Shown here: in pieces, positions 1-39,092 of the stretch
Layout: each line of letters begins with the position of its first letter
How positions within the stretch are numbered: the first letter of the stretch is position 1
Sequence record: PZ452614.1
Direction: 5' to 3' (one strand)
Source of the DNA: a phage
DNA: 39,092 nucleotides
Notes under the pieces: generated by a model
Told to the model about the DNA's origin: nothing
The model's database searches: none
The model's input: the letters and a program-made list of their open reading frames with translations, nothing else
Position numbers and translations under genes: made by a program

Positions 1-962
1 AGACGTTTGCGGTACATACCGACAGTTATATGAAACACGTCATCCTGGCTGAAAGTACCCGCGCAATGAAGCAGGCAGTGATCGACCGTGACATACTTCC
101 GGTTCTTGGCAACAAAATGATGGCTGAAATTACCACATCGATGGTTCGTGATTTGTGTGACAGGATTGTCGAACGCGGTGGTCGGGCAACAGCAGTGCAG
201 GCCAGGGAGATCATCAGCAGCGTATACCGTCACGCCAATGACCGTGGTCATGGTTTGTTTAATCCTGCGGCTGACATTAAACCTTCGTCTATCGCCATAT
301 TTAAACCACGAGAGCGAACACTGACACCAGAAGAAATTGGCCTGTTCTTCCGCACGCTGGATGCCATTGGTGCTATGGGCACTATGAAAATGGCTTTAAA
401 GCTGGTGCTTATCACTATGGTTCGTAAAGGCGAATTCACCAACGCAACGTGGGATGAAATAGATTTTAAAAAATGGACATGGACAATTCCTTCAGACCGC
501 ATGAAGGGAAGCCGGGCGCACGTTATTTACCTGCCTAAACAGGCTCAGGATATATTGGTCGGGTTGCAGATGTGCGCTGGTGGAAGTGAATATCTGGTTC
601 CTGGTCGTTACAATTTCCGGAAGCCATTATCTAATGCCGCGCTGAACTCTCTGATCGACAGAACGGTGAAAATAATAAATGAAGATGGTGAGCATATTCA
701 GGGCTTCACCGTACACGATATGCGCCGTACAGCCAGTACGTTGTTGCATGAGGCTGGTTATCCTTCAGACTGGATTGAAAAGGCTCTGGCACATGAGCAG
801 AAAGGTGTGCGCGCCGTATATAACAAAGCGGAATACGCCAGACAGCGCGCCTACATGTTGCAGCAGTGGTCCGATATGATTGATTCCTGGATTAACGGGG
901 AGCATACGGATCTGATTCCGTTCTCCCCGTCGAAGTTTGAGAAGTGGATGGCGGGGGAATAA
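1..962 (+). CDS. int: Tyrosine integrase, P4/IntA-type, C-terminal part; continues in frame from 38804..39092 across the window junction
   Basis: No stop between position 3 and the ATG at 30; C-terminal catalytic region resembles P4-family integrases (…HDMRRTASTLLHEAGY…ALAHE…VRAVYNKAEY); frame matches the truncated ORF at the window end. Confidence 0.9.
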   Translation, partial: TFAVHTDSYMKHVILAESTRAMKQAVIDRDILPVLGNKMMAEITTSMVRDLCDRIVERGGRATAVQAREIISSVYRHANDRGHGLFNPAADIKPSSIAIFKPRERTLTPEEIGLFFRTLDAIGAMGTMKMALKLVLITMVRKGEFTNATWDEIDFKKWTWTIPSDRMKGSRAHVIYLPKQAQDILVGLQMCAGGSEYLVPGRYNFRKPLSNAALNSLIDRTVKIINEDGEHIQGFTVHDMRRTASTLLHEAGYPSDWIEKALAHEQKGVRAVYNKAEYARQRAYMLQQWSDMIDSWINGEHTDLIPFSPSKFEKWMAGE

Positions 963-965
963 CGT

Positions 966-1160
966 TTAATTATTCTGCTGATTTTCTTCCATCTCGGCTT
1001 CTGCTGCCAGTGATTCAATTTTATCTGCGAATATTGCTGACAGTGTTGCAAATTCAGCATCAGTGACAGCGGGAATTGGAACAAACCTTATCCCGCTGTG
1101 TGCAAGCATGTTTGCAGTTTCAAGGCATTTCCTTAAATCTGCTGGTGATGCCCTGTTCAT
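966..1160 (-). CDS. Hypothetical small protein (64 aa) with acidic C-terminus
   Basis: Internal ATG at 1160 overlaps the methyltransferase stop (ATGA overlap); no recognisable family. Confidence 0.45.
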   Translation of the reverse strand: MNRASPADLRKCLETANMLAHSGIRFVPIPAVTDAEFATLSAIFADKIESLAAEAEMEENQQNN

Positions 1161-1807
1161 GCTGCACGCTCCTGCCCCTGGTTGTCTGTTGGTGACAGCG
1201 GAGCATTGCTGAATGCATTTGTTAATCCGCCAATATCCAACGCGTATCCAGGGTGTAGTTGCACTGCCGGGTCTTCGCACTGATTACCCCAAACATCGAA
1301 GCCATGAGACGACTGGCGGGCGAACAGTTCAATGCGAGAAACATCGCCTAACAATTGCACAAGTTTTTCACGAACGACATCTGGTTTTCTTGAATGCTCA
1401 AGCCGCGGTGCGGTAAATGACTGAACGATCCCTGCATTAATGCGCGTAGGTAGTTTTCCCTTTACCGCAAACAGGCAATCTTCACTATTGGCGCGAGTCA
1501 TGTGCCCCATACCCATAACCAGTTTATCTGGTTGTCGACTACCACATTTTATCCACGTGAAGCCCTTCATCGTCATCAGACGAAATCCCCAGGCTTCAAC
1601 AACTTTTAGTGCTTCGAGTGGTTGTGTTGGCACCCACCACATGGCCAACAGACAGTTTTCATCGGCCAAATCCCACGCAGGAAGGCGGCAGATATCCAGC
1701 ACACTCATAACCGGATATTTAAAACCGGCACCGCGATTACCATCTGCGGCTTTGTCCCGGTATACCCAGGGTGGATCTGCATAGATTAGTGTGTATTTCT
1801 TAGTCAT
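1157..1807 (-). CDS. DNA N6-adenine methyltransferase, MT-A70-like
   Basis: YADPPW motif near N-terminus; GGGGTGG Shine-Dalgarno before ATG at 1807; roughly 216 aa. Confidence 0.8.
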   Translation of the reverse strand: MTKKYTLIYADPPWVYRDKAADGNRGAGFKYPVMSVLDICRLPAWDLADENCLLAMWWVPTQPLEALKVVEAWGFRLMTMKGFTWIKCGSRQPDKLVMGMGHMTRANSEDCLFAVKGKLPTRINAGIVQSFTAPRLEHSRKPDVVREKLVQLLGDVSRIELFARQSSHGFDVWGNQCEDPAVQLHPGYALDIGGLTNAFSNAPLSPTDNQGQERAA

Positions 1808-2099
1808 AAACCACCCCACAACATCCTATGCCGCTATAGTCGCCACGGCGAAGGCCGTTACCTTTTGTGATACATTGGTCCCTGCGAACCGCGATCCTTG
1901 CACGTTCAACATCACCAGAAGCAACATCCATACACTGAAGCCAAAGGTGAGCGGCAATGCGGAACTGCCCTTTTTTCTCTCTTTCAATCGCGCGTTTTTC
2001 GATCTCTATCGCCGCAGGAGTAACGGCGACAATCTTTGACGGACTGCGCATTGAAACCTTATTCATGTGATATTTTTCAAGTCGGCTTAACTTTCTCAC
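1800..2099 (-). CDS. Hypothetical protein (99 aa)
   Basis: ORF with GTG start preceded by AGAGGG; overlaps methyltransferase start by 8 bp, suggesting co-translation. Confidence 0.45.
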   Translation of the reverse strand: MRKLSRLEKYHMNKVSMRSPSKIVAVTPAAIEIEKRAIEREKKGQFRIAAHLWLQCMDVASGDVERARIAVRRDQCITKGNGLRRGDYSGIGCCGVVYD

Positions 2100-2208
2100 T
2101 TAATCCAACCCTCTCTGAAAATTAATGCCAGCAGATAAAGCCATGCTGAAACAGAGGCCAGGAATAAGTACCATCCTGACCATTTGCTCCAGTGCCTTAG
2201 CAGCGCAC

Positions 2209-2457
2209 TCATGCAGCGTTGCTCACGGGACGATATACACGTTGCTGAACAGGAGGTTTTTTACCCTGGAACTCTGCCGGGCTTGCTGCCTGACGTTCAT
2301 CAAGCCAACGCTCAACTTCGTCACGGTTCCATGCGCAGCGTTTGTCAGTGATATACCAGCGTTTAGGAAATTCCCCTGCGCGCTCCATACGGTCGATAGT
2401 GCTCCATGACAGTGGCACCACCGCCAGGAGTTCCTTCTTACCTAATGCACCTTTCAT
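2209..2457 (-). CDS. AlpA/Vis-like HTH excisionase/regulator
   Basis: 82 aa; …VPLSWSTIDRMERAGEFPKRWYITDKRCAWNRDEVERWL… matches the AlpA pattern; Shine-Dalgarno AGAGAGG upstream. Confidence 0.8.
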   Translation of the reverse strand: MKGALGKKELLAVVPLSWSTIDRMERAGEFPKRWYITDKRCAWNRDEVERWLDERQAASPAEFQGKKPPVQQRVYRPVSNAA

Positions 2458-2506
2458 AAATACCTCTCTTGGTTGCAGTGCGGCGCGTGTGGCGCCGCGG
2501 TGGTGG

Positions 2507-4267
2507 TTACATAGATGTTTCGTTTAATTCTTCCCGACGAACGCTGTAAACGTCGGTGGCTTTTGCCAGCAGTTCGTCATCATCTGAAAGTTTTTGTGCA
2601 ATGTATTTGTAAGCCTTATCCAGTTCGGAGACAGTGCTGTAATTCATCGCTGCGCTGGTAAAGGCCATCAGCATTTCTTCTGGATCACGGCTATCCGCTT
2701 TACGAGTTTGCTCATCAGGCTTTTTCACTGGTTTAGCGTTGATCAGACTGTTCATTCCCGCAGCAGTGGTCGTTTGCGGAGTAATGTCTCGCTCAACGCG
2801 CGGTGCCGTTTCCTGTAATTCGTCTGGTGTGTAGACGCCCATGATTACGTCAGGACAGTGCAAGCGAGACCAGCGTTTTGTCGCAAGGTATGCGAGTTGT
2901 TGTTTCGGATCACTGGCCCAAAGTGTGGAGTTTCTTACCTGTGCTTGAGACAGCATTAACTCAAGCACTCGAGGTTGATCCTCGCCCTTCATGGTTGCCC
3001 ATACGCGAACACCGCAGCCTTCTTCGTCTTTTAGAGTCCAGCCTGGTGCGATATATGGATTGCCGTTTTTGGATGTTTTCTCAACAAACTTACCGATCAC
3101 GCGTTCCCACGGCCCGAACCACTCGTAGTTGATGCGATCTTTTGTTGGCGACATCGTTGAGATAACTGCGTTTACTAATTGGGCTTCATAACCTAGCGTG
3201 CCGTTCACAACATGGGTTTTCTGAGCCACGGCAAACGGGTTCATTCCCCACTGCGCAGCCTGCATTGCCACGGCCATGCAATCAGCTGGTTTCCCGGCGA
3301 GGTGCGCCGGTACCGTTACGCGGCTTTGCGCCATTACCTCGGCGAATTTCATCAGTTGGTTCAAGCCGTCTGGGCTGAAAATAGTTGCAGCAGTTCCAGC
3401 GATTGCTGTGTCTACTGGTGCGTTGATGTTTGCGATGTCGTTGCTCATATGTACATATCCTGTTTTGCGTGCCCACTCAGGGCGTTTAATGATTTCCACA
3501 CCGCCCCATTCATCATTTATGCGGCATTCGTGATAGGTATTCAGATCCCGGCGGAACAGAGCGTGCCCGGCATCGACATCCGGCGCATCCAGCTCGAACA
3601 CGCGTACCGGATACCGACCACAATCAATGCTTTCGCTCACGGCAAGAAAGAAAAAACCATGCGGCTGACCAGTAACCCTCATTGCGCCTTCGCGGTACAT
3701 TGCGTCCTGCACGTGGTAGCGGAATTCCTCGATGTGGCGTGCAAAACGGTCCATATCTGCAACCTTTTTCACGTCGACGATCACGTTGTGCTCGTTCAGC
3801 CATTTGTCTGGACGAATGCGGCACAACTCACCAGTATCTTCATCATTCCAGTACATTGATGCTTCGCAGAAACCAGGTGCTTCCAGCATCCAGCGTGCCG
3901 CCGGGTGAGCCATTGCGCTATCACGCATCAGCTCCAGTTTCCGCCACTGCTCGGCATCAAGTACCGTAATCCCCATATCCGCTACATCACGAAGAAATGC
4001 TTCTTCGTCAGCTTTACCTTGTTTCGTCCGACGATCGAACTTCGGTGAAACAATGAAGCGTTTGTCGAATTCTCCAGGCTCCAGAAGCAGACAGTGCAAT
4101 GCGGTTCCAATATCCAGTGCAGACTTTTTCTCTTCGTCTTCTGGTGCTGCCTGGACCCATTTAAGAAGCGACGGATTCTTGGCAACCATGTCCAGTTGCG
4201 ACTTACTCACGCCGTCACCGGCGTGGTAGTCTTCGTTGCTGATGTCGAAATAAATTCCCGGTTTCAT
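2507..4267 (-). CDS. PD-(D/E)XK exonuclease (RecE/Exo VIII-like N-terminal domain) fused to a C-terminal domain of uncertain identity, possibly RecT-like annealase
   Basis: N-terminus DISNEDYHAGDGVSKSQL… typical of exodeoxyribonuclease VIII PDDEXK-like proteins; continuous 586-aa ORF. Confidence 0.7.
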   Translation of the reverse strand: MKPGIYFDISNEDYHAGDGVSKSQLDMVAKNPSLLKWVQAAPEDEEKKSALDIGTALHCLLLEPGEFDKRFIVSPKFDRRTKQGKADEEAFLRDVADMGITVLDAEQWRKLELMRDSAMAHPAARWMLEAPGFCEASMYWNDEDTGELCRIRPDKWLNEHNVIVDVKKVADMDRFARHIEEFRYHVQDAMYREGAMRVTGQPHGFFFLAVSESIDCGRYPVRVFELDAPDVDAGHALFRRDLNTYHECRINDEWGGVEIIKRPEWARKTGYVHMSNDIANINAPVDTAIAGTAATIFSPDGLNQLMKFAEVMAQSRVTVPAHLAGKPADCMAVAMQAAQWGMNPFAVAQKTHVVNGTLGYEAQLVNAVISTMSPTKDRINYEWFGPWERVIGKFVEKTSKNGNPYIAPGWTLKDEEGCGVRVWATMKGEDQPRVLELMLSQAQVRNSTLWASDPKQQLAYLATKRWSRLHCPDVIMGVYTPDELQETAPRVERDITPQTTTAAGMNSLINAKPVKKPDEQTRKADSRDPEEMLMAFTSAAMNYSTVSELDKAYKYIAQKLSDDDELLAKATDVYSVRREELNETSM

Positions 4268-4563
4268 GCCGCGTCCCTCTGTCCATCAAGCTGATCCGCC
4301 AGATCCCAGCGGGCGATAATTGCCATTGCCTCTCGCCGATAGGCATCCATCAGTTCTTCGAACTCAGGGCTGTCTTTAGCAGCCTCCAGTACTTCCTGAC
4401 GAACGCCTTTGCCTGTTACAACGTCAAAAGTTGAGGACAGTTGATGAAGTCGGATGCTCTCAATCAGTTCAACTTGTCGGTCATATAGCTGTTCTGACAG
4501 GCGGTAGTCCTTGTCGAATGCCAGCATGATTTTTTGAAGATTTTTCTGCTGATTAACGTTCAT
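4264..4563 (-). CDS. Hypothetical protein (about 99 aa), first sizeable gene of the leftward early operon
   Basis: ATG at 4563 preceded by GGAGGG; stop overlaps exonuclease start (ATGA). Confidence 0.5.
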   Translation of the reverse strand: MNVNQQKNLQKIMLAFDKDYRLSEQLYDRQVELIESIRLHQLSSTFDVVTGKGVRQEVLEAAKDSPEFEELMDAYRREAMAIIARWDLADQLDGQRDAA

Positions 4564-4565
4564 TA

Positions 4566-4718
4566 TCAGCCCTCCCATATCTCGTTATCGTTGGCTACAT
4601 CGCGAGCTTCTTTGCTGACGAAAGCCCACTTAATGCCTTCCTGTAAGGTGCGGAACTTCCAGCTCATGAATCCGCATGCAGTAACGCAGTACCAACCGTT
4701 GATGATTTTCCACTGCAT
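4566..4718 (-). CDS. Possible 50-aa leader ORF immediately downstream of the leftward promoter
   Basis: ATG at 4718 to stop at 4566; weak ribosome-binding site; not in the supplied track (under 60 aa). Confidence 0.25.
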   Translation of the reverse strand: MQWKIINGWYCVTACGFMSWKFRTLQEGIKWAFVSKEARDVANDNEIWEG

Positions 4719-4737
4719 AACTTGTTACCTCGGTCTG

Positions 4738-4814
4738 TTACCGTTGAGGTAATAATTATGCGTATCTGGTTTGATGTCAATAGATATGAGTTAAAAAAAT
4801 TACCCGTTAGGTAA
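4738..4814 (-). promoter_or_regulatory. Leftward early promoter (PL-like) with two flanking TTACC-N5-GGTAA operators
   Basis: Minus-strand -35 TTGACA (4780..4775), 16-bp spacer, -10 TAATTA (4758..4753); operators at 4738..4752 and 4800..4814. Confidence 0.55.
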
Positions 4815-4826
4815 TCGAATAGGCAA

Positions 4827-4850
4827 TAAAAAAGCCGCCATAAGGCGGCT
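4827..4850 (-). terminator. Rho-independent terminator downstream of the repressor gene
   Basis: Stem agccgcc/ggcggct with loop ataa; U-run on the minus strand (plus A-run 4827..4833). Confidence 0.6.
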
Positions 4851-4871
4851 TACTTACTGAAAAATATGATT

Positions 4872-5456
4872 TTATTGTTTGTTTTTTTCGTTCTGGTTGA
4901 TGACAAATTCAATGTAACTTTCGATCTTTGCCTTCTCTGTTTCAGGTAACAATGCGTAGCGCGAGCGGTCATAGTTGATAGTCGCGGGGTCGTGCGGGTG
5001 AATCAGTAATTCATATCCGTGACGCCCAAATGCGGATGCAACATTCTCCAGGGTGGAAATGGAAACGCTGACCTCATTGTTTAACAGGCGGCTGATTGTT
5101 ACCTGGGCGACGCCGGATGCGCGGTGAAGTTTTCCCTGCGTTGAAAGGTCGCGGCTTTCGCTCATCCAGCGTTCCAGGTTGTGAGCCGCCAGTTGACCAA
5201 TGTCGCTTGGTCCGACAGGCTGAAAACCTTCCTGAGAAAGCGAGCGATCGATATCAAGCCAGTTACGGGGTTTATTGGCGGCAGCTTCAATTTTTCGCGC
5301 AACCTGGTCGCCGATAACCTTCTTGCCAAGAGCCCAGCGGTTTACCAGATTTGCCTGAGTTCCAAGTTTTTCTGCCATCCGCGTCTGAACACCATTGAAT
5401 TCACGGTCGATCAAGTCGTTGAGATTTTGCCTGCGGACGTCCTGGATACTTTTCAT
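4872..5456 (-). CDS. CI-like phage repressor with two HTH regions and no S24 peptidase domain
   Basis: 194 aa; HTH-like segments near residues 25-45 and 115-135; divergent from a Cro-like gene; located between the leftward and rightward operator clusters. Confidence 0.75.
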   Translation of the reverse strand: MKSIQDVRRQNLNDLIDREFNGVQTRMAEKLGTQANLVNRWALGKKVIGDQVARKIEAAANKPRNWLDIDRSLSQEGFQPVGPSDIGQLAAHNLERWMSESRDLSTQGKLHRASGVAQVTISRLLNNEVSVSISTLENVASAFGRHGYELLIHPHDPATINYDRSRYALLPETEKAKIESYIEFVINQNEKNKQ

Positions 5457-5511
5457 TTTCTGGAAAATCGCCTCATATATGAATCAGTAGATGATTCAAT
5501 TTAAAGCAATA

Positions 5512-5578
5512 TTACCCAACAGGTAAATGCACCCCATAGGTAACTATCCTTGATTTTTGTTACCTTATGGGTGAATAT
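5512..5578. promoter_or_regulatory. Rightward operator cluster (three TTACC-N5-GGTAA-type sites) overlapping a candidate PR
   Basis: Sites 5512..5526 (perfect), 5529..5543 (GCACC half), 5560..5574 (GGTGA half); -35 TTGATT 5550..5555 and -10 GAATAT 5573..5578. Confidence 0.6.
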
Positions 5579-5610
5579 TTATTATCTGAAATAAATATCA
5601 GGCAATAGCT

Positions 5611-5841
5611 ATGAGCGATAACGGACATTTCGATTTCAAAAAGCACTGGCTTGCACTTACTCCGGATGAGCGTGAAGCCTTCGCACAGGAAGCCGGAACG
5701 ACGAGTCACTATATCCAGACTCACTTAACAGGTAAGCGCAAAATGCCAGGTAAGGTATTGATGAATGGGCTTTTTAAAGCCTGTAAAACAAGACAATGGC
5801 TGCGCTCAAAAGCAGAACTGGCATACTTCTTCTACTCATGA
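5611..5841 (+). CDS. Cro-like small HTH regulator
   Basis: 76 aa; HTH …EAFAQEAGTTSHYIQTHLTGKRKMP…; divergent from the repressor. Confidence 0.6.
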   Translation: MSDNGHFDFKKHWLALTPDEREAFAQEAGTTSHYIQTHLTGKRKMPGKVLMNGLFKACKTRQWLRSKAELAYFFYS

Positions 5842-5862
5842 TATCCAGCCACAACCCTCTGT

Positions 5863-5886
5863 AGACCGCCATCCGGCGGTCTTTTC
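5863..5886 (+). terminator. Weak terminator-like hairpin after the Cro-like gene
   Basis: Stem agaccgcc/ggcggtct, loop atcc, short T-run. Confidence 0.4.
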
Positions 5887-5991
5887 ATATCTATTCGTAC
5901 CTCAAAGGTAATAAAAAACCAAATATGGTTGATCTTTTTTTTGTGTCAGCACAAAATAACCGTAATCCCAATACTAATAACAGGGCTTACC

Positions 5992-6192
5992 ATGGAAATC
6001 ATTACACGTATTGATGCCGCAAAGCGCGGACTTAAACGCTATTACACCGGAAAACAATGTAAGCACGGACATGACAGTGAACGCTGGGTTTACAACGGAC
6101 ACTGTGTTGAGTGCACCATGGAATCAAACCGTCGCATCAGGGCAGAGATTAAGCAGATCATGATTAATTCCTCCCCACAACACTCAAGCTGA
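5992..6192 (+). CDS. Small putative zinc-binding protein in the cII-equivalent position
   Basis: ATG at 5992 (MEIITR…); C-K-H-G-H … C-V-E-C motif; preceded by operator-like site 5897..5911. Confidence 0.45.
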   Translation: MEIITRIDAAKRGLKRYYTGKQCKHGHDSERWVYNGHCVECTMESNRRIRAEIKQIMINSSPQHSS

Positions 6193-6207
6193 TAGCGGAG
6201 ATTAATC

Positions 6208-7023
6208 ATGAGCAGACATGCAACAGATTGGGCTTGGGAGACAGATCCAGGCAGCTCATCATTAAAGCTCATACTGCTCTCGATGGCTGACAGAGCCGAT
6301 GAATATAACCTCTGCTACCCCAGCATAGAACGCCTCGTTAAAGACACTTGCCTGAATAAAAAAACCGTGCAGGCCGGGCTTATATCGCTCATGAAAATGG
6401 GGCTTATTTCAGATACCGGAGAGAGAAAGGGAGCGACAAAAAGAGTGCGGGTTTTCTCTCTTAATATAACCAAAAACGGGAACATTAAAGGCAACCGAGA
6501 GGGGGTCAATGAACCCGAAAACGGTAATGTTACCGAAAACGGGAATATACCCAAAAACGGGATGTTGAATGATCCCAAAAACGGGATGTTGAATGATCCC
6601 AAAAACGGGATCCAGAACCAGTCATATAACCAGTCATTTAACCAAGAGAGGGAGAGCAGGACAAAAAACGGGGATTCTGTGCATCATGACCCCGGCGCAA
6701 ACAACGCCGTGATGAATAACTTTGTTCCTCTTGGTGGGCCAGGGCAATTAGGCAAATTTGTCATGCATGAACAATGGCAGCCATCAGATGACTTTCTTCG
6801 GAAAAGCTCATTGCAGGGGATCTACCTGGACAGTCTGCCAACGGCACAGGAACTTGCAGAGTTCAGAATTTACTGGATGGCTGAGGGTAAGGCATACCAT
6901 CAGGCACAGTGGGAGCAGAAGCTGGCAAGGCGGCTGCAGATTAGCAGACAGAAGCAATCAACATTACCTGATAACAACGTTCCGCACTGGAACAGCCCTG
7001 AAGCATGGGAGGATTTCTTGTGA
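6208..7023 (+). CDS. Replication initiator (lambda O-like role) with N-terminal HTH; ori iterons embedded in the coding sequence
   Basis: N-terminal …LKLILLSMADRADEYNLCYPSIERLVKDTCLNKKTVQAGLISLMKMGLI…; internal tandem repeats; translationally coupled to the P-like gene. Confidence 0.7.
   Translation: MSRHATDWAWETDPGSSSLKLILLSMADRADEYNLCYPSIERLVKDTCLNKKTVQAGLISLMKMGLISDTGERKGATKRVRVFSLNITKNGNIKGNREGVNEPENGNVTENGNIPKNGMLNDPKNGMLNDPKNGIQNQSYNQSFNQERESRTKNGDSVHHDPGANNAVMNNFVPLGGPGQLGKFVMHEQWQPSDDFLRKSSLQGIYLDSLPTAQELAEFRIYWMAEGKAYHQAQWEQKLARRLQISRQKQSTLPDNNVPHWNSPEAWEDFL
6514..6610. repeat. Candidate origin of replication: five iterons CC(C/G)AAAA(A)CGG(G/T)
   Basis: Repeats start at 6514, 6533, 6550, 6574, 6598; the last three on a 24-bp period with identical cccaaaaacgggatgttgaatgat units. 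Confidence 0.65.
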
Positions 7024-7805
7024 ACAACGTTTTTACCGCGATACAAAACCGTGACGGAGAAGCCCTTTCTCGCATGTCAGGTTATGAGCATCAGTACACC
7101 AACAATGACAACGTGGTGAACATGTCAGCAGAGAGGCTTGTTGATGCCCTTTTCAAACAGCTGAAACAACTGTTTCCGGCGGCAGTGGTAACCAACCTGA
7201 AGACGCCAGAGCAGGAAGTTGCTGCAAAACAGCAGTGGATTGCTGCGTTTGCCGAAGGGGGGATCCGAACCCGTGAACAGGTTTCTGCTGGTATGCGCCA
7301 CGCCCGCGCCAGTGAGTCTCCGTTCTGGCCGTCGCCAGGGCAATTCATCAAGTGGTGTAAAGACAGCAAGATGGTTCTTGGCGTCACCATTGACGATGTG
7401 ATGGCGGAGTTTCACCGGTACAGCAAGGAAAAAAGTTTATATCCTGGTGGTCCCGAAAGATTCCCGTGGCGGCATCCGGTTATGTACTGGGTCGTATGTG
7501 ATACCCGCCGTGCAATGTATCAGCGCCAGCTTAGCGAGATTGAGGTTGAGAAACACGCGCGCAGGCTGCTCGATGATTGGGCGAAAAAGGTGGCTTCCGG
7601 ACAGCAGATACCCGATCCGGTGATCAGCATACAGGCAAAGCCAGAACCCATGAGTACGCCTCCGGACACAGGGAGAGATGTTTACCATCCACCAGGGCGA
7701 AGTTTCGGGTGCATGCCTAACGCCGCCACCCTGGGGGGAATAACACCGGCGCAGTGGCTGATGGAGGAATACAGGCGAGGAAAGGCAGCAGGATTTATCA
7801 AGTAA
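7005..7805 (+). CDS. Lambda P-like replication protein (DnaB helicase loader)
   Basis: …RQWIAAFAEGGIRTREQVSAGMRHARASESPFWPSPGQFIKWCKDS… closely parallels lambda P as recalled; alternative GTG start at 7020 has a better Shine-Dalgarno (GGGAGGA). Confidence 0.85.
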   Translation: MGGFLVNNVFTAIQNRDGEALSRMSGYEHQYTNNDNVVNMSAERLVDALFKQLKQLFPAAVVTNLKTPEQEVAAKQQWIAAFAEGGIRTREQVSAGMRHARASESPFWPSPGQFIKWCKDSKMVLGVTIDDVMAEFHRYSKEKSLYPGGPERFPWRHPVMYWVVCDTRRAMYQRQLSEIEVEKHARRLLDDWAKKVASGQQIPDPVISIQAKPEPMSTPPDTGRDVYHPPGRSFGCMPNAATLGGITPAQWLMEEYRRGKAAGFIK

Positions 7806-7842
7806 TACCAGCGCGATAGCGCATTTTTTTACGCCTCAATAG

Positions 7843-7919
7843 TTACCTAATGGGTAACAAAATATTCTTAGATCTATTGATTTCGTGTCTTATGTGGTTT
7901 TTAATTACCTTAGAGGTAA
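7843..7919 (+). promoter_or_regulatory. Regulatory region with two perfect TTACC-N5-GGTAA sites and an ATGTGGTT motif
   Basis: Sites 7843..7857 and 7905..7919; ATGTGGTT at 7892..7899; ATG of the next gene at 7923. Confidence 0.5.
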
Positions 7920-7922
7920 ATC

Positions 7923-8267
7923 ATGAGAAAACAGATACAGGCTCTTGGTCGACTCAAAACAGGCCAGATGAACAAAACAGAATCTGCGTATTGCCAGCAC
8001 CTTGAGCAGCGTAAACGTGCAGGGGAAGTCGCCTGGTATCGGTTCGAGGGTATCAAGCTGCGGCTGGCTGACAACACGTTTTATACGCCCGATTTCGCTG
8101 TGATGCTCGCCACCGGAGAGATGGAACTGCACGAAGTGAAAGGTTTCTGGACCGACGACGCCAGGGTGAAAACCAAAGTCGCCGCAGATCAGTATCCGTT
8201 CCGAATCATCGGGGTAACGGTTAAACCAAAGAAAGCAGGTGGTGGCTGGAATATCGAAGAGTTCTGA
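7923..8267 (+). CDS. DUF1064-like phage protein (putative nuclease family)
   Basis: 114 aa; …FYTPDFAVML…ELHEVKGFWTDDARVKTKV… pattern recalled for DUF1064. Confidence 0.5.
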   Translation: MRKQIQALGRLKTGQMNKTESAYCQHLEQRKRAGEVAWYRFEGIKLRLADNTFYTPDFAVMLATGEMELHEVKGFWTDDARVKTKVAADQYPFRIIGVTVKPKKAGGGWNIEEF

Positions 8268-8328
8268 ATCGACGATCTTTTTAGTTATCAATGTAATCAA
8301 TAAGTTATGTGGATAAGCGAGGGTAAAG

Positions 8329-15454: not shown

Positions 15455-17134
15455 ATGGCGGAAACAACTAAAGAGCGATTGAACAAACAGTTCGCACAAC
15501 TTGAAAGCGAGCGTCAGTCGTTCGAGCCGCACTGGCGCGAGTTGAGTGATTACATCAACCCGCGTGGTTCCCGCTTTCTGACTTCTGAGGTCAACCGTAA
15601 CGATCGACGCAATACACGCATTATTGATTCGACCGGGACTATGGCGGCGCGCACTCTCGCCAGCGGCATGATGTCAGGCATCACAAGCCCCGCGCGTCCG
15701 TGGTTTCGCCTGGCTACGCCAGATCCTGAAATGATGGATTATGGCCCTGTTAAGTTGTGGCTTGAGGCGGTGCAGAACCGCATGAACGATATGTTCAATA
15801 AGTCGAATCTCTATCAGTCGCTGCCGCAGTTATACGGAAGCCTCGGCACATACAGCACTGGCGCAATGGCGGTGCTGGATGATGACGAGGACATCATTCG
15901 TACAATGCCATTCCCGATAGGCAGTTACTACCTGGCTAACTCACCTCGTGGCAGTGTGGACACCTGTTTTCGCAAGTTCTCTATGACTGTTCGTCAGCTT
16001 GTTCAGGAGTTCGGACTAAATAACGTCAGCGAATCCGTAAAAAGCATGTGGGAAAGCGGCACCTACGAGAAGTGGATTGAAGTGATGCATTCGGTTTACC
16101 CGAACATTGACCGCGATACATCGAAGCTGGATAGCAAGAACAAGCCATTCAAATCGGTTTATTACGAGGTTGGTGGCGATAACGACAAGTTGTTGCGTGA
16201 GTCCGGATTCGATGAGTTTCCAATTATGGCTCCGCGCTGGGAAGTTAATGGCGAAGATGTTTATGGATCATCATGCCCGGGTATGCTGGCGCTTGGACCT
16301 GTTAAGGCATTGCAGCTTCTCCAGAAGCGCAAGTCGCAGTTGATTGATAAAGCCACCAATCCGCCGATGGTTGCTCCGACTTCCCTCAAGAATCAGCGCG
16401 CCTCCCTTCTTCCTGGCGACATCACGTATATCGATCAGATTACTGGTCAGGATGGCTTCAGGCCTGCTTATCTGGTTAACCCCAGTACAGCAGATTTGGT
16501 AGCAGACATTCAGGACACTCGTCAAATCATTAACAGCGCCTACTTTGTCGATCTGTTCATGATGTTGCAGAACATCAATACCCGCTCAATGCCTGTTGAA
16601 GCGGTGATCGAAATGAAAGAAGAAAAACTTCTGATGTTGGGGCCGGTTCTGGAGCGCCTGAACGACGAATGTCTTAATCCTCTCATTGATCGCTCTTTCT
16701 CGATGATGGTGCGTAAAAACATGCTGCCGCCACCGCCAGACGTGATGGAAGGTATGCCCCTGAAGGTCGAATACATTTCCGTCATGGCTCAGGCGCAGAA
16801 GTCTATCGGCCTGTCCAGTCTGGCGTCTACGGTCAACTTCATTGGTCAACTTGCGCAAGTGAAACCAGAAGCTCTCGACAAACTCAACGTTGATCAGGCG
16901 ATCGATGCATTCGCTGATATGTCCGGAGTGTCTCCAACCGTCATTGTTCCGCAGGAACAGGTTGAGCAGGCTCGCCAGCAACGGGCACAGCAGCAACAGC
17001 AGCAACAAATGATGGCGATGGGGATGGCGGCGGCACAGGGGGTCAAGACGCTAAGCGAAGCTAAAACTTCGGATCCGAGTGTTTTGTCAGCTATGGCGAA
17101 TGCAGTTAGTGGTCAGGGTGGGCAATCACAATGA
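15455..17134 (+). CDS. Portal protein
   Basis: 559 aa; position after terminase and before scaffold/capsid; Gln-rich C-terminus. Confidence 0.75.
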   Translation: MAETTKERLNKQFAQLESERQSFEPHWRELSDYINPRGSRFLTSEVNRNDRRNTRIIDSTGTMAARTLASGMMSGITSPARPWFRLATPDPEMMDYGPVKLWLEAVQNRMNDMFNKSNLYQSLPQLYGSLGTYSTGAMAVLDDDEDIIRTMPFPIGSYYLANSPRGSVDTCFRKFSMTVRQLVQEFGLNNVSESVKSMWESGTYEKWIEVMHSVYPNIDRDTSKLDSKNKPFKSVYYEVGGDNDKLLRESGFDEFPIMAPRWEVNGEDVYGSSCPGMLALGPVKALQLLQKRKSQLIDKATNPPMVAPTSLKNQRASLLPGDITYIDQITGQDGFRPAYLVNPSTADLVADIQDTRQIINSAYFVDLFMMLQNINTRSMPVEAVIEMKEEKLLMLGPVLERLNDECLNPLIDRSFSMMVRKNMLPPPPDVMEGMPLKVEYISVMAQAQKSIGLSSLASTVNFIGQLAQVKPEALDKLNVDQAIDAFADMSGVSPTVIVPQEQVEQARQQRAQQQQQQQMMAMGMAAAQGVKTLSEAKTSDPSVLSAMANAVSGQGGQSQ

Positions 17135-17427
17135 CAGATTACGAAGACGATCAACTGAAAGAAGAAAACGCCCGTAAGCAACGTGACATGGCACAGCGTG
17201 AAATTGATGACATTCGCTTTGTCATGAGCTGTGAACAGGGGCGTCGGGTTGTCTGGTCGGTACTGGAGAAAGGCCGTGTGTTTTCCGCTATCTCGCCGAT
17301 GGACGCTATGGCAATGGCATTTAATGAGGGGCAACGCAATCTGGCGCTGGAACTGTTTCAGCGCGTTATGGCGCATTGCCCTGAACAGTATTTGAAGATG
17401 GCCAAAGAGGCCAGTGAACAGGAGTGA
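17131..17427 (+). CDS. Hypothetical protein (98 aa)
   Basis: ATGA-coupled to portal. Confidence 0.5.
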   Translation: MTDYEDDQLKEENARKQRDMAQREIDDIRFVMSCEQGRRVVWSVLEKGRVFSAISPMDAMAMAFNEGQRNLALELFQRVMAHCPEQYLKMAKEASEQE

Positions 17428-17429
17428 TC

Positions 17430-18125
17430 ATGAGTTTATTTGAGCGTTTGCTGTATCGCCGTCTTTGCAATGAGCAACCAGTCGATGGTGGAGTAGTTCC
17501 GGCTGCGTCAGAACCGTCAGCGCCTGCAGGTGATAACCCTGCTCCAGTTGGTGATCCATCACAACAGGAAGGTGATAAGCCACAACCTGTTGCTGATGGC
17601 GATAAACCTGCTGATGACAAAAAGTCTGAAAACGATAAGCAGGATGAAAAAAAGGACGGCGATAAACCAGAGGGTGCGCCTGAGAAGTACGAGTTTCAGG
17701 CTGCCGAAGGCGTAGAGCTGGATACAGAAGCGTTGAAGGAGTTCGAGCCGGTGGCTCGAGAACTAAACCTGACCAACGAGCAAGCGCAAAAGCTGGTTGA
17801 TGCTTATCCGAAGATTCTGGCAGGTGTTCAGCAGCGCCAGGCAGAAGCCTGGCAGAAAACAACCGAGCAGTGGGCTGCGGATATAAAAGCTGACAAAGAA
17901 ATCGGTGGCGACAAGTTGATTTCTAACCTTAGCGCCGCACAGCGTGCGCTTGACCAGTTCGGGACACCTGAACTCAAAGAATATCTGAACACCACCGGGC
18001 TGGGTAATCACCCTGATCTGGTCAAAACGTTCGTGAAAATCGGAAAGGCGATGTCTGAAGATGGCATGGTCACCGGTGGTAATGAAGGCCAGCGTAGTGC
18101 GGCCGAAGTGCTCTATGGCAAATAA
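17430..18125 (+). CDS. Scaffolding protein (putative)
   Basis: Acidic, low-complexity, helical protein directly upstream of the capsid gene; GGAG before ATG at 17430. Confidence 0.6.
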   Translation: MSLFERLLYRRLCNEQPVDGGVVPAASEPSAPAGDNPAPVGDPSQQEGDKPQPVADGDKPADDKKSENDKQDEKKDGDKPEGAPEKYEFQAAEGVELDTEALKEFEPVARELNLTNEQAQKLVDAYPKILAGVQQRQAEAWQKTTEQWAADIKADKEIGGDKLISNLSAAQRALDQFGTPELKEYLNTTGLGNHPDLVKTFVKIGKAMSEDGMVTGGNEGQRSAAEVLYGK

Positions 18126-18133
18126 GAGAGGAA

Positions 18134-19126
18134 ATGACAATGGCTGTTAAAGGCTTAACTGCGCTAACGCTGGCTGACTGGGGTAAGCGCGTCGATCCAA
18201 ACGGGAAAGTCGATAAGATTATCGAGCTTCTCGGTCAAACTAACCCGATCCTTCAGGATATGCCTTTTGTCGAAGGGAACCTTCCTACCGGACACCGAAC
18301 CACCATTCGTTCTGGTTTACCTTCAGCTACCTGGCGTTTGCTGAACTATGGTGTACAGCCAAGCAAATCAACCACAGTGCAGGTCACCGATTCCGTTGGC
18401 ATGCTGGAAACCTATGCTGAAGTCGATAAGTCACTGGCTGATTTGAACGGCAATACCGCCGAATTCCGCCTGTCTGAAGACCGCGCATTTATTGAAGCGA
18501 TGAATCAGCAGATGGCGCAGACGCTGTTTTATGGTGATTCCAGCGTTAACCCTCAGCAGTTTATGGGACTGTCCTCCCGCTATTCCAGTCTGTCTGCGGG
18601 TAATGCTCAGAACATCATTGATGCTGGTGGCACGGGTACAGATAACACCTCAATCTGGTTAGTGGTGTGGGGCGAAAACACCGTGCATGGCATCTTCCCG
18701 AAAGGGAAGAAGGCTGGCATCCAGATGGAAGATAAAGGCCAGGTGACACTGGAAGATGCTAATGGCGGCAAGTACGAAGGCTATCGCACCCATTACAAAT
18801 GGGACAACGGACTTGCTCTGCGTGACTGGCGTTATGTTGTTCGCATTGCAAACATCGATGTCAGCAATCTTTCAGAACCTTCCTCTGCCGCAAATATTGC
18901 GAAGTTGATGGTTAAAGCACTGCATCGCATTCCAAACCGTGGCATGGGCCGCCCGGTGTTCTACATGAACCGCACTGTAGGCCAGGCTCTTGATCTGCAG
19001 TCTCTGGAGAAAACATCTCTGGCTATCAGCGTAAAAGAGACTGAAGGCGAGTGGTGGACTTCATTCCGTGGTGTACCAATCCGTGAAACTGATGCGCTTC
19101 TGGAAACAGAAGCCCGCGTGGTGTAA
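18134..19126 (+). CDS. Major capsid protein (putative)
   Basis: 330 aa; follows scaffold; terminator-like hairpins downstream; alternative start at 18140. Confidence 0.65.
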   Translation: MTMAVKGLTALTLADWGKRVDPNGKVDKIIELLGQTNPILQDMPFVEGNLPTGHRTTIRSGLPSATWRLLNYGVQPSKSTTVQVTDSVGMLETYAEVDKSLADLNGNTAEFRLSEDRAFIEAMNQQMAQTLFYGDSSVNPQQFMGLSSRYSSLSAGNAQNIIDAGGTGTDNTSIWLVVWGENTVHGIFPKGKKAGIQMEDKGQVTLEDANGGKYEGYRTHYKWDNGLALRDWRYVVRIANIDVSNLSEPSSAANIAKLMVKALHRIPNRGMGRPVFYMNRTVGQALDLQSLEKTSLAISVKETEGEWWTSFRGVPIRETDALLETEARVV

Positions 19127-19177
19127 CGCCTGTTATTAACCTGTGGGTCGTAACAGACCCACTAATGGAGAAAGAAG

Positions 19178-19615
19178 ATGATCACCGACAAACTGTTGAT
19201 GTTCTCCGAAGCTCAGGCGGTTACGAATACCGCGGCTTCTACTGACGTAATCGATCTCGGTCCAATTGACGGAAAACGTCGTGATATCGGCGTGGGTTAC
19301 CCGCTTGAGTTTTGGGCGCTGGTTAACGAAGCCGCCACGGCAAGTGGTGAGGCAACTGTAAACATCCAGTTGCAGACGAGTGAGAATAACAGCTCATGGA
19401 CCACTATTTATGATAGTGGTGCACTGGCAAAGACCGCCCTGACAGCAGGTAAACGAGTTGTTTCTGCAAAGGTGCCTGCCGGTGTTCAGCGATATCTGCG
19501 TGTTAACTACTCCGTCGCAACTGGCCCACTAACGGCTGGCGAATTCACTGCTGGTATCAGTCTTGATGTTGATGCCAATACGCCGTATCCGATCCGCTCA
19601 AAAGTAACTGGTTAA
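19178..19615 (+). CDS. Hypothetical virion protein (145 aa)
   Basis: Shine-Dalgarno GGAG; position right after the capsid gene. Confidence 0.5.
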   Translation: MITDKLLMFSEAQAVTNTAASTDVIDLGPIDGKRRDIGVGYPLEFWALVNEAATASGEATVNIQLQTSENNSSWTTIYDSGALAKTALTAGKRVVSAKVPAGVQRYLRVNYSVATGPLTAGEFTAGISLDVDANTPYPIRSKVTG

Positions 19616-19625
19616 GGTGATATCG

Positions 19626-19961
19626 ATGTCAGGTGAGAAACCAAGATACCGCGTTCTGCGCCTCTCTCATATCCATAACACTCTGTGGCCGGAGGGGGCA
19701 GAAATCGAATACGAAGGTGAGCCTGGTAGCGCACTGGAACCTGTTAACGATGCAGCCAGACAGGCAAAAGCAAAGGTAGCAGGAAAGGTGTCAATGGCAG
19801 CAACCAGTACCAAAATCATCAACGATGTGTCAGATGATGGTGAGCTGGATAAGCTCCGTGAAGAGTACGAATTGCTCTTTAACGAGAAGCCACACCATAA
19901 CGCCAAAGCCGAAACGCTCCGCGAGAAGATCGCAGATAAGCGTAAAGAACTTGGCGTGTAA
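19626..19961 (+). CDS. Hypothetical protein (111 aa)
   Basis: ATG at 19626 after AGGTGA. Confidence 0.5.
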   Translation: MSGEKPRYRVLRLSHIHNTLWPEGAEIEYEGEPGSALEPVNDAARQAKAKVAGKVSMAATSTKIINDVSDDGELDKLREEYELLFNEKPHHNAKAETLREKIADKRKELGV

Positions 19962-19977
19962 GCCTCGCGGATCAGAC

Positions 19978-19999
19978 AAGGGGCTTCGGCCCCTTTATT
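19978..19999 (+). terminator. Terminator-like hairpin after the head gene block
   Basis: Stem aaggggc/gcccctt with loop ttcg, then TATTG. Confidence 0.5.
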
Positions 20000-20011
20000 G
20001 CAGGAGTGTAT

Positions 20012-20335
20012 ATGGAACTCGTAAACCTCAAAACCGGCACTGACAGCTACCAGGATGAGAGCGGAGAAACCAGAACTCGCGATGAATACCCGTGGGGGCT
20101 GTGCATCACTCTTAATAACGACACATTGAATAAGCTGAAGGCGCAACCTAAGGGCGTCGGAACGGAAGTGATGATAACTGCAAAGGCTGTTATTCGAGGC
20201 CTGTCTGCCAGAGAAACTAACGATGGCGTTAATCGCAGCGCCGATCTGCAGATCACTGATATGGCGATCGCTCCTGTTTCCGGGGATGTAGAAAAATCAG
20301 CGGCTGAAACTCTGTACGGTAACGGAGGTGAGTGA
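20012..20335 (+). CDS. Hypothetical virion protein (107 aa)
   Basis: ATG at 20012 after GGAG. Confidence 0.5.
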   Translation: MELVNLKTGTDSYQDESGETRTRDEYPWGLCITLNNDTLNKLKAQPKGVGTEVMITAKAVIRGLSARETNDGVNRSADLQITDMAIAPVSGDVEKSAAETLYGNGGE

Positions 20336-20940
20336 TGGCCTCTGTAGTAGAGATCTGTAATCGTGCGCTGTCCAATATTGGCAACAGCCGCAGCATTAAC
20401 AGCCTGACGGAAGCCAGCAAGGAAGCGGGGGAATGTTCGCTGCACTTTGAGGCCTGTCGTGATGCTGTGCTTTCTGATTTTGACTGGAACTTTGCTACCA
20501 AACGCGTGGCGCTTGCAGATACGAGCAATCCACCGCCTGACTGGGAATATGCGTACCAGTACCCGTCAGATTGTCTGCGCATTACTGAAATTATGCTTCC
20601 TGGTGTACGCAATCCAACAGCAGCAATGCGCGTTCAGTACGAAGTTGGTGCAGACACCAACGGAACAGGAAAGTTGATCTACACAGACCAGCCTCAGGCA
20701 TGGCTCAAGTATGTCTCTCGCGTTACAGATGTGAACATGTTTGATGCCATTTTTATGGAGGCGTTGGCCTGGCGTCTTGCGGCAGCTATTAACATGGCGC
20801 TGACTGGGAATGCAGACCTCGGTACGTTTGCCCTCAATATGTACAATCGCGTGATTCTTAGTGCTGGCTCGCATAGCCAGAATGAATCACAGGAACCACA
20901 GCCACCGGTTGATGAGTTTACCATTGCGAGGTTGTCCTGA
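20335..20940 (+). CDS. Putative head-tail adaptor / tail protein (201 aa)
   Basis: Position between head genes and the large tail protein; GGAGGTGA upstream. Confidence 0.45.
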   Translation: MASVVEICNRALSNIGNSRSINSLTEASKEAGECSLHFEACRDAVLSDFDWNFATKRVALADTSNPPPDWEYAYQYPSDCLRITEIMLPGVRNPTAAMRVQYEVGADTNGTGKLIYTDQPQAWLKYVSRVTDVNMFDAIFMEALAWRLAAAINMALTGNADLGTFALNMYNRVILSAGSHSQNESQEPQPPVDEFTIARLS

Positions 20941-23411
20941 TGGCTATCAGTTGGATCCAGCCCAGCTTTGCCGGTGGTGAGATTGGACCGTCGTTGTACG
21001 GGCGTATTGACATGGCGAAGTACCAGGTAGCATTGCGCAAGTGCGATAACTTTATCGTGCGGCAGTATGGCGGCGTTGAGAATCGACCTGGTACGCGTTT
21101 TGTCGGTGCCGCCAAATACCCAAATCGGAAATGCCGCCTGATCCCGTTCCAATTCTCGACGGTTCAGACTTATGCTCTGGAGTTCGGACACCAGTACATG
21201 CGCGTTATCAAAGATGGTGCGTTGGTGCTGAACAGCAGCAATGTTATTTATGAAATTGCCACGCCATATACTGAAGCCGATCTGTTCCGAATTAAATTCA
21301 CGCAAAGCGCCGACGTGCTTACGCTGGTTCACCCGGCATACCCGCCGAAAGAGCTGCGCCGCTATGCGCATGACAACTGGCAACTGGTTGATGTGGTAAC
21401 GAAGAACGGGCCATTTGAAGATATCAATATTGATGAGTCATTGACGGTTTATGCCAGCGCCAGCACCGGGACAATTACGTTAACGGCAAGCGCCTCTATT
21501 TTTGGCGCGGAGCAGGTAGGCAAATTGTTCTATCTGGAACAGCCTGCAGTGGATTCTGTGCCGGTATGGGAAACCAGTAAGAGTACGTCGATTGGCGATA
21601 TTCGCCGTGCAGACAGTAACTACTATCGCGCCGTTACAGCAGGCAAAACAGGCACTTTGCGCCCTTCGCATACAGAAGGCACATCATGGGATGGCTGGGG
21701 CGGATCCGGTGATGATGATACTGGCATTGAGTGGGAGTATCTGCACAGTGGTTTTGGCATTGCCCGTATAACTGCTGTAAATGGCACTACTGCAACTGCT
21801 GAGGTGATTTCCTATATCCCTTCGCAGGTCGTTGGCGAGGATAATGCCAGCTATAAATGGGCTAAATATGCCTGGAACAGTGTTAACGGTTATCCTGGCA
21901 CGGTTGTTTATTATCAACAACGTCTTTACTTCGCCGCATCGACAGCGTTCCCTCAGACTATCTGGGCCAGCCGTACTGGGGATTATAAGGATTTTGGCAA
22001 AAGCAATCCTACGCAGGATGACGACAGAATTATCTACACCTATGCCGGGCGTCAGGTTAATGAGATCCGCCACCTGATTGATGTCGGTTCGCTGGTGGCA
22101 CTGACTTCCGGAGGTGAGTACGTCATCACCGGCGACCAGAACAAAGTGTTAACCCCATCATCATTTGCATTCAGCTCTCAGGGATCAAATGGCTCAAGCA
22201 ACGTCCCACCAATTGCCGTGGCGAATATTGCTCTGTTCGTCCAGGAGAAAGGCAGTGTTGTCCGTGATCTGGCCTACTCATTCGATGTTGACGGCTATCA
22301 GGGGAACGACCTGACCATCCTTGCCAATCATCTTTTTCAGAAGCACAGCATTGTTGACTGGTGCTTCTCTATTGTCCCTTACTCCAGCGCCTTCTGCATT
22401 CGTGATGACGGTAAATTACTGGTGATGACCTATTTGCGTGATCAGCAGGTTTTTGCATGGGCACCACAATCCAGTACCGGAAAATATGAAAGCACATGCA
22501 GTATCAGCGAAGGAAATGAAGATGCGGTGTATTTCGTCGTTAACCGAACCGTTAACGGGCAAACAGTGAGATACATCGAGCGACTGTCCAGCCGTTTATT
22601 TACCAGCGATGAAGATGCTTTCTTTGTTGATTCTGGCCTTAGCTATGATGGAAGAAACACGTCTGACAGAACGATGACCATCACTGGTGGTTCTGGCGAA
22701 TGGGATTACCTCGCGGAATATACAATCAGTGTTTCTGGTGGTGCGTACTTCACCAGTAGTGATGTTGGTGCGCAACTACAGTTCCCTTATACCGGAGCTG
22801 ATCCTGATACTGGCTATGAAGTGTCAAAAGAATTACGTTGCGACATTATTTCTGTAACCAGCAATACCGCAGTAGTGGTTCGTGCTAACAGGAACGTCCC
22901 GCCATCCCTCAGGAATGTGGCCACCACGAACTGGCAGATGGCGCGCCGGACATTTGGCGGCTTGTCTCATCTTGAAGGCCAGACCGTAAACATCCTCTCT
23001 GATGCGAACGTGGAACCACAAAAAGTGGTTTCCGGAGGTGCCGTCACGCTGGAATCACCGGGGGCTGTTGTGCACATCGGCCTGCCAATAACTGCTGAAT
23101 TCGAAACACTGGATATCAACATTAACGGACAGGAAACGCTGCTGGACAAAAAACAGGTGATCCCGTCCGTTACTCTGGTTGTGAATGCCAGTCGCGGAAT
23201 CTGGGCGACTACGCCCGGCGGTAAATGGTACGAATATCCACAGCGTGAATTCGAGTTCTACGATGATCCTGTTGATGATGCTACCGGAAAAGTAGAAGTG
23301 AAACTGGACAGTAACTGGGGCAAAAACGGGCGTGTAAAAATCCGTCAGCTTGACCCGTTGCCGCTGTCTGTTCTTGCCGTTATTCCTCGCCTTACTGTTG
23401 GGGGATTCTGA
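20940..23411 (+). CDS. Large tail protein (823 aa; podovirus tail tube/nozzle-like)
   Basis: Size and position; ATGA coupling. Confidence 0.55.
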   Translation: MAISWIQPSFAGGEIGPSLYGRIDMAKYQVALRKCDNFIVRQYGGVENRPGTRFVGAAKYPNRKCRLIPFQFSTVQTYALEFGHQYMRVIKDGALVLNSSNVIYEIATPYTEADLFRIKFTQSADVLTLVHPAYPPKELRRYAHDNWQLVDVVTKNGPFEDINIDESLTVYASASTGTITLTASASIFGAEQVGKLFYLEQPAVDSVPVWETSKSTSIGDIRRADSNYYRAVTAGKTGTLRPSHTEGTSWDGWGGSGDDDTGIEWEYLHSGFGIARITAVNGTTATAEVISYIPSQVVGEDNASYKWAKYAWNSVNGYPGTVVYYQQRLYFAASTAFPQTIWASRTGDYKDFGKSNPTQDDDRIIYTYAGRQVNEIRHLIDVGSLVALTSGGEYVITGDQNKVLTPSSFAFSSQGSNGSSNVPPIAVANIALFVQEKGSVVRDLAYSFDVDGYQGNDLTILANHLFQKHSIVDWCFSIVPYSSAFCIRDDGKLLVMTYLRDQQVFAWAPQSSTGKYESTCSISEGNEDAVYFVVNRTVNGQTVRYIERLSSRLFTSDEDAFFVDSGLSYDGRNTSDRTMTITGGSGEWDYLAEYTISVSGGAYFTSSDVGAQLQFPYTGADPDTGYEVSKELRCDIISVTSNTAVVVRANRNVPPSLRNVATTNWQMARRTFGGLSHLEGQTVNILSDANVEPQKVVSGGAVTLESPGAVVHIGLPITAEFETLDININGQETLLDKKQVIPSVTLVVNASRGIWATTPGGKWYEYPQREFEFYDDPVDDATGKVEVKLDSNWGKNGRVKIRQLDPLPLSVLAVIPRLTVGGF

Positions 23412-23875
23412 TGATCTATGTTCAAATTATTCCCGCTACCGAAGAGCATCTTCAGATGATTTTGCCGGATGTTCGTCAGGCTGATATTGACGAACTGTAT
23501 GCGGTATCGCTGATGACTACCGAAGATGCGCTGCGCGTTGGTCTTCGCACTGCGACTATGGCCTGGTCAGGGTTCGCGAACGGAGAACTGGTAACCATGT
23601 TTGGTGTATCTCCGGCGTCAATGATCGGTGGCAATGGTACGCCCTGGCTGGTAGGAACCAGCCGTATTGAAAAATATCAGAAGACATTTCTGCGCCACTG
23701 CCGCCCTGTATTGCAGCAGATGCTGGCAGTTTATCCGCGCCTGGAAAACTACGTCGACGAGCGAAACCATGTTGCCAAAGCATGGCTGCACTGGCTTGGA
23801 TTCAGGCTTGAAGAAGCCGCGCCTTATGGTGCTCTTGGTCTTAATTTCCACAGATTTCACATGGAGAGAAAATAA
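23411..23875 (+). CDS. Hypothetical virion-associated protein (154 aa)
   Basis: ATGA-coupled; no confident family. Confidence 0.45.
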   Translation: MIYVQIIPATEEHLQMILPDVRQADIDELYAVSLMTTEDALRVGLRTATMAWSGFANGELVTMFGVSPASMIGGNGTPWLVGTSRIEKYQKTFLRHCRPVLQQMLAVYPRLENYVDERNHVAKAWLHWLGFRLEEAAPYGALGLNFHRFHMERK

Positions 23876-24420
23876 TGTGCGATCCGGTTATTGCTGGTGG
23901 CGCAATGCTCGCCATGAGTGGCATTCAGGCATACACCCAGTATCAACAGGGAAAGTATGCCTCGAAGGTTGCAGAAGCGAACGCAGATATAGCCACAGCT
24001 CAGGCAAATGATGCAATAAACAGAGGTAACGCTGAAGCTGAGCAACGACGCAGAGAGACCCGACAGCGGCTTGGTACACAGGCGGCGACAATGGGGGCTA
24101 CCGGCGCTGATTTATCTACAGGTAACGCGCTGGATATATTTGGCGACACTGCCCAGTTTGGCGCTCTTGATTCGCTGACGACGGTGAATAACGCGCAACG
24201 CGAGGCTTACGGTTATCAGGTCCAGGCTGCCAACTATAAAGCAGAAGCCAGTTCAGCCCGTAAACAGGGGAATGTGGGAGCAGCAACAACATTGCTCACT
24301 GCGCCTCTGAAGGCATACGGTGCGTACCAGATGTTTGGTGGGACGTGGAGTCCGTTTACTCAAAGCACTCCTGCGCCAATCGGGGCAGCAGCAGGAACCA
24401 GATTACCCGGAGGATTATAA
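23875..24420 (+). CDS. Putative internal virion protein (181 aa)
   Basis: Ala/Gln-rich; Shine-Dalgarno GGAGAG; position in the ejection-protein block. Confidence 0.5.
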   Translation: MCDPVIAGGAMLAMSGIQAYTQYQQGKYASKVAEANADIATAQANDAINRGNAEAEQRRRETRQRLGTQAATMGATGADLSTGNALDIFGDTAQFGALDSLTTVNNAQREAYGYQVQAANYKAEASSARKQGNVGAATTLLTAPLKAYGAYQMFGGTWSPFTQSTPAPIGAAAGTRLPGGL

Positions 24421-26933
24421 TGCCAGTCGTACCAACAGTATCCGGACGTCAGGTTGAGAGTCGTGGAGTTCAGTCAGCAGGCTTGCAGACGTTTTCTCAG
24501 CAAGGTATTGGTGATGCTTTTGTTCGGGCAGGGACAGAGGCAATTGATGTTTTGGGGCAGGCAAAACAGCGTGCCAATATCGCTCTGGCTCAGGAAGCAT
24601 CTCTTAACCTCAGTCAGATAAGCAGCGATCTGCTGAATAATCCTGAAACAGGATTGCTTAACCTGAAAGGGAAAAATGCTATTGGAAAAGGCCATGAGTA
24701 TACGCAGCAGTTTGATGCTCAGGTCGAACAACTGGCTATGTCGCTGCCGGATGAACAGGCTCGTAATGCTTTCATGCAGCAGGCGCAGCAGCAGCGCATT
24801 CAGTTCACTACGCAGGCCGGGCGACACGAGATAGGGCAAATTAATGCCTACGAAGAAGGCCAGTTTCAGGCGACACTGCTGAACAATGGTAAAAATGCCG
24901 CAGCATTGTATGGCGACAACGCCGCATACGTATTGGCTAACAAGCAAACTTTCCAGCAAATTGAGGAGTACGGTGTTGCACGTGGCTGGAGCAACGAGCA
25001 AATCCAGGCCAAGAAAATCGAGTTTAAAGAGAAGGTTGCTGATGCTGCATTGTCCCAGTGGTCGGCAAACAATGCGACCGCATTCATCCAAAGTAATGGC
25101 GAGTTAAGTGATACTGCTGCTGGAGCTCGCCGTGCTGTAGCAGATAGTGACTCTTCCGAGCGTGCCCGTGGCATACGCAACAATAACCCAGGAAATCTCG
25201 AATACAGCAAAACTAATCCGTGGGTAGGCCAGACCGGTGATGATGGTCGATTTGCTAAATTCGAAACACCTGAACACGGGATTCGTGCATTAGGGCGGAA
25301 CCTGATGTCGTATCAGAGGCAGGGTATTGATACCGTCAGCGAGATAATTAATCGCTGGGCACCGCCTGCTGATAAAAATGACACTATGTCGTATATCAAA
25401 GCAGTGTGCGAACAACTTGGCGTTTCTGCTGATGAGCCTCTCGATGCATCTAATCCTGATACCCTGAAGGCGCTTTGTGCAGCCATTATCCATCATGAGA
25501 ACGGTAGCCAGCCATACAGTGATCAGCAGTTAACTGCTGGTGTCAGTGCAGCACTTGGTTTATCAACAATTCCAACCAACACCAAACGCTATACCGGTAA
25601 TGCAGCATTCGATGCGGCATCTCCTGAGGCGCAGGCAAGTTTTATGCGACAGGCGGATCAACTGCGTCGGCAGCAGCAGGCTGAATATAAAACGATGATT
25701 GACAGCCAGGTTCGCGATGCGACAGCTGCGTATATGCGTGGCGTTGAATTTCCTAACCCACCTGGTGAGGCTGATTTTATTGCAGCTTATGGAGTAAGAG
25801 AAGGAAACCTGCGATATACCGAGTTCAGAAATACGCAAATCGCCGGACAGTATATAGGCTCTTTCCGCAACATGCCGACAAGCAGCATTACAGCATATGT
25901 TGAGCAATTACGCCCGGATACTGGTGAGACAGGGGAGGGTTATGCGGCACGAGCCGCTCTTTATGACAACGTTGTGTCGGCTGCAAGTCAGGTGATAAAG
26001 CAGCGACAGGCTGATCCTGTACAGTTCTCTCTTGCCGCCGGACAGGCAAAGCCTATCGACATGAGCAATAAGGATAACTTTGGACAGAGCGTTGCCTTGC
26101 GTGCTGCTCAGGTCAGTGACCTTGCTAAGTCATATGGCACTCCACTGACGTTCTTTTCCAAAGACGAGGCCAATCAGATCGGTGTTTTCTTTCGTGATGC
26201 GCCCGTTTCCCAACAGGCAGCATATCTCGATACCATCAGGCAGAGCACTGGTGGTGGGCAGGTGTATATGTCAGCACTACAGCAGATCAGTGCCAACGCT
26301 CCATCTGCTGCCGTTGCCGGGATACTGATGGATAAGCCAGGTGGTATTTTGGCAGAAAAAAACTGGTTTAATCCGGATGTTTCCGTGTCTCCAGAAACCG
26401 CTGCGCAGACAATTCTTGCTGGCGCGGCGGCTCGTAAAGGTACTGATGACGCGAAAGGTATTCCGATGCCTAAAGATGCTGATCTTCGCCTTGAGTTTTC
26501 TGACATGGTGAAGGATGCATTTGCTGGTGATGCTCAGGGGGCATCAATGGCATACGAGATCGCAAAGGACTATTACGCTGGTGTGATGGCGAAAAAAGGC
26601 GTGGTATCAGGCGAAATTGACAATGATATCTGGAAACAGGCTGTTAACGTAGCTACAGGTGGCGTGCATGACTATAACGGAATGGGGAATGTTCTTTTGC
26701 CGTGGGGAATGTCTGCAGAGCAATTCGATAAGCAGGTTAATCAGGCTTGGAATGAACAAGTTGTTGGCACAGGGATAAAAACACCGCCTGGTCAGTATGG
26801 TTTGCAAAGTTACGGCGATAGTCAGTACCTGGTGAAACTTGGTACTGGTTATCTGCTAAAAGATGATGGTTCTCCCGTTGTTCTTGATCTGACACAGAAG
26901 CGTCAGAGATTCTCCGGAGATATTCCGCAATGA
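24420..26933 (+). CDS. Internal virion / ejection protein (837 aa)
   Basis: ATG at 24420 after GGAGGA; large Ala/Gln-rich protein with a conserved-looking RGIRNNNPGN segment. Confidence 0.6.
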   Translation: MPVVPTVSGRQVESRGVQSAGLQTFSQQGIGDAFVRAGTEAIDVLGQAKQRANIALAQEASLNLSQISSDLLNNPETGLLNLKGKNAIGKGHEYTQQFDAQVEQLAMSLPDEQARNAFMQQAQQQRIQFTTQAGRHEIGQINAYEEGQFQATLLNNGKNAAALYGDNAAYVLANKQTFQQIEEYGVARGWSNEQIQAKKIEFKEKVADAALSQWSANNATAFIQSNGELSDTAAGARRAVADSDSSERARGIRNNNPGNLEYSKTNPWVGQTGDDGRFAKFETPEHGIRALGRNLMSYQRQGIDTVSEIINRWAPPADKNDTMSYIKAVCEQLGVSADEPLDASNPDTLKALCAAIIHHENGSQPYSDQQLTAGVSAALGLSTIPTNTKRYTGNAAFDAASPEAQASFMRQADQLRRQQQAEYKTMIDSQVRDATAAYMRGVEFPNPPGEADFIAAYGVREGNLRYTEFRNTQIAGQYIGSFRNMPTSSITAYVEQLRPDTGETGEGYAARAALYDNVVSAASQVIKQRQADPVQFSLAAGQAKPIDMSNKDNFGQSVALRAAQVSDLAKSYGTPLTFFSKDEANQIGVFFRDAPVSQQAAYLDTIRQSTGGGQVYMSALQQISANAPSAAVAGILMDKPGGILAEKNWFNPDVSVSPETAAQTILAGAAARKGTDDAKGIPMPKDADLRLEFSDMVKDAFAGDAQGASMAYEIAKDYYAGVMAKKGVVSGEIDNDIWKQAVNVATGGVHDYNGMGNVLLPWGMSAEQFDKQVNQAWNEQVVGTGIKTPPGQYGLQSYGDSQYLVKLGTGYLLKDDGSPVVLDLTQKRQRFSGDIPQ

Positions 26934-28732
26934 GTTACTTTGGCCTTAATCCAGTAAACCAGAATCAGCAGCTTGACGAAGCAGCATTAAATCCAGTTGG
27001 CTTTAACAGCGATGTTGGTTTTTTCGACAATGCTGTAGGAGCGGCATTGTCTGGTTTGTACTCCGGGCTGGTGGCAAAGCCAGATCAGTTGCTATGGGCA
27101 GGGATGGATAAAATCGTATCCCCGATTGCTCAGCTTGTTAACGAAAACACCTCGCTCAATGACACTTCAGTTTCATACATTGCTGAGCAGAGAAAACTAG
27201 CAGAGCAGCAGGTTAAGCGGCTGACGCCTGATGCCGCGACAACCGGAATCGCCGGGCAGGTCCTTTATGGGTTGTTCGATATGGGCGGGCAGGCTGTTGT
27301 CGGTACAACGCTCGGTGGTCCGGTCGGAGGTGCTGCGGCGGTAACTTCTCTACAGGGTTTTTCTGAGTTTGAACGGTTGACAGCACAGGGTGTTGATTTC
27401 AGGACGGCGCAGGAAGCGGGATTAGTGCAGGGTATTACTGCTGGTGCTGGAACACTGATCCCTATGAGCCTCGGGTTACGTGCTGGTGGTGCGCTGGCGG
27501 AAGGTGTGGCGGCTCAGCTTGCGCGGACGGGTGAAAGTTCAGTGCGACGCGCCGCAGCAACAGCAGTACGTGCAACGCCAGATATTGCCTATGCCGCAGG
27601 TACAAATATTGCGTTCGGTATGGCACAGCGTGGGCTTACTGCAAAAACGCTTCGTGATGGTGGCTATAGCGAAATGGCTAACCAGTATGATGTGTTGGAT
27701 CGACAGGCAATTGCTATTGATGCTGTTCTTGGGGTGGCGTTTGGTGGTGTCGGCAGATTTATTAACTCTCGAGGCGAGTCTACAAGCGCACCAAATTTTT
27801 CACCAGTTGATGTCGATGCTGCACTGGCGGCGAATGCCGCTCATCATGCTGAAATTGATATTGCTCCCGGCGTGCCGAGCAACGTGCTTTCGCGCAATTC
27901 TCACATTCAGGCTCTGCGAAAAGCTATGTCTGATGTTAGCCAGGGGAGACCTGTAGACGTTGCCAGCATTGTTGAGTCTGCATCTTTCAGTGAAATTCTA
28001 GGGCGCAAGAGTCTGCTGTCTCAGGCAGTTAATGAGGCTCTGTCATCTGTAGATGATGGAGTAACGGCGCGCGCTATAGAAAATCGGTTGCTTGAAGAAC
28101 AGGCCGCGCAGCTTTTGCCGCGTGGCGATAGACAGGTTTACCAGTCTGAAATCGCTAATAGCCAACGAATTATTGAAAATCTCACTGAACAGCGCGCACA
28201 AATTCTTGCAGAAGAGCCAACCGGTAGCGGTAAGGCTTTATCTCGTGCTCGATCAGATAAACAGGCCAGACTTCGCGATATTGACCAACGAATCCGGCAG
28301 GCACAAGAACGCCTGGAATTTTCTCGTAACGCGTTGGCACCGCATGAGCCTGGTGGTCAGTTTTTTGAAGCTCGAGCAGAACTGGCACGGCGACTGCAGG
28401 TAGAAAGTGAACTTAATGCTCAGGCTGTTTCATTCTATAAAACAGCAGATGTCAGGACGCCAGACGAAGTAGCTCCTTTTGAGCCTGATAAAATATTGCA
28501 ACAGGCAGAACAAAAAATGATGGCGGATCAGGCAGGAGATATTGATCTGCGCATAGCTGAAGACTCGCTGCTTGAATCACCTGACATGATAATTACCGTG
28601 CTGGATGATGATGGTAATCCACAATCGCGCAGCGCGCGTGAAGTACTGGATGAAGCGAACAGGGAAAGTGAGCAGGCAATACAGGATTCCAGCCTGTTTG
28701 ATGTCGCTGTGGCGTGTTTCTTGAGAGGTTAA
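26930..28732 (+). CDS. Internal virion / ejection protein (600 aa)
   Basis: ATGA coupling; Gly/Ala-rich N-terminal half and helical C-terminal half. Confidence 0.55.
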   Translation: MSYFGLNPVNQNQQLDEAALNPVGFNSDVGFFDNAVGAALSGLYSGLVAKPDQLLWAGMDKIVSPIAQLVNENTSLNDTSVSYIAEQRKLAEQQVKRLTPDAATTGIAGQVLYGLFDMGGQAVVGTTLGGPVGGAAAVTSLQGFSEFERLTAQGVDFRTAQEAGLVQGITAGAGTLIPMSLGLRAGGALAEGVAAQLARTGESSVRRAAATAVRATPDIAYAAGTNIAFGMAQRGLTAKTLRDGGYSEMANQYDVLDRQAIAIDAVLGVAFGGVGRFINSRGESTSAPNFSPVDVDAALAANAAHHAEIDIAPGVPSNVLSRNSHIQALRKAMSDVSQGRPVDVASIVESASFSEILGRKSLLSQAVNEALSSVDDGVTARAIENRLLEEQAAQLLPRGDRQVYQSEIANSQRIIENLTEQRAQILAEEPTGSGKALSRARSDKQARLRDIDQRIRQAQERLEFSRNALAPHEPGGQFFEARAELARRLQVESELNAQAVSFYKTADVRTPDEVAPFEPDKILQQAEQKMMADQAGDIDLRIAEDSLLESPDMIITVLDDDGNPQSRSAREVLDEANRESEQAIQDSSLFDVAVACFLRG

Positions 28733-28737
28733 ATTAA

Positions 28738-31212
28738 ATGAGACAGGAATGTATACAAGCGGTCCAGCAGGCGGCGCAGCGCACGTTAACAGCGCGAGAA
28801 ATACAGAACATTGAAGACCGCATTTATCGAAATATGCGCTCCATTGCTCGTGATGACCCGATGTCGTGGAGACAACTTTCCGAATCAGAGCGGCTATATC
28901 GTGCAGCACAATTGGCATCTGAAGAATTACAGCGAGAAGCGGCATTAAAGAAACGTCGTGTGGCCCTCACTATAGCCGCACGTCAGAGATTGGATAAATT
29001 TATCAATAGCTATCAAGGGGCTGATGGGAAACTTGGCGCTCTTAACCGTACTATTGCTTTTAATGCAGACGGTAAATCGAATTTCCTCTCTGTTGAGTCC
29101 AGAACAAAAGCCACTCGTGATTATGCATTGAGTCAATTGCAAGAGGCATTTGAAGCAGTTGATCCTCGCTTTTTTGGCCTGTTTGAAGATGAAGCTGGCG
29201 TGCGTGACCTGGTATATGAAATGCGAGGGCAAAATACTGGCAATGCTAAAGCAAGAAAAGGTGCTAAGGCGTGGAGAGAAGTGACAGATCTACTGCGCCG
29301 CCGGTTTAATGATGCTGGTGGGGACATTGGCTATCTCGAAAACTGGGGGATCCCTCAACATCATTCTATGGAAAAGGTTGGGGCGGTATCAAAGGATAAG
29401 TGGGTTAGCGATGTTATAGGTAAGCTGGATCGCAAATATTATATCCGAGCCGATGGACAACTGATGAACGATGCCGAGTTGTCTGCATTTCTTGGAGAGG
29501 CTTATAACACGATCGCTACTGGTGGGCTGAATAAGCTTACTGATACCGGAATGCGAATTTCCGGCGCACGTGCTAACCGTGGTAATGCATCACGACAGAT
29601 ACATTTCAAAGATGCAGATTCCTATCTGCAATATCAGCAACTTTATGGCGATCGCTCTCTATGGGAAATCATGGTCGGTCACTTGGAAGGTATCAGTAAA
29701 GATATTGCACTGGTGGAAACATATGGCCCAAACCCCGATCATGTTTTCCGCTCTCTTCTTGATCAGGTGAAGGCAGAAACGGCAACAGCTAACCCGAGTA
29801 AAACCGGTAAAGTCGAGCGGCTGGCGAACAACACAGAGAATCTGTACAACTTTATTTCCGGAAAGACACAGCCTGTAGCGAATCCGCACATCTCGCGATG
29901 GTCTGACAATATCCGCAACTGGCTGGTTGCCAGCAGACTCGGATCCGCGTTGCTGTCATCGTTCTCTGATCTTGGAACCATGTATCTGTCTGCGAAGGTT
30001 ACCAACCTTCCAATGAACCAGTTATTCCGCAACCAGCTTGAAGCTATGGACCCAACGAACCGTACAGAACTTGCGCGGGCGCGCCGCGCTGGTCTGGCGA
30101 TGGAATCTCTACTTGGCAGCGTTAACCGCTGGGCGATGGATAATATGGGGCCGTCAGTGTCTCGTTGGGCGGCAACGGCGGTAATGCGTGCCAGTGGGCT
30201 TACAGCATGGTCAGATGCGCACAAGCGCGCCTATGGCGTAACCATGATGGGAAGCCTGGGAGAAGTAGTGTCACGGACACCAGACCTTCGTAGCCTCGAT
30301 GATTCTGATTTTCGTATCCTGAAAAGCAAAGGGATTACTGACACAGACTGGAGCGTATGGAAGTTGGCGCAACAGGAGGACTGGGGGAACGGTAATAATA
30401 CGATGCTGACACCGGAAAGCATTATGCGTATCCCTGATTCAGCAGTTAAACATCTTGGTGAGCCTGAACGCGTGAAGTTTGAGGCAATGCGTAAACTGCT
30501 CGGTGCCGTAACTGAAGAAGTTGATATGGCTGTTATTACACCGGGAGCACGTGAGCAACTGATAACCGGTTCTGGTATTCAGCGTGGAACATGGAAAGGT
30601 GAATTAACGAGAAGTGTTTTCCTGTTTAAATCGTTCCCTATCTCGGTTGTTATGCGTCACTGGTCACGCGCTATGGGTATACCGTCTGCTGGTGGGCGTG
30701 CGGCATATATTGCGACGTTTATTGCCAGTACGACCATTCTTGGCGCTTTGTCGCAGCAACTTAACGACCTTGCGTCTGGTCGTAATCCTCGAGAGATGAC
30801 AGGAGGAGATGCCGCAAAATTCTGGCTTGGTGCTCTACTGAAAGGTGGTGGTCTTGGCCTTTACGGTGACTTTTTATTGTCAGATCACACTAGGTACGGA
30901 AGCGGCGCGCTGGCGTCGATGCTTGGCCCGGTAGCTGGTCTGGTTGATGACGTAGTGAAGATTGCTCAGGGCATACCGTTAAATGCTGTGGAAGGGAAGA
31001 ATGAGCAGACTGGTGGTGATCTGGTTAAGCTGGGGAAAGGTCTGATGCCAGGTGCGAATCTCTGGTACTTAAAGGCGGCTCTCGATCACATGATCTTTAA
31101 CCAGATGCAGGAGTATTTTTCACCAGGTTATTTGCGTAAAATGGAGCAACGTTCGAAGAAAGAGTTTAACCAGACATACTGGTGGCGACCACAGGATGTC
31201 ACTCCGCAATAA
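28738..31212 (+). CDS. Internal virion / ejection protein (824 aa)
   Basis: Size and position; Shine-Dalgarno GAGAGG. Confidence 0.55.
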   Translation: MRQECIQAVQQAAQRTLTAREIQNIEDRIYRNMRSIARDDPMSWRQLSESERLYRAAQLASEELQREAALKKRRVALTIAARQRLDKFINSYQGADGKLGALNRTIAFNADGKSNFLSVESRTKATRDYALSQLQEAFEAVDPRFFGLFEDEAGVRDLVYEMRGQNTGNAKARKGAKAWREVTDLLRRRFNDAGGDIGYLENWGIPQHHSMEKVGAVSKDKWVSDVIGKLDRKYYIRADGQLMNDAELSAFLGEAYNTIATGGLNKLTDTGMRISGARANRGNASRQIHFKDADSYLQYQQLYGDRSLWEIMVGHLEGISKDIALVETYGPNPDHVFRSLLDQVKAETATANPSKTGKVERLANNTENLYNFISGKTQPVANPHISRWSDNIRNWLVASRLGSALLSSFSDLGTMYLSAKVTNLPMNQLFRNQLEAMDPTNRTELARARRAGLAMESLLGSVNRWAMDNMGPSVSRWAATAVMRASGLTAWSDAHKRAYGVTMMGSLGEVVSRTPDLRSLDDSDFRILKSKGITDTDWSVWKLAQQEDWGNGNNTMLTPESIMRIPDSAVKHLGEPERVKFEAMRKLLGAVTEEVDMAVITPGAREQLITGSGIQRGTWKGELTRSVFLFKSFPISVVMRHWSRAMGIPSAGGRAAYIATFIASTTILGALSQQLNDLASGRNPREMTGGDAAKFWLGALLKGGGLGLYGDFLLSDHTRYGSGALASMLGPVAGLVDDVVKIAQGIPLNAVEGKNEQTGGDLVKLGKGLMPGANLWYLKAALDHMIFNQMQEYFSPGYLRKMEQRSKKEFNQTYWWRPQDVTPQ

Positions 31213-31221
31213 GGATGAGAA

Positions 31222-31362
31222 ATGATTGCTTTTATTCTTGTTGTGTTTGCGCTTGTTGCACTTGGCGTTATGAACCGTAAATGTATCATTGACTATGGCG
31301 AATTTGCTGTTGCAGTTATTTTGATATTATCTGGTGTAGCAGGGTACATAGGCTTGTCATAA
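31222..31362 (+). CDS. Small hydrophobic protein (46 aa, two predicted membrane helices)
   Basis: ATG after AAGGATGAGAA; followed by a palindrome and terminator; not in the supplied track. Confidence 0.4.
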   Translation: MIAFILVVFALVALGVMNRKCIIDYGEFAVAVILILSGVAGYIGLS

Positions 31363-31381
31363 CGTGAGCGTGACATGTCAC

Positions 31382-31406
31382 AGGCCGCTTTCGCGGCCTT
31401 GTTTTT
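31382..31406 (+). terminator. Rho-independent terminator ending the structural operon
   Basis: Stem aggccgc/gcggcct with loop tttc, then TGTTTTT. Confidence 0.65.
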
Positions 31407-31522
31407 AACGAATGCCGCCTCCGCCCGTCAGAAGAACCCTGCCTTGTCGTTGATGTACTCCGCGTGCGTCTGGATATCACGCAGGCATTTGCTCACACCG
31501 ACGATGTAGCAGAACATGGTGG

Positions 31523-32107
31523 TCAGCTCCGCCGCCGCGCCTGATACATCATGCCCGTCGTCCTGTTCATCAGCAGTGAGTGCTCCGTCAGGCCGAGAAC
31601 ACCAGACGGCGAATGAATCAGGCTACGGTAGCCGGGCTTCAGTGGGGCACTGTAGGTTTTGTTCTCTATCTTCATCGCCTGCATTACTGCTGACGCCGTG
31701 GCGTTGGCTACCTGGTCGGCAACCATCTTTATGCGTTCTTCCTGCGGGAGCGAGTTTTTAATGTAACTTCCGGTGCGGCGGATCTGAGGAAGAACCTCAC
31801 CTGTAACCCATTTACGAAAGCGGTAGGGGATAGTGCCTGGTGTCACCGCATCGCGGCAGCGGAGGATCAGTGTGTAGAGTCCTGACTCGGAGATGATGAT
31901 CGATTCTTGCTCACCGCCAGGGGTGTCGGTTGAAGCGACACCCTTCTCATCATCATCAAGTTTTCGAACAGCATCTCGATGGTTTGCTATGCCTATAGCC
32001 CGACAAACATCTGAAGCGATAAACCATGGCTCACCATTAATGACGATTACCCGTATATCGGCTTGGGATTCGAAAGAAAAAATGGACGTGCTTTTTGTAG
32101 CTGTCAT
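31523..32107 (-). CDS. Antirepressor with Bro-N domain
   Basis: …FSFESQADIRVIVINGEPWFIASDVCRAIGIANHRDAVRKLDDDEKGV… matches the Bro-N pattern; Shine-Dalgarno AAGGTAA. Confidence 0.8.
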   Translation of the reverse strand: MTATKSTSIFSFESQADIRVIVINGEPWFIASDVCRAIGIANHRDAVRKLDDDEKGVASTDTPGGEQESIIISESGLYTLILRCRDAVTPGTIPYRFRKWVTGEVLPQIRRTGSYIKNSLPQEERIKMVADQVANATASAVMQAMKIENKTYSAPLKPGYRSLIHSPSGVLGLTEHSLLMNRTTGMMYQARRRS

Positions 32108-32263
32108 AGTGGTTACCTTTTAGTCTGGTTAATCACCACTACCTACGCCAATCGGTTGGTGGTGAACTGTGCAGGGTTGGCGTAACCGGCTAAAAGGACC
32201 CGGCGCACCTTTCGGTGCCCCCACACAGCCCACCATAATACGAATGTGACCGTGCTATACGCA

Positions 32264-32284
32264 TAAAAAAACCGCTTGCGCGGT
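32264..32284 (-). terminator. Terminator-like hairpin inside the antirepressor operon spacer
   Basis: Stem accgc/gcggt with loop ttgc, followed on the minus strand by a 7-nt U-run. Confidence 0.45.
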
Positions 32285-32360
32285 GAATGCGCCTTTTAGT
32301 AACCCGGGACGCCAATCCCGGCACTGGATTTTGCCAGTGCCCGATTACTATGGCACAATA

Positions 32361-32401
32361 GGAGTGCTTATATTTACCTTTGCGGTAAATATAAGCACTC
32401 C
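32361..32401. repeat. 41-bp perfect palindrome (18-bp arms, 5-nt centre) with a TTACC-N5-GGTAA core
   Basis: GGAGTGCTTATATTTACC TTTGC GGTAAATATAAGCACTCC read directly. Confidence 0.9.
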
Positions 32402-32419
32402 ACTTGGTAATTGCAAACC

Positions 32420-32677
32420 TTATCTGGTTTGTTTTCGTAATTGTTCGGCACAATAGTCGAGATGTGTTTGCAGATCCCGCATGGACATCTGTGAGCTGGT
32501 GACGTAGTTAATCAGTGCAGTCAGTTCGGCAAGTGGGCCATCGACATTAAATCCATCCTTATCGAGATCCCGGAGTAATTTCATCAAGTGCGATCCCTCC
32601 ACCAGTGACCTGACGCCTCCCGGCGTGTGAATCCTTTCGGTAAATCCGTCTTCCAGTGGATAGTGATACTGCGGCAT
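32420..32677 (-). CDS. Hypothetical protein (85 aa), first gene of the LexA-box-controlled operon
   Basis: ATG at 32677 after GGAGAAG; LexA-like box 22 to 37 nt upstream. Confidence 0.55.
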   Translation of the reverse strand: MPQYHYPLEDGFTERIHTPGGVRSLVEGSHLMKLLRDLDKDGFNVDGPLAELTALINYVTSSQMSMRDLQTHLDYCAEQLRKQTR

Positions 32678-32696
32678 CTTATCTTCTCCATGCAAT

Positions 32697-32716
32697 AACT
32701 GTATAAATACACAGTA
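32697..32716. promoter_or_regulatory. Candidate LexA (SOS) box
   Basis: aaCTGTataaatacACAGta: CTGT-N8-ACAG, 17/20 match to the consensus TACTGTATATATATACAGTA. Confidence 0.7.
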
Positions 32717-32753
32717 GCAAATAATTTGTTTGCTATCCAGCACGTTTTGCGAA

Positions 32754-32820
32754 TCACCTGAAAGGTAATATCTGTTCGTATTTATGTGTTATCTATCCAT
32801 ATGTGGTTTTTCAGGTAATA
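32754..32820. promoter_or_regulatory. Divergent regulatory region: operator-like site and ATGTGGTT / GGTAATA motif before the tailspike
   Basis: TCACC-TGAAA-GGTAA 32754..32768; ATGTGGTT 32801..32808; GGTAATA 32814..32820. Confidence 0.5.
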
Positions 32821-32872
32821 GAATAACCGGATATGCGGCGCAACGGGTGCTGCGACTATCTGGAGATTTAAC

Positions 32873-35500
32873 ATGACGGTCTCAACCGAAGTTAACCACA
32901 ACGAATACACCGGTAACGGTGTTACGACATCATTTCCGTATACCTTTAGGGTTTTCAAGGAATCTGATCTGGTAGTACAGGTTGTTGACCTGAACGATAA
33001 CATCACTGTTCTGACGCTGGATACTGACTACACAGTAACCGGCGCAGGGGGATATGAAGGTGGTAATGTAATACTTGCAACAGCTCTGGCTAATGGTTAC
33101 CAGATTTCCATATCACGTGAACTGTCGGTTACGCAGGAAACAGATCTCCGTAACCAGGGGAAGTTCTTTGCTGAGGTGCATGAGGATGCGTTTGATAAGC
33201 TGACAATGTTGATTCAGCAGGTTCGTAGTTGGTTTAGTCTGGCGCTACGTAAGCCGTCATTTGTTGCTAACTATTACGACGCAATGGACAACTATATTCG
33301 TAACCTTCGTGACCCTGTAAGACCGCAGGATGCGGCTACAAAAAAATATGTTGATGGGGTCGCAGAAACAAACCTGAGCAGAACGCTACGAACCCCTGAG
33401 CCGATACCAGCATTGCCGGGAATTGAGCAACGTAAGAATAAGATTGTTGCAATGGATGATACTGGAAATCCGATAATGGTTTTGCCTGAATCTGGTTCGG
33501 CTACTGATGTAATGATCCAGTTAGCGGCAAATGATGGATTTAAGTTTATTGGTCAGTGCCCTGATATATTGACACTAAGAACAATAGAACCTGAAAAAAA
33601 TGGTCAAAGGATCACGTTGCGACAGCATACGATCGGAACTGGGCTTGGTGGAGGGGTATTCAGAGCTGTACTTGATGGAACTGGCTATACCGATGATGAT
33701 GGTGTTGTAATAAAAACAGCAGGTGGTTCTGTATGGTTACGGGTTAATGCAGATAAGGTTAATCCGTTTATGTTTGGGGCCACTGGCGTGGCTGATGATA
33801 CAGCAGCACTGCAAAAGATGCTTGAATGTGGCAGGGCGGCTGAGCTTGGCACAAATGTCTGGAAAGCATCTAATCTTGAGCTAAATAACAAGTCGTGTTC
33901 ACTATCTGGGTCTGGTCTACACGTTTCCAGGATAGAGCAAATATCTGGGGCAACAGGCGCGTTACTGACAATTACTCAGGATTGCAGCCTGATTTATTTG
34001 TCCGATTGTGGCCTGTATGGGGATGGAATAACTGCGGGAACAAGCGGGGTAACGATGGAGACAGGAAACCCAGGTGGGGCACCAAGCTATCCATTCAATA
34101 CCGCCCCTGACGTTCGTAGGGATCTTTACATTAGCAATGTTCACATTACAGGATTTGACGAGTTAGGATTTGATTATCCTGAAACGAATTTTTCCGTCTC
34201 AACGCATGGATTATTCATAAGAAACATTAAAAAAACCGGGGCTAAGATCGGAACTACCGATTTTACATGGACAAACCTTCAAATTGATACGTGTGGGCAG
34301 GAATGCTTAGTGCTTGATGGTGCTGGTAATTGCAGAATTATAGGTGCCAAATTAATTTGGGCTGGTTCAGAAAATGAAACACCATATTCAGGATTACGTA
34401 TTTCTAATTCACAAAATGTAAACATGACAGGAGTTGAGTTACAGGACTGTGCATACGATGGATTGTATATTAAAAATTCAACTGTTGCTATCAGTGGGTT
34501 GAATACTAACAGAAATAGTGCATCATCAAATCTGTCATACCATAATATGGTTTTTGAAAACAGTATAGTAACTGTAGATGGTTATGTTTGCCGTAACTAT
34601 GCTGCTACATCGCTATATGATCTAAATTCACAAGCCGGAAATGTGAGGTGTATTGGTTCCGATAGTACCGTATTGATAAATGGTATTTACGAGTCAGAAG
34701 TAAACAGCGAACGACTCATGGGTGACAATAATCTTATTCAGCCATATTCTGGTGATTTAATAATAAATGGCCTAAAAAACTATTATACATATACAGGAAG
34801 CGTAAAAAACAATATTCCTACATTTGACGGAGTCGTTACAACCGCAACATATGTAAGCGCTCCTTCGATACTAGGGCAAGGAAACATGCTTAAGTTAACG
34901 CAATCAAACAAGGATAAGTTATTATTTTCTGATAAAGTATCGAGACATGGGTGTACAATCGGCCTTGTTCTAATCCCGTCATTTACGGGTGCAACAACTA
35001 TGACAGCTTTCACTCTGGGGAGTGGATATTCGCCCTCTGGAAACTCTGCTGTTATGCAATTTATAGTTAACTCCAGTGGTGTGCAGACTATAGCAATATT
35101 ATTATCCGGTGATGGTATAACTCAAACGTTAACAAGCGATCTGACAACGGAGCAAGCGTTAGCTTCAGGAGGCGTATATCATTTTGCGATGGGATTCGCT
35201 CCAGGCCGATTATGGTGGTCTATTATTGATATAAATACCGGAAGGCGTATACGACGGGCGTACAGACAACCAGATCTTCACGCCGCATTTAATAGCATAT
35301 TCAACAGCGGAACATCTTCTATCACCGCATTTTCAGGACCATTAGCAGGTGATATTGCATGTGAAGGGGCAGGTTCGCATGTTTATGTTGGCGGTTTCTC
35401 ATCTGAGTCAGACTACGCAGCGAGCAGAATGTACGGATTATTTACCCCAGTAGACCTGGATAAACAATACTCATTCCGCACGCTGAACGGAAATATTTAA
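32873..35500 (+). CDS. Tailspike protein
   Basis: 875 aa; conserved-looking N-terminal domain, then repetitive Gly/Asn/Ser-rich beta-helix-like C-terminal part with lower GC. Confidence 0.8.
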   Translation: MTVSTEVNHNEYTGNGVTTSFPYTFRVFKESDLVVQVVDLNDNITVLTLDTDYTVTGAGGYEGGNVILATALANGYQISISRELSVTQETDLRNQGKFFAEVHEDAFDKLTMLIQQVRSWFSLALRKPSFVANYYDAMDNYIRNLRDPVRPQDAATKKYVDGVAETNLSRTLRTPEPIPALPGIEQRKNKIVAMDDTGNPIMVLPESGSATDVMIQLAANDGFKFIGQCPDILTLRTIEPEKNGQRITLRQHTIGTGLGGGVFRAVLDGTGYTDDDGVVIKTAGGSVWLRVNADKVNPFMFGATGVADDTAALQKMLECGRAAELGTNVWKASNLELNNKSCSLSGSGLHVSRIEQISGATGALLTITQDCSLIYLSDCGLYGDGITAGTSGVTMETGNPGGAPSYPFNTAPDVRRDLYISNVHITGFDELGFDYPETNFSVSTHGLFIRNIKKTGAKIGTTDFTWTNLQIDTCGQECLVLDGAGNCRIIGAKLIWAGSENETPYSGLRISNSQNVNMTGVELQDCAYDGLYIKNSTVAISGLNTNRNSASSNLSYHNMVFENSIVTVDGYVCRNYAATSLYDLNSQAGNVRCIGSDSTVLINGIYESEVNSERLMGDNNLIQPYSGDLIINGLKNYYTYTGSVKNNIPTFDGVVTTATYVSAPSILGQGNMLKLTQSNKDKLLFSDKVSRHGCTIGLVLIPSFTGATTMTAFTLGSGYSPSGNSAVMQFIVNSSGVQTIAILLSGDGITQTLTSDLTTEQALASGGVYHFAMGFAPGRLWWSIIDINTGRRIRRAYRQPDLHAAFNSIFNSGTSSITAFSGPLAGDIACEGAGSHVYVGGFSSESDYAASRMYGLFTPVDLDKQYSFRTLNGNI

Positions 35501-35507
35501 TATAGTT

Positions 35508-35532
35508 GGTTGTCATATTACACGTGACAACC
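35508..35532. terminator. Hairpin between convergent tailspike and acyltransferase genes
   Basis: 8-bp stem ggttgtca/tgacaacc, 9-nt loop, AT-rich flanks on both sides. Confidence 0.45.
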
Positions 35533-36529
35533 CAAATTTTCTTAAAAAAACTACGATGGCTAATGAAATTAAGAACACGATAAAAGAAAGAGGAATAACG
35601 ATAAACATCTCTGGATGGATCGAATATTTATCAAGCAAAAATCTCCTGAGTATGTCAATGATTAATGGATGGACAAGATAAATCCCTAGTGTGCAGGGAG
35701 AAATAAATTTCACTATGTGTAATATCGTTTTGTTTTTAACAGGGGTGTTTATCATGAACACCATAAAACATATTGCAGACATGGCAATAAACAAAGACGA
35801 GTTATCATAAAACATCTGGTTTACCGGTCCCCTGTAAACAGAAATATTCTTTGTTATAAAAGCGGTCGCAAACGTACATGCAGTCAGCATAATGGTTAAC
35901 ATTATTTTTGTTGAGTTTGTCATGTTAACTTGATTATCTAAAATTATCTTCCCTAGAAGCAAGTACACAGCAAGGCTGGAAAATATACTAACTTGAAATA
36001 GATTGTTGATATTTAAATTCAATCCAAGATATACATTTAATAAACTAAAGAATAAAAGAAGCATCCATAACCATACTAAAATTACAACATCTATTTTATT
36101 TGAGTGTAAATAGAATTTACTAAGTAATGGCATAATGATAACGAATCCAATGGCTGCATATAAGTACCACATATGATAGAATATCTGCGATCGAAAAAAT
36201 AAATTAAAAAATGATTTCACATCTATGGGGAAACTATTTACATGTGAACGATATAAGTAATATATCGCCGACCAGAAAAGTAGAATAATGAATAGCCGAT
36301 TTGCTCGTTTTAATGACGAATTCATATTTGTACTTTCTTTAATAAGCAAAGCCCCAGAAATCATAATGAATAACGGTACAGATATTCTGGTAAAAGATTC
36401 TATTATATTTAATATATCCCATCCTGATGAGCCTGTTTCATTCATACCTATAATTACAGAATGAAGAACAACCACCAAAAAGCAAGCAGCCACTCTAATC
36501 AACTCAATATTCAAATTCTTATCTTTCAT
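35513..36529 (-). CDS. Acyltransferase family 3 membrane protein (putative O-antigen acetylase, serotype conversion)
   Basis: 338 aa, multi-pass hydrophobic; N-terminal …ELIRVAACFLVVVLH… motif; markedly low GC. Confidence 0.85.
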   Translation of the reverse strand: MKDKNLNIELIRVAACFLVVVLHSVIIGMNETGSSGWDILNIIESFTRISVPLFIMISGALLIKESTNMNSSLKRANRLFIILLFWSAIYYLYRSHVNSFPIDVKSFFNLFFRSQIFYHMWYLYAAIGFVIIMPLLSKFYLHSNKIDVVILVWLWMLLLFFSLLNVYLGLNLNINNLFQVSIFSSLAVYLLLGKIILDNQVNMTNSTKIMLTIMLTACTFATAFITKNISVYRGPVNQMFYDNSSLFIAMSAICFMVFMINTPVKNKTILHIVKFISPCTLGIYLVHPLIIDILRRFLLDKYSIHPEMFIVIPLSFIVFLISLAIVVFLRKFGLSRVI

Positions 36530-36568
36530 GACCAGGTACGTTAAGCTGTATTATTTCAATAAATAATA

Positions 36569-36639
36569 TCACCTATCGGGTAATTTCGATAGGATCAATT
36601 CTAAGTTATTTTAACCATATATGGTTTATTGTGTATAAT
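36569..36639. promoter_or_regulatory. Divergent control region: operator-like site near the acyltransferase start and an extended -10 promoter for the lysis genes
   Basis: TCACC-TATCG-GGTAA 36569..36583; ATATGGTT 36621..36628; TGTGTATAAT 36630..36639. Confidence 0.5.
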
Positions 36640-36688
36640 GGACTCACCAACTAAGGGGGTTCTTTATGCACAGTAAACGGTGGTAATT

Positions 36689-37093
36689 ATGTCAGCAGGG
36701 CTAACCAGTGAGTCATTAAATCAGTGGCTTAGCATGGGGTCTCTTGCTGCAGTAATTGCAGGTGTTCCGCCAGAAGTTGCGCTTGGTGCTCTGGCTGGTG
36801 CGGTAATCTTTGTTACCTCGGCAGTTGAGTATCCAATCCGTCGCCGCGTGCTCCTGTCGTTGCTCAGCTTCCTCTGCGGCCTTCTCTTCTACAAACCCAC
36901 AGCGTCGATCCTTATCGGCTTTGCCAGCCTGATCCCTACCATCACTCAGGACTCTTTCGAGAAAGGGATCGTCTTCTCTGCTGGCGCATTCGTGTCAGCA
37001 ATAGTCGCAGTGCGCATTGGCATCTGGCTCTATCACCGTTCTGACAATCCACGCGAGTTAATTCCGGGGAGAAAAGACGATGACAACTCATGA
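36689..37093 (+). CDS. Holin (putative)
   Basis: Hydrophobic segments; ATG at 36689 after GGTGG; first gene of the lysis cassette. Confidence 0.6.
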   Translation: MSAGLTSESLNQWLSMGSLAAVIAGVPPEVALGALAGAVIFVTSAVEYPIRRRVLLSLLSFLCGLLFYKPTASILIGFASLIPTITQDSFEKGIVFSAGAFVSAIVAVRIGIWLYHRSDNPRELIPGRKDDDNS

Positions 37094-37388
37094 GCTGCTT
37101 TTGCTTATTGCTAATGCGGTTATCTGTTCATGTATAGCGATCCGCGTCGGTACGTTCCGGCGTAACGGTTCACAACATCGCAGATGGGGAGGGTGGATCG
37201 CTTACTTCCTCATTGTGGCCGCTGCCAGCATCCCGGTACGTGCCGCGTACGCTTTCTGGTACCACACGCCAATGACCGACGATCTTTCGGAGGTTGTCAT
37301 CAACGCTGTCATGCTTGCCGCCGTTCTGAAAACCCGCGGTAACGTCGTGCAGATTTTCAAAATAACGAGGTCTCAACATGGAGATTAA
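37080..37388 (+). CDS. Second holin-like membrane protein
   Basis: 102 aa with two or three hydrophobic segments; overlaps the holin stop. Confidence 0.5.
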   Translation: MTTHELLLLIANAVICSCIAIRVGTFRRNGSQHRRWGGWIAYFLIVAAASIPVRAAYAFWYHTPMTDDLSEVVINAVMLAAVLKTRGNVVQIFKITRSQHGD

Positions 37389-38007
37389 ACAATTCCAGCG
37401 AGCTGCTGGTATTAGCGAGGCGCTGGCCGCACGCTGGTTCTCGCATATAACTTCTGCGATGAAAGAGTTTGGTATCAGCAAAGCTGAAGATCAGGCAATG
37501 TTTATTGCTCAGGTCGGGCATGAGTCTGGTGGTTTCATCCGGTTGCAGGAGAATTTCAACTACAGTGTCACCGGACTGGCTAACTTCGTTCGGGCTGGGC
37601 GTCTCGCTCAGGGACAGGCCAACGCATTGGGTCGCCGCGCAGGCGAACCTCCATTGCCACTCGAGCGCCAGAGAGCGATCGCCAATCTGGTGTACAGCAA
37701 ACGCATGGGTAACAATGCTCCCGGCGATGGCTGGAATTACCGTGGGCGCGGGCTTATCCAGATTACCGGTTTGAATAACTATCGTGATTGCGGAAACGGT
37801 CTGAAGGTTGACCTGCTGGAGAGCCCTGAATTGCTGGCGCATGACGAATATGCGGCTCGTAGCGCAGCGTGGTTCTTTGCCAGCAAAGGATGCATGAAGT
37901 ATACCGGCGATATTGCACGTGTAACTCTGATTATCAATGGTGGCCGGAACGGCATCGACGACCGGCGCGCGCGGTACATCACTGCCAGTAAGGTGCTGGC
38001 GGTATGA
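37378..38007 (+). CDS. Endolysin, glycoside hydrolase family 19
   Basis: …FIAQVGHESGGF… and …NYRGRGLIQITG… GH19 motifs. Confidence 0.88.
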   Translation: MEIKQFQRAAGISEALAARWFSHITSAMKEFGISKAEDQAMFIAQVGHESGGFIRLQENFNYSVTGLANFVRAGRLAQGQANALGRRAGEPPLPLERQRAIANLVYSKRMGNNAPGDGWNYRGRGLIQITGLNNYRDCGNGLKVDLLESPELLAHDEYAARSAAWFFASKGCMKYTGDIARVTLIINGGRNGIDDRRARYITASKVLAV

Positions 38008-38486
38008 TCTGGGCATTCGCAAAAGCATACTGGAAACAGTTAATTATCGTGGTGATGCTTGCTGTTCTGGTCATATCCGGAATTGTTGCTTGGAATGTGC
38101 ACGGTAGCCGTCAGTACGACGCCGGGTATGTGCAGGCGAAGGAAGAGCGCAAAGCCGAAGATGAGAAAGTTCGTCAGCACTACGAACAGGAGAAAGCGAT
38201 CAATGAACGTGAAGCGCAGCAGAGGATCGACCAGGCGCGCAATGATGCTCTTGATGCTGCCGCTCGCGCTGGCCGGTTGCAGAAACAGCTCGTTGCCATC
38301 CGTGAGCAGCTCAGGCAGTATAACGCCATTGTCGGCGCTGGGACGTCAGCCGCAGACACCGGAGTTTTGCTTGCCGACGTGCTCAGCAAATCTCTCGAGA
38401 GAAACAGACAACTGGCAGAGTATGCTGACCGGGCAGCCGAAGCCGGAAGAGTCTGCGAAAAACAGTATGACACCCTGACAAGATAG
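38004..38486 (+). CDS. i-spanin (Rz-like)
   Basis: N-terminal membrane helix, coiled-coil periplasmic domain; follows the endolysin. Confidence 0.65.
   Translation: MIWAFAKAYWKQLIIVVMLAVLVISGIVAWNVHGSRQYDAGYVQAKEERKAEDEKVRQHYEQEKAINEREAQQRIDQARNDALDAAARAGRLQKQLVAIREQLRQYNAIVGAGTSAADTGVLLADVLSKSLERNRQLAEYADRAAEAGRVCEKQYDTLTR
38242..38478 (+). CDS. o-spanin (Rz1-like) embedded in the +1 frame of the i-spanin gene
   Basis: MMLLMLPLALAGC lipobox signal; Pro/Ser-rich mature part. Confidence 0.6.
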   Translation: MMLLMLPLALAGCRNSSLPSVSSSGSITPLSALGRQPQTPEFCLPTCSANLSRETDNWQSMLTGQPKPEESAKNSMTP

Positions 38487-38659
38487 CATGGCATTTTTCA
38501 TGGTACTGATTTCCGGTGACGGTATATAAAACGGTACTAAAAAAATGAAGTTTTGGAAAAATGTTATCACTCAATTGGTTATGGTTGCCGTAAATAATTG
38601 AGTGGGAATGATTAACAGCTAACTCATAGCAACTCATTCCTATTCAGATACTAATTTAA

Positions 38660-38690
38660 CCCTCTGTTTTTACAGAGGGTTTTTGTTTTT
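38660..38690 (+). terminator. Rho-independent terminator after the lysis cassette
   Basis: Stem ccctctg/cagaggg with loop ttttta, then TTTTTGTTTTT. Confidence 0.7.
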
Positions 38691-38746
38691 ATGTATTCAT
38701 TTCTATTCACTCTACACCATATTTTTCGGCGGTACAGGTGACGGTA

Positions 38747-38761
38747 TTACCTTAAAGGTAT
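38747..38761. promoter_or_regulatory. Operator-like site upstream of the integrase gene
   Basis: TTACC-TTAAA-GGTAT (one mismatch), 43 bp before the integrase start. Confidence 0.4.
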
Positions 38762-38803
38762 ACTCTCATACCGTCATGAAAATGGTTTTTATACGGGTGA
38801 ATT

Positions 38804-39092
38804 GTGCTTACCGATACAAAATTAAAAAACCTCAAGCCACAGGACAAACTGTACAAAGTTTCCGATCGTGACGGGCTGTATGTAGCTGTGCTTACGTCAG
38901 GTACGGTCTCGTTTCGCTATGACTACCGTATCAACGGTCGCCGCGAAACACTGGTAATCGGGCAGTATGGGCGTGACGGTATCAGCCTGGCAGAAGCGCG
39001 AGAAGAACTGATTGCTGCAAAGAAGCTGCTTAAAGCAGGCCAGTCACCGGCTGCGGCTAAACGTGACGGTATCAAAAAGATTCGTGGTGCCG
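38804..39092 (+). CDS. int: Tyrosine integrase, N-terminal part (runs off the window end; continues at 1..962)
   Basis: GTG start; …LTDTKLKNLKPQDKLYKVSDRDGLYVAV… matches the P4/IntA-family N-terminus; 96 codons plus 1 nt, which completes a codon with positions 1-2. Confidence 0.85.
   Translation, partial: MLTDTKLKNLKPQDKLYKVSDRDGLYVAVLTSGTVSFRYDYRINGRRETLVIGQYGRDGISLAEAREELIAAKKLLKAGQSPAAAKRDGIKKIRGA

Follow-up and report, generated by a model that had tools for sequence, protein, structure and literature searches.

Exchangeable neighbours of an MT-A70 methyltransferase gene beside the integrase of phage phiV10

An adenine methyltransferase gene that lies beside a phage integrase gene and overlaps a small gene on either side raises the question of whether the three work together, the small proteins serving as specificity or regulatory subunits, or are separate genes that share an operon. 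We addressed this for positions 966-2099 of a stretch of DNA of 39,092 nucleotides (the window), which is 100% identical to phage phiV10, an Escherichia coli O157 phage of the podovirus genus Uetakevirus, and agrees with its RefSeq annotation. A preliminary description had presented the trio as an orphan, probably anti-restriction, methyltransferase coupled to two uncharacterised proteins.

Gene layout at the integrase end of the operon

All three ORFs lie on the minus strand and overlap as first described. PhiV10p34 (1800..2099) encodes 99 amino acids from a GTG at 2099, and its stop shares the 8 nt ATGACTAA with the start of PhiV10p33 (1157..1807), which encodes 216 amino acids from an ATG, or 220 from an alternative upstream GTG at 1819. 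The p33 stop shares ATGA, as read from the sequence of the junction, with the start of PhiV10p32 (966..1160), a 64-amino acid protein whose ATG sits within a mechanical 104-amino acid ORF (966-1280). These are genuine genes rather than chance ORFs, as their Pfam scores exceed curated cut-offs, their PHROGs matches are full-length, and their amino acid conservation spans phages of Escherichia, Salmonella, Enterobacter and Klebsiella. The cluster is real but ordinary: its genes were already annotated, their families are known, and the sequence departs from none of them.

The cluster does adjoin the integrase gene, PhiV10p31, the two stops lying at 962 and 966, although the integrase gene is convergent with the cluster and not co-oriented. 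Its C-terminal 310 codons occupy 30..962 on the plus strand (Pfam Phage_integrase; RefSeq mapping) and its first 96 codons 38804-39092, the gene being split by the window ends.

On the other side, the same minus-strand series continues through PhiV10p35 (2096..2212), annotated in RefSeq as a 38-amino acid membrane protein (phrog_17484, E=2.6e-27), to PhiV10p36 (2209..2457), an AlpA-family excisionase/regulator of the same operon (Pfam PF05930, 24.2 bits; phrog_66, "excisionase and transcriptional regulator"). p35 overlaps p34 by GTGA and p36 by ATGA, so that tight overlaps of 4-8 nt run from the AlpA gene through to the DUF1382 gene p32. The translational coupling of p33 to its two small neighbours stands as described, but the overlaps are a property of the whole operon and no mark of a complex. 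Further upstream lies PhiV10p37 (2507..4267, minus strand), noted in RefSeq as a fusion of a RecE-like exonuclease with a RecT annealase; Pfam places DUF3799 (PDDEXK) at residues 21-254 and RecT at 310-490. This gene corresponds to the "exo" flank of an exo-xis-like region.

All promoter and terminator statements here come from a simple consensus scan. Between the cluster and the repressor gene it picked out a single promoter-like site on the minus strand, a candidate early-left (PL-like) promoter at 4752..4780 (TTGACA-17-AATTAT), whose function is presumed from its consensus match; no promoter-like or minus-strand terminator-like site was found within 966-4750. In epsilon15, a Salmonella phage and the type member of the genus, repressor operators are annotated at the equivalent position. 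A search of positions 1-6000 against Rfam (E up to 0.1) gave no RNA family match. We consider the operon layout to be established, together with the gene identities and the modular exchange described below.

Families of the encoded proteins

The small ORFs are not uncharacterised. The profile searches that had been proposed for them placed p34 in PF06069 (PerC) and p32 in PF07131 (DUF1382), both above cut-off, and p32 is a homologue of lambda Orf63, a protein that has been studied genetically and whose structure is solved.

For p32, we obtained 103.8 bits against PF07131 (cut-off 27), a match to PDB entry 8DSB over residues 2-62 (phmmer, E=5.8e-13), and about 50% identity to full-length lambda Orf63 (50% by tblastn); RefSeq likewise names it a DUF1382 family protein. 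Entry 8DSB is confirmed as lambda Orf63, which is dimeric (PMC10869804), and deletion of lambda orf63 makes induction delayed and weaker (PMC5575149, PMC10869804). In published genetics of the lambda and Phi24B Orf63 homologues, the processes affected are induction and lysogenization, and defence is not among them. By analogy with lambda Orf63, p32 is predicted to favour the lytic side of the lysis-lysogeny decision and to promote induction. The two genes occupy similar operons, running from recombination genes to int, and the lambdoid exo-xis region, like that of phiV10, contains small non-essential developmental genes. In lambda, however, orf63 comes after orf60a (DUF1317) with no methyltransferase gene beside it, whereas p32 of phiV10 adjoins one, and int is co-oriented with the operon in lambda but convergent in phiV10.

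p34 scored 30.1 bits against PF06069 (cut-off 22.6) across residues 35-80, which correspond only to model positions 5-50 of 90, in the conserved N-terminal half; thus 46 of the 90 positions are matched. It aligned over its entire length (1-99/99) with phrog_868, "transcriptional activator" (E=6e-62), and showed a weak likeness to the ANR family (NF033650, 23.6 bits) below the cut-off of 32. PF06069 includes PerC of EPEC and the prophage-encoded Pch regulators of EHEC, and p34 resembles Pch in being a small prophage-encoded protein from an O157:H7 phage. A role as a transcription regulator, of ler/LEE or of another target, is accordingly a prediction from family membership. Annotated starts differ, between GTG 2099 (99 amino acids), ATG 2066 in RefSeq (88) and ATG 2051 in PGAP (83); the 99-amino acid form is favoured because its residues 3-11 are conserved in several genera. 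An AlphaFold2 single-sequence model (mean pLDDT 48, with only a helical hairpin at residues 28-61 moderately confident) was too poor to provide a basis for a fold search, and a literature search found no paper on p34.

The claim that p33 is a DPPW-motif MT-A70 adenine methyltransferase was borne out. The protein matched all 172 positions of PF05063 (76.7 bits, cut-off 23.9) across residues 9-180 of the 220-amino acid ORF that starts at the GTG, and phrog_359 with E=4e-119. DPPW occupies residues 11-14 (YADPPWVY), near the N-terminus and ahead of the SAM-binding region, which is the motif order of beta-class enzymes; among 12 aligned homologues D11 and P13 are invariant, and P12 and W14 are kept in at least 90%. 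Among proteins of solved structure, p33 comes closest to ciliate MTA1 (E about 1e-12) and METTL3 (1e-5), whose catalytic domains align over residues 3-172, and SAM-dependent methyl transfer to adenine N6 is predicted.

Judged by sequence, p33 is the phiV10 orthologue of M.EcoGV and M.EcoPA8orf6770P, MT-A70 methyltransferases of Stx2a phages (Gong, Chakraborty and Koudelka, NAR 2023, PMC10810198). It is 82% identical to the Stx-phage enzyme over the catalytic domain (153/187, residues 1-187) with DPPW in the same place, and both genes lie towards the integrase end of the early-left region and are followed by a DUF1382 gene. Similarity ends at residue 187, beyond which phiV10 has a longer and unrelated C-terminal tail. 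We considered this tail as a marker of partner choice and rejected it: the phiV10-type tail is found with PerC, winged-helix or DGQHR genes upstream, and so does not track the neighbour. A literature search returned no experiment on phiV10 p33. M.EcoMIV of the ST131 strain EC958, pursued as a methylome lead, proved to be a PF02086 enzyme and not an MT-A70.

Exchange of neighbouring genes

Comparison of about 100 related loci showed free exchange of the genes on either side of the methyltransferase, indicating that the cluster was assembled from independent cassettes. Directly upstream of MT-A70, various phages carry PerC, a 75-amino acid winged-helix protein, DUF1317, a DndB-like protein, PNB-2, a 67-amino acid protein, DUF4060 or a 55-amino acid protein, and the overlap of this upstream gene with the start of the methyltransferase is 4-11 nt in each case save epsilon15, where a 46-nt gap follows gp30.

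Our IMG/VR survey took in 80 loci that carry this methyltransferase (79-99% identical). PerC directly adjoined it upstream in 47, and was separated from it by other genes in 22; the downstream gene was DUF1382 at 32 loci and a NinI phosphatase at 14, the remainder having other genes there. DUF1382 stood upstream of the methyltransferase in two of the 80. A sample of 57 E. coli prophages, evenly spaced among about 540, carried DUF1382 (39), the phosphatase (13) or Ant (5) downstream, so that the phosphatase or Ant takes the place of DUF1382 in about 30% of E. coli prophages, while the methyltransferase remains 96-98% identical. PerC appears equally independent of the methyltransferase: the GVVYD C-terminus of p34 is kept in all Uetakevirus relatives regardless of the following gene, and is unchanged before the methyltransferase, a 35-amino acid ORF, DUF1317 or a DGQHR gene. 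Counting against the cassette view, DUF1382 and the methyltransferase recur in three arrangements, DUF1382 coming after the methyltransferase in phiV10, after it but with a 23-nt overlap in Stx phages, and before it in L063/L064; this is above the expectation under full independence.

The same pattern is visible within the genus. Epsilon15 (gp28-gp33) shares with phiV10 a skeleton of AlpA, a 38-amino acid membrane protein, PerC-like protein (78% identical), MT-A70 (gp29; 77% identical) and a convergent int. It differs in that a 35-amino acid ORF and a gap separate the PerC gene from the methyltransferase, which is followed by another small gene and not by DUF1382. Roughly a tenth of complete E. 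coli genomes, O157:H7, ExPEC and APEC strains among them, contain the phiV10 cluster itself with at least 95% identity.

Specificity and role of the methyltransferase

We favour, at a probability of roughly 60%, a joint explanation in which the cluster would be the distal end of an early-left operon made of independent cassettes, with p33 a Dam-like methyltransferase acting alone, p32 an Orf63-like protein and p34 a PerC-type protein. The GATC specificity of p33 is inferred, as are the expression timing and biological role of the cluster.

The GATC specificity of p33 would be an extrapolation from homologues. Overproduction of M.EcoGV in the absence of PNB-2 leads to GATC methylation in vivo, a result of Fang et al. 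2012 that we cite as relayed in PMC10810198; the link to p33 runs through the description there of M.EcoGV as "highly similar" to the Stx-phage family. The authors consider that the GATC result may be an overexpression artefact, and purified M.EcoPA8orf6770P alone had almost no in vitro activity on GATC-containing DNA (PMC10810198). Two other GATC-specific MT-A70s, the bacterial M.EfaBMDam of Tn1549 and p32 of the Serratia phage BZS1 (PMC7556043), share the Pfam family and similar size of phiV10 p33, and the BZS1 protein is, like it, encoded by a temperate phage near the integrase, and is GATC-specific when expressed alone (PMC7556043). The BZS1/HK639 branch, however, is only about 45-49% identical to p33 (measured against HK639_35, itself reported as 75% identical to BZS1 p32; PMC7556043) and has a 23-amino acid insertion absent from phiV10, which leaves the specificity of p33 inferred. 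PhiV10 has 153 GATC sites (observed/expected 0.79), ample substrate for a GATC enzyme. We also asked whether avoidance or clustering of GATC sites hints at function, and discarded the idea: the densest 600-nt window, with 8 sites, was not unusual (P=0.56). The host already has Dam, which counts against a second GATC enzyme.

Anti-restriction, the generic expectation for such an enzyme, loses weight because the specificity known for the family is GATC and the host is Dam-positive, and because the published phenotype of the closest studied homologue is control of prophage induction. In keeping with the preliminary description, no restriction endonuclease is annotated adjoining the cluster or elsewhere in the whole phiV10 genome, the neighbours of p33 being DUF1382, PerC, the membrane protein, AlpA and RecET, with no cognate endonuclease gene. 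p33 is most likely a Dam-like GATC enzyme that would influence phage development rather than defeat restriction.

An unlikely alternative is that p33 acts mainly as an RNA methyltransferase on 16S rRNA, raising spontaneous prophage induction through altered translation. This is what M.EcoPA8orf6770P is reported to do: bound in a 1:1 complex to PNB-2, the product of the gene upstream, it is redirected to 16S rRNA, which it methylates, and raises prophage induction (PMC10810198). The 82% identity of the catalytic domains, the presence of the RNA methyltransferase METTL3 among the closest solved relatives, and an operon place beside lysis-lysogeny modulators, which suits a developmental role, all speak for the same activity in phiV10. 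The rRNA preference, though, came from PNB-2, and phiV10 has a PerC-like gene where Stx phages have PNB-2: p34 gave no BLASTP alignment with PNB-2, and tblastn found no PNB-2 homologue in the whole phiV10 window. Moreover, the C-terminal ~27 residues of the STEC-type enzyme that are linked to PNB-2 binding and holoenzyme formation (PMC10810198) are replaced in p33 by the unrelated tail.

The reading that prompted this analysis, with p33 an orphan anti-restriction methyltransferase and p34 and/or p32 its specificity or regulatory subunits, is one that we consider improbable, although the precedent behind it is sound. MT-A70 enzymes are typically heteromeric; the 82%-identical Stx-phage enzyme needs upstream PNB-2 at 1:1 for specific activity (PMC10810198); and p33 barely exceeds its catalytic domain. 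Several relatives, too, carry a nucleic-acid-binding protein directly upstream (the Tyrion winged-helix protein, a DndB-like protein or PNB-2), and the three DUF1382 arrangements span two phage groups. The precedent does not extend to the phiV10 proteins, since p34 has no detectable similarity to PNB-2 and both neighbours are exchanged in close relatives: p34 keeps its position in the genus with other genes between it and the methyltransferase, DUF1382 gives way to phosphatase or Ant, and lambda has DUF1382 without any methyltransferase. Activity of the BZS1 enzyme alone argues against a need for subunits, and GATC methylation would add little protection in Dam-positive hosts. PADLOC, whose library comprises defence and not anti-defence proteins, recognised p33 as no more than a generic type II methyltransferase, while p32, p34 and PNB-2 were all without a match.

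In a more general form of this idea, the ~190-amino acid MT-A70 core would be a catalytic unit that moves between phages, its target set in each by the small nucleic-acid-binding protein encoded next to it; the phiV10 partner would be p34 or p32, and m6A on a specific RNA or DNA target would set the induction rate. We regard this as a long shot. Candidate partners elsewhere would be PNB-2 in Stx phages, the 75-amino acid winged-helix protein in Tyrion, and the DndB-like protein in SPN1S-type phages.

Accessory slots of temperate phages often hold defence or counter-defence genes, and the slot before int is variable (DUF1382, NinI phosphatase, Ant, other small genes), with a DndB-like gene sporadically inserted beside the methyltransferase; yet it is very unlikely that the small ORFs, perhaps with the methyltransferase, are anti-defence cargo unrelated to development, given the induction and lysogenization genetics of the Orf63 homologues, the standing of PerC-like p34 as a conserved core gene of the genus, and the small proteins unmatched in the defence library of PADLOC.

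Returning to the joint explanation that we favour, positions 966-2099 would form the promoter-distal end of a repressor-controlled early-left operon, the phiV10 counterpart of the lambdoid exo-xis region. From the PL-like promoter, it would proceed through two small genes, RecE-RecT, AlpA/Xis and the 38-amino acid membrane protein to p34, p33 and p32, its final gene, and run into the 3' end of the convergent integrase gene. The last three would be independent cassettes shuffled by recombination. p33 would be produced upon derepression of the operon, at infection or induction, and most probably acts alone as a Dam-like GATC N6-adenine DNA methyltransferase, homodimeric like other beta-class enzymes. 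The likely gain would be that fast-replicating phage DNA stays fully GATC-methylated, or that the lysis-lysogeny and induction balance is shifted, or both; escape from classical restriction enzymes seems a less likely benefit. p32 may act like lambda Orf63, as a small dimeric pro-lytic developmental protein, and p34 as a small PerC-type transcription modulator.

The closest studied homologue of p33 alters Stx-prophage induction and virulence. Since the cluster is common in E. coli and the homologue has these effects, placing p33 as a redundant Dam, as an rRNA methyltransferase or as something else would help in understanding prophage control.

Identity and arrangement of the cluster

The region at 900-2500 matched Escherichia phage phiV10 (NC_007804.2 / DQ126339.2) with 100% identity. 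phiV10 is a podovirus of E. coli O157:H7, temperate and epsilon15-like (genus Uetakevirus). The window spans its whole genome in circularly permuted form, the first base lying within the integrase gene (int, first 96 codons at 38804-39092) and corresponding to record position 27216; the RefSeq record is 12 nt longer. The cluster (966-2099, minus strand) comprises the annotated genes PhiV10p32, p33 and p34, and a search of 5426 complete E. coli genomes found it at ≥95% identity in approximately 540. It is already known, belonging to a published, annotated genome in which the family of each cluster gene has at least one studied member.

All three ORFs were confirmed on the minus strand at the positions first described: p32 (64 aa, 966-1160), the p33 methyltransferase (216 aa, 1157-1807, with YADPPWVY at residues 9-16) and p34 (99 aa from a GTG start, 1800-2099), with junctions of ATGA and ATGACTAA. 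Each scored above its curated-family threshold (DUF1382, 103.8 bits; MT-A70, 76.7 bits; PerC, 30.1 bits) and the protein sequences are conserved in phages from four genera, indicating that these are real genes and not chance ORFs. The overlaps are not special to the trio, as similar ones join the next upstream genes, GTGA with the gene for a 38-aa membrane protein and ATGA with that for an AlpA-type excisionase. The proximity to the integrase gene was likewise correct, but int and the cluster converge, their stop codons lying at 962 and 966.

In our reading the cluster forms the distal end of a repressor-controlled early-left operon, predicted from a consensus scan and synteny with epsilon15. 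An AlpA/Xis-like gene, a fused RecE-RecT gene and two small genes lie upstream on the same strand. The scan placed a promoter-like site at 4780-4752 (minus strand), with the repressor gene terminator beyond it; from 4750 down to 966 it detected neither a promoter-like site nor a terminator-like one on the minus strand, and no Rfam family matched in 1-6000 (E up to 0.1). In epsilon15, repressor operators are annotated at the position corresponding to the promoter-like site. Since only 3 nt separate the convergent stop codons, and the scan found no terminator at this convergence (950-975), early-left transcription may run antisense into int. RNase III sites are annotated around the epsilon15 int gene. 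The RecE-like exonuclease and RecT annealase form a single 586-aa ORF in phiV10 (2507-4267, minus strand), and are separate genes in epsilon15, PAS61 and an E. coli prophage (locus L004); the single ORF may reflect either a genuine fusion or a frameshift in the sequence as deposited.

The small flanking genes

Neither small ORF proved to be uncharacterised, as the preliminary description had held. p32 matched PDB 8DSB across nearly its full length (E=5.8e-13). The molecule name of this entry, 'Xis (Excision72)', could misdirect automatic annotation; its sequence, which is the translation of lambda orf63, and the depositing paper identify it as lambda Orf63 (DUF1382). Orf63, a member of the lambdoid exo-xis region, is a small dimer that showed no DNA binding in the single test made, and is pro-lytic, its deletion making prophage induction later and weaker (PMC10869804, PMC5575149). 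p34 belongs to the PerC family, exceeding the Pfam threshold across the half of that model which is conserved and matching phrog_868 end to end; against NCBI's ANR model it did not reach the cut-off. It belongs to the core genes of the genus, being present at the same position in epsilon15, Tyrion, SPC32N, a Klebsiella prophage and E. coli prophages, with homologs 64-100% identical and sharing the C-terminus GVVY(D/E). A single-sequence AlphaFold2 model of p34 (mean pLDDT 48) was too poor for use.

Whether p34 or p32 could be a methyltransferase partner is a reasonable question because of the precedent of PNB-2, a winged-helix protein encoded directly upstream of the Stx-phage enzyme M.EcoPA8orf6770P (PMC10810198). 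In phage P14437, PNB-2 corresponds to ORF08, an assignment that we made from the terminator sequence given in that paper. p34 showed no BLASTP similarity to it, and homologs of PNB-2, the Tyrion winged-helix protein and DndB are not encoded in the phiV10 genome. The gene directly upstream of MT-A70 varies among phages, being PerC-like in phiV10, a 35-aa ORF in epsilon15, a 75-aa winged-helix protein in Tyrion, DUF1317 in a Klebsiella prophage (ST512-KPC3phi13.3), DndB-like (DGQHR) in SPC32N and some E. coli prophages, PNB-2 in Stx phages (P14437), a 67-aa protein in P27, DUF4060 in Hafnia phage Pocitis76 and a 55-aa protein in HK639. Its overlap with the methyltransferase start is 4-11 nt in all of these except epsilon15 (46-nt gap).

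Among 80 IMG/VR loci with the same methyltransferase (79-99% identity), PerC was directly upstream in 47 and separated from it by other genes in 22, with nine in a different phage background; downstream lay DUF1382 (32/80) or a NinI-type phosphatase (14/80). A sample of 57 genomes, evenly spaced among the approximately 540 holding the cluster, contained DUF1382 (39), the phosphatase (13) or an antirepressor (five), with a DGQHR gene inserted in three. The lineage-specific C-terminal tail of p33 does not track the neighbouring gene. The lack of PNB-2 likeness, the exchanged neighbours and the tail thus argue mostly against partnership, and lambda carries DUF1382 without any methyltransferase. 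DUF1382 nonetheless adjoins the methyltransferase in three arrangements and two unrelated phage groups, exceeding the expectation of pure independence and pointing the other way. An anti-restriction enzyme with the small proteins as its subunits is improbable.

Between the methyltransferase and int, the final position of the operon varies among prophages that otherwise differ little (L003 1554-2213, minus strand; E. coli matches H180-H197), being occupied by DUF1382, a NinI-type Ser/Thr phosphatase, an AntA/AntB antirepressor or other small genes. In two of the 80 IMG/VR loci (L063 2813-3004, plus strand, and L064), DUF1382 lies immediately upstream of the methyltransferase with an ATGA overlap, in the order DUF1317, DUF1382, methyltransferase, as if the latter had joined a lambda-like orf60a-orf63 pair. 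A 355-aa DGQHR/DndB-like (ParB-fold) gene directly precedes the same MT-A70 and overlaps its start in SPN1S-type Salmonella phages and in approximately 5% of the E. coli prophages (L004 3402-4469, minus strand; L009 1437-2504, plus strand). The pair is a candidate for a modification module of two genes, and we found no description of one in these phages; a 2025 survey reported archaeal ParB-fold-MT-A70 fusions (PMC12704722).

The methyltransferase and its proposed role

The closest solved relatives of p33 are the catalytic domains of ciliate MTA1 and human METTL3, with no bacterial relative of solved structure. Epsilon15 gp29, at the equivalent operon position, is 77% identical, and the Stx2a phage enzyme, including that of the O104:H4 outbreak phage, is 82% identical over residues 1-187. 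Spontaneous induction and amoeba killing both fall when the Stx-phage enzyme is disrupted, and a mutant with DPPW changed to APPA fails to complement this defect; the purified enzyme is nearly inactive on DNA without its partner and with PNB-2 forms a 1:1 complex preferring 16S rRNA (PMC10810198). The highly similar M.EcoGV, overproduced without PNB-2, methylated GATC in vivo (PMC10810198). The same site is indicated by less closely related enzymes: p32 of Serratia phage BZS1 and the Tn1549 enzyme were GATC-specific when expressed alone, and HK639_35 is 75% identical to BZS1 p32 according to the authors (PMC7556043) and 45-49% identical to p33. In Stx2a phage F451 (L013 1585-2223, plus strand), the methyltransferase N-terminus is replaced and DPPW absent (AGADQPVQQC...), probably an inactive variant recalling the IS629-disrupted copy in phiPA2.

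As previously proposed, no restriction endonuclease adjoins the methyltransferase; none is annotated anywhere in phiV10, which also has no second methyltransferase. We favour, with a probability of roughly 60%, an explanation in which p33 would be produced from the early-left transcript upon infection or induction, and would act alone as a Dam-like adenine methyltransferase on the phage GATC sites (153 in total), with a developmental and not an anti-restriction pay-off; p32, as an Orf63-type pro-lytic factor, and p34, as a PerC-type regulator, would act separately. The gene identities and modularity are near certain, and the specificity and role of p33 stand perhaps slightly better than even. 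Methylation of rRNA, as by the Stx-phage holoenzyme, is doubtful, PNB-2 being absent from phiV10 and the C-terminal tail replaced in p33. That the cluster is anti-defence cargo is very unlikely.

Five of the 30 genomic TGATCR hexamers fall within 570 nt (12288-12857), which coordinate mapping places in the expected terS/terL region (permutation test, post hoc, P about 0.025). The P1 pac site contains Dam-methylated TGATCA/G hexamers, and the annotation of the phiV10 large terminase notes similarity to P1 PacB; the hexamers are spaced far more loosely in phiV10 than in P1. Across the window, CTAG is strongly depleted (8 observed against 32 expected, second-order Markov model), and GGCC (0.56) and AGCT (0.63) are also low.

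Beside the favoured Dam-like reading, the MT-A70 core may, at rather long odds, be a portable module retargeted by an adjacent DNA- or RNA-binding protein, here p34 or p32. This would be the sole reading of the cluster with some novelty.

Follow-up and report, generated by a model that had tools for sequence, protein, structure and literature searches.

A one-base insertion probably joins neighbouring recE-like and recT genes in the recET open reading frame of phage phiV10

A stretch of 39,092 nt of DNA (the window) was analysed. As a whole, the window is the phiV10 genome in a rotated form with its first base inside the integrase gene, and its minus strand contains one ATG-initiated open reading frame (ORF) of 586 amino acids at 2507..4267 according to the ORF listing (table 1). 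The encoded chain has a mass of about 66.1 kDa. In a nucleotide comparison, this region is 100% identical to phiV10 (DQ126339.2/NC_007804.2) and also 100% identical to the Escherichia coli O157 typing phages 9 and 10 (TP9 and TP10). The window differs from DQ126339.2 by one copy fewer of a 12-nt tandem repeat in a DnaT-like gene, and TP9 is the same as the window in this respect. The GenBank entry labels PhiV10p37 as [quoted passage not shown]. This annotation predates the present analysis and already names the fusion, so the presence of a RecE–RecT fusion in phiV10 is already known and not new. The names given to the fusion vary: RefSeq uses only “RecT-like” and Prokka only “recE”.

The exonuclease and annealase coding regions are adjacent and co-oriented within a phage early operon, with the exonuclease first, which is the arrangement of a RecET or Red-alpha-beta type module. 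The neighbours in the operon (AlpA downstream of the module, gp38/gp39 and the repressor upstream) are common to the relatives, and both gene order and operon context match the relatives and epsilon15. The overlap that links gp38 to recET is the same coupling device as the one that originally joined recE to recT. A scan for promoters and terminators across positions 2000-5700 returned fewer sites than shuffled controls and nothing of note inside the gene. In a 2016 paper from the Applegate laboratory, “gene 37 (recET)” was swapped for a kan-nluc cassette and the resulting reporter phage works (PMC5021930), therefore gp37 is dispensable in the laboratory for lysogeny, induction and infection.

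Table 1. Features of the recET region, with positions in the window
Feature	Position	Strand	Evidence
phiV10 gp37 “recET”, fused ORF	2507..4267	minus	ORF listing and GenBank annotation
ATGA stop/start overlap of upstream gp38 (4264..4578) with recET	4264..4267	minus	ORF listing, annotation, sequence
RecE-like nuclease part, residues 1-268	3464..4267	minus	Pfam, NCBIfam, 3H4R alignment, in-silico deletion
H58, conserved catalytic His	4094..4096	minus	sequence
Catalytic motif RPD(154)...D(165)-V-K(167) of a PD-(D/E)XK nuclease	3767..3808	minus	3H4R alignment
AAAA run holding one extra A (AAA in relatives)	3463..3466	minus	alignment, in-silico deletion
Five frameshift-derived codons T-G-Y-V-H, residues 269-273, in place of the ancestral RecE C-terminus Q-D-M-Y-I-stop	3449..3463	minus	in-silico deletion
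AGGA Shine-Dalgarno-like element of ancestral recT, 9 nt before the M274 ATG	3458..3461	minus	sequence; RBS of phage Tyrion annotated at the same place
Ancestral recE stop TGA within the ATGA overlap, not in frame in phiV10	3445..3447	minus	sequence
recT coding sequence in full (M274-M586 and stop codon), with the 313 codons found in relatives	2507..3448	minus	Pfam, in-silico deletion, relatives
Predicted C-terminal three-helix bundle, residues about 529-585 (RecT 256-312), pLDDT about 91	2513..2683	minus	AF2 model

The initial annotation described a single 586-aa ORF with a two-part layout, and the coordinates, the length and two non-overlapping Pfam domains agree with this description. Its assignment of the N-terminal 270 or so residues to an Exo VIII/PD-(D/E)XK nuclease is borne out by three matches. 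Residues 21-254 (window 3506..4207) match the Pfam family PF12684 (PDDEXK-like DUF3799; E 6.9e-21, 75.5 bits with a cutoff of 26), and a sequence search of the PDB aligned residues 12-268 to chain positions 5-261 of 265 of 3H4R, the nuclease domain of RecE (E 4.7e-76). The nuclease fold extends to about residue 268, where the alignment with 3H4R stops. Within that alignment RecE has the same residues in the RPD and DVK columns, and H58, D154, D165 and K167 are all present in gp37. The third match is to NCBIfam exodeoxyribonuclease VIII (NF007259), where residues 1-268 correspond to positions 606-873 of the 877-position model; at 303.3 bits the match stays below the equivalog cutoff of 1269, and the N-terminal region of roughly 600 amino acids is absent. 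The confinement of the match to positions 606-873, far under the cutoff, argues for a minimal RecE-type nuclease domain, and these alignments place the N-terminal half in the RecE nuclease-domain family and not among Exo VIII equivalogs.

The RecT-type annealase that the initial annotation had proposed, as a weak call, for the C-terminal half turned out to be much firmer in the profile scan. Residues 310-490 (window 2798..3340) match Pfam PF03837 (RecT) with an E value of 8.5e-44 and 149.9 bits (cutoff 24), covering model positions 2-188 of 198, and the separate counterparts in the relatives carry the annotation RecT family recombinase. Judged by this strong match, the C-terminal half is a RecT-family member. 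Structure modelling with AF2 (AlphaFold) was carried out for the RecT half only; the MAFFT alignment of the fusion had misplaced long RecE homologues onto the RecT half. The model has a mean pLDDT of 69.6, with RecT residues 1-18 below 50 (disordered), a core at about residues 20-200, a further disordered stretch and the predicted helix bundle at the C-terminus. A Foldseek search of the PDB with this model returned annealases as the top two matches, the Red-beta NTD 7UJL (probability 0.99, E 5e-3) and Sak 8QE9, with low TM-scores of 0.2-0.37, so that the structural match is specific for annealases but weak. The PDB sequence search with the fused protein matched RecE only and no RecT structure.

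The annealase is normally encoded by a separate gene downstream of the exonuclease, as the initial annotation had stated, and this is the organization found in the relatives. The closest of them, in which two genes are annotated, have 2300 bases where the query has 2301. In the prophage of E. coli OkiPb01680 (99.9% identity) and in phage EC.W1-9 (98% identity), a gene for a 273-aa PD-(D/E)XK nuclease overlaps a gene for a 313-aa RecT by 4 nt. Phage Tyrion carries the same annotated pair of a 273-aa recE-like and a 313-aa recT gene, and the same recE-like gene of 273 aa is present in Salmonella phage 65FD next to a recT of 293 aa. The OkiPb01680 prophage differs from phiV10 by an indel and two SNPs across 2301 nt. 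In the alignment, the junction reads CGCAAAACAGG in phiV10 and typing phage 9 versus CGCAAACAGG in the relatives, and a single base is the only local difference. The extra A is located 14 nt ahead of the recT ATG, and up to K268 the reading frame is identical to that of the 273-aa recE-like gene of the relatives. Removal of one A in silico yields a 273-aa RecE-like ORF that ends in EWARKQDMYI-stop and a 313-codon RecT ORF, with an ATGA overlap between them; with the extra A, the translation is ...EWARK-TGYVH-MSNDIANIN..., that is, five new residues and then the entire RecT. The recT frame upstream of its ATG is open for just 27 nt (3.3% of recE) and the AAA run falls within this stretch, so that only a +1 (or -2) indel there gives such a fusion. 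The AGGA element is downstream of the insertion and therefore intact, and internal initiation of free RecT is possible. A comparison of the region with the nearest split prophage revealed no secondary disabling mutations.

The distribution of the two alleles was determined with nucleotide probes and a peptide that span the junction. An 81-nt probe found a match in 224 of 5426 complete E. coli genomes, none of which is identical to the 4-A form (0/224); 223 of the matches are at 98.8%, each listed one being 80 bases long, which corresponds to a 1-nt gap. Among phages, the same probe is identical only in the phiV10, TP9 and TP10 records, and 21 others contain the shorter form with two genes. An exact 24-mer of the 4-A form has no match in IMG/VR (2.9 M contigs) and none in the JGI metagenomes (241 M records). 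The 23-mer of the 3-A form is found in at least 120 IMG/VR contigs, and the 120 contigs listed are all split, with a RecE-like protein ending in ARKQDMY[V/I/L/A]-stop, the ATGA overlap and a separate RecT of 283-319 aa. In a tblastn search, a 121-aa junction-spanning peptide was encoded in one frame in only four phiV10/TP9/TP10 records; the remaining 31 phage records covering it, with identities as low as 61% in Erwinia and Yersinia phages, need two frames to encode it. Overall, phages of E. coli, Salmonella, Enterobacter, Klebsiella, Erwinia and Yersinia keep the split form over a range of protein identity from 99.9% to about 62%. This distribution points to the split state as ancestral and essentially universal and to the fusion as derived, recent and private to the phiV10/typing-phage lineage. 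The view that an exonuclease–annealase fusion would be unusual thus holds, the fusion being private to one phage lineage.

A highly probable explanation for these observations is that gp37 arose by a recent one-base insertion (AAA to AAAA) that merged the recE-like gene with recT, in a module that we infer still to work as an exonuclease–annealase recombinase. The insertion is located in the last codons of the 273-codon recE-like gene, ahead of the adjacent 313-codon recT. The ATGA overlap in the relatives implies that recT is in the -1 frame and translationally coupled to recE, and the extra A would let ribosomes leave the recE frame ahead of its stop and continue in the recT frame. Because the recT frame is without a stop in the intervening codons, the expected product is one 586-aa chain that consists of the RecE fold (1-268), TGYVH and the entire RecT. 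Some free RecT may arise from the preserved internal Shine-Dalgarno element and ATG, and free RecE-like protein would presumably not be made from the phiV10 allele. Since gp37 is non-essential, the mutation most likely reached fixation in the phiV10/typing-phage stock as a neutral or slightly deleterious change and would not represent an adapted fusion.

The predicted action of the fused protein is that the RecE-like ring resects the 5' strand at a dsDNA end, leaving a 3' overhang that RecT coats and anneals, with the RecT core tethered to the nuclease by a flexible segment of about 25-40 residues that would comprise the 5 new residues and the N-terminus of RecT, which is naturally disordered. 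Proteins of the RecE family assemble into a toroidal tetramer, and in lambda the exonuclease and the annealase form a roughly 1:1 complex via the C-terminal domain of the annealase, which also binds SSB (PMC11611040). By analogy with this roughly 1:1 complex, a covalent 1:1 link at the opposite terminus of RecT, the N-terminus, is sterically plausible. The loss of stop-start coupling, together with a nuclease ring (tetramer) that is dragged onto each filament-forming RecT protomer, could equally reduce activity. Retention of the dsDNA-recombination function by the fused protein is graded as an even prospect at best and perhaps a distinctly poorer one. It is a tentative and rather unlikely proposition that the phiV10 allele represents a natural experiment in which a minimal RecE nuclease domain, with its C-terminus tethered to the N-terminus of the cognate RecT, still works as a single-chain 66-kDa exonuclease–annealase recombinase. 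Taken by its sequence and distribution, the fusion appears to be a one-base, lineage-private accident and not an evolved architecture.

It is quite possible, though not probable, that the frameshift is instead an incipient loss of function, in which a dispensable module is damaged (no free RecE, no coupling, steric interference) and the long ORF simply reflects the unavoidable reading of the intact recT frame downstream. Any +1 insertion within the final 27 nt of recE opens a fusion ORF automatically, gp37 is non-essential in the laboratory, and decades of typing-phage propagation on recombination-proficient hosts, which can be assumed for these phages, would fit such a decay. However, neither folded domain loses a residue, the last 5 RecE residues alone change and these lie past the fold aligned to 3H4R, the internal Shine-Dalgarno element and ATG of RecT are intact, and secondary disabling mutations are absent. 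Decay and the preferred explanation of a merged module that still works share the same origin and differ only on retained function.

The initial annotation had also raised the prospect that the ORF is split in close relatives by a stop that is missing here through sequencing error. Close relatives are indeed split and the one extra A makes the difference here, but an attribution of this base to error does not agree with the sequencing records. A sequencing or assembly error, with phiV10 truly containing separate recE and recT genes, would be consistent with a difference that is a 1-nt change in homopolymer length absent from every relative, and faulty assemblies do yield false junction-spanning ORFs (e.g., P0213, see below). 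A 4-nt homopolymer, however, is not error-prone on Illumina. The AAAA run and the 586-aa ORF are present in both TP9 and TP10, as in the separately deposited phiV10 record (version 2), and the window, which is distinct from DQ126339.2 by its repeat copy number, has AAAA as well. TP9 was sequenced on an Illumina MiSeq (TGAC) and TP10 on an Illumina GAII (AHVLA), and both are de novo Velvet assemblies (PMC4429339). The occurrence of AAAA in independent Illumina de novo assemblies indicates a real mutation and makes an artefact very unlikely. The carriers are all from one typing-phage lineage, which indicates a single mutational event, and with three sequenced carriers from one typing-phage set the independent sequencing proves the sequence and not an independent origin; it cannot discriminate between an origin of the mutation in nature and one in the laboratory.

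Equally improbable is an evolved bifunctional enzyme, a single-chain exonuclease–annealase kept by selection. The roughly 1:1 complex of the lambda proteins (PMC11611040), the available flexible tether and two domains that both look intact are compatible with such an enzyme. Against it, the allele is private to one phage stock while the split form is widely conserved, gp37 is dispensable, and the region is only 2 SNPs away from a split relative, which leaves no time for adaptation. Nor did searches for other RecE–RecT fusions return a full-length two-domain protein. Among the best 120 clusters of a search of 5.8 billion proteins, none covers >55% of the query or has both Pfam domains, and the best 150 matches of an exhaustive phmmer search over 1.84 billion representatives are single-domain proteins with no full-length RecE–RecT fusion among them, P0213 being the sole junction-spanning exception. 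A two-domain relative would outrank single-domain matches in phmmer, so its absence from the best 150 counts. These searches reach the identity range of this clade, and much more distant RecE-like/RecT-like pairs lie beyond it. Among the relatives, the fused architecture was found in none of 224 E. coli genomes, none of the at least 120 IMG/VR contigs and none of 31 further phage records. No conserved fused architecture was thus recovered, and for this reason gp37 is not a member of any conserved RecE–RecT fusion family.

Three candidates for further fusions were rejected. P0213 (187 aa, query 206-386) follows RecE up to residue 263, continues for about 60 residues in an alternative frame (identical to the window ORF 3282..3476) and then enters the RecT frame; it is an artefact from a contig with several indels. 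A single-piece tblastn match in Vibrio phage PvVp04 corresponds to two separate annotated genes that are 9 nt apart, and in the Salmonella phages 65FD and 66FD the gene named “putative RecET” encodes RecE only (273 aa) and lies beside a separate recT. The fused protein matches phrog_561 end to end, which could point to further fused members there, although phmmer and tblastn turned up none; the likeliest reason for the match is that the phiV10 protein itself is probably a member. The ETfinder paper makes no mention of a fused RecET.

Programmed ribosomal frameshifting or transcriptional slippage, by which fused and separate products would be normal across the relatives, would suit a recT in the -1 frame with an A-run near the junction but is excluded because the junction of the relatives (GCA CGC AAA CAG, or C GCA AAC AGG around the run) is without an X XXY YYZ slippery heptamer and the phiV10 fusion is hard-coded in the DNA and needs no recoding, and runs of 3-4 A's are far too short for transcriptional slippage.

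As a private one-base allele, the fusion does not define a protein family, and annotation transfer from gp37 misleads. The phiV10 case shows that ATGA-coupled neighbours can be fused by one indel in a 27-nt target. An active fused protein would provide a compact single-chain recombineering tool with a natural linker, and if a single-chain recombinase proves true, loading of the annealase need not proceed solely through its C-terminal domain. The importance for biology at large is small, and the known use of gp37 is as a dispensable insertion site for reporter phages.

Among known systems, the other Uetakevirus phages and E. coli prophages share the same genes, gene order and early-left operon context with phiV10, at nucleotide identities from 99.9% down to 80%. 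They differ in the AAA at the junction, which gives two polypeptides of 273 aa and 293-313 aa with an ATGA overlap, where phiV10 has AAAA. The RecE/RecT pair of the E. coli Rac prophage is similar in that the nuclease is homologous to RecE residues ~606-866 with identical RPD...DVK columns, the partner belongs to the RecT family and the exonuclease gene is upstream. Rac RecE has an N-terminal region of about 600 residues that is absent from gp37, whereas the covalent joining of the two activities is specific to gp37. Among engineered tandem constructs for genome editing, miniRecET and miniRecTE bring the nuclease domain of RecE together with RecT in a single construct, in either order, and are reported to be active in mammalian cells (PMC12825301). 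In contrast to gp37 these constructs are artificial, are built from the Rac proteins and rely on MCP/dCas9 recruitment, and the passages that describe them do not explicitly call them a single covalent chain (PMC12825301). Finally, Red-alpha (Exo) and Red-beta of lambda resemble the predicted gp37 in that the exonuclease, a ring with 5'-3' polarity, loads its annealase partner onto the 3' overhang at a stoichiometry of about 1:1 (PMC11611040). Exo of lambda is trimeric and belongs to a different PD-(D/E)XK subfamily, and its contact with the annealase is non-covalent and made via the C-terminal domain of the annealase, whereas the tether in gp37 would be located at the annealase N-terminus.

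Within the genus, the recombination module has a mosaic make-up. A single RecE-like gene, together with its ATGA junction, is paired with differing recT alleles in Salmonella phage 65FD and the IMG/VR loci. Among the IMG/VR matches listed (L009-L128), the recT product is 313 aa long in 46 loci and 293 aa in 40, and the remaining alleles have other lengths within a range of 283 to 319 aa. Phage epsilon15 instead carries a lambda-Exo-type exonuclease and a 340-aa RecT, with 9 nt between the two genes. The varied recT partners of the same RecE-like gene and the different module of epsilon15 suggest that recombination breakpoints lie at or near the exonuclease-recT gene junction.

The junction region also appears to have received an insertion in four Salmonella phages (SPN1S, SPC32H, SPC32N, and SPNIS2). 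In these phages, the match to the junction peptide, a 121-aa query spanning the RecE-RecT boundary, is spread over 763 nt, as against the usual stretch of ~360 nt, and lies over an annotated HNH endonuclease gene. These features suggest an insertion of the homing-endonuclease type that either separates recE from recT or lies beside them.

The genes of the early-left operon are linked in a chain by short overlaps (see table), so that neighboring genes are a single indel short of fusion.

Features of the early-left operon, gp43 and the low-GC island of the window
Feature	Window position	Strand	Remark
ATGA overlap, gp38/recET	4264-4267	-	
ATGA overlap, ancestral recE/recT	3445-3448	-	
Further gene boundaries, early-left operon	e.g., 1800-1819, 1157-1280	-	
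gp43, DnaT-like primosomal protein	6208..7023 (ORF)		Tandem repeat at ~6590-6640
Low-GC island	34001-37000		phiV10 record ~22.1-25.1 kb; 3' part of tail fibre gene and oac
oac, O-acetyltransferase	~35513-36529		Inside low-GC island

The window departs from the GenBank phiV10 genome (DQ126339.2) only in the copy number of a 12-nt tandem unit (AACCAGTCATAT/AACCAGTCATTT) in gp43, which is present in two copies in the window and in three copies in the GenBank genome. The change is in-frame, amounts to 4 aa, and falls inside a repetitive N/Q-rich segment; typing phage 9 matches the window exactly at this repeat. Elsewhere, the GC content drops to 0.37-0.39 across the low-GC island compared with ~0.50 in the rest of the window. 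The island takes in the tail fibre gene at its receptor-binding end, along with the gene for the O-antigen acetyltransferase (superinfection immunity), a pattern consistent with a horizontal gain of host-range and serotype-conversion cargo.

Public annotations of the phiV10 fusion (window 2507..4267) and its homologs are inconsistent and misleading. The fusion is named only as a "RecT-like ssDNA annealing protein" in RefSeq and only as "recE exodeoxyribonuclease 8" by Prokka in typing phages 9 and 10. The "putative RecET" of phages 65FD and 66FD is a 273-aa RecE-only protein, the nuclease of EC.W1-9 is annotated as "RecT protein", and the RecT of TL-2011b and SPN9TCW as "enterohemolysin".

A public metagenome-derived protein of 187 aa (P0213) was considered as a RecE-RecT junction fragment and rejected, as it consists of RecE followed by ~60 residues in an alternative frame and then RecT. 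It derives from a contig with several indels, a caution that seeming RecE-RecT fusions can be assembly artefacts. The Vibrio phage vB_Vp_PvVp04_M (record 3900-8156) encodes a "putative RecE" of 910 aa and, directly after it, a 188-aa hypothetical protein whose C-terminus is similar to the last part of the RecE nuclease domain; a RecT-like gene is located 9 nt beyond. The RecE gene of this phage may have been divided into two ORFs; such a split would be the reverse of phiV10, where two genes were fused.

What the first reader, a model, noticed from the sequence alone, without database searches (positions are those of the whole stretch)
4738..5574. Genome-wide regulon of a 10-bp palindromic motif TTACC-N5-GGTAA at 13 or more intergenic sites
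Seven perfect copies (4738..4752, 4800..4814, 5512..5526, 7843..7857, 7905..7919, 15129..15143, 32374..32388) and six one-mismatch or weaker copies (5529..5543, 5560..5574, 5897..5911, 32754..32768, 36569..36583, 38747..38761) were found by eye. All lie in intergenic or promoter regions; less than 0.1 perfect copies are expected by chance in 39 kb. They cluster on both sides of the CI-like repressor gene in a lambda-like OL/OR layout, but also sit in front of the replication, DUF1064, portal, antirepressor/tailspike, lysis and integrase units. That pattern suggests either a repressor with a dispersed regulon (P1 C1-like logic) or a shared site for another factor. Coding regions were not scanned exhaustively.
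Basis: partly seen in the sequence, partly recalled or inferred. Interest (0 to 1): 0.78.

Follow-up and report, generated by a model that had tools for sequence, protein, structure and literature searches.

The report
Phage repressor operators spread genome-wide
The repeated TTACC-N5-GGTAA palindrome is real and is most likely the binding site of this phiV10-like phage's immunity repressor in front of nearly every operon, but the same dispersed sites are already labelled as repressor sites in the database record of its sister phage epsilon15, so it is a sound but largely known feature.

Summary
The window is a circular permutation of E. coli O157:H7 phage phiV10 (99.7% identity; genus Uetakevirus). 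There are 8 perfect TTACC-N5-GGTAA copies (0.01 expected) and 6 with one mismatch. All 14 lie in the 6.7% of the genome that is non-coding, and none lies in coding sequence.

The same palindrome sits at orthologous positions in epsilon15, SPC32H, Tyrion and BUCT711. Half-sites are 98% conserved, against 52% for the central 5 bp. The 4872..5456 protein is an SPC32H-type Rep (PDB 5D50), not a lambda CI. The window also carries Rep's partner Ant (88% identical) behind a LexA box.

The epsilon15 GenBank record already labels seven such sites, dispersed in the same way, as repressor-binding. The sites are not annotated in phiV10.

Corrections:
- Two sites in front of terS were missed.
- 5529 has two mismatches.
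- The integrase site overlaps integrase arm repeats and is doubtful.

Additional observations:
- Operator pairs are spaced exactly 62 bp and bracket promoters.
- One operator guards a P1 immI-like isrK-C4-antirepressor module.
- A second conserved box, CATATGTGGTT, marks the middle and late promoters.

The parts
4872..5456 (-). Rep, the immunity repressor (194 aa; SPC32H/epsilon15 type, with an N-terminal HTH DNA-binding domain, a middle dimerisation domain and a C-terminal tetramerisation/Ant-binding domain)
   Evidence: Full-length match to PDB 5D50 'Repressor', E = 4e-42. Pfam finds HTH_3 and other HTH families and no peptidase domain. The protein is 100% identical to phiV10 gp40 and to ZX5 ORF21. 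Overexpression of ZX5 ORF21 abolished lytic growth (PMC9782041).
4738..4752 (.). Operator OL1, perfect. It abuts the -10 of the leftward early promoter PL and is centred at about +1.
   Evidence: PL is TTGACA-17-AATTAT on the minus strand, 4780..4752. Orthologous sites occur in 4 relatives.
4800..4814 (.). Operator OL2, perfect, 62 bp upstream of OL1 (about -62 of PL). It lies just after the rep terminator.
   Evidence: The spacing is 62 bp in four genomes and 63 bp in the fifth.
5512..5526 (.). Operator OR-a, perfect, on the rep-proximal side of the rep/gp41 divergent region
5529..5543 (.). Degenerate operator OR-b (GCACC...GGTAA, 2 mismatches), 17 bp from OR-a. The site is perfect in epsilon15, SPC32H and BUCT711.
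5560..5574 (.). Operator OR-c (1 mismatch), inside the -35/-10 spacer of the rightward early promoter PR
   Evidence: The promoter-like site is 5557..5585, or, by eye, TTGATT(5551)-17-GAATAT(5579).
5611..5841 (+). gp41, a small HTH protein in the Cro position and the first gene of the PR operon. It is followed by a terminator at 5863..5882.
   Evidence: phrog_35 'transcriptional repressor', 5.6e-13; terminator.
5897..5911 (.). Operator (1 mismatch) just after the gp41 terminator and in front of gp42 and the replication genes
   Evidence: Orthologues occur in Tyrion and BUCT711.
7843..7857 (.). Operator, perfect, after the terminator that follows the P gene. It is the upstream member of a 62-bp pair.
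   Evidence: The spacing is 62 bp in all five genomes.
7905..7919 (.). Operator, perfect. It abuts an AT-rich -10-like hexamer and covers the Shine-Dalgarno sequence of the DUF1064 gene (start codon at 7923).
11964..11978 (.). It lies between terminator 11927..11944 and the true terS start.
   Evidence: The orthologous epsilon15 site 12..27 is annotated 'repressor'.
11982..11996 (.). Operator (1 mismatch), 18 bp from the previous one, ending 2 nt before the terS ATG (11999)
15129..15143 (.). Operator, perfect, in front of the gp06-portal-structural operon
   Evidence: The orthologous epsilon15 site 2931..2947 is annotated 'repressor'.
32374..32388 (.). Operator, perfect, at about +1 of a leftward promoter (TTGCAA-17-TATATT, 32416..32388). 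It sits at the centre of a 41-bp perfect palindrome.
32155..32340 (-). isrK-like sRNA (32265..32340) and C4 antisense RNA (32155..32240), downstream of the 32374 operator and upstream of the Bro-N antirepressor-like gene
   Evidence: Rfam isrK 75.9 bits and C4 77.7 bits, both above gathering score. Tyrion has the same module behind its orthologous operator.
31523..32107 (-). Bro-N / Ant-like protein gp23, the last gene of the immI-like module
   Evidence: Pfam Bro-N 1.6e-21. PHROG anti-repressor families match, and the C-terminus matches the small-Ant family phrog_450.
32420..32677 (-). Small antirepressor Ant, homologous to SPC32H Ant
   Evidence: 88% identity to SPC32H_020 'ant', E = 4e-56.
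32699..32714 (.). LexA box CTGTATAAATACACAG, 22 bp upstream of the ant start codon
   Evidence: The box is conserved in all five genomes.
32754..32768 (.). Operator (1 mismatch, TCACC) in the ant/tailspike divergent region
   Evidence: The orthologous epsilon15 site 19895..19911 is annotated 'repressor'.
36569..36583 (.). Operator (1 mismatch, TCACC) in the oac/lysis divergent region, about 70 bp upstream of the predicted lysis-operon transcription start
   Evidence: The promoter-like site is TTAACC-17-TATAAT, 36611..36639. Orthologues are listed.
38747..38761 (.). Doubtful site (GGTAT). It overlaps inverted integrase arm-type repeats GTGACGGTAT (38738..38747 on +, 38768..38777 on -) next to attP.
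   Evidence: The same mismatch occurs in all five genomes. The epsilon15 record labels the overlapping repeat as integrase-binding, not repressor-binding.
15185..15195 (+). Second conserved box CATATGTGGTT. Other copies are at 5917..5930, 7889..7899, 32798..32808 and 36613..36626. It lies at the -35/spacer position of the middle and late promoters, at a fixed distance from the operator.

Best explanation
TTACC-N5-GGTAA (extended consensus A-TTACC-wwWww-GGTAA-T) is the operator of Rep, the SPC32H/epsilon15-type immunity repressor encoded at 4872..5456.

In the prophage, Rep occupies operators on both sides of its own gene, shutting the leftward (PL) and rightward (PR) early promoters. It also occupies one or two operators at the head of every other transcription unit. 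Each of these units begins just after an intrinsic terminator or in a divergent promoter region:
- gp42 and the replication genes;
- DUF1064 through gp55;
- terS and terL;
- gp06, portal and the structural genes;
- the isrK-C4-Bro antirepressor module;
- tailspike (shared region with ant);
- lysis (shared region with oac).

Each operon is therefore silenced directly rather than through a cascade.

At three promoters (PL, the DUF1064 promoter and the isrK-C4-bro promoter) the operator abuts the -10 and covers the start site, which would occlude RNA polymerase. At PL and at the DUF1064 promoter a second operator lies exactly 62 bp upstream. Because Rep is a tetramer with two pairs of DNA-binding domains, it probably clamps both operators and bends the promoter DNA between them.

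Induction does not involve Rep cleavage. SOS inactivation of LexA frees the ant promoter, Ant takes the Rep tetramer apart, and all operons are released together.

What is shown here: the sites, their statistics, their positions relative to genes, terminators and promoter-like hexamers, their conservation, and the homologies.
What is inferred: that Rep binds them (by homology, by the epsilon15 annotation and by site geometry), the tetramer bridging, and the mode of repression at sites far upstream of the late promoters.
For: Statistics and placement:
- 8 perfect sites against 0.01 expected.
- 14 of 14 sites with up to 1 mismatch lie in the 6.7% of the genome that is non-coding.
- It is the top de novo gapped palindrome in the window and in all four relatives.

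Identity of the protein:
- Rep aligns over its full length with SPC32H Rep, PDB 5D50.
- The N-terminal DNA-binding domain is the best-conserved part, including the stretch NLVNRW.
- Ant is 88% identical to SPC32H Ant, and a LexA box precedes it.

Prior annotation: the epsilon15 record labels seven (A)TTACC-N5-GGTAAT sites as repressor-binding. They lie before terS, gp3, the tail fibre and RuvC, and on the OL side of the repressor gene.

Conservation:
- Sites are orthologous in epsilon15, SPC32H, Tyrion and BUCT711.
- Half-sites are 98% identical, against 52% for the spacer and 57% for the flanks.

Geometry:
- The -10 hexamer abuts the operator at PL and at the isrK-C4-bro promoter.
- An operator lies in the PR spacer.
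- Nine of ten operator pairs are exactly 62 bp apart, although the DNA between them is only 57-85% identical across genomes.

The half-site travels with the DNA-binding domain: Pseudomonas phage PseuP_224 has a CI-type repressor with a homologous N-terminal domain, and its four TTACC-N4-GGTAA sites all flank that repressor gene.

Experiments in the literature:
- Overexpression of the identical Rep in phage ZX5 abolished free phage and cut holin and endolysin transcripts by more than 99.9% (PMC9782041).
- SPC32H Rep binds palindromic DNA as a tetramer whose two domain pairs lie about 100 A apart (PMC9638917; PMC9986798).
Against: - No binding experiment exists for phiV10 Rep on any of these sites. 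The papers that characterise the SPC32H and epsilon15 operators could not be opened, so the basis of the epsilon15 'repressor' features is unknown and may be prediction only.
- At the gp06, tailspike and lysis units the operator centre is roughly 60-75 bp upstream of the best -10-like element. That position does not occlude polymerase, so repression there needs looping, an activator block or a promoter I have not recognised.
- No convincing sigma-70 promoter was found in front of terS.
- The operator in the oac/lysis region lies 40 bp from oac, a lysogenic-conversion gene that should stay on in the lysogen.
- A Cro-like protein (gp41) could use the same sites.
Confidence: 0.85

Rival explanations
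1. The palindrome is bound mainly by another phage factor rather than, or as well as, Rep. One candidate is the Cro-like gp41 acting as a genome-wide lytic-phase regulator. Another is a middle/late activator. Under this reading the dispersed copies are not part of the immunity regulon.
For: - gp41 is a small HTH protein in the Cro position, and Cro-type proteins classically share operators with the repressor.
- Several dispersed operators lie too far upstream of the -10-like elements for simple occlusion.
- A second conserved box shows that at least one more factor or promoter code acts at these promoters.
Against: - The dispersed sites have the same half-site, the same gap and the same flanking A/T as the sites that overlap PL and PR beside rep.
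- The half-site follows the Rep DNA-binding domain into an unrelated phage, PseuP_224. That genome's table lists a small divergent hypothetical ORF beside its repressor, but I did not test whether it is related to gp41.
- The epsilon15 record assigns the sites to the repressor.
- Shared use by Cro would add to the Rep model, not replace it.
Confidence: 0.08
2. The copies are module-boundary or recombination sequences, or RNA hairpins (terminators or processing sites), rather than protein operators. They recur at operon junctions because mosaic phages exchange modules there.
For: - All sites sit at module junctions, and many come directly after terminators.
- The accessory isrK-C4-bro module is present only in genomes that also have the extra operator.
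- The 32374 copy is embedded in a 41-bp palindrome that folds strongly as RNA (-33 kcal/mol, z = -6.8).
Against: - A 5-bp stem with a 5-nt loop is too weak to act as a hairpin.
- The extended palindrome is unique to 32374 and is absent at the orthologous Tyrion and BUCT711 sites.
- Conservation is confined to the two 5-bp half-sites with a free spacer, which is the signature of a dimeric DNA-binding protein.
- The sites overlap promoter elements at PL, PR and the isrK-C4-bro promoter.
Confidence: 0.04
3. The pattern is chance or a compositional artefact of AT-rich intergenic DNA.
For: Intergenic DNA is AT-rich, and GGTAAT resembles -10-like sequence.
Against: - The expected number of perfect copies is 0.01-0.1, against 8 observed.
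- The positions are orthologous in five genomes from four host genera.
Confidence: 0.01

Closest known systems
Epsilon15 / SPC32H (genus Uetakevirus) Rep-operator-Ant immunity system
   Same: - The Rep is homologous (42% overall, and the N-terminal DNA-binding domain is much better conserved).
- Ant is homologous (88%), and a LexA box sits at ant.
- The operator consensus is identical, and the dispersed sites are orthologous. Seven of them are annotated as repressor-binding in the epsilon15 record.
   Different: - The sites are not annotated in either phiV10 RefSeq or GenBank tables that I saw.
- phiV10 and Tyrion have an extra operator guarding an isrK-C4-Bro module that epsilon15 and SPC32H lack.
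- The middle OR site is degenerate in phiV10.
- phiV10 has two OL operators where epsilon15 has three.
Phage P1 C1 repressor with dispersed operators, including Op51 in front of the immI operon c4-icd-ant (from my own knowledge)
   Same: - One immunity repressor directly controls many separate operons through operators scattered over the genome.
- One of these operators sits at the promoter of a module made of a C4 antisense RNA followed by an antirepressor gene (Rfam C4; promoter and operator).
   Different: - Rep is a different protein family.
- P1 operators are asymmetric 17-bp sites bound by a monomer, whereas these are symmetric 15-bp palindromes.
- P1 late structural operons are controlled through the activator Lpa, whereas here operators sit directly in front of the packaging, structural, tailspike and lysis units.
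Mycobacteriophage L5/Bxb1 gp71 'stoperators' (from my own knowledge)
   Same: Many copies of the immunity repressor's site lie outside the immunity region and silence the lytic operons of the prophage.
   Different: - Stoperators are asymmetric and act in one orientation.
- They number about 30.
- They act inside transcription units by blocking elongation.
- The sites here are palindromic, fewer (about 14), and sit at operon heads next to promoter-like elements or just after terminators.
Lambda CI with the OL/OR operators
   Same: Operators flank the repressor gene, overlap divergent early promoters, and probably cooperate at a distance.
   Different: - Rep has no LexA-like autocleavage domain.
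- Induction is through an antirepressor.
- Lambda has no operators at its late, lysis or packaging operons.
pLS20 Rco, a tetrameric repressor with a p53-like 'TetDloop' domain that loops DNA (PMC9986798)
   Same: That paper states that SPC32H Rep has the same kind of C-terminal tetramerisation fold and an N-terminal DNA-binding domain homologous in sequence. It places two domain pairs about 100 A apart, which fits binding of two operators at once.
   Different: - Rep has an extra middle dimerisation domain.
- Looping by Rep has not been shown.
- The operator pairs here are only 62 bp apart.

Membership tests
Uetakevirus (epsilon15/SPC32H-type) Rep-operator-Ant immunity system | Rep homologue with an N-terminal DNA-binding domain, a middle dimerisation domain and a C-terminal tetramerisation/Ant-binding domain | tested here: met
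   phmmer against PDB 5D50_A gives E = 4e-42 over residues 1-190 of 194.
Uetakevirus (epsilon15/SPC32H-type) Rep-operator-Ant immunity system | Repressor lacks a LexA/CI-type autocleavage (Peptidase_S24) domain | tested here: met
   Pfam finds only HTH families: HTH_3, HTH_26, LacI-type HTH and YdaS.
Uetakevirus (epsilon15/SPC32H-type) Rep-operator-Ant immunity system | Small antirepressor Ant encoded divergently from the tailspike gene | tested here: met
   Window 32420..32677 (-) is 88% identical to SPC32H_020 'ant'.
Uetakevirus (epsilon15/SPC32H-type) Rep-operator-Ant immunity system | LexA box at the ant promoter, giving SOS control of induction | tested here: met
   CTGTATAAATACACAG at 32699..32714, 22 bp upstream of ant. 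It is conserved in five genomes. That it overlaps the promoter is taken from my recollection of Kim & Ryu 2013, which I could not read.
Uetakevirus (epsilon15/SPC32H-type) Rep-operator-Ant immunity system | Operator (A)TTACC-N5-GGTAA(T) beside rep and at dispersed operon heads, as annotated in epsilon15 | tested here: met
Uetakevirus (epsilon15/SPC32H-type) Rep-operator-Ant immunity system | Physical binding of Rep to the sites, and release by Ant | not testable with these tools
   This needs EMSA, footprinting or ChIP. Only indirect support exists from ZX5 Rep overexpression (PMC9782041).
P1 C1-type dispersed-operator immunity | Asymmetric 17-bp operator recognised by a monomeric C1-family repressor | tested here: not met
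   The site is a symmetric palindrome. The repressor is an SPC32H-type HTH tetramer family member. The logic is analogous to P1, but this is not a member.
P1 C1-type dispersed-operator immunity | Repressor-controlled promoter in front of a C4 antisense RNA plus antirepressor (immI-like) module | tested here: met
   Rfam C4 and isrK hits lie between operator 32374 and the Bro-N gene. The -10 of a promoter-like site abuts the operator. Tyrion has the same arrangement.
Mycobacteriophage L5-type stoperators | Asymmetric, orientation-dependent sites inside transcription units that block elongation | tested here: not met
   The sites are palindromic and lie at operon heads, either after terminators or in divergent promoter regions.
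Lambda CI-type immunity | RecA-stimulated autocleavage domain, with operators confined to OL and OR | tested here: not met
   There is no S24 domain, and nine or more sites lie outside the immunity region.

The most novel reading that the evidence does not exclude
Beyond the known existence of the sites, Uetakevirus immunity may work by a fixed promoter-clamp geometry. One Rep tetramer would hold an operator at +1 and a second exactly 62 bp upstream, an arrangement invariant in 9 of 10 pairs across four host genera. Every operon, including packaging, virion, tailspike and lysis, would be individually locked. The middle and late promoters would lack a -35 element and instead carry a conserved CATATGTGGTT box, at a fixed distance from the operator, that is read by an unidentified phage activator. 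Rep would then repress the late operons by interfering with that activator rather than with RNA polymerase.
Probability: 0.3. Interest if true: 0.5.

Novelty: already known. Interest (0 to 1): 0.3.

Why it matters
This assigns a function to nearly every intergenic region of phiV10, which is used as an E. coli O157:H7 reporter and typing phage. It also shows how the prophage is kept silent: each operon is repressed directly, and induction goes through a LexA-controlled antirepressor.

That is practically useful for engineering or de-repressing these phages. To make a virulent derivative, one would have to defeat operators at many promoters or remove Rep.

As biology it mostly re-derives what the epsilon15 record and the SPC32H work already imply. 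The open parts are how a site at -60 to -75 represses the late promoters, whether the 62-bp pairs are bridged by one tetramer, and what reads the CATATGTGGTT box.

Tried and rejected
- I tried to read the primary papers: Kropinski 2007 on epsilon15 (PubMed id, PMC2698709, DOI), Kim & Ryu 2013 (PMC3807360) and Kim et al. 2016 (PMC4983836). None is held. Full-text searches for the motif or for operator descriptions in this genus found nothing relevant. 'Already known' therefore rests on the epsilon15 record's features and on my recollection that the epsilon15 paper reported an ATTACC...GGTAAT repeat.
- I counted 38747 as an operator at first, then downgraded it. It overlaps integrase arm repeats, and GTGACGGTAT occurs five times perfectly around attP.
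- The two-mismatch hits (22, of which 21 are coding) were rejected as background.
- I looked for a standard sigma-70 promoter at terS and at oac and found no convincing one (and by eye).
- I compared the CATATGTGGTT box by eye with the IHF consensus and with the sigma-54, sigma-32, sigma-28 and sigma-E consensus sequences. None fits.
- I tried to name the factor that reads the box. gp55 has no Pfam family and only a generic PHROG label. Its homologues occur in N15, Yersinia and Vibrio phages, which does not settle anything, so I did not pursue it.
- I considered the 41-bp palindrome at 32374 as a terminator for ant. It folds strongly but has no U-tract and is not conserved in relatives.
Full report
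**Identity of the window.** Megablast of 4200..8300 gives 99.7% identity over 100% of the query to Escherichia phage phiV10. This is a temperate podovirus of E. coli O157:H7 in the genus Uetakevirus, the epsilon15-like phages. The window is a circular permutation of that genome, and the integrase ORF runs across the window ends. I transferred the phiV10 gene table to window coordinates using sequence anchors.

**The observation.**
- An exact scan finds 8 perfect TTACC-N5-GGTAA copies against 0.01 expected. At up to one mismatch there are 14 against 0.46 expected.
One at 11964 was missed, as was a one-mismatch neighbour at 11982.
- Of the six 'weaker' copies, five have one mismatch and 5529 has two.
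- Non-coding DNA is 6.7% of the window. All 14 sites with up to 1 mismatch fall in it and none falls in coding sequence (P about 4e-17).
- The two terS sites are non-coding because the phiV10 terS start is over-extended. Similarity to epsilon15 TerS begins at residue 28, which is ATG 11999. A terminator hairpin (11927..11944 plus a T-run) lies inside the supposed coding extension. The upstream region aligns with the non-coding leaders of epsilon15, SPC32H and Tyrion.
- Two-mismatch matches (22, of which 21 are coding, against 10.9 +/- 3.2 expected) behave as background.
- An unbiased search over all 5-mer half-sites and gaps of 0-9 ranks TTACC/gap 5 first in the window (p = 2e-13). It also ranks first in epsilon15, Tyrion and BUCT711.

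**What the protein is.**
- The 194-aa product of 4872..5456 carries HTH domains only.
- It aligns end to end with the crystallised repressor of Salmonella phage SPC32H (PDB 5D50, E = 4e-42).
- Papers I could read describe that protein as having an N-terminal DNA-binding domain, a middle dimerisation domain and a C-terminal tetramerisation domain that also binds the antirepressor Ant. It binds palindromic DNA as a tetramer, and the two domain pairs lie about 100 A apart (PMC9638917; PMC9986798).
- The window also encodes the partner. The product of 32420..32677 (-) is 88% identical to SPC32H Ant.
- A consensus LexA box, CTGTATAAATACACAG, lies 22 bp upstream of ant and is conserved in five genomes.
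- The repressor is therefore not CI-like in mechanism. It has no autocleavage domain, and induction runs through LexA, Ant and Rep disassembly. This mechanism comes from the literature on SPC32H and is inferred here by homology.
- A Rep identical in sequence was overexpressed in phage ZX5. It abolished free phage and reduced holin and endolysin transcripts by more than 99.9% (PMC9782041).

**Why the palindrome is Rep's operator.**
1. The epsilon15 record carries seven 'protein_bind: repressor / lysogeny' features, and all their sequences are (A)TTACC-N5-GGTAAT. They are dispersed just as in the window: before terS, before gp3, before the tail fibre, after the replication genes, and on the OL side of the repressor gene.
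2. The motif occurs at orthologous places in epsilon15, SPC32H, Tyrion (Enterobacter) and BUCT711 (Klebsiella). In pairwise comparisons of orthologous sites the ten half-site positions are 98% identical. The central five bases are 52% identical and the 10-bp flanks 57%. The symmetrised matrix gives A-TTACC-wwWww-GGTAA-T. This pattern points to a dimeric DNA-binding module, not to an RNA hairpin.
3. The N-terminal domain of Rep is the conserved part of an otherwise 42-45% identical protein, which explains why diverged Reps share one operator.
4. Pseudomonas siphovirus PseuP_224 has a CI-type repressor with a peptidase-like C-terminal half and a homologous N-terminal domain. In that genome TTACC-N4-GGTAA occurs four times, all flanking the repressor gene. 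The half-site follows the domain, the gap changes with the oligomerisation scaffold, and the dispersal does not travel with it.

**Anatomy in the window.**
- *Leftward early promoter (PL).* TTGACA-17-AATTAT on the minus strand, 4780..4752. Operator 4738..4752 starts at the last base of the -10 and is centred on the expected start site. Operator 4800..4814 is centred 62 bp upstream, just after the rep terminator (4851..4832).
- *Rightward early promoter (PR).* Three sites lie between rep and the Cro-like gp41 (5512; 5529, degenerate; 5560). Site 5560 lies inside the PR spacer.
- *After the gp41 terminator.* Site 5897.
- *After the P-gene terminator.* A pair, 7843 and 7905, again 62 bp apart. 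The downstream member abuts an AT-rich -10-like hexamer and covers the ribosome-binding site of the DUF1064 gene.
- *After the gp55 terminator.* A pair 18 bp apart, 11964 and 11982, ending 2 nt before the terS ATG.
- *Single sites.* These precede the gp06-portal operon (15129), the tailspike gene (32754, shared with ant) and the lysis cassette (36569, shared with oac).
- *Site 32374.* It abuts the -10 of a leftward promoter-like site, TTGCAA-17-TATATT at 32416..32388.
- *The 62-bp spacing.* It is exact in 9 of 10 pairs across five genomes, with one pair at 63 bp. The 47 bp between the operators is only 57-85% identical to the window.

The overall layout is terminator, then operator(s), then the next operon. 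I read it as operon-by-operon direct repression. I infer that one tetramer bridges the two sites of a 62-bp pair.

**Weak points.**
- For gp06, tailspike and lysis, the best -10-like elements lie 50-70 bp downstream of the operator, so simple occlusion does not explain repression there.
- These promoters lack a recognisable -35. Instead they share a second conserved box, CATATGTGGTT (palindromic form AACCATATATGGTT). It has five intergenic copies in the window.
- Measured from the operator, the box lies at about +54 bp (gp06), +42 (tailspike) and +45 (lysis). At the DUF1064 promoter it lies 18 bp upstream of the downstream operator. These distances are the same in the relatives that have the box.
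- The box and the GGTAAT-containing -10 region that follows it are invariant in the gp06 and tailspike alignments. This suggests an activator-dependent promoter class, which I could not resolve.
- I found no convincing promoter for terS or for oac.

**The integrase site.** Site 38747..38761 overlaps two inverted copies of GTGACGGTAT. This repeat occurs five times perfectly around the attP core (38598..38614), and the epsilon15 record labels it as integrase-binding. All five genomes carry the same 'mismatch' (GGTAT) at this site. I treat it as integrase arm architecture rather than an operator.

**A real link to P1.** Rfam finds an isrK-like sRNA (32265..32340) and a C4 antisense RNA (32155..32240) on the minus strand. 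They lie between operator 32374 and the Bro-N/antirepressor-like gene gp23. Tyrion has the same operator-isrK-C4-antirepressor order. Epsilon15 has neither isrK/C4 nor the operator. SPC32H also lacks the operator and annotates no gene between ant and its neighbour, although I did not scan SPC32H against Rfam. This mirrors P1's C1-controlled immI operon, c4-icd-ant (my own knowledge).

**Novelty.** The motif, its assignment to the repressor and its dispersal are already recorded for the type species of the genus, and the Rep-Ant switch has been characterised structurally. From memory, the epsilon15 genome paper reported an ATTACC...GGTAAT repeat, but I could not open that paper. The phiV10 record does not annotate the sites, and the epsilon15 record lists only seven of its fifteen or so. 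What is added here:
- a complete map of the sites in this genome;
- the half-site versus spacer conservation;
- the invariant 62-bp pairs;
- the PseuP_224 comparison;
- the immI-like module under Rep control;
- the second box.

I rate the feature as real and correctly interpreted, but already known in kind, with low to moderate interest.

Noticed in passing
window 5917..5930, 7889..7899, 15185..15195, 32798..32808, 36613..36626: A second conserved box, CATATGTGGTT (palindromic form AACCATATATGGTT), sits at the -35/spacer position of the replication, DUF1064, gp06-portal, tailspike and lysis promoters. Measured from the Rep operator, it lies at about +54, +42 and +45 bp, and at the DUF1064 promoter 18 bp upstream of the downstream operator. 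The distances are the same in epsilon15, SPC32H, Tyrion and BUCT711. It may be the site of an unidentified activator.
   Followed up: partly
window 32155..32340 (-): An isrK-like sRNA and a C4 antisense RNA (Rfam, above gathering score) lie between operator 32374 and the Bro-N antirepressor-like gene. Neither is annotated in phiV10. The arrangement is a P1 immI-like or Gifsy-1 isrK-like module under a Rep-controlled promoter, and Tyrion has the same module.
   Followed up: partly
window 32361..32401: Operator 32374 sits at the centre of a 41-bp perfect palindrome, GGAGTGCTTATATTTACCTTTGCGGTAAATATAAGCACTCC. As RNA it folds at -33 kcal/mol (z = -6.8). The extension is absent at the orthologous sites of Tyrion and BUCT711. 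Its purpose is unknown.
   Followed up: partly
window 11918..11998: The annotated phiV10 terS start (TTG at 11918) runs through a terminator hairpin and both operators. Homology to epsilon15 TerS begins at ATG 11999, so the annotated start is probably 27 codons too early.
   Followed up: yes
window 14730..14806 (-): A tRNA-Arg(TCT) gene (ARAGORN and Rfam) overlaps the annotated phiV10 gp04 CDS (14549..14800, +), which is therefore probably spurious. SPC32H annotates a tRNA-Arg at the same place.
   Followed up: partly
window 38516, 38738, 38768(-), 38973, 39063, 224(-); attP core 38598..38614: Integrase arm-type repeats GTGACGGTAT surround the attP core attgagtgggaatgatt. Two inverted copies create the one-mismatch 'operator' at 38747.
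   Followed up: yes
L006 (Pseudomonas phage PseuP_224) 10906, 10932, 11768, 11807: An unrelated siphovirus has a CI-type repressor that shares the Rep N-terminal domain. It has TTACC-N4-GGTAA sites only beside its repressor gene. The half-site is the same, the gap is one base shorter, and there is no dispersal.
   Followed up: yes
window 32420..32677 versus 4872..5456: Ant is 88% identical to SPC32H Ant, while the Rep it must bind is only about 42% identical overall. The antirepressor is far more conserved than its target.
   Followed up: no
window 31523..32107 (-), residues 148-181: The C-terminus of the Bro-N protein gp23 matches the N-terminal part of the small-Ant family (phrog_450). This hints at a second, fused antirepressor.
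   Followed up: no
window 15160..15165 region: A perfect TTGACA on the minus strand (TGTCAA on the plus strand), conserved in all five genomes, lies about 20 bp right of operator 15129. It may be the -35 of a leftward promoter facing the tRNA-Arg region, but no good -10 was found.
   Followed up: no

Follow-up and report, generated by a model that had tools for sequence, protein, structure and literature searches.

In phages lambda and P22 the replication origin lies inside the gene for the initiator, an arrangement that has long been in the textbooks. The annotated lambda iterons, ATCCCTCAAAACGAGGGA, occupy codons 117-145 of gene O, and their spacing of 20, 24 and 23 nt places them in different reading frames of O. 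There are four of them, followed on the right by an AT-rich tract (22.5% GC in the first 40 nt), and the next gene after the initiator encodes the P-family helicase loader. The rep_origin of P22, in gene 18, likewise comprises 4 iterons and, after them, ACAAAAGACAATAT in two copies; here the 40 nt to the right of the last iteron are 25% GC. The P22 initiator gp18 is a protein of 271 aa, its iterons lie in the linker-coding region of the gene, and gp12, with which it is paired, is a DnaB-type helicase rather than a P-type loader. Comparison of these systems with the replication region of a phiV10-like (Uetakevirus) phage of E. coli suggests that an array of direct repeats in that region is very probably the replication origin of the phage, laid out on the lambda plan within the part of the initiator gene that encodes the linker.

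The window, by which we mean the whole stretch of 39,092 nt that was analysed, has replication genes (6208-7805) that share 99.3% DNA identity with gp43-gp44 of phiV10, an Escherichia phage classed as a Uetakevirus and related to epsilon15. In these genes the window is also 97-99% identical to a number of other podoviruses and prophages of E. coli. Among complete E. coli genomes, 424 of 5,426 contain the initiator gene. Phages of the phiV10 type are in use as reporter and typing phages for O157. The phiV10 record carries no rep_origin annotation across the stretch examined, and a search of the literature found no experimental origin work on the phiV10/epsilon15-type group.

The replication initiator gene (6208..7023, plus strand) encodes a protein of 271 aa, the same length as P22 gp18. 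Its assignment is based on the identity to phiV10 gp43-gp44, on Pfam matches to HTH_36 (residues 18-67, E=1.8e-10) and DnaT (residues 184-252, E=1.1e-15), and on its top PHROG, phrog_1032, 'replication initiation protein' (E=2.9e-107). The HTH_36 winged-helix domain is followed by a repeat-bearing linker of about 95 residues and then by the DnaT-like C-terminal domain. The N-terminal DNA-binding domain, residues 1-86 (6208..6465, plus strand), is the presumed reader of the iterons and is 40-87% identical across 80 species-level genomic homologues. The C-terminal, single-stranded DNA-binding domain is encoded by 6757..6963 (plus strand, residues 184-252); residues 180-265 of the initiator align to residues 85-170 of E. 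coli DnaT (primosomal protein I), that is, to its C-terminal three-helix domain (PDB 4ou6, 6aep and 9zbt), with E about 1e-20. Residues 1-179, which comprise HTH_36 and the linker, have no counterpart in DnaT. Since the two proteins have only the C-terminal domain in common and full-length similarity is absent, the initiator is not a DnaT orthologue; the gene is that of a phage initiator with a borrowed DnaT-like domain, and the name 'primosomal protein I/DnaT' under which it is widely annotated is an error that can now be corrected. A single-sequence AlphaFold2 model of the initiator was unusable (mean pLDDT 35.7).

In a preliminary description of this DNA the gene was called O-like. This holds for the architecture and for a remote similarity at the level of PHROG families: the N-terminal 145-150 residues match phrog_678, 345 and 270, which are also matched by lambda O or P22 gp18. 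It does not hold at the level of Pfam, where lambda O and P22 gp18 both match Phage_rep_O (PF04492) but the window's initiator has no match to it at E<=0.01. Likewise, hhalign comparison of a 36-sequence N-terminal profile with lambda O gave a probability of 4.4%, which is not significant and lends no support to direct homology. As judged from these profile comparisons, the link to lambda O and P22 gp18 is remote, at PHROG level only. Thus lambda combines Phage_rep_O with the O C-terminus, whereas the window combines HTH_36 with the DnaT C-terminal domain. A lambda-P-family helicase loader as the next gene (7020..7805, plus strand), as the preliminary description had it, is confirmed by a match to Pfam Phage_lambda_P with E=1.5e-56, and both phiV10 and E. 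coli entries in RefSeq have a 786-nt gene annotated at this place. Its GTG start overlaps the TGA stop of the initiator gene (GTGA). As in lambda, the P-family loader is the next gene after the initiator, in distinction to the DnaB-type partner in P22.

Two other affiliations were considered and rejected. A plasmid iteron replicon of the Rep_3 or RepA-pi type is not indicated, as a Pfam search found no Rep_3 match in the initiator and the iterons lie inside the gene. A search for minimal plasmid replicons with the module gave 22 matches in a plasmid database, none of which is independent evidence for a replicon; they were complete phage genomes entered as 'plasmids' of 41 kb, megaplasmid prophages, or short linear fragments. 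The Rac prophage YdaU/oriJ system was also set aside as a point of experimental reference, since YdaU of K-12 carries the annotation DUF1376 and apparently lacks an HTH_36 N-terminus.

The array itself consists of six direct repeats, each about 24 bp long and with the core CCCAAAAACGG, located between the HTH_36 and DnaT-like domains and upstream of the Phage_lambda_P gene. Five copies had been described within 6514-6610, and all five are there, with starts at 6514, 6532, 6550, 6574 and 6598 and start-to-start spacings of 18, 18, 24 and 24 nt. These are iteron 2, CCCGAAAACGGT, encoding PENG (6514..6525); iteron 3, ACCGAAAACGGG, encoding TENG (6532..6543); iteron 4, CCCAAAAACGGG, encoding PKNG (6550..6561); iteron 5, again CCCAAAAACGGG, flanked by GATCCC...GGGAT and encoding DPKNG (6574..6585); and iteron 6, also CCCAAAAACGGG, present as GATCCCAAAAACGGGATC and encoding DPKNG (6598..6609). 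All are on the plus strand. TRF likewise detected the last three, with a period of 24 nt and 100% matches, which bears out the exact period reported for them, and the expected peptide repeat was seen in the translation as NEPENGNVTENGNIPKNGMLNDPKNGMLNDPKNGIQ. Short inverted arms, ATCCC...GGGAT, flank the best copies (iterons 4-6) and reach 6 bp in the last. The five copies from 6514 to 6609 fit (A/C)CC(A/G)AAAACGG(G/T). The optional A in the consensus proposed earlier is unnecessary, as the copies are constant in length once they are aligned as NCC(A/G)AAAACGG(G/T).

The array is larger than was first listed. An outlying copy, iteron 1 (ACCAAAAACGGG, 6469..6480, plus strand), begins 45 nt upstream of position 6514, and a degenerate iteron-like copy, ACAAAAAACGGG, lies at 6661..6672 on the same strand. 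The perfect CCCAAAAACGGG of a Superficieibacter locus is found at codon 88, the same codon as iteron 1. The copy at 6661-6672 is probably non-functional; in close relatives it is mutated and encodes TKSG, TKTG or TKIG.

The core CNAAAACGGK occurs 7 times in the 39,092 bases of the window. Six of the matches fall within 139 nt and the remaining one is a single stray outside the gene; dinucleotide-preserving shuffles had a mean of 0.77 matches, and 0 of 100 reached 7. The 12-mer pattern, with one mismatch allowed, gave 5 matches against 1.12 expected, and no shuffle reached 5. No DnaA boxes were found within 1.2 kb of the array, and their total in the window is that expected by chance.

The likeness to the lambda origin extends to several features. 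Both have direct repeats in one orientation, of about 18-24 bp, in the linker of the initiator, with spacings of 18-24 nt here and 20, 24 and 23 nt in lambda; lambda has four iterons and the window six plus one that has decayed. The iterons also resemble each other in shape, with ATCCC-AAAAAC-GGGAT in the window and ATCCCTC-AAAAC-GAGGGA in lambda. The iteron sequence of P22, TTTACCNNATCGGTAAAAC, differs from that of the window, although a C5...G5 palindrome similar to the P22 palindrome CCCCCTTACCCCCTAAAGGGGGA is found in some members of the window's family. Unlike those of lambda, the window's iterons all lie in one frame: all are read in frame 0 as P/T-K/E-N-G, and the spacings are multiples of three throughout. 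The window taken alone would therefore accommodate a different explanation, in which the repeats are a slippage-prone xPKNG peptide repeat in a disordered linker, selected as protein, with the origin situated elsewhere. The N/G/P-rich composition of the linker is in keeping with this. Since the window's copies share one frame, only the relatives can show which of the two is conserved, DNA or peptide.

Close relatives were sampled as 80 IMG/VR contigs and 11 GenBank/RefSeq E. coli relatives with near-identical N-terminal domains. The scan of viral contigs gave only near-identical relatives, so that this sample is informative on copy number and not on divergence. The array was present throughout: all 80 IMG/VR relatives have iteron-like sites, with 3-9 per gene and a mode of 6, and the array is retained in 11 of 11 translated GenBank/RefSeq E. 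coli relatives. The preliminary description had pointed to repeats missing from close relatives as a result that would speak against an origin; copy number alone was found to vary. The 24-nt unit is present in 1-6 copies, the 18-nt unit in 1-4 and the 12-nt unit described below in 2-3, and phiV10 itself has one 12-nt unit more than the window. All of these changes are in frame, and the initiators of close relatives are mostly 263 to 295 aa long. Copy number that varies freely but always in frame would suit a peptide repeat. It also has a parallel in origins of known function: lambda has 4 iterons and Stx phages have 6, with 13 extra residues in O (PMC7466680).

More diverse homologues were obtained by a scan of one genome per species, which yielded 80 loci, 68 of them with intact ORFs; these 68 form the homologue set. 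Their hosts are Enterobacterales, Vibrio, Pseudoalteromonas, Marinomonas, Acinetobacter, Burkholderiaceae, Erythrobacter and Halodesulfovibrio. When the 330 nt after the N-terminal domain were scanned for CCCAAAAACGGG with up to 2 mismatches, 164 sites were found in the 68 homologues (7.3 per kb). The rest of that strand had 23 matches (0.12 per kb), and the opposite strand had 11. This amounts to an enrichment of about 60-fold at a single place in the locus, and the motif array is always directly downstream of the N-terminal domain.

These sites are not confined to one reading frame. Frame 0 accounts for 104 of the 164, frame 1 for 39 and frame 2 for 21, and the peptides encoded are PKNG-like, xQKR(D/N) and VPKTE-like, respectively. 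In all three frames the flanking pattern is identical, AA-N4-CCCAAAAACGG-N-A...TT. A Vibrio salinus locus has five sites, spaced 17, 17, 23 and 24 nt, which read as SPKNG, IPKTE, SQKR, SPENG and SPKNG. Sequencing frameshifts are an unlikely source of the frame-1 and frame-2 sites, as there are 60 of these in intact ORFs. The family consensus is approximately AA-N4-CCC-N6-GGG-N4-TT, with an asymmetric AAAAAC centre, and many relatives keep only the CC...GG; spacing across relatives ranges from 17 to 59 nt. Changes in the centre can alter the protein radically while the outer bases persist: in the arrays of Edwardsiella phage GF-2, Vibrio phage H20 and Acinetobacter phage AP22, KN can give way to KI, IY or KF, and CCC-N6-GG(G) is kept. 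Since all three frames are used and the flanking DNA is the same in each, selection acts on the DNA and not on the peptide, and this rules out the peptide as the object conserved across the family. The three-frame result largely refutes the view that the repeats are a protein feature only, which we now regard as very unlikely. The lambda origin shows the same two properties as the window's family, namely selection on DNA across frames and variation in iteron number that adds residues to the protein. Co-variation between the recognition helix and the iteron centre was also considered as evidence (Acinetobacter-type helices are found with AACAAY, others with AAAAAC), but was rejected as confounded by phylogeny.

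The preliminary description had likened the array to the lambda ori in gene O, and this reading gains support from the frame-independent conservation of the motif DNA, in place and in flanks, across the 68 homologues. We consider that the array is the binding-site array of the initiator and part of the origin, with a probability of roughly 0.8 on the sequence evidence.

Named phages outside the phiV10 type illustrate how the module is distributed. The N-terminal domains of the GF-2 'protein O' and of its H20 and AP22 counterparts are 44-52% identical to that of the window, and each is followed by an array in the same place: ATCCCAAAATTGGGAT three times at 24 nt in GF-2, CCCGAAAACGGT five times at 24 nt in H20, and CCCAAAAACGGA, CCCATATACGGG and CCCAAATTTGGG in AP22. 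What lies downstream differs. In GF-2 the N-terminal domain and array are joined to a lambda-O C-terminus, with P as the next gene; in H20 they are joined to an unrelated C-terminus; and in AP22 the next gene after the initiator encodes a DnaB-like helicase. The GF-2, H20 and AP22 records contain no origin annotation in the stretches examined. Together with the phiV10 type, these phages indicate that the N-terminal domain and the array move together and that the downstream part is exchanged. This modularity is the classical lambdoid arrangement, in which an initiator's origin-specific half can be exchanged against its loader-specific half.

A second conserved DNA element follows the iterons. 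At 6615..6650 (plus strand) there are three 12-nt units, GAACCAGTCATA, TAACCAGTCATT and TAACCAAGAGAG, which TRF reported as a period of 12 with 2.4 copies. The sequence RAAYC recurs in the family: in 47 of 65 loci, the 48 nt behind the last iteron contain it 2-3 times, spaced 12-13 nt apart. Its density there is 40 per kb, compared with 6 per kb in the background. This element, too, is read in more than one reading frame across the family; in two Acinetobacter loci, for instance, GGAATCTnnCAAAGAATCT is translated as RNLSKNL and as TESFKES, respectively. The position of the three 12-mers after the iterons corresponds to that of the two ACAAAAGACAATAT copies in P22. In lambda the same place is taken by the AT-rich tract, and no tract of this type was found beside the window's array, where the first 40 nt after the last iteron have a GC content of 37.5%. 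The lowest-GC 40-mer of the initiator gene (30%) begins at 6450 and extends to about 6490, on the left side of the array. With less confidence than we have in the iterons, we propose the 12-mers at 6615-6650 as a candidate unwinding or helicase-loading region.

The lack of a strong AT-rich tract beside the array is what would be expected if the repeats were initiator-binding sites that serve autoregulation, copy control or handcuffing, all of which are known roles of plasmid iterons, and if the strand-opening site were elsewhere in the genome. Against such a division, the array is abutted across the family by the triple 12-mer, which is likewise conserved as DNA; the P22 and lambda origins have an element in the corresponding place. 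Nor does the 39-kb window offer an obvious second site: apart from the one stray iteron core outside the gene, TRF found only two further short repeats, each of two copies of 21-24 nt and of unrelated sequence. We therefore consider a purely regulatory array unlikely, if less so than a peptide repeat.

It should be noted that all iteron sites are on the coding strand, which would also be compatible with a function in the mRNA, for example through inter-unit hairpins or a pause or stability signal, or with antisense terminator-like hairpins. RNA of the region 6460-6680 does fold better than shuffled sequences (z = -3.18), and on the minus strand there are matches to a hairpin followed by a T-run at 6558-6601. 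A search of the array region against Rfam, however, gave no family match. The inter-unit hairpin requires ATCCC/GGGAT arms, and many relatives are without them (e.g. AGTCCCAAAAACGGAAC) while the core and its spacing persist; the range of spacings, 17 to 59 nt, means that no common fold is kept. The hairpin stems are weak in any case (6 pairs, 3 of them G-C), and the minus-strand terminator-like matches are weak by-products of the inverted arms. A role in RNA is accordingly given an even smaller chance than a role in the peptide.

If the array is indeed the origin, initiation might proceed as follows. By analogy with lambda and P22, early rightward transcription would supply the initiator and the P-like loader. 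The N-terminal winged-helix domain of the initiator would bind the iterons, probably as dimers, and an O-some-like complex would form on DNA that has an A5 tract in every site. A neighbouring stretch would then open, possibly at the 12-mers (6615-6650) or in the region of lowest GC (6436-6490). The DnaT-like C-terminal domain might hold the single strand, dock the P-DnaB complex, or both, and the P homologue would deliver the host DnaB. Repeat slippage would alter the number of iterons and leave the frame intact.

The origin proposed here is an apparently unannotated example of the lambda/P22 type, with the origin in the initiator gene; that design is already known, and conceptually no new principle is involved. 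New relative to lambda are the initiator, which combines HTH_36 with a DnaT-like domain, and the 12-mer repeats at the place where an AT-rich tract would stand. For phages of the phiV10 type (Uetakevirus) the array constitutes a concrete, testable candidate origin. The order of elements, a winged-helix domain followed by CCCAAAAACGG sites in any frame and then by 12-mers, also provides a signature with which origins can be placed in prophages of other genera.

More tentatively, and with considerable doubt, the CCCAAAAACGG iteron and the triple 12-mer, together with HTH_36-type initiators, could represent a very broad class of origins. Such a class may span prophages of Enterobacterales, Vibrio, Pseudoalteromonas, Marinomonas and Acinetobacter and extend to Burkholderiaceae, Erythrobacter and Halodesulfovibrio. 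Origin and DNA-binding domain may move in it as one cassette, with at least three sets of downstream partners: a DnaT-like C-terminus and P, a lambda-O C-terminus and P, or a DnaB-like helicase encoded by the following gene. Its members may be without the classical AT-rich tract, and in the phiV10 type the capture or opening of the strand at the 12-mers may fall to the DnaT-like domain, which binds single-stranded DNA. A class of this kind was neither annotated in the records examined nor described in the searchable literature.

The array is overlapped by a minus-strand ORF of 95 aa with a TTG start (6315..6602), which the preliminary description had dismissed as an artefact of the repeat. That it is spurious seems reasonable, and base composition accounts for it. 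The plus strand of the linker region contains only 16% T, and the ORF is open because a T-poor plus strand rarely yields minus-strand stop codons. It was thought conceivable that the ORF is a real gene served by the repeats, as it stays open for 95 codons and its counterpart is annotated as 'putative membrane protein' in one GenBank record. We give this next to no credence: the ORF has no PHROG match or other family match, it overlaps a plus-strand gene with full-length homology, and the differing frames of the iterons in relatives would scramble its peptide. The antisense 'membrane protein' that is sometimes called over the array is a second annotation error that can be corrected. Open minus-strand frames of at least 80 codons lie over the linker in 52 of the 68 relatives.

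Directly 3' of the last iteron, the window carries three 12-nt units (6615-6650). Among diverse homologues of the initiator N-terminal domain (loci L100-L179), the element found just past the last iteron has a family consensus of approximately GAATCTatCAat, with RAAYC recurring at a period of 12-13 nt. In 47 of 65 diverse homologues this element is conserved at the DNA level while its reading frame varies. It is possible that the 12-nt units serve in unwinding or helicase loading and take the place of the AT-rich tract of lambda. A C5-6...G5 palindrome (for example, CCCCCCTAGCCCCCAAGGGGGAGGGG) was observed 3' of the 12-mers, approximately 60-80 nt past the last iteron, in loci from Edwardsiella (L168, L169 and L173), Serratia (L175) and Plesiomonas (L157). 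The palindrome of these five loci is similar to CCCCCTTACCCCCTAAAGGGGGA, a palindrome located at the right-hand end of the P22 origin as annotated; its only counterpart in the window is a 5-bp CGGGG/CCCCG pair (6668-6695).

The center of the iteron differs by clade: most Acinetobacter loci (among L119-L163) have AACAAC or AACAAT, and the other loci have AAAAAC. The putative recognition-helix region of the initiator changes in parallel, DRKTVLKII versus LNKKTVQ. These sequences suggest co-variation of the iteron center with the putative recognition-helix region, a pattern that is confounded by phylogeny.

DnaT, a host replication-restart protein, has an ssDNA-binding C-terminal domain (PDB 4ou6, 6aep and 9zbt) to which the C-terminal domain of the initiator (6757-6963) is homologous. 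Because the homology to DnaT lies in this domain, the whole initiator gene is misnamed "primosomal protein I/DnaT" in many records. The "protein O" of Edwardsiella phage GF-2 (L016, 1501-2343) is a natural chimera in which an initiator-family N-terminal domain with its iterons is fused to a lambda O C-terminal domain, the junction falling immediately past the origin. Chimeras of the GF-2 type are gathered in phrog_391, which is matched by the window initiator over residues 1-154 and by lambda O over 140-292.

Terminator-like hairpins were flagged by a consensus scan on the minus strand of the array (6558-6601). Each has the form GGGAT(N8)ATCCC, arises between successive 24-nt units and is followed by T5; each stem is weak, having 6 base pairs of which 3 are G-C, and the hairpins are probably a by-product of the inverted arms of the iterons. 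The antisense ORF over the array is called a "putative membrane protein" in phage YDC107_2 (CP025713.1; L003, 1698-1940, minus strand), and thus a spurious ORF is now in the public annotation. In the same record, the initiator and P genes are both annotated as fragments.

A phiV10-like immunity and replication block lies near one end of two larger phage records, BP9 (PP488543.1, 138 kb; L002) and PH444 (PP350014.1, 115 kb, UNVERIFIED; L008). The genus to which BP9 is assigned, Vequintavirus, is not related to phiV10. Both records are probably chimeric assemblies or prophage-contaminated. Two E. coli "plasmids" of 41,027 bp (NZ_CP079768.1 and NZ_CP079771.1), near the genome size of phiV10-type phages (39-41 kb), each encode an identical initiator N-terminal domain; these records may represent phage DNA in circular form, replicating extrachromosomally in the sequenced cultures.

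Directly upstream of the initiator is a 66-aa ORF (5992-6192) that matches phrog_1081, a family of unknown function, and has the cysteine/histidine pattern CxHG...CxxC (KQCKHGHD...GHCVEC). This ORF adjoins the initiator in close relatives too.

Follow-up and report, generated by a model that had tools for sequence, protein, structure and literature searches.

Does the long structural protein encoded downstream of the tail genes in this podophage carry an enzyme that cuts the host cell wall, and at which stage of infection would such an enzyme act? The window, by which we mean the whole stretch of 39,092 nucleotides that was analysed (PZ452614.1), comes from Escherichia phage phiV10, an epsilon15-like podophage with which it is 100% identical. 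The gene in question, PhiV10p18 (gp18), is 100% identical to positions 12543-15056 of NC_007804.2, and RefSeq labels its product a "head protein". Its ATG start codon is preceded by GGAGG and shares one base with the stop codon of the gene before it. The original prediction pointed to two motifs in the translated product, RGIRNNNPGN and HGIRALGRNL, and tentatively linked this conserved-looking segment to enzymatic, possibly cell-wall-degrading, domains carried by podophage ejection proteins. Both motifs were found in the 837-residue ORF exactly as stated. The interval given for the segment, 25150-25510, does include them, but it begins out of the reading frame of the ORF, so that translating it directly gives no sensible product, and the domain extends slightly past its end.

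A Pfam scan of gp18 returned no family at E<=1 and an NCBIfam scan no matching model, and the family assignment therefore draws on PDB sequences, PHROGs and published work. In phmmer searches of PDB chains, the closest solved sequence was 9VVP, in which residues 3-146 of Gp29 (9vvp_L) align with gp18 aa 249-398 (E=5.5e-38). [quoted passage not shown] The family phrog_992 covers gp18 over its full length, and PHROG families labelled 'endolysin' and 'tail injection transglycosylase' match the region of the domain, for which the HMM envelope spans aa 249-380 and ends at nucleotide 25559. When whole gp18 was searched against 1.84 billion representative proteins, 12,683 relatives were found at E<=1e-3, and a tblastn search whose query was the domain of PDB 9VVP, a close relative, matched 747 phage records. 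A word-indexed full-protein search gave only near-identical E. coli prophage alleles, so the deep alignment was built from a search of representatives at 50% identity.

The isolated domain was modelled by AlphaFold with a pLDDT of 86.7 and a pTM of 0.79. When this model was compared to the PDB using Foldseek, 7q47 was the sole significant match (E=9e-11, TM 0.70-0.74) and nothing beyond it fell below E=1; no GH23, GH73 or GH19 structure was found at a significant level. The predicted structure is compact and helical, similar to the alpha-lobe of lysozyme. It contains a short beta-hairpin (aa 271-281), whereas the Enc34 report describes the corresponding loop without beta structure. By sequence and predicted fold, gp18 aa ~246-380 is a domain of the PHA02564 family, to which the Enc34 endolysin and PM2 P5 belong.

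Across 195 distinct homologues, R253, N254, N255, N256, P257, G258 and N259 are each kept in at least 180, and NNNPGN is nearly invariant. The Trp/Tyr/Glu signature of Enc34-type domains is present in gp18 as W313, Y325 and E360. Position 313 is aromatic in 188 of the 195 homologues (Trp in 172, Tyr in 14 and Phe in 2), whilst Tyr is found at position 325 in 185, and Glu at position 360 in all, of the 189 that are ungapped there. In Enc34, the equivalent Trp79, Tyr95 and Glu131 were proposed as the catalytic signature (PMC8943055); in the consulted part of that report, their role is derived from structural superposition and no mutagenesis is reported. Together with the PDB matches and the relatives given above, the near-invariance of NNNPGN bears out the conservation that the original prediction suspected, which goes far beyond chance, and sequence comparison and structure prediction indicated an Enc34-type muralytic family and a 7Q47-like fold.

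Table 1. Features of gp18 and of neighbouring genes in the window (positions in nucleotides of the window).
Feature	Positions	Strand	Basis or remark
PhiV10p15, 823 aa, tail protein	20940..23411	+	phrog_376 'tail protein'; public annotation
PhiV10p16, 154 aa, internal virion protein	23411..23875	+	phrog_308; public annotation
PhiV10p17, 181 aa, T7 gp14-like internal virion protein	23875..24420	+	PF24072, phrog_418
PhiV10p18 (gp18), 837 aa	24420..26933	+	probable ejection/internal virion protein, central predicted muralytic domain
N-terminal module, aa 1-239	24420..25136	+	full-length AlphaFold model
Flexible linker	25137..25154	+	pLDDT <50 over aa 232-245
Predicted Enc34/PM2-P5-type (PHA02564) peptidoglycan-degrading domain, aa 246-380	25155..25559	+	sequence, AlphaFold, HMM
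RGIRNNNPGN, aa 250-259	25167..25196	+	N-terminal signature of the family
HGIRALGRNL, aa 286-295	25275-25304	+	gp18 translation
W313 codon	25356..25358	+	Enc34 Trp79, aromatic residue positioning substrate; alignment and codon check
Y325 codon	25392..25394	+	Enc34 Tyr95; alignment and codon check
HHENG, aa 358-362	25491-25505	+	contains E360
E360 codon	25497..25499	+	Enc34 Glu131, proposed catalytic; alignment and codon check
C-terminal module, aa 395-837, mostly helical	25602..26930	+	full-length model, relatives
PhiV10p19, 600 aa	26930..28732	+	downstream operon partner; 4-nt ATGA overlap
PhiV10p20, 824 aa, virion structural protein	28738..31212	+	phrog_684; public annotation

In the full-length AlphaFold model of gp18 (pLDDT 86.1), aa 1-41 are predicted to be disordered and aa 37-226 form a bundle of long helices. 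The protein is without a signal sequence. By hydropathy it has no transmembrane segment either, and a membrane-anchored or SAR-endolysin-like mechanism was excluded for this reason. At the site of the linker, the SPN1S allele and a 935-aa E. coli prophage allele carry an insertion of ~100 residues; this insert of the SPN1S-type allele had no Pfam match and only a weak match to a PHROG of unknown function. The orthologue in Salmonella phage epsilon15, gp15 (NP_848223, 842 aa, 'putative lytic transglycosylase'), has the same architecture. The two proteins are 76-84% identical over aa 1-532, with 84% in the domain, whereas aa 533-837 are only 23% identical. This low identity of the C-terminal third points to mosaic exchange, with a breakpoint near aa 533 in the C-terminal module.

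The domain itself is exchanged among relatives. It was found, by its NNPGN motif, in 50 of 112 full-length relatives and is absent in the other 62. Scanning 55 of those without it revealed Pfam SLT in 25 and GH108 in 15, and in 10 relatives that were checked individually, including P0249, the SLT or GH108 domain lies within aa 233-368. In two SLT-bearing relatives (P0249 and P0252), homology to gp18 is detectable in the modules on both sides, the N-terminal module of gp18 corresponding to aa 52-234 of P0249, while in most other SLT or GH108 relatives the C-terminal module alone is detectably homologous to gp18. The BFVD entries related in structure carry the names GH108, SLT, tail lysozyme and NlpC/P60.

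Which bond would the phiV10 domain cut? The catalytic domain of Enc34 ORF39 lyses E. coli, P. aeruginosa and H. alvei with permeabilised outer membranes (PMC8943055). M4Lys of Salmonella phage BSPM4 degrades purified peptidoglycan with a loss of GlcNAc as seen by HPLC-MS, and the data suggested glucosaminidase plus endopeptidase activity (PMC7143992). For gp18, cleavage of the GlcNAc-beta-1,4-MurNAc bond seems most likely, which would make the domain an N-acetylglucosaminidase. The alternative that survives best keeps the domain and its role as described, but replaces this hydrolytic chemistry by that of a lytic transglycosylase, yielding 1,6-anhydro-MurNAc. Public annotations of these domains do read lytic transglycosylase: the Kayfunavirus homologues carry the label 'peptidoglycan lytic exotransglycosylase', and that of epsilon15 gp15 comes with an HHpred remark pointing to SltB 4ANR. 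GH23 lytic transglycosylases typically have one catalytic Glu and no evident second carboxylate, SLT domains fill the slot of the gp18 domain in relatives, and the Enc34 report describes a distant, circularly permuted resemblance to the GH23 enzymes phiKZ gp144 and MltC. However, a GH73 glucosaminidase is reported as the nearest structural relative of Enc34, and GlcNAc removal is seen in the M4Lys muropeptides. Moreover, Pfam SLT (PF01464) does not match gp18, whereas true SLT relatives score 47-67 bits in the same slot, and Foldseek gave no significant GH23 structure. As GH73 and GH19 structures were not significant either, the "SLT" label of public annotation was not adopted for gp18. We consider transglycosylase chemistry unlikely, if still worth keeping in view.

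The genes around gp18 bear on where the enzyme would be used. Tail proteins p14 and p15 are followed by the internal virion proteins p16 and p17 and then by gp18, p19 and p20, and around gp18 the start and stop codons of adjacent genes overlap. The gene p17, immediately upstream of gp18 and translationally coupled to it, matches Pfam PF24072 T7_gp14 with 31.2 bits (cut-off 27) and belongs to phrog_418 'internal virion protein'. Downstream, p19 has one hydrophobic segment (aa 260-278), and p20, an orthologue of epsilon15 gp17, is in the position of gp16 in T7. HHpred relates epsilon15 gp11 to T7 tail tubular protein A, and p15 probably has the nozzle role of T7 gp12, because it follows the gene whose epsilon15 counterpart is gp11. 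The protein of T7 at the same gene position as gp18, after a gp14-like gene, is gp15, which forms the periplasmic tunnel (7K5C, 6YT5). Both are long helical proteins, but T7 gp15 is without an enzyme domain. In the Foldseek search with the full-length model, the next PDB matches were T7 gp15 (7k5c_A with probability 0.98 and E=2e-3, and 6yt5_A; probability 0.95-0.98), a weak likeness with TM 0.15-0.19 and, for 7k5c_A, an rmsd of 27 A. The profile search of PDB sequences matched neither T7 gp15 nor gp16, its other matches being spurious apolipoprotein helices, and we therefore do not claim membership of the T7 gp15 family at the sequence level.

A different location has been proposed for the epsilon15 orthologue. 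As cited in reviews, older epsilon15 work (Guichard 2013, Jiang 2006) places gp17 in the internal core and gp15 in the tail hub or central tube; earlier work, again as cited, assigns gp15 to the virion packaging/injection apparatus. If gp18 were such an external hub or tube component and not an ejected internal core protein, its enzyme would act from the tail tip. We regard this as rather improbable, as the hub is already accounted for by p14 and p15, the T7 gp11-like and gp12-like adaptor and nozzle genes, while gp18 is encoded directly after a T7 gp14-like gene and its fold weakly resembles that of gp15.

Muralytic modules on ejection proteins, as proposed here for gp18, are known from T7 gp16 (an N-terminal SLT) and from the gp15-position proteins of phiKMV (gp36), K1E (gp35) and SP6, where they likewise breach peptidoglycan at entry; these differ from gp18 in catalytic fold (GH23 SLT or lysozyme) and in domain position. 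The same domain as in gp18 is found on a podophage ejection protein of Kayfunavirus, a T7-like coliphage: tblastn identified Gp29 (9VVP, 1295 aa) as its 'internal virion protein D / with endolysin domain', which is of the gp16 type. There it is N-terminal on the gp16-position protein, whereas in phiV10 it is central on the gp15-position protein, and the remaining parts of Gp29 and gp18 share no sequence similarity. No papers citing PDB entry 9VVP were found. The gp29 proteins of phiXacm4-11 (an adaptor) and cyanophage A4 (380 aa) were considered for Gp29, and neither was the right protein. In the Pseudoalteromonas corticovirus PM2, P5 belongs to the same family, a link already made in the phiV10 GenBank record, and a published model of P5 on 7Q47 shows the W/Y/E signature as well. 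Unlike gp18, P5 is small and stands alone, and its virus has a membrane but no tail.

Could the domain be catalytically inert, and serve to bind peptidoglycan or as a purely structural module? Ejection proteins can work without a muralytic domain, as those of P22-like phages do. In gp18, however, the invariant Glu and the nearly invariant Trp/Tyr and NNNPGN among the 195 homologues, and the preservation of the domain between phiV10 and epsilon15 compared to the C-terminal third, make an inert module very unlikely. Enc34 ORF39 (from a Hafnia phage) and M4Lys share RNNNPGN and Trp/Tyr/Glu with gp18 and are lysis-cassette enzymes of ~26 kDa with a C-terminal transmembrane domain. That the gp18 domain is likewise a second endolysin, acting from within at lysis or during assembly and not at entry, as these stand-alone members and the 'endolysin' labels of related PHROG families might suggest, is the least credible reading, since the domain sits mid-chain in a structural-operon protein with neither signal sequence nor transmembrane segment, a complete cassette of holin, GH19 endolysin and Rz spanin lies elsewhere in the phage (37080..38486), and the same domain forms the N-terminus of an internal virion protein of the gp16 type, whose structure comes from a cryo-EM entry derived from virions.

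Taken as a whole, gp18 is probably a virion-borne ejection protein whose Enc34/P5-type glycosidase domain cuts peptidoglycan at entry. The operon, the separate lysis cassette and the muralytic slot of the relatives support a role at this stage, and they agree with the family, the predicted fold and the Trp/Tyr/Glu residues in supporting what had been guessed, namely a cell-wall-degrading domain on a podophage ejection protein. We infer that gp18 is packaged in the virion and ejected, that its domain is active with the bond specificity suggested above, and that the protein takes part in forming a tunnel. The helical modules (aa 1-239 and aa 395-837) would serve as scaffold and probably help to build the trans-periplasmic conduit, and the glycosidase domain of ~135 residues would be held between them, joined by the disordered linker. 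After adsorption and ejection into the periplasm, the domain would cut the glycan strands of the host peptidoglycan locally, making an opening through which the ejection channel and the DNA could pass. In this reaction E360 may act as the general acid, with the sugar held in position by W313 and Y325.

The predicted muralytic domain in gp18 is an ordinary feature that has for the most part been annotated before, and it leaves the understanding of podophage entry unchanged. For PhiV10p18, the annotation "head protein" can be corrected to ejection protein with an Enc34/P5-type muralytic domain, and E360, W313 and Y325 are named as targets for mutation. In a broader and more tentative reading, which we consider possible rather than probable, the protein in the T7 gp15 position of Uetakevirus (epsilon15-like phages) is a periplasmic-tunnel protein with a hot-swappable muralytic slot, filled by an Enc34/P5-type, SLT or GH108 domain according to lineage, and the phiV10/epsilon15 version is a hydrolytic N-acetylglucosaminidase and not, as annotations assume, a lytic transglycosylase. 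If true, this would add an enzyme chemistry absent from the ejectosome literature examined and correct the assignment of the epsilon15 ejection proteins in a recent review. A single scaffold junction that accepts at least three unrelated muralytic folds may be useful for engineering phage entry modules, and the exchange in this slot for mining lysin domains active against Gram-negative bacteria.

The segment from nt 24420 to 26933 is 100% identical (megablast) to positions 12543-15056 of NC_007804.2, the genome of Escherichia phage phiV10, an epsilon15-like phage of the genus Uetakevirus. Relative to that record the window is circularly permuted, position 1 of the record falling at window position 11878, and it is 12 nt shorter (39092 versus 39104 nt). 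The segment encodes gp18. A GGAGG stands ahead of its ATG, which overlaps the preceding gene's stop codon, and the gp18 stop codon in turn overlaps the next start codon (ATGA). No hydrophobic segment was found in gp18. The motifs that the original prediction quoted from the 837-aa product were all found exactly in the translation. The interval 25150-25510 given for them holds for the motifs, but its start is out of frame and its end falls about 50 nt short of the domain's end.

Features of gp18 and of its genomic surroundings
Feature	Residues of gp18	Window position	Strand	Description
gp18 (PhiV10p18)		24420..26933	+	ORF, 837 aa
Disordered N-terminus	1-41			AlphaFold
Helical module	37-226			AlphaFold
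Disordered linker	232-245			AlphaFold
Insert site	240-248	about 25137-25163		linker
RGIRNNNPGN	250-259	25167-25196	+	translation
HGIRALGRNL	286-295		+	translation
HHENG	358-362		+	translation
Large C-terminal module				AlphaFold; mostly helical, follows enzyme domain
PhiV10p16		23411-23875		internal virion protein, phrog_308
PhiV10p17		23875-24420		internal virion protein; Pfam T7_gp14 (PF24072), 31.2 bits, cut-off 27
Lysis cassette, apart from gp18		37080..38486		holin, GH19 endolysin, Rz spanin
Holin				Phage_holin_3_7 (Pfam)
Endolysin, GH19-type				PF00182, 36 bits
Rz spanin				DUF2514

Pfam and NCBIfam scans of gp18 returned no matching model. In PHROGs, the whole protein was assigned to phrog_992, and its central part matched families labelled "endolysin" and "tail injection transglycosylase". 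Among PDB sequences, aa 249-398 matched chain L of 9VVP ("Gp29", 1295 aa; E=5.5e-38) and the Enc34 phage endolysin's catalytic domain, 7Q47 (E=2.8e-17). The structure prediction suggested in the original prediction, an AlphaFold model of aa 240-405 built on a 68-sequence alignment (pLDDT 86.7, pTM 0.79), gave 7Q47 as the only significant Foldseek match in the PDB (E=9e-11, TM 0.70-0.73, 35% identity), with the next structure at E>1. The Enc34 domain family is reported as PHA02564 (PMC8943055). PM2 protein P5, whose similarity is already noted in the public phiV10 record, has been modelled onto 7Q47 with a matching residue signature. The precise family of the gp18 domain is Enc34/P5-type, not SLT. 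The epsilon15 orthologue gp15 (842 aa), 84% identical in the domain, is labelled "putative lytic transglycosylase" in GenBank; its RefSeq entry also carries an HHpred note pointing to SltB.

The Enc34 domain reportedly lyses Gram-negative cells with a permeabilised outer membrane, and superposing it on enzymes of GH73 and GH23 led its authors to propose Glu131, Trp79 and Tyr95 as the catalytic signature (PMC8943055). These residues align with E360, W313 and Y325 of gp18. Among 195 distinct homologues gathered in this analysis, the glutamate was kept in 189/189 ungapped sequences and the tyrosine in 185/189, the tryptophan position held Trp in 172 sequences and Tyr in another 14, and the NNNPGN residues were essentially invariant. 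We propose E360, W313 and Y325 as putative catalytic residues, their roles in the family resting on superposition. The related M4Lys, from Salmonella phage BSPM4, degraded purified peptidoglycan with loss of GlcNAc (PMC7143992); the Enc34 authors conclude that members of the family are N-acetylglucosaminidases (PMC8943055), a specificity that is still tentative. PDB sequence matches, predicted fold, residues and context all agree with an enzymatic, possibly cell-wall-degrading domain, as originally suggested. The observation is confirmed, and its interpretation as a predicted peptidoglycan-degrading domain is supported.

An exhaustive HMMER search returned 12,683 relatives of gp18 at E<=1e-3, including 323 at E<=1e-30. 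Among the matches listed of at least 700 aa, the NNPGN domain was present in 50/112, beginning between aa 242 and 386 in all but one, and missing in 62/112. A Pfam scan of 55 of these 62 found an SLT domain in 25, GH108 in 15, a Transglycosylase-like domain in one and no Pfam match in 14. In ten individually checked relatives the replacement domains sat between aa 233 and 368. Both flanks were homologous to the gp18 N- and C-terminal modules in the SLT-bearing homologues P0249 and P0252 (in P0249, aa 52-234 correspond to gp18 aa 51-233, and aa 374-822 to gp18 aa 394-837); in most others only C-terminal homology was detectable. BFVD structural relatives of whole gp18 were named GH108, SLT, tail lysozyme, LT_GEWL and NlpC/P60. 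Because unrelated muralytic folds occupy the same junction, slot exchange provides independent evidence that the segment's job would be to degrade peptidoglycan. Among homologues outside the window (P0014-P0036, P0040-P0120), the P5-type domain also occurs in abundant stand-alone proteins of ~140 aa from metagenomes and in ~280-aa proteins of Leclercia genomes, and it is reported as the N-terminal part of the Stenotrophomonas type VI secretion effector Tae5.

Identity between gp18 and epsilon15 gp15 was 76% over aa 1-239, 84% over aa 246-380 and 80% over aa 381-532, falling to 23% over aa 533-837, where SPN1S was 90% identical to gp18. These identities indicate that the gene contains a mosaic breakpoint close to aa 533 (about nt 26016). 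SPN1S gp17 (937 aa, L003:4501-7314) differs by an insert of ~100 aa exactly in the linker before the muralytic domain; an E. coli prophage allele of 935 aa that is very common (P0131) likewise carries ~100 aa in the disordered linker. The SPN1S-type insert (...GNINLFNRPSVKNEDGTISTVRTISIG...LIPTVSDDGK...) had no Pfam match and weakly matched phrog_19413, a PHROGs family of unknown function.

The operon order is p14, p15, p16, p17, gp18, p19, p20. Both p14 and p15 are tail proteins, and gp11 of epsilon15, which corresponds to p14, has an HHpred match to tail tubular protein A of T7; p20 is the orthologue of epsilon15 gp17. Since p17 scores above the Pfam gathering threshold, it provides a sequence-level anchor between Uetakevirus and T7 ejection operons. 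In the epsilon15 record, the p16 orthologue gp13 has an HHpred note pointing to a GNAT acetyltransferase, so p16/gp13 might add another enzyme to the ejection proteins. The original prediction associated the motif with enzymatic domains of ejection proteins, correctly so, since tblastn showed that the 9VVP Gp29 N-terminal domain, present in 747 phage records, opens the gp16-type "internal virion protein D / with endolysin domain" of Kayfunavirus coliphages, which are T7-like. A role of the gp18 domain at entry rather than at lysis is supported. Earlier epsilon15 work is cited for the presence of gp15 in virions, and older work, as cited in reviews, assigned gp15 to the tail hub or tube, and the core to gp17. 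The ejection-protein review PMC8954989 describes the transglycosylase as absent from P22-like phages and groups the gp14/gp16-like proteins of Epsilon 15 with them; its Table 1 lists gp11 (229 aa), gp12 (499 aa) and gp13 (708 aa) as gp14-, gp15- and gp16-like. The listed sizes disagree with the epsilon15 record (L004; gp11, a 201-aa tail protein; gp12, 825 aa; gp13, 154 aa) and resemble those in a P22-like phage.

In the full-length AlphaFold model of gp18 (pLDDT 86.1, pTM 0.56), the best match after 7Q47 was 7k5c_A (E=2e-3, probability 0.98), which is T7 gp15 in the periplasmic tunnel of the ejectosome, and T7 gp15 in the gp15-gp16 core complex (6yt5_A) was also matched, with TM of only 0.15-0.19 for these structures. 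A profile search with gp18 found no similarity to T7 gp15 in PDB sequences. A kinship of gp18 with T7 gp15 is plausible rather than established.

T7 gp16-N, phiKMV gp36 and K1E gp35 are textbook cases of a muralytic module borne by a podophage ejection protein; the gp18 domain is therefore a feature of a known kind, in a phage already sequenced and annotated. This analysis adds the precise family (Enc34/P5-type, not SLT), a mapping of the residues, the evidence from slot exchange and the gp14-like and gp15-like synteny.

Follow-up and report, generated by a model that had tools for sequence, protein, structure and literature searches.

The T4 protein Imm is an exclusion protein that acts on DNA entry, and the temperate podovirus P22 carries an accessory gene within the order gene 16 - sieA - immI - gene 9. 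P22 SieA, an inner-membrane protein, acts on the incoming ejection-protein channel and blocks DNA injection, and mutations that escape it fall in the C-termini of the ejection proteins gp16 and gp20 (PMC10883804). [quoted passage not shown] Gene 9 lies downstream of gene 16, and as of 2024 P22 SieA was the only injection-blocking system of short-tailed phages studied so far (PMC10883804). HK97 gp15, a small inner-membrane protein related to YebO and the moron described first, blocks genome entry while leaving the outer-membrane receptor untouched, and is expressed in the prophage from its own promoter (PMC3594210). Morons are recognised by extra DNA, deviant GC content, an own terminator and an own promoter (PMC3594210).

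The DNA analysed here (the window, 39,092 nt) is the genome of phage phiV10 in a rotated frame, an epsilon15-like temperate podovirus of the genus Uetakevirus. Over 30700-31900 it shows 100% identity to Escherichia phage phiV10 (DQ126339.2 / NC_007804.2) and likewise to two O157 typing phages. Phages of this group are applied in O157:H7 detection and in Salmonella biocontrol. A sequence-only reading of the window had drawn attention to a 46-aa hydrophobic ORF preceded by a Shine-Dalgarno (SD) element and followed by a palindrome and a terminator, and all four elements lie where that reading had placed them. The features of the locus, in which we call the interval between the p20 stop codon and the palindrome the slot, are as follows.

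28738-31212, plus strand: PhiV10p20 (p20), an 824-aa internal virion / ejection protein (ORF and annotation), whose stop codon bounds the slot on the left.
31211-31216, plus strand: SD element TAAGGA, overlapping the p20 stop and separated by 5 nt (31217-31221) from the ATG at 31222.
31222-31362, plus strand: PhiV10p21 (p21), an ORF of 46 aa from ATG to TAA, MIAFILVVFALVALGVMNRKCIIDYGEFAVAVILILSGVAGYIGLS.
31370-31381: perfect 12-bp palindrome GTGACATGTCAC, 7 nt after the p21 stop and abutting the terminator; it bounds the slot on the right and is invariant.
31382-31406, plus strand: Rho-independent terminator, with the stem-loop AGGCCGC-TTTC-GCGGCCT at 31382-31399 and then TGTTTTT at 31400-31406, annotated in GenBank.
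36680-38486: lysis cassette (two holin-type genes, an endolysin and an Rz-like spanin), about 5 kb from p21.

The TAA stop of p20 occupies 31210-31212 and leaves 9 nt before the p21 start. Positions 31211-31221 read AAGGATGAGAA, where TAAGGA agrees with the SD consensus over its first six bases. The ORF had been described as unannotated, which is true only of a track with a 60-aa cut-off; public records carry it as PhiV10p21, as WP_000559991.1 and in PHROG 7892. Specifically, the GenBank and RefSeq records of phiV10 list p21 (AAZ95943.1 / YP_512275.1) as a putative integral membrane protein with two predicted transmembrane helices, and PGAP calls it as WP_000559991.1 in an O157:H7 lysogen. The gene itself is already known, having been deposited with the same description as the sequence-only reading gave it. 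The literature on phiV10, epsilon15, SPN1S, SPC32H and Uetakevirus yielded no functional, transcriptomic or proteomic data on p21, and the epsilon15 AlphaFold/cryoEM paper leaves gp16-18 unmentioned.

That p21 closes the ejection-protein operon agrees with the identity of its upstream neighbour. Homologs of the 824-aa p20 occur in 133 phage records, epsilon15 gp17 among them; gp17, only ~28% identical to its phiV10 counterpart, has been assigned to the T7 gp16 / IVP-D internal-virion-protein family by Hardies et al. (PMC4819975). Three segments toward the p20 C-terminus (residues ~651-675, 697-715 and 721-745) are moderately hydrophobic. The terminator at 31382-31406 ends the whole late structural / ejection operon, and downstream of p21 lie a convergent Bro-N antirepressor gene and, beyond it, the tailspike gene (32873-35500). 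A consensus scan of the plus strand for sigma-70-like sites found none at 9 of 12 matches in 30400-31221, and at a relaxed 8 of 12 again none in 30800-31221 (422 nt), against a window-wide background of 2.6 per kb. Because no promoter was found, p21 is expected to be expressed late in the lytic cycle and not from the repressed prophage, and it is most simply read as the last cistron of the late operon. GC content shows a modest dip to 0.41-0.44 over 31110-31389, compared with ~0.50 upstream and 0.55-0.60 downstream.

The codon-level evidence establishes p21 as a genuine protein-coding gene under purifying selection. Among 38 clean full-length copies, representing 23 distinct nucleotide alleles, variable sites are distributed 17/6/27 over the three codon positions, and pooled pN/pS rises from 0.21 in frame to 1.69 and 2.72 when the alleles are read out of frame. 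In the same allele set the median pairwise dN/dS is 0.17, and the full-length pair that has diverged furthest shows 25 differences in 138 nt but only 6 in 46 residues. Homologs form 42 clusters in a large protein database; they share 72-96% identity and come from E. coli, Salmonella, Citrobacter and Hafnia. p21 homologs keep their place in the slot even beside upstream genes of only 72-88% identity, which indicates that the p21 family is an old resident of the slot rather than a recent arrival. The sequence-only reading would have been refuted by a reading frame not conserved in relatives; the frame is kept, under purifying selection. On the other hand, decayed alleles also occur, one with a 1-nt deletion that leaves 33 aa and one with a 1-nt insertion that alters the C-terminus, and judged by these frameshifted and truncated alleles p21 is dispensable. 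The phiV10 protein has a tyrosine at position 25, where more than 90% of homologs have aspartate; the phiV10 allele may be a variant or weakened copy.

The description of the ORF as a two-helix membrane protein, set before a palindrome and a strong terminator, is borne out by hydropathy, by structure prediction and by the sequence itself. The window has, over all six frames, 100 ATG-initiated ORFs of 35-60 aa; p21, with a GRAVY of 1.83, is the only one that reaches at least 1.5. AlphaFold2, run on the family alignment, predicts a helical hairpin (mean pLDDT 91.3) with the following parts.

31225-31278: helix 1, residues 2-19 (AlphaFold2).
31279-31293: turn, residues 20-24 (AlphaFold2).
31294-31356: helix 2, residues 25-45 (AlphaFold2).

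The best-conserved features are the inter-helix loop, MNRKxIIxDGEF, and a motif in helix 2, GVAGYxGxS, and in a full profile search both persist in the most distant members; helix 2 also carries small-xxx-small motifs. p21 matches the PHROG 7892 HMM over its full length (E 5.2e-32, 110.6 bits, residues 1-46 on 1-46 of 46), a match that places it in a family to which no function is assigned. A profile search of 1.84 billion representatives retrieved only six clusters (50% identity), all from one narrow family, and therefore gives no remote link from p21 to a characterised protein. The family is confined to Enterobacteriaceae, and every homolog found belongs to a uetakevirus-like phage or prophage. 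p21 matched no Pfam-A family at E <= 0.01 and nothing in NCBIfam at E <= 0.1, and neither p21 nor five alternative slot proteins matched a PADLOC-DB model at E <= 0.1. A Foldseek search of the PDB with the AlphaFold2 model returned generic helical hairpins only, all at E > 2. A PDB profile match of p21 to the designed repeat protein 8erw covered 15 residues with no passing stretch and was rejected as a compositional artefact.

The new finding here is that the slot between the p20 stop and the palindrome-terminator is a cassette hotspot. We surveyed 101 loci anchored on the p20 C-terminus, drawn from phage records, 9 bacterial genomes and 80 IMG/VR contigs. Measured from the p20 stop to the palindrome, the slot has one of several discrete lengths, and its content is unrelated from class to class, as follows.

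157 nt: the 46-aa p21 (phiV10).
187 nt: gp18, 64 aa, two TM (epsilon15).
319 nt: a 102-aa signal-peptide protein (locus L015).
325 nt: a 103-aa two-TM protein (phage Tyrion).
386 nt: a 126-aa lipoprotein alone (locus L101).
488-489 nt: a 57-aa two-TM ORF and a 98-aa three-TM ORF (HEMP4, BUCT711).
562 nt: TM proteins of 58 aa and 92 aa (locus L014).
596 nt: a small TM ORF and a 138-aa lipoprotein with an LVGC lipobox (locus L050).

In the 80 IMG/VR loci the 57-aa ORF occurs 40 times, p21 30 times and the lipoprotein type nine times, with one locus unresolved. The 98-aa ORF accompanies the 57-aa ORF in 39 of those 40 loci; one contig ends too early. The junctions are sharp, in that similarity runs up to the upstream stop codon and returns exactly at the palindrome. 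Each cassette brings its own SD element directly after the upstream stop, with the start codon 9-13 nt later. Relatives with near-identical flanks, or with an upstream gene that is 99% identical, lack p21 and hold other cargo in the slot. Additionally, identical alleles of the 300-aa p20 C-terminus are paired with two or three different cassette classes, so p21 does not co-vary with its structural neighbour, and the idea of p21 as a dedicated partner of p20 was rejected on this ground. Since unrelated cargo is swapped into the slot, p21 is accessory and stands outside the morphogenetic machinery.

In the epsilon15-like group, nearly all of the alternative cargo carries TM helices, a lipobox or a signal peptide. 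The slot is occupied by a lipoprotein in a Pectobacterium prophage and by an unannotated multi-TM ORF in Pseudomonas phage Shamal. The distant podophages KL4, VP2, Ab31 and Skadi have no slot, as their tail-fibre gene comes straight after the gp17 homolog; this marks the slot as an insertion typical of temperate phages of the enterobacterial lineage. The alternative slot proteins showed no informative or characterised family in Pfam, PHROGs or PADLOC; they fall in PHROGs 29212, 3075 and 3716, families to which no function is assigned. For the 98-aa protein there is a sub-threshold match to a Pfam holin family (E 0.027; 15 bits, with a cut-off of 29 bits). Taken together, we are confident that p21 is a real accessory membrane-protein gene residing in a cassette hotspot.

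The right boundary of the slot recurs well beyond it. The window contains two exact copies of GTGACATGTCAC (at 31370 and 14139), where ~0.002 would be expected, and a copy with one mismatch at 11874. The palindrome stands downstream of the slot in ~80 loci, after all cassette classes including that of epsilon15, and several alternative cassette ORFs take their TGA stop from the palindrome; the GGCCGC-N4-GCGGCC stem that follows it is conserved across most cassette classes. In epsilon15, exact copies lie at the three positions syntenic with those of phiV10, one preceding terS, one following terL and one overlapping the stop of gp18. The palindrome usually stands 0-22 nt ahead of an intrinsic terminator, on the strand of the gene that is closed. 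The palindrome-terminator module is present in 532 of 5,426 complete E. coli genomes (~10%), and p21 in 54. The module also ends the structural operon of a second podophage type, which has a ~1130-aa 'DUF919' protein and whose slot holds other cargo. This cargo includes a soluble 149-aa protein, and the hotspot is therefore not exclusively a site for envelope proteins. As a CRP or FNR site the palindrome was rejected: its GTGA/TCAC half-sites are 4 nt apart, and the spacing in the CRP/FNR consensus is 6 nt.

The simplest reading of the palindrome is that of a short conserved linker which, with the conserved upstream gene, would allow cassettes to be swapped by RecET; the palindrome may instead bind a protein or modulate termination. 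Exchange would probably proceed by short-homology recombination, with the conserved 3' end of p20 on one side and the palindrome-terminator module of ~35-50 bp on the other, and would be driven by the phage-encoded RecET; phiV10 encodes RecET. In the construction of a phiV10 reporter phage recET was replaced and the p21 region was left alone.

As no slot occupant belongs to a characterised family, the function of p21 has to be argued from context, which makes an accessory role in the envelope likely and one in exclusion plausible; a function in the virion or in injection is unlikely. Our preferred mechanism is entry exclusion through interference with the ejection channel. The p21 hairpin would insert in the inner membrane, where its conserved loop and the small-xxx-small motifs of helix 2 would mediate helix-helix binding; it would thereby antagonise the inner-membrane step of the ejection-protein channel of competing podophages and block DNA entry. 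We regard this mechanism as possible but doubtful, and the full statement, an accessory hotspot membrane hairpin with entry exclusion as its mode of action, can be put forward tentatively.

The mostly envelope-targeted cargo of the slot speaks for exclusion, as do the P22-like gene order and the precedents set by SieA and HK97 gp15. Against it, p21 has no similarity to any characterised exclusion or defence protein in Pfam, NCBIfam or PADLOC, and has no promoter for expression in the prophage, when exclusion proteins normally act. Moreover, phiV10 lysogens already exclude phiV10 through O-acetylation of the O157 antigen (PMC11854483). The soluble slot protein of the second podophage type and the tyrosine at position 25 of the phiV10 allele also count against it. 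The sequence-only reading had offered superinfection exclusion or an injection-associated function. The former fits the context, namely the hotspot and a P22-like gene order, and lacks the backing of homology or of a promoter; the latter is disfavoured, as is any virion or morphogenetic role, by unrelated cargo beside identical p20 alleles, by frameshifted alleles and by distant relatives that have no slot.

The alternative that survives best, though it is rather unlikely, is that p21 inhibits or modulates a host inner-membrane protein (an enzyme, a transporter or a sensor) and so changes envelope physiology. Bacterial small proteins such as AcrZ and MgtR bind larger membrane proteins. Within the same genus there is a precedent in epsilon15 gp22, recorded as a 66-aa two-TM 'alpha polymerase inhibitor' (of the O-antigen alpha-polymerase), to which Iap of phage D3 is comparable. 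A hairpin with a conserved loop and small-xxx-small motifs, a family confined to Enterobacteriaceae and a slot whose cargo is accessory and swappable would all suit such a role. In a variant of this explanation, p21 would block a membrane-embedded abortive-infection effector late in infection, and a place in the late operon would suit the countering of defences triggered by late proteins. However, p21 has no detectable similarity to gp22, the sequence names no candidate host target, and the lack of an own promoter makes classic lysogenic conversion unlikely.

It is improbable that p21 modulates the timing of lysis, tuning holin triggering as a holin- or antiholin-like protein. p21 is a small two-TM protein co-transcribed with the late genes, and the sub-threshold holin match of the 98-aa alternative protein points the same way, but p21 lacks the hallmarks of a holin: it ends in ...GVAGYIGLS with no hydrophilic charged tail, it matches no holin family in Pfam or PHROGs, and it lies far from the endolysin and spanin, which belong to the complete lysis cassette at 36680-38486. 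The lipoproteins and secreted proteins among the slot alternatives also argue against a role in lysis.

A composite alternative, to which we give little credence, treats the palindrome, which has a terminator beside it at most of its three positions, as a recognition element through which a phage or host protein would govern cassette exchange or else termination and read-through, and the slot as a promoterless site for late envelope effectors. p21 would then be a late TM decoy that binds the membrane-inserting C-terminus of T7-gp16-like proteins and blocks either channel formation by superinfecting podophages in the productive cycle or premature insertion of the phage's own protein.

The prospect that p21 is a partner of the ejection machinery, as a factor packaged in the virion or as an 'immunity' chaperone that keeps the hydrophobic C-terminal segments of p20 from entering the membrane too early in the producer cell, is slim. 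The 9-nt gap would couple its translation closely to that of the IVP-D homolog, the p20 C-terminal segments are moderately hydrophobic, and p21 homologs persist beside upstream genes down to 72% identity; yet two or three unrelated cassettes follow identical p20 C-terminal alleles, p21 is missing from relatives whose upstream gene is 99% identical, the slot is absent from distant ones, p21 alleles can be frameshifted, and the exported lipoproteins found in the same slot cannot be virion components.

Finally, the shortness of p21, its occasional frameshifted alleles and the unusual tyrosine of phiV10 at the nearly invariant D25 could suggest a spurious or decaying ORF whose hydrophobic frame is kept by chance or by hitch-hiking with the terminator, but this is extremely improbable, as pN/pS is low in frame and above 1.6 out of frame, the most divergent pair is 25 nt but only 6 aa apart, the loop and helix-2 motifs are retained down to ~40-50% identity and the SD element is conserved; the codon-level test effectively refutes a meaningless ORF.

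p21 alone adds little, and the hotspot with its conserved palindromic boundary provides the more useful leads. Directly after a T7-gp16-like ejection protein, this hotspot gathers unrelated small membrane, lipoprotein and secreted cargo in epsilon15-like podophages, and its occupants make up a compact panel of candidate entry-exclusion or envelope-modifying proteins.

One of the closest known systems is P22 SieA. Like p21, which is predicted to be a membrane protein, SieA is an accessory inner-membrane protein of a temperate podovirus, encoded between the last ejection gene and the tailspike and beside the antirepressor region; the order here, p20 (IVP-D), p21, the convergent Bro-N antirepressor and the tailspike, parallels that of P22. 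Unlike SieA, p21 has only 46 aa and two predicted helices, contains no proline and no RY dipeptide, and has no promoter that we could find. Inspection of length, helices and motif sets p21 apart from the SieA family, whose members have about 160-200 aa and 3-4 TM helices, and makes no homology evident.

HK97 gp15 resembles p21 as a small membrane protein encoded on an insertion inside the late structural operon, with deviant GC content and a terminator. p21 differs in having no Pfam or YebO match and no detectable promoter. Of the four moron features, p21 shows three (extra DNA, GC content and terminator) and lacks the own promoter, and it is moron-like cargo of a cassette hotspot, not a classic moron.

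Within the genus, epsilon15 gp18 occupies the identical slot, ends at or in GTGACATGTCAC ahead of the terminator, and has the same layout of a TM helix, a short charged loop and a second TM helix. However, gp18 and the other slot occupants show no detectable similarity to p21 and belong to different PHROGs, and some of them are lipoproteins or secreted proteins. Epsilon15 gp22 is likewise a tiny two-TM protein of the same phage genus, annotated as inhibiting a host enzyme of the inner membrane; in contrast to p21, it belongs to the serotype-conversion module, on the opposite strand and downstream of the tailspike, and the two share no sequence similarity. If p21 does act by entry exclusion, it would be a functional analogue, and not a homolog, of P22 SieA, HK97 gp15 or T4 Imm.

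Three syntenic sites common to phiV10 and epsilon15 carry the 12-bp palindrome GTGACATGTCAC: one upstream of terS, a second downstream of terL and a third where the ejection operon ends. The sites (position 11874 being a one-mismatch copy), together with those of TL-2011b, are as follows.

11874-11885, 14139-14150 and 31370-31381: palindrome in phiV10
2142, 19517 and 39612: palindrome in epsilon15 (locus L157)
11500 and 32282: palindrome in TL-2011b (locus L158)

The proteins of phiV10 and epsilon15 share only ~28% identity, a figure that refers to the gp17 homologs. An intrinsic terminator usually lies directly 3' of the palindrome, and the gene before it often takes its TGA stop from the palindrome itself. 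It could serve as a recombination linker or as a protein-binding site.

Beside terL, one further gene ends in the palindrome-plus-terminator arrangement found at the slot of p21, the 46-aa putative membrane protein gene that follows the gp17-type ejection protein gene.

14155-14526, minus strand: 123-aa ORF (PHROG 322), between the large terminase and portal genes and opposite to them in strand

An equivalent of this gene is present in epsilon15, and the ORF looks like a second accessory insertion with the same boundary module as the p21 slot.

Within the slot, p21 itself varies. Specifically, codon 25 (31294-31296) encodes Tyr in phiV10 versus Asp in more than 90% of homologs, and this residue falls inside the most conserved loop motif, MNRKxIIxDGEF; the phiV10 allele may be weakened or may differ in specificity. 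Some prophages that are otherwise alike carry decayed copies of p21 (loci L086 / L150; L062, L067, L076 and L080, equal to L139-L142). In one, a 1-nt deletion leaves a 33-aa product, and in another, a 1-nt insertion rewrites the C-terminus and the palindrome is also mutated (GTGACATGCCAC). Locus L148, in which the query match begins only at residue 17, is not a truncated allele, because its open frame holds a full-length p21 ORF.

Next to the slot, the Bro-N antirepressor gene of phiV10 is also damaged.

31428-32123, minus strand: Bro-N antirepressor gene region of phiV10, with a deletion near 31565

Compared with the O157:H7 TT12B prophage, in which this gene is intact and encodes 231 aa, the phiV10 gene has lost 16 bp. 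The annotated 194-aa p23 is the truncated antirepressor product, and the annotated 29-aa "p22" (31428-31517) is merely an out-of-frame C-terminal remnant of the same gene and very likely not a gene.

The slot, or an equivalent place, recurs in diverged phages with the same or with different cargo.

L168 (Klebsiella phage ST11-OXA245phi3.2), 3531-3881: lipoprotein cassette
L155 (E. coli 2/0), 1600-2553, and L156 (E. coli IHE3034), 1645-2540: slot regions of the "DUF919" type
L007 (Pseudomonas phage Shamal), about 4070-4500: unannotated multi-TM ORF

The L168 cassette, 79% identical to the lipoprotein cassette of the slot, follows a 921-aa structural protein of the size of epsilon15 gp17 and is followed in turn by a convergent antirepressor gene; therefore, the same lipoprotein cargo transfers between diverged lineages with its slot unchanged. 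Additionally, the same palindrome-terminator module closes the operon of a different podophage type with a ~1130-aa "DUF919" structural protein. There the cargo differs, being either a soluble protein of 149 aa or signal-peptide proteins of 146 and 283 aa (L155, L156). Among complete E. coli genomes, 532 of 5,426 carry the module. In Shamal, the multi-TM ORF is held in a 460-nt gap between the gp17 homolog and the tail-fibre gene, and a Pectobacterium odoriferum prophage (L019) carries a lipoprotein (lipobox LSGC) at the equivalent place, just after 5906. Envelope cargo at this position is therefore not confined to the palindrome-bearing group.

Follow-up and report, generated by a model that had tools for sequence, protein, structure and literature searches.

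An unannotated IsrK-C4 RNA module in the leader of the anti-repressor gene of Escherichia phage phiV10

In Escherichia phage phiV10, the spacer that precedes the anti-repressor gene ant holds a known type of phage RNA switch in a copy that had not been annotated; it is real and looks functional, though it is not novel. The window analyzed was a 39,092-nucleotide stretch of phage DNA (PZ452614.1), which is phiV10, and the spacer lies at 32108..32419, read on the minus strand, between the ATG of ant (32107) and the stop codon of an 85-aa gene (32420). On its minus strand we found two curated Rfam families, isrK and C4, in tandem. The order on the transcript is a putative repressor operator, a short terminated RNA (IsrK) and an antisense RNA (C4) able to pair with the ribosome-binding site of ant. 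The spacer is very probably where a P1-type immI module, which keeps the phage anti-repressor silent, has its control region. The analysis itself established membership in the RNA families, covariation of the structures, the complementarities with their co-variation three ways, the arrangement in the genome and homology to the leader of P1. The original prediction, made from the letters alone, had described a structured non-coding regulatory leader of ant with a palindrome, a hairpin and a terminator; all of these features were confirmed at their coordinates and above chance expectation, and the reading as a regulatory leader stands. Its comparison with phage P22 does not, its placement of the spacer inside an anti-repressor operon was too simple, and it overlooked the main element, an 86-nt C4 RNA at 32155..32240 that is complementary to parts of IsrK and to the ant ribosome-binding site.

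The IsrK-family small RNA (Rfam RF01394) occupies 32265..32340 on the minus strand and matches its model over the full length (model positions 1-77 of 77; 75.9 bits, cut-off 50, E 1.2e-14). It comprises hairpin 1 (32340..32321), hairpin 2 (32320..32305), a single-stranded linker and a terminator (32284..32265). The hairpin with an 8-bp stem predicted earlier at 32320..32341 (arms 32320-27 and 32334-41) is present and corresponds to hairpin 1 of the isrK match, which carries compensatory changes in five of its six pairs among relatives; hairpins 1 and 2 are both 100% paired across the relatives. The hairpin and U-run predicted at 32264..32284 form a rho-independent terminator, with a 5-bp stem (ACCGC/GCGGT) and a GCAA loop at 32284..32271 followed by a U-run to 32265, which is already annotated in the phiV10 GenBank record. 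The suggestion that a small RNA ends at this terminator was well founded, as it marks the 3' end of the isrK family. In Gifsy-1, experiments revealed both a short RNA ending at the terminator and read-through transcripts with the anti-repressor gene; Hfq binding and partial terminator read-through of IsrK are known for Salmonella alone (PMC4825925). The c4-a1b1 model (RF03163) scores just under its cut-off in phiV10 (44.1 bits against 46.7, E 1.1e-9, 32353..32301) and reaches it in P1 and two Stx-type phages.

The C4 antisense RNA (32155..32240, minus strand; RF01695, clan CL00128) also matches over the full length (model positions 1-87 of 87) with 77.7 bits against a cut-off of 45 (E 1e-13). 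Its structure, a long closing stem enclosing two hairpins (27 pairs), has a minimum free energy of -45.6 kcal/mol (z -4.7). In the alignment of relatives 99.3% of the cells are paired and 11 pairs are changed on both sides; none of 500 shuffles was as good, and slid controls reached at most 49% paired. The fold and covariation analysis that had been proposed earlier for this spacer shows compensatory changes in C4 as well as in the IsrK hairpins. From the annotated ends of P1 c4 relative to the Rfam match, the mature C4 is predicted to span approximately 32234..32158.

The same arrangement recurs in related phages. Sixteen related loci were compared, from Uetakevirus relatives, Stx phages, SfV, Salmonella phages and APSE. 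In every one a Bro-N/Ant gene follows C4 at a distance of about 50 nt, and in 15 of them Rfam isrK lies about 24 nt upstream of C4, SW-37 having a divergent IsrK-like leader with no gathering-level isrK match in Rfam. Bro-N anti-repressors are widespread by tblastn with Ant, a search that did not reach P1. In SfV (orf37) and Salmonella phage 118970_sal3 ('antirepressor'), long proteins have been annotated across IsrK and C4.

Two single-stranded segments of C4 are complementary to two sites within IsrK and to two in the ant leader. The segment names used here follow the P1 record, and all segments are on the minus strand. C4 exposes b' CCUUUUAG (32190..32197) in its hairpin-2 loop and a' UACGCCAA (32177..32184) in the single-stranded joining segment. 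Within IsrK, a1 GAUUGGCGU (32309..32317) lies in the hairpin-2 loop and is complementary to the C4 joining strand, and b1 ACUAAAAGG (32292..32300) lies in the linker and is complementary to the C4 hairpin-2 loop. Downstream, a2 UUGGCGUA (32144..32151) begins 4 nt past the 3' end of C4, and b2 CUAAAAGG (32116..32123) lies over the ant Shine-Dalgarno sequence (AAGG, 8 nt before the AUG at 32107). In phiV10, b' can pair with b2 and with b1, and a' with a2 and with a1, and 8-nt perfect matches to the C4 segments are found at 32116-23, the site of the Shine-Dalgarno sequence, 32144-51, 32292-300 and 32309-17.

The two C4 segments vary between phages and co-vary with their targets (18 loci including P1; 0 of 10000 permutations). 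Mean duplex energies of cognate and non-cognate pairs were compared over 16 distinct specificities, again including P1. For the loop they were -12.1 and -6.6 kcal/mol with the ant leader and -11.0 and -5.8 kcal/mol with IsrK; for the joining strand, -9.2 and -6.5 kcal/mol with the leader and -9.3 and -6.1 kcal/mol with IsrK. In each of the four comparisons 0 of 10000 permutations was as good. At least 15 different loop specificities exist among the 18 loci. The a' segment ACGCCAA is common to 9 of the 18, so a' adds little to specificity.

These elements suggest the following mechanism, in which experiments on P1 and Gifsy-1 serve as the model for the operator-binding protein, for how the RNAs are processed and for which way each regulatory effect goes. 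Minus-strand transcription would start from one or two sigma-70 promoters flanking a TTACC-N5-GGTAA operator that is probably occupied by the prophage repressor PhiV10p40. Most transcripts would end at the terminator (32284..32265) and yield an IsrK-type RNA of about 76 nt, and those reading through would contain C4, probably excised as in P1, and then ant. The b' loop and a' joining strand of C4 would pair with b2 and a2 of the ant leader and, as b2 covers the Shine-Dalgarno sequence, are proposed to block translation of ant. IsrK, whose a1 and b1 are the same two target sequences, would compete for C4 in cis or in trans, and this competition is proposed to relieve the block; Ant, a Bro-N protein, would then antagonize the repressor. 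An activating effect of IsrK has been measured in Gifsy-1, where its supply in trans raised anrP translation more than 100-fold (PMC4825925). Excision of C4 from its precursor and repression of ant translation in vivo are expected for phiV10 by analogy, excision with the annotated ends of P1 c4 as the guide.

The authors of the Gifsy-1 study explained their locus differently, by IsrK acting through alternative cis structures and a coupled uORF and not through a trans-acting C4, and over-expression of STnc1160 failed to counteract IsrK there (PMC4825925). A purely cis mechanism of this kind, in which the C4 region is an inhibitory structure with a uORF coupled to ant, IsrK opens the structure and no C4 acts in trans, is in our judgment rather unlikely for phiV10. 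A 35-aa uORF (32129..32236, minus strand), the positional equivalent of Gifsy-1 orf45, does start at a universally conserved AUG inside C4, with its end 21 nt short of the ant start codon; in Gifsy-1, mutagenesis lent support to alternative structures and to coupling through the uORF (PMC4825925); and the 3' strand of C4 could pair with a conserved downstream sequence, GGUGGUGA, in 17 of 17 loci, which would put a2 in a hairpin loop. However, we sought conservation of this uORF in relatives and found none: the ORF in its position has 3, 8, 14, 15, 31, 33 or 64 aa (3 aa in phiv142-3, 15 aa in Tyrion, 8 and 15 aa in APSE phages) or is fused in frame to ant, as in the SfV/sal3 type. Given these varying lengths and the in-frame fusion, coupling through a uORF is not a conserved feature of the module, in contrast to the Gifsy-1 model, in which orf45 translation is coupled to that of anrP. 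Compensatory selection on the C4 fold, moreover, is strong, a direct antisense block predicts just such co-variation between b' and the b2 site at the Shine-Dalgarno sequence, and processing at the position of the mature 5' end of P1 c4 would cut within the uORF AUG.

The earlier statement that the spacer holds no convincing ORF is borne out by the lack of conservation of the 35-aa uORF, the sole ORF in a homologous position. A protein-coding spacer (the 35-aa uORF, an 87-aa TTG ORF or the GenBank misc_feature 'similar to SF0880') was likewise rejected on the RNA-type compensatory changes and the unconserved uORF, the only ORF that was compared across relatives.

Upstream of isrK lies the perfect palindrome (32361..32401; 18-nt arms, 5-nt center), 41 bp long as had been predicted. 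It can be extended to 23-nt arms at 91%. A count of perfect inverted repeats with arms of 11 nt or longer and loops no longer than 10 nt found no other in the 39 kb window, and the longest arm in 100 random Markov-1 windows was 9.1 on average and 14 at most. The perfect 18-bp arms are restricted to the phiV10 lineage. Eight relatives have an imperfect version with a right arm 3 nt longer, an O157 prophage, TT12B, has perfect arms with the center in the opposite orientation, and Tyrion, TL-2011b and EC.W1-9 retain roughly ATTACC-N5-GGTAAAT alone. None of 5426 complete E. coli genomes contains the palindrome region at 99% identity or more. The perfect palindrome is a recent, derived state of the phiV10 lineage and not a conserved design, and its arms look like the product of a template-switch mutation that erased a -35 box retained in eight relatives.

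The conserved part is the core, TTACC-TTTGC-GGTAA (32374..32388, -34 to -48 from the isrK 5' end), which is kept in nine of nine Uetakevirus-type relatives. This operator motif had been noted earlier at the palindrome center, and its distribution lends weight to that reading: with at most one mismatch, TTACC-N5-GGTAA occurs at 14 sites in the window against 0.46 expected, all 14 intergenic and four of them flanking the repressor gene at 4872..5456. A second such site, TCACCTGAAAGGTAA, lies at 32754..32768, between the divergent 85-aa and tailspike genes. On this evidence an operator at the palindrome center is credible, and by analogy it is probably bound by the prophage repressor PhiV10p40. 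It seems very unlikely that the palindrome serves instead as an RNA hairpin (a terminator, an RNase III site or a stabilizer at the 3' end of the 85-aa gene transcript) and not as a DNA operator. Transcribed from the promoter of that gene, whose stop codon it follows by 19 nt, it would be very stable (-31.5 kcal/mol, z = -12.2), but the stem is not G+C-rich, no U-run follows, and 13 further intergenic sites have the core but lack long arms. The lineage-specific nature of the long arms, unconserved in Tyrion, TL-2011b and EC.W1-9, makes such a role doubtful.

The operator-like core lies between two promoter-like sites, and we infer promoter use in the module from these. The upstream site, TTGCAA-17-TATATT (32388..32416, minus strand), came from a consensus scan; its predicted start is inside the palindrome center and its -10 box abuts the operator core, and it also occurs in phiv142-3 and PH444 and can be aligned in Tyrion. 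The presumed isrK promoter, TTTACA-17-CATAGT with a preceding TG, is present in phiv142-3 and PH444 and in eight of nine aligned relatives, ending 6 nt before the IsrK 5' end, so that in phiv142-3 and PH444 tandem promoter-like sites flank the operator core. The consensus scan did not find TTTACA-17-CATAGT in phiV10, where AAATAT (32375..32370) stands in place of the ancestral -35 box TTTACA; what persists there for isrK is the extended -10 box TGcCATAGT (32347..32355, minus strand) and the upstream promoter-like site. The operator and promoter-like sites separate the 85-aa gene from isrK, and ant therefore appears to have its own control region rather than lying simply inside an operon.

Being centered at -41, the operator could activate, not repress, the downstream promoter. 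A dual role, in which the bound repressor occludes the upstream promoter, whose start site the operator core covers, and may stimulate the isrK promoter from -41, and in which the changes of the phiV10 lineage are adaptive retuning rather than neutral damage, strikes us as quite improbable. If it were true, the repressor would sustain the IsrK and C4 immunity RNAs in lysogeny while blocking strong transcription into ant, and four changes would all be adaptive: the apparent template switch that made the palindrome perfect, the flipped center, the 3-bp shift and the lost -35 box.

Downstream of the module, ant (PhiV10p23; 31523..32107, minus strand) encodes a Bro-N anti-repressor (Pfam Bro-N 1.6e-21; PHROG Ant families). 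A 16-bp deletion between 31567 and 31566 shifts its frame, giving 194 aa in phiV10 compared to 231 aa in PH444, ZX5 and TL-2011b. In ZX5, whose repressor is identical to phiV10 ORF40, over-expression of the Bro-N anti-repressor lowers lysogeny (PMC9782041). The upstream neighbor, the 85-aa gene PhiV10p24 (32420..32677, minus strand), is annotated as a hypothetical protein. Its product belongs to phrog_450, a family of Ant C-terminal domains (E 2.4e-47), and has 44% identity (E 1e-15) to residues 152-223 of the 231-aa PH444 Ant; by this similarity the gene is a separate copy of the domain that makes up the C-terminus of full-length Ant. Pfam gave nothing at its curated cut-off, the sole match being DUF724 (17.1 bits against 38.4).

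With the -35 box destroyed by the palindrome mutation and ant frameshifted, the module may be weakened or decaying in phiV10. That it is a decaying remnant, in which the RNAs may persist and the anti-repressor arm is non-functional, we regard as possible but not probable. The truncated Ant and the loss of a -35 box kept in eight of nine relatives point that way, whereas the Bro-N domain and 180 residues of Ant are intact, every RNA element and complementarity is perfect, neither the extended -10 box nor the upstream promoter-like site has been lost, and a separate copy of the lost Ant C-terminal domain (p24) is encoded just upstream.

The closest relatives of the phiV10 module are P1 c4-icd-ant and Gifsy-1 isrK-orf45-anrP, not P22 sar, as the P1 immI leader matches the same three Rfam models in the same order (C4 68.8 bits, c4-a1b1 51 bits and isrK weakly, 35.1 bits, E 8.5e-6). 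The P1 immI record annotates Oc4, two promoters, a1, b1, c4, a2, b2, icd and ant; for P1 and P7 together the layout is an Oc4/Op51 operator, promoters P51a/b, a1-b1, c4, a2-b2, icd and ant1/2. As in phiV10, where the operator and promoters are putative, an operator by tandem promoters is followed by two C4 targets, C4, a second target pair with its distal site at a ribosome-binding site, and the anti-repressor gene. The difference in target specificity between phages is also reminiscent of P1/P7 heteroimmunity (Citron and Schuster 1990, as cited in PMC7313666 and PMC12197685). Unlike P1, phiV10 lacks icd and has 47 nt from C4 to the ant AUG, which places b2 directly on the ant Shine-Dalgarno sequence. 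Its leader forms a complete IsrK ending in a strong terminator, whereas that of P1 is weak and scores under the isrK cut-off; its putative operator is the symmetric TTACC-N5-GGTAA, whereas the P1 record gives an asymmetric 17-bp C1 site; and phiV10 is a P22-like podovirus (Uetakevirus), whereas P1 is a plasmid prophage.

The Gifsy-1 locus, isrK-orf45(STnc1160)-anrP-isrJ, shares with phiV10 the isrK match, a terminator whose read-through, seen in Gifsy-1 (PMC4825925) and predicted for phiV10, would lead into the anti-repressor gene, a stable structured RNA region downstream of IsrK and complementary to its middle, and an AUG some 105 nt from the start of IsrK. In Gifsy-1 the stable downstream RNA is STnc1160 (Hershko-Shalev et al. 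2016, PMC4825925), and both it and IsrK are highly expressed in lysogens (PMC7067206). In contrast to Gifsy-1, the Rfam scan found no isrJ in phiV10, and the phiV10 promoter is predicted to bear a repressor operator. The isrK, C4 and Bro-N tandem was already annotated in the APSE phages of Hamiltonella (PMC7313666, LR794148), including both antisense segments of C4, and the target co-variation holds in the APSE loci too. Those authors did not assign the upstream pair of targets to IsrK, and they named a' and b' in 5'-to-3' order along C4, opposite to the P1 usage. The genes that flank the module are also different. The CI RNA of satellite phage P4, with seqA and seqC, is similar in that it is an antisense RNA released by processing, with copies of its target to either side; according to the Gifsy-1 paper, seqA RNA is a structural homologue of IsrK and P4 CI an analogue of STnc1160, but P4 CI acts by premature transcription termination of replication genes and not by translational control of an anti-repressor (PMC4825925).

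The resemblance to the immI region of P22 (mnt, arc, ant, sar) that had been proposed earlier was rejected, the true homologues being P1 immI (c4) and Gifsy-1 isrK. The two regions do share an anti-repressor beside the tailspike gene and, on the model proposed here, a layered silencing in the lysogen that includes a small RNA, and a promoter-like site on the plus strand (TTGCCA-17-CACAAT, 32331..32359) turned up in the scan. A P22-like system, in which the opposite strand would yield a sar-type antisense RNA across the region upstream of ant, is nevertheless extremely improbable. We found no Rfam sar match at E<=5, the 85-aa protein matched no family of the Arc/Mnt type, the two strong RNA matches lie on the strand of ant, and homology to P1 immI is demonstrated. 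P22 immI has no sequence or structural homology to the phiV10 spacer; sar is transcribed opposite its target as a true cis-antisense RNA, whereas C4 and its target come from one and the same strand.

In summary, the known working principle of the module is unchanged, and the copy in phiV10 itself was unannotated before. The practical value of the finding is better annotation, as the records of phiV10 and several related phages carry no RNA features here. The P1 c4 RNA with its a1/b1 sites, Salmonella IsrK and STnc1160/orf45, which have been kept apart in the literature and in Rfam, are shown to be one module. The loop specificities bear on cross-silencing of anti-repressors among co-resident prophages, including Stx phages.

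The spacer at 32108..32419 separates the 85-aa gene PhiV10p24, an open reading frame at 32677..32420 (minus strand; epsilon15 gp19-like and 'hypothetical' in GenBank), from the anti-repressor gene ant, PhiV10p23 (32107..31523, minus strand; Bro-N by Pfam, 1.6e-21, and PHROG Ant families). An Rfam scan at curated thresholds matched two families over their full length on the strand of ant, isrK (RF01394) at 32340..32265 (75.9 bits, cut-off 50) and the C4 antisense RNA (RF01695) at 32240..32155 (77.7 bits, cut-off 45), both overlooked in the original prediction. With permissive settings, c4-a1b1 (RF03163, 'a1, b1 targets of C4') was matched at 32353..32301 with 44.1 bits, slightly below its cut-off of 46.7. 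The 8-bp hairpin and the terminator proposed from the sequence are present at the positions assigned to them and are hairpin 1 and the terminator of IsrK, the latter having a 5-bp stem, a GCAA loop, and seven U. The suggested likeness to P22 sar was not borne out, as the permissive scan of the region returned no sar-like match.

Escherichia phage phiV10 (Uetakevirus, NC_007804/DQ126339) and the O157 typing phages 9 and 10 match the stretch 31400-32900 at 100% identity. The phiV10 GenBank record has just two features in the spacer, a 'putative rho-independent terminator' and a misc_feature 'similar to SF0880', and no RNA gene. Elsewhere in the window, a tRNA-Arg(UCU) at 14730..14806 (minus strand; Rfam 73.3 bits, also found by ARAGORN) is absent from the same annotation; on the other strand, the hypothetical CDS PhiV10p04 overlaps it with its 3' part.

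The pairing sites of C4 are named here as in P1, where 'a', the first mRNA target, pairs with the C4 joining strand, and 'b', the second target, located at the ribosome-binding site, pairs with the C4 loop; the labels in the APSE GenBank records are reversed relative to this naming. All sites lie on the minus strand. The C4 hairpin-2 loop (b', CCUUUUAG, 32197..32190) is the perfect complement of b2 (CUAAAAGG, 32123..32116), which includes the ant Shine-Dalgarno sequence 8 nt upstream of the start codon (AUG, 32107), and is also complementary to b1 (ACUAAAAGG, 32300..32292) in IsrK's single-stranded linker. The C4 joining strand (a', UACGCCAA, 32184..32177) is complementary to a2 (UUGGCGUA, 32151..32144), which begins 4 nt past the C4 3' end, and to a1 (32317..32309) in the loop of IsrK hairpin 2.

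Sixteen loci sharing the region were compared, from Uetakevirus relatives, Stx1 and Stx2 phages, SfV, Salmonella phages, and the APSE phages of aphid symbionts. C4 is followed by a Bro-N/Ant gene about 50 nt downstream in all 16, and a gathering-level isrK match lies about 24 nt upstream of C4 in 15; in SW-37 there is only a divergent IsrK-like leader. The covariation analysis proposed for related phages supports both folds: the C4 structure is paired at 99.3%, both partners have changed in 11 of its pairs, and it is better than 500 of 500 column shuffles and every slid control, and hairpins 1 and 2 of IsrK are 100% paired, with compensatory changes in five of the six hairpin-1 pairs. The exposed C4 segments vary among phages and the targets vary along with them, giving 16 distinct combinations of loop and joining strand, P1 included. 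In phiv142-3 the loop CCACUUAG faces CUAAGUGG in both targets, in SfV the loop CCUUGAUC is matched by GAUCAAGG, and in YYZ-2008 the joining strand GUGCUAA is matched by UUAGCAC. Mean duplex energies, cognate versus non-cognate, were −12.1 and −6.6 kcal/mol for the C4 loop with the leader, −11.0 and −5.8 for the loop with IsrK, −9.2 and −6.5 for the joining strand with the leader, and −9.3 and −6.1 for the joining strand with IsrK; for each of the four pairings, none of 10000 permutations was as good. These results are direct comparative evidence for pairing of C4 with the ant leader and also with IsrK.

The AUG in the 5' strand of C4 is invariant and in phiV10 opens a 35-aa reading frame whose end lies 21 nt upstream of ant. 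Among relatives the frame from this AUG has 3, 8, 14, 15, 31, 33 or 64 aa, or is fused in frame to ant, and since its length and fusion differ so, coupling of the orf45 type is, judged from these frames, no conserved trait of the module. Assuming the same mature 5' end as is annotated for P1 c4, the processing cut would fall inside this AUG. Long coding sequences are annotated straight over IsrK and C4 in SfV (orf37, 'transcriptional regulator', L009 225..1061), 118970_sal3 ('putative antirepressor', L008 231..1371), PPyecE_EH1910 (L014 531..1190), and one further locus (L017 485..1147), a lineage in which the AUG within C4 is in frame with ant; their annotated starts are probably wrong. PPyecE_EH1910 also carries a further C4 match over the full length (78.8 bits, L014 30..117, plus strand), lying some 470 nt upstream of the isrK-C4 pair, and so has two C4 genes in one locus.

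Two additional structures were noted. Around the IsrK terminator (32257..32292, minus strand), GCGCAU on its upstream side pairs with AUGCGU after the U-run in a helix of 6-7 bp, seen in 16 of 17 loci and co-varying in relatives (GCGACAA/UUGUCGC, GGCGAU/AUCGUC, GGUGCAU/AUGCGCU). Only transcripts that read through the terminator can form this helix, which may thus stabilize them or target them for processing. About 15 nt past C4, the conserved GGUGGUGA (32134..32140) can pair with the 3' strand of the closing stem of C4 (32160..32166, minus strand) in all 17 loci, with co-variation in YYZ-2008. The alternative hairpin would open C4 and put a2 in a loop, and is probably the counterpart of alternative structures A and B of the Salmonella prophage Gifsy-1.

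The predicted palindrome at 32361..32401 is indeed perfect, with 18-nt arms and a 5-nt centre. No other perfect inverted repeat in the window combines arms of 11 nt or more with a loop of 10 nt or less; among 100 random windows, the mean length of the longest arm was 9.1 nt, and none had an arm above 14. The motif at its centre that was proposed as an operator, TTACC-N5-GGTAA, occurs 14 times in the window with at most one mismatch (0.46 expected), as 15-bp sites at 4738, 4800, 5512, 5560, 5897, 7843, 7905, 11964, 11982, 15129, 32374, 32754, 36569, and 38747. Each of the 14 falls in an intergenic region or where a transcription unit begins: two separate the repressor gene (4872..5456, minus strand) from the divergent cro-like gene, two are directly downstream of the repressor gene, and the remaining ones precede transcription units. 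This suggests a dispersed operator network of one regulator, recalling the several operators under C1 control in the P1 record, and it is reasonable to infer that the binding protein is the prophage repressor.

The 15-bp core is kept in nine of nine Uetakevirus-type sequences. To its right, eight relatives have a promoter-like site, GGTAAATTTACA-N17-CATAGT with TG before the −10 box, ending 6 nt before the IsrK 5' end, and to its left is a second, TTGCAA-17-TATATT, whose −10 box adjoins the core; these tandem sites, which we infer to be used as promoters, resemble the two promoters beside Oc4 of P1. In phiV10 the right arm has been swapped for the exact complement of the left arm and is 3 nt shorter than in relatives, the −35 box is lost with this replacement, and the centre has the opposite orientation, GCAAA for TTTGC; a consensus scan detects only the upstream promoter-like site. 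An O157:H7 prophage (strain TT12B) has perfect arms with the ancestral centre, and among 403 E. coli genomes having a match none carries the phiV10 form at 99% identity or more. The simplest reading of these sequences is that a quasi-palindrome template switch, then a flip of the centre, made the phiV10 palindrome, and that the 41 bp represent mutational history, not conserved design. A plus-strand promoter-like sequence within IsrK hairpin 1 (TTGCCA-17-CACAAT with TG, 32331..32359; also in PH444), directed at the palindrome and the 3' end of the 85-aa gene, may be a chance by-product of the conserved hairpin. The left boundary of the module is mosaic: in EC.W1-9 two additional genes (L023 1148..2063) separate the 85-aa gene from the operator, and in TL-2011b the sequence to the left of the operator core is unrelated (L019, upstream of 600). 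From these differences, recombination joints appear to lie at the operator.

Relative to PH444, ZX5, and TL-2011b, phiV10 ant lacks 16 bp between 31567 and 31566, a frameshift that leaves an Ant of 194 aa instead of 231 aa; PhiV10p22 (annotated 29 aa, 31428..31517) is the orphaned C-terminal end. PhiV10p24 is 44% identical to the lost domain over 72 aa (E 1e-15) and phrog_450 hits both proteins, so that by sequence the 85-aa protein is a separately encoded paralogue of the C-terminal domain that full-length Ant carries; it could serve as an Ant modulator or be what is left of a second ant gene. Over-expressed Bro-N anti-repressor lowered lysogeny in ZX5, a close relative with a repressor identical to ORF40 of phiV10 (PMC9782041).

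The P1 record gives the order operator Oc4 (Op51), promoters P2c4 and P1c4 (P51a/b), a1, b1, c4, a2, b2, icd, and ant1/2. Its immI stretch matches C4 (68.8 bits), c4-a1b1 (51 bits), and, below the cut-off, isrK (35.1 bits, E 8.5e-6), the last including a terminator-like hairpin and U-run. Because the Rfam matches are shared and stand in the same order as in phiV10, the spacer is by sequence homologous to the P1 immI leader. Gifsy-1 transcripts from the isrK promoter were reported to end at the terminator, as short IsrK, or to read through into orf45-anrP; short IsrK in trans raised anrP translation more than 100-fold, and a stable RNA downstream of IsrK and complementary to it, STnc1160, was described, the authors likening IsrK to P4 seqA and STnc1160 to P4 CI RNA (PMC4825925). 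Expression of IsrK and of STnc1160 is high in lysogens of Gifsy-1 (PMC7067206). The kind of element is already known: the motifs c4 and c4-a1b1 were described in 2010 (PMC2864571), and isrK and C4 upstream of a Bro-N gene were reported for APSE (PMC7313666). The phiV10 instance is unannotated, and the finding is real, yet ordinary for phages of this class.

The best-supported model, which we consider quite probable, is an immI switch of the P1 type. A repressor-controlled promoter region would produce a leader that mostly terminates as IsrK, and read-through transcripts would give C4 and the ant mRNA. As experiments on P1 and Gifsy-1 indicate for RNA processing and the direction of regulation, C4 would block the ant ribosome-binding site through a2 and b2, and IsrK, with its decoy copies a1 and b1, would relieve this block.

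Follow-up and report, generated by a model that had tools for sequence, protein, structure and literature searches.

Phage phiV10 of Escherichia coli O157 very probably carries an SPC32H-type Rep/Ant/LexA lysis–lysogeny switch

The stretch of DNA analysed here (the window, 39,092 nucleotides) is the complete genome of the E. coli O157 phage phiV10, an epsilon15-like member of the genus Uetakevirus, and we put the probability that it carries a lysis–lysogeny switch of the SPC32H Rep/Ant/LexA type at about 90%. Since the product of a small gene behind an SOS box and a repressor encoded elsewhere in the genome both match the partners in PDB 5D50, phiV10 is taken to carry an orthologous pair of the SPC32H Rep/Ant system, and it is this orthology to a characterised system, together with conservation of the box, that supports SOS induction as the correct reading of the locus. 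A previous reading made from the letters alone (hereafter the sequence-only reading) had proposed that induction proceeds via a LexA-controlled antirepressor and not via RecA-mediated cleavage of the repressor. The core of that proposal holds, given the Rep/Ant orthology, the conserved box and a repressor without an S24 domain. The elements of the proposed switch are as follows.

32697..32716, unstranded: LexA (SOS) box, AACTGTATAAATACACAGTA, which reads TACTGTGTATTTATACAGTT in the ant sense and matches the consensus at 17/20 positions
32420..32677, minus strand: ant, predicted small antirepressor of 85 aa (PhiV10p24, a hypothetical protein in the record), assigned from PDB 5D50 chain E and phrog_450
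32711..32739, minus strand: putative ant promoter, with −35 TGGATA (32739..32734), extended −10 TG (32719..32718) and −10 TACTGT (32716..32711)
4872..5456, minus strand: rep, 194-aa repressor (PhiV10p40, described in the record simply as an HTH protein), which has two HTH regions but lacks S24

The phage was identified by megablast, in which positions 31400..33000 of the window are 100% identical to phiV10 (NC_007804/DQ126339) and likewise to typing phages 9 and 10 of O157. The 39,104-bp phiV10 record is circularly permuted in the window (window = record + 11877, or record − 27215). The record is longer by 12 bases, and the two coordinate mappings share 12 bases (11878..11889), an observation consistent with a 12-base terminal repeat in a linear record. 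As in SPC32H, the ant locus is flanked by virion genes and a divergent tailspike gene. Elsewhere in the genome, a tRNA-Arg(TCT) gene at 14730..14806 on the minus strand (found by ARAGORN, and at 73.3 bits by the Rfam tRNA model) overlaps the 3′ end of the hypothetical gene PhiV10p04 on the opposite strand and is missing from the RefSeq feature table.

The LexA box at 32697..32716 is real, judging by its consensus match, its uniqueness and its conserved position. When the window was searched with the LexA consensus TACTGTATATATATACAGTA at up to three mismatches, this was the single site found in 39 kb, its CTGT-N8-ACAG core is intact, and 0 of 100 dinucleotide-preserving shuffles yielded a site within the same distance of the consensus, which bears out the 17/20 match claimed in the sequence-only reading. 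The bare CTGT-N8-ACAG core occurs three times in the window against 0.38 expected; the copies at 14599 and 19141 were dismissed as extra SOS boxes on account of their G+C-rich spacers and more than three mismatches to the 20-mer. The core of the box occupies the stretch 22 to 37 nt ahead of an 85-aa minus-strand ORF, whose ATG is at 32677, in accordance with the earlier placement.

To follow the box across relatives, the ant–tailspike intergenic region was aligned for phiV10, SPC32H, SPC32N, epsilon15, Tyrion, BUCT554 and three Klebsiella relatives. The box column is common to phiV10, SPC32H, epsilon15, Tyrion and BUCT554, five phages from three host genera, while the flanking spacer diverges. 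In these five E. coli, Salmonella and Enterobacter phages the boxes match the consensus at 16–18 of 20 positions with the core intact, and the phiV10 score of 17/20 equals that of SPC32H; in the three Klebsiella phages aligned, the left half of the box has ATG and not CTG. SPC32H and SPC32N differ by 2 nt across the 4.2-kb locus, and one of the two differences is a CAG>AAG change in the box homologous to that of phiV10, which we take to be the published natural mutant. Kim and Ryu, writing in J Virol in 2013, are said to have traced constitutive Ant expression in SPC32N to a single-base change in a LexA site overlapping the ant promoter.

The gene behind the box points to the antirepressor itself. 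Its product matches PDB 5D50 chain E, ‘Anti-repressor protein’, with E=2.9e-46, and is 88% identical over 82 aa to SPC32H Ant, whose gene is annotated ‘ant: anti-repressor protein’, so that phiV10 has the small Ant homologue (about 86 aa) that belongs to an SPC32H-type switch. It also matches phrog_450 (E=2.4e-47), a family listed as ‘unknown function’; the only PHROGs matched are phrog_450, phrog_15539 and phrog_1760, and a Pfam search returned no family above the cut-off. A Shine-Dalgarno sequence, GGAGAAG (32689..32683), precedes the ATG at 32677. A GTG start at 32743, which would extend the ORF to 107 aa and place the LexA box within it, was rejected because homology to SPC32H Ant starts at the ATG at 32677, with its GGAG Shine-Dalgarno. 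The sequence-only reading had placed a small-gene/antirepressor operon behind the box: the box does front the 85-aa gene, but by homology to SPC32H Ant the predicted LexA-controlled antirepressor is the 85-aa protein itself and not the Bro-N protein encoded further downstream.

The same alignment suggests how LexA could silence this gene. The geometry TGGATA-14-TGn-TACTGT is kept in all the E. coli, Salmonella and Enterobacter relatives aligned while the spacer varies, and we infer that it represents the −35 and extended −10 of the ant promoter, with the −10 formed by the first half of the LexA box. At 7/12 the hexamers are weak, and this promoter was missed by the generic scan. With the −10 inside the first half of the box, LexA would cover both the −10 and the predicted start site, expected near 32704. 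The box thus overlaps the putative ant promoter, and it aligns with the SPC32H box.

The repressor completes the pair. Residues 1–190 of Rep match PDB 5D50 chain A, ‘Repressor’, with E=4e-42; the protein aligns with SPC32H Rep over its full length at 42% identity, and its C-terminal half matches PDB 5D4Z, the tetramerisation and Ant-binding domain of SPC32H Rep. Both entries belong to the SPC32H Rep/Ant system (Kim and Ryu 2013, J Virol; Kim et al. 2016, PNAS). Pfam finds HTH families alone in phiV10 Rep (HTH_3 at residues 106–147 and a YdaS/HTH-like stretch at 21–61) and no S24 peptidase domain even at E≤1, so the description of 4872..5456 as a CI-like repressor with two HTH regions and without S24 stands. 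Rep therefore does not have the C-terminal S24 domain with a Ser-Lys dyad of self-cleaving repressors of the lambda CI or LexA kind; it has the make-up of an SPC32H Rep homologue, with two HTH domains and without S24. In SPC32H, Rep reportedly remains uncleaved during SOS induction, a result attributed to Kim and Ryu in 2013. Were the palindrome a chance match or some other element, with induction by RecA-dependent cleavage of the repressor, one would have to set aside the 100 shuffles, the conservation of its position across genera, the lack of S24 in Rep and the apparent orthology of Rep to a repressor reported to stay uncleaved; this explanation is barely credible.

With no more than 42% identity between the Reps of phiV10 and SPC32H, an effect of phiV10 Ant on its own repressor is a prediction from the orthologous pair. 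Between the two phages Ant is 88% identical and Rep only 42%, making the antirepressor far more conserved than its presumed target. This contrast hints that Ant recognises a conserved surface of Rep, and so Ant may cross-induce related prophages with diverged Reps.

Taken together with the SPC32H precedent, from which LexA binding, the Ant–Rep contact and the absence of Rep cleavage are carried over, these elements suggest the following course of events. In the lysogen, host LexA on 32697..32716 would cover the ant −10 and predicted start and keep ant silent, and Rep, with two HTH regions and no protease domain, would keep the prophage repressed via about a dozen dispersed ATTACC-N5-GGTAAT operators. 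DNA damage would activate RecA, leading to LexA self-cleavage and transcription of ant. The 85-aa Ant would then bind Rep and free the DNA of it, by analogy with SPC32H, in which an Ant tetramer contacts the C-terminal domains of two Rep dimers, and the lytic genes would come on without cleavage of Rep. For SPC32H, PMC7380047, citing Kim and Ryu 2013, states that Ant is made upon LexA self-cleavage and inhibits the repressor by protein–protein interaction, and PMC9638917 describes an Ant tetramer that engages two Rep dimers and disrupts the tetramer of Rep. The Bro-N gene would stand apart from this sequence of steps as a separate inserted module of the P1 immI/Gifsy-1 isrK type, under the predicted control of a Rep-type operator and of the C4 and IsrK RNAs. 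The stretch downstream of ant contains the following features.

32361..32417, minus strand: promoter-like site TTGCAA-17-TATATT (32416..32388) with a Rep-type operator (32373..32389), from the promoter and motif scans
32265..32353, minus strand: IsrK-type sRNA, the equivalent of the c4 a1/b1 target, from the Rfam isrK model; a1 UUGGCGU (32315..32309), b1 CUAAAAGG (32299..32292)
32155..32240, minus strand: C4-type antisense RNA; a′ ACGCCAA (32183..32177), b′ CCUUUUAG (32197..32190)
32116..32151, minus strand: a2/b2 targets; a2 UUGGCGU (32151..32145), b2 CUAAAAGG (32123..32116)
31523..32107, minus strand: Bro-N antirepressor gene (PhiV10p23), 194 aa; Pfam Bro-N E=1.6e-21, phrog_130 ‘anti-repressor Ant’
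31428..31517, minus strand: PhiV10p22, a 29-aa ORF and out-of-frame remnant of an Ant-like domain (MFCYIVGVSKCLRDIQTHAEYINDKAGFF), from translation and alignment
31382..31399, unstranded: hairpin terminator separating the structural operon from the convergent ant/Bro-N side, from the terminator scan and the annotation of phiV10

In the interval from ant to Bro-N, the Rfam isrK model scores 75.9 bits at 32340..32265 on the minus strand (gathering score 50), overlapped by a c4-a1b1 match that narrowly misses its gathering score (44.1 bits against 46.7), and the terminator scan places an intrinsic terminator of IsrK at 32284..32271, followed by U7. The full length (1–87) of the C4 RNA model (RF01695; gathering score 45) is matched at 77.7 bits. 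The C4 region, whose fold has z = −8.2, overlaps a 35-aa ORF (32129..32236) corresponding to orf45 of Gifsy-1. The single-stranded a′ and b′ stretches of C4 are exactly complementary (7 + 8 nt) to a1/b1 upstream in IsrK and to a2/b2 downstream, and b2 covers the Shine-Dalgarno of Bro-N, whose ATG is at 32107, which is the a/b arrangement of P1 immI. The C4 a′/b′ loops are accordingly placed to pair, by prediction, with the region of the Bro-N ribosome-binding site. The phiV10 record annotates this stretch only with ‘similar to SF0880’ and a terminator. The 200-nt C4/IsrK stretch (32132..32334) is also about 80% identical to more than 100 records of Stx1- and Stx2-converting phages, where it precedes genes annotated ‘anti-repressor Ant’.

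Before isrK, a perfect 18-bp inverted repeat (32361..32401) has the operator at 32373..32389 in its middle. Seven isrK copies from a Uetakevirus context (phiV10, ZX5, Tyrion, phiv142-3, TL-2011b, ST512-KPC3phi13.3 and Kp4865-1) have ATTACC-N5-GGTAAA equally far upstream, while the Stx-phage copy of isrK lacks the operator and has TTGACG-18-TATATT instead. The IsrK/C4 module thus appears, from these sequences, to be wired to the local repressor. The inverted repeat is unlikely to be the ant terminator: no U-tract follows it, and relatives keep the central operator but not the long arms, which phiV10 alone has. SPC32H, epsilon15 and BUCT554 lack the module and have ant alone with a terminator directly after it, from which it follows that the IsrK/C4/Bro-N module of phiV10 is an insertion.

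The Bro-N gene lies, as had been claimed, at 31523..32107 downstream on the strand of ant, and the Pfam match confirms its family. Its protein is not intact. The corresponding proteins of ZX5, TL-2011b, Tyrion and phiv142-3 are 218–234 aa long (231 aa in ZX5 and TL-2011b, where they are intact), and the last ~80 residues of all four are homologous to the small Ant across Ant's whole length. Residues 150–226 of the ZX5 protein match residues 3–79 of PDB 5D50_E with E=1e-13 and are 44% identical to phiV10 Ant, and the phiv142-3 protein has the same Ant-like tail behind a different N-terminal domain. In phiV10, residues 148–181 match phrog_450, and a 16-bp deletion at 31566/31567 shifts the frame inside the Ant-like domain, leading to a stop at 194 aa, so that the protein keeps ~33 residues of the domain and does not have the intact Ant-like C-terminus of ZX5 ORF4. 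The deletion was checked base by base against ZX5; match lengths suggest that the 16 bp are kept in the other relatives. Programmed frameshifting that would rejoin Bro-N and PhiV10p22 was rejected, since comparison with five relatives shows the break to be due to the 16-bp deletion. The phiV10 Bro-N gene is probably disabled.

These observations bear on the suggestion of the sequence-only reading that one operon comprises the 85-aa gene and Bro-N, an arrangement under which both would be LexA-controlled and Bro-N would be the effective SOS antirepressor. The two genes do share a strand and lie 312 nt apart. Read-through is documented in Gifsy-1, where some transcripts pass the IsrK terminator and the short IsrK activates translation of the antirepressor-like AnrP (PMC4825925). 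In ZX5, whose Rep is reported to be identical to phiV10 Rep, overexpression of the intact Bro-N homologue lowers prophage counts ~1000-fold (PMC9782041). However, the small protein is already of the characterised antirepressor type, ant stands alone before a terminator in SPC32H, epsilon15 and BUCT554, and the phiV10 Bro-N protein is without most of its Ant-like domain. Moreover, a promoter-like site with an operator, an intrinsic terminator and a C4 RNA complementary to the Shine-Dalgarno separate the two genes, so what survives of the operon is the shared strand, with a separate inserted module in between. A single LexA-controlled operon with Bro-N as its effector is therefore very unlikely, and the 85-aa protein remains the predicted SOS antirepressor.

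A second question is whether Rep itself also acts on the ant promoter. The operators next to rep and ant are as follows.

4737..4753, 4799..4815 and 5511..5527, unstranded: immunity-region operators flanking rep; epsilon15 annotates repressor sites at equivalent positions
32753..32769, unstranded: Rep-type operator ATCACC-TGAAA-GGTAAT (ATCACCTGAAAGGTAAT), one mismatch to the motif, between the divergent ant and tailspike genes

A scan of the window for ATTACC-N5-GGTAAT with up to two mismatches finds 15 sites against 0.92 expected, 11 of them within the 6.5% of the genome not annotated as coding. The family is dispersed (4737, 4799, 5511, 5896, 7842, 7904, 11963, 11981, 15128, 32373, 32753, 36568, 38746), and its sites are nearly all intergenic and in front of transcription units, a pattern that recalls the scattered C1 operators of P1. 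The sequence-only reading had noted an operator-like site just upstream of the box and suggested dual control. The site is real, being one of the 15 family members.

Repression of the ant promoter by both LexA and Rep would have several points in its favour. All relatives keep the operator upstream of ant, in SPC32H and epsilon15 as a perfect palindrome. In the epsilon15 record, the corresponding site upstream of gp19 (its ant) bears the annotation ‘protein_bind: repressor, lysogeny’, and a Rep tetramer of the kind described in PMC9638917 could bridge sites. On the other hand, the operator ends 13 bp upstream of the putative ant −35 and is centred about 57 bp upstream of the predicted start (near −57), with no overlap of the core promoter, and a Rep block on ant would defeat induction after loss of LexA; for these reasons dual control is unproven. 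In SPC32N, furthermore, the box mutation alone, which is itself seen in the sequence, is reported to make Ant constitutive despite Rep. The operator may equally serve the divergent tailspike gene, which starts at 32873, or help Rep to bridge distant sites, although inspection by eye found no convincing sigma-70 promoter for the tailspike gene near it. We consider joint repression of ant unlikely, and control by LexA remains the preferred account of this promoter.

Rep-type operators accompany two further arrangements. Following the annotated terS start (record position 41) there is a terminator-like hairpin, GCCGCC-aactat-GGCGGC-TTTATTTT (within window 11918..12000), and then two tandem operators (11963 and 11981) directly before an ATG at 11999, which may be the true start of terS. 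In the Klebsiella relatives, other cargo genes, for example one encoding a DUF2335 protein, lie directly downstream of ant, and this cargo (2262..2650 and 2262..2960 of the sequences of two relatives) sits behind a TTGACG...TAAGAT promoter-like site and an ATTACC-N5-GGTAAC operator. These sequences suggest that the position behind ant receives cargo under Rep control.

There is a further, tentative reading that we regard as possible though less probable than not: Uetakeviruses such as ZX5, TL-2011b and Tyrion may have a two-tier antirepressor circuit, of which phiV10 would be a natural mutant. The first tier may be the stand-alone LexA-controlled Ant, and the second an Ant-like domain paralogue fused to a Bro-N (or other) N-terminus, from a promoter that may overlap a Rep operator and with translation that may be gated by IsrK/C4 RNAs. 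If so, removal of Rep by Ant would derepress the second tier and lock in the lytic decision; alternatively, the second tier could answer non-SOS cues, like IsrK in Gifsy-1. In phiV10 this tier would be disabled by the 16-bp deletion.

Compared with known systems, phiV10 is closest to SPC32H, with which it shares the genus Uetakevirus, Ant, a full-length Rep homologue, the column and score of the box and the upstream operator. It differs in its Rep, whose 42% identity suggests that immunity specificity probably differs, and in the IsrK/C4/Bro-N module, which SPC32H does not have downstream of ant. The SPC32H authors are said to set Ant apart in structure from the antirepressors of sipho- and myoviruses. 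According to PMC3121763, the antirepressors of 186 (Tum), Gifsy-1/3 and Fels-2 are small, LexA-repressed proteins that inactivate a non-cleavable repressor by protein contact, as is proposed for phiV10. This likeness is a functional analogy only and not membership, and neither Pfam nor PHROGs links phiV10 Ant to the Tum family.

The inserted module has its own relatives. With P1/P7 immI (C4 – icd – ant) it shares the order of elements, namely promoter and operator, a1/b1, C4 a′/b′, and a2/b2 over the ribosome-binding site, and P1 C1 has operators scattered over the genome, as phiV10 Rep does. Unlike immI, the phiV10 module has an intrinsic terminator between a1/b1 and C4 (the IsrK form), a Bro-N protein with an Ant-like tail where P1/P7 have icd/ant1-ant2, and an operator of the Uetakevirus Rep type. 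With the Gifsy-1 isrK-orf45-anrP locus (PMC4825925) it shares IsrK, then a short ORF inside the processed RNA, then an antirepressor-like gene. In contrast to Gifsy-1, the phiV10 module adjoins a LexA-controlled ant, its promoter-like site overlaps a Rep-type operator and its antirepressor gene is frameshifted.

The Rep/Ant/LexA mechanism in phiV10 is already known from SPC32H, a phage of the same genus, with crystal structures, and no new mechanism is proposed. Modestly new are the apparent wiring of an IsrK/C4 module to a Rep-type operator and the Ant-like C-terminal domain of the Bro-N antirepressors in this group, a domain that a deletion has broken in phiV10. For phiV10 itself, the analysis proposes functions for two vaguely annotated genes, PhiV10p24 (hypothetical protein) and PhiV10p40 (HTH protein), and would explain the expected response to DNA damage of a phage that serves for typing and as a reporter for E. 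coli O157:H7. This could be useful for engineering phiV10 as a detection phage or for stabilising phiV10 lysogens.
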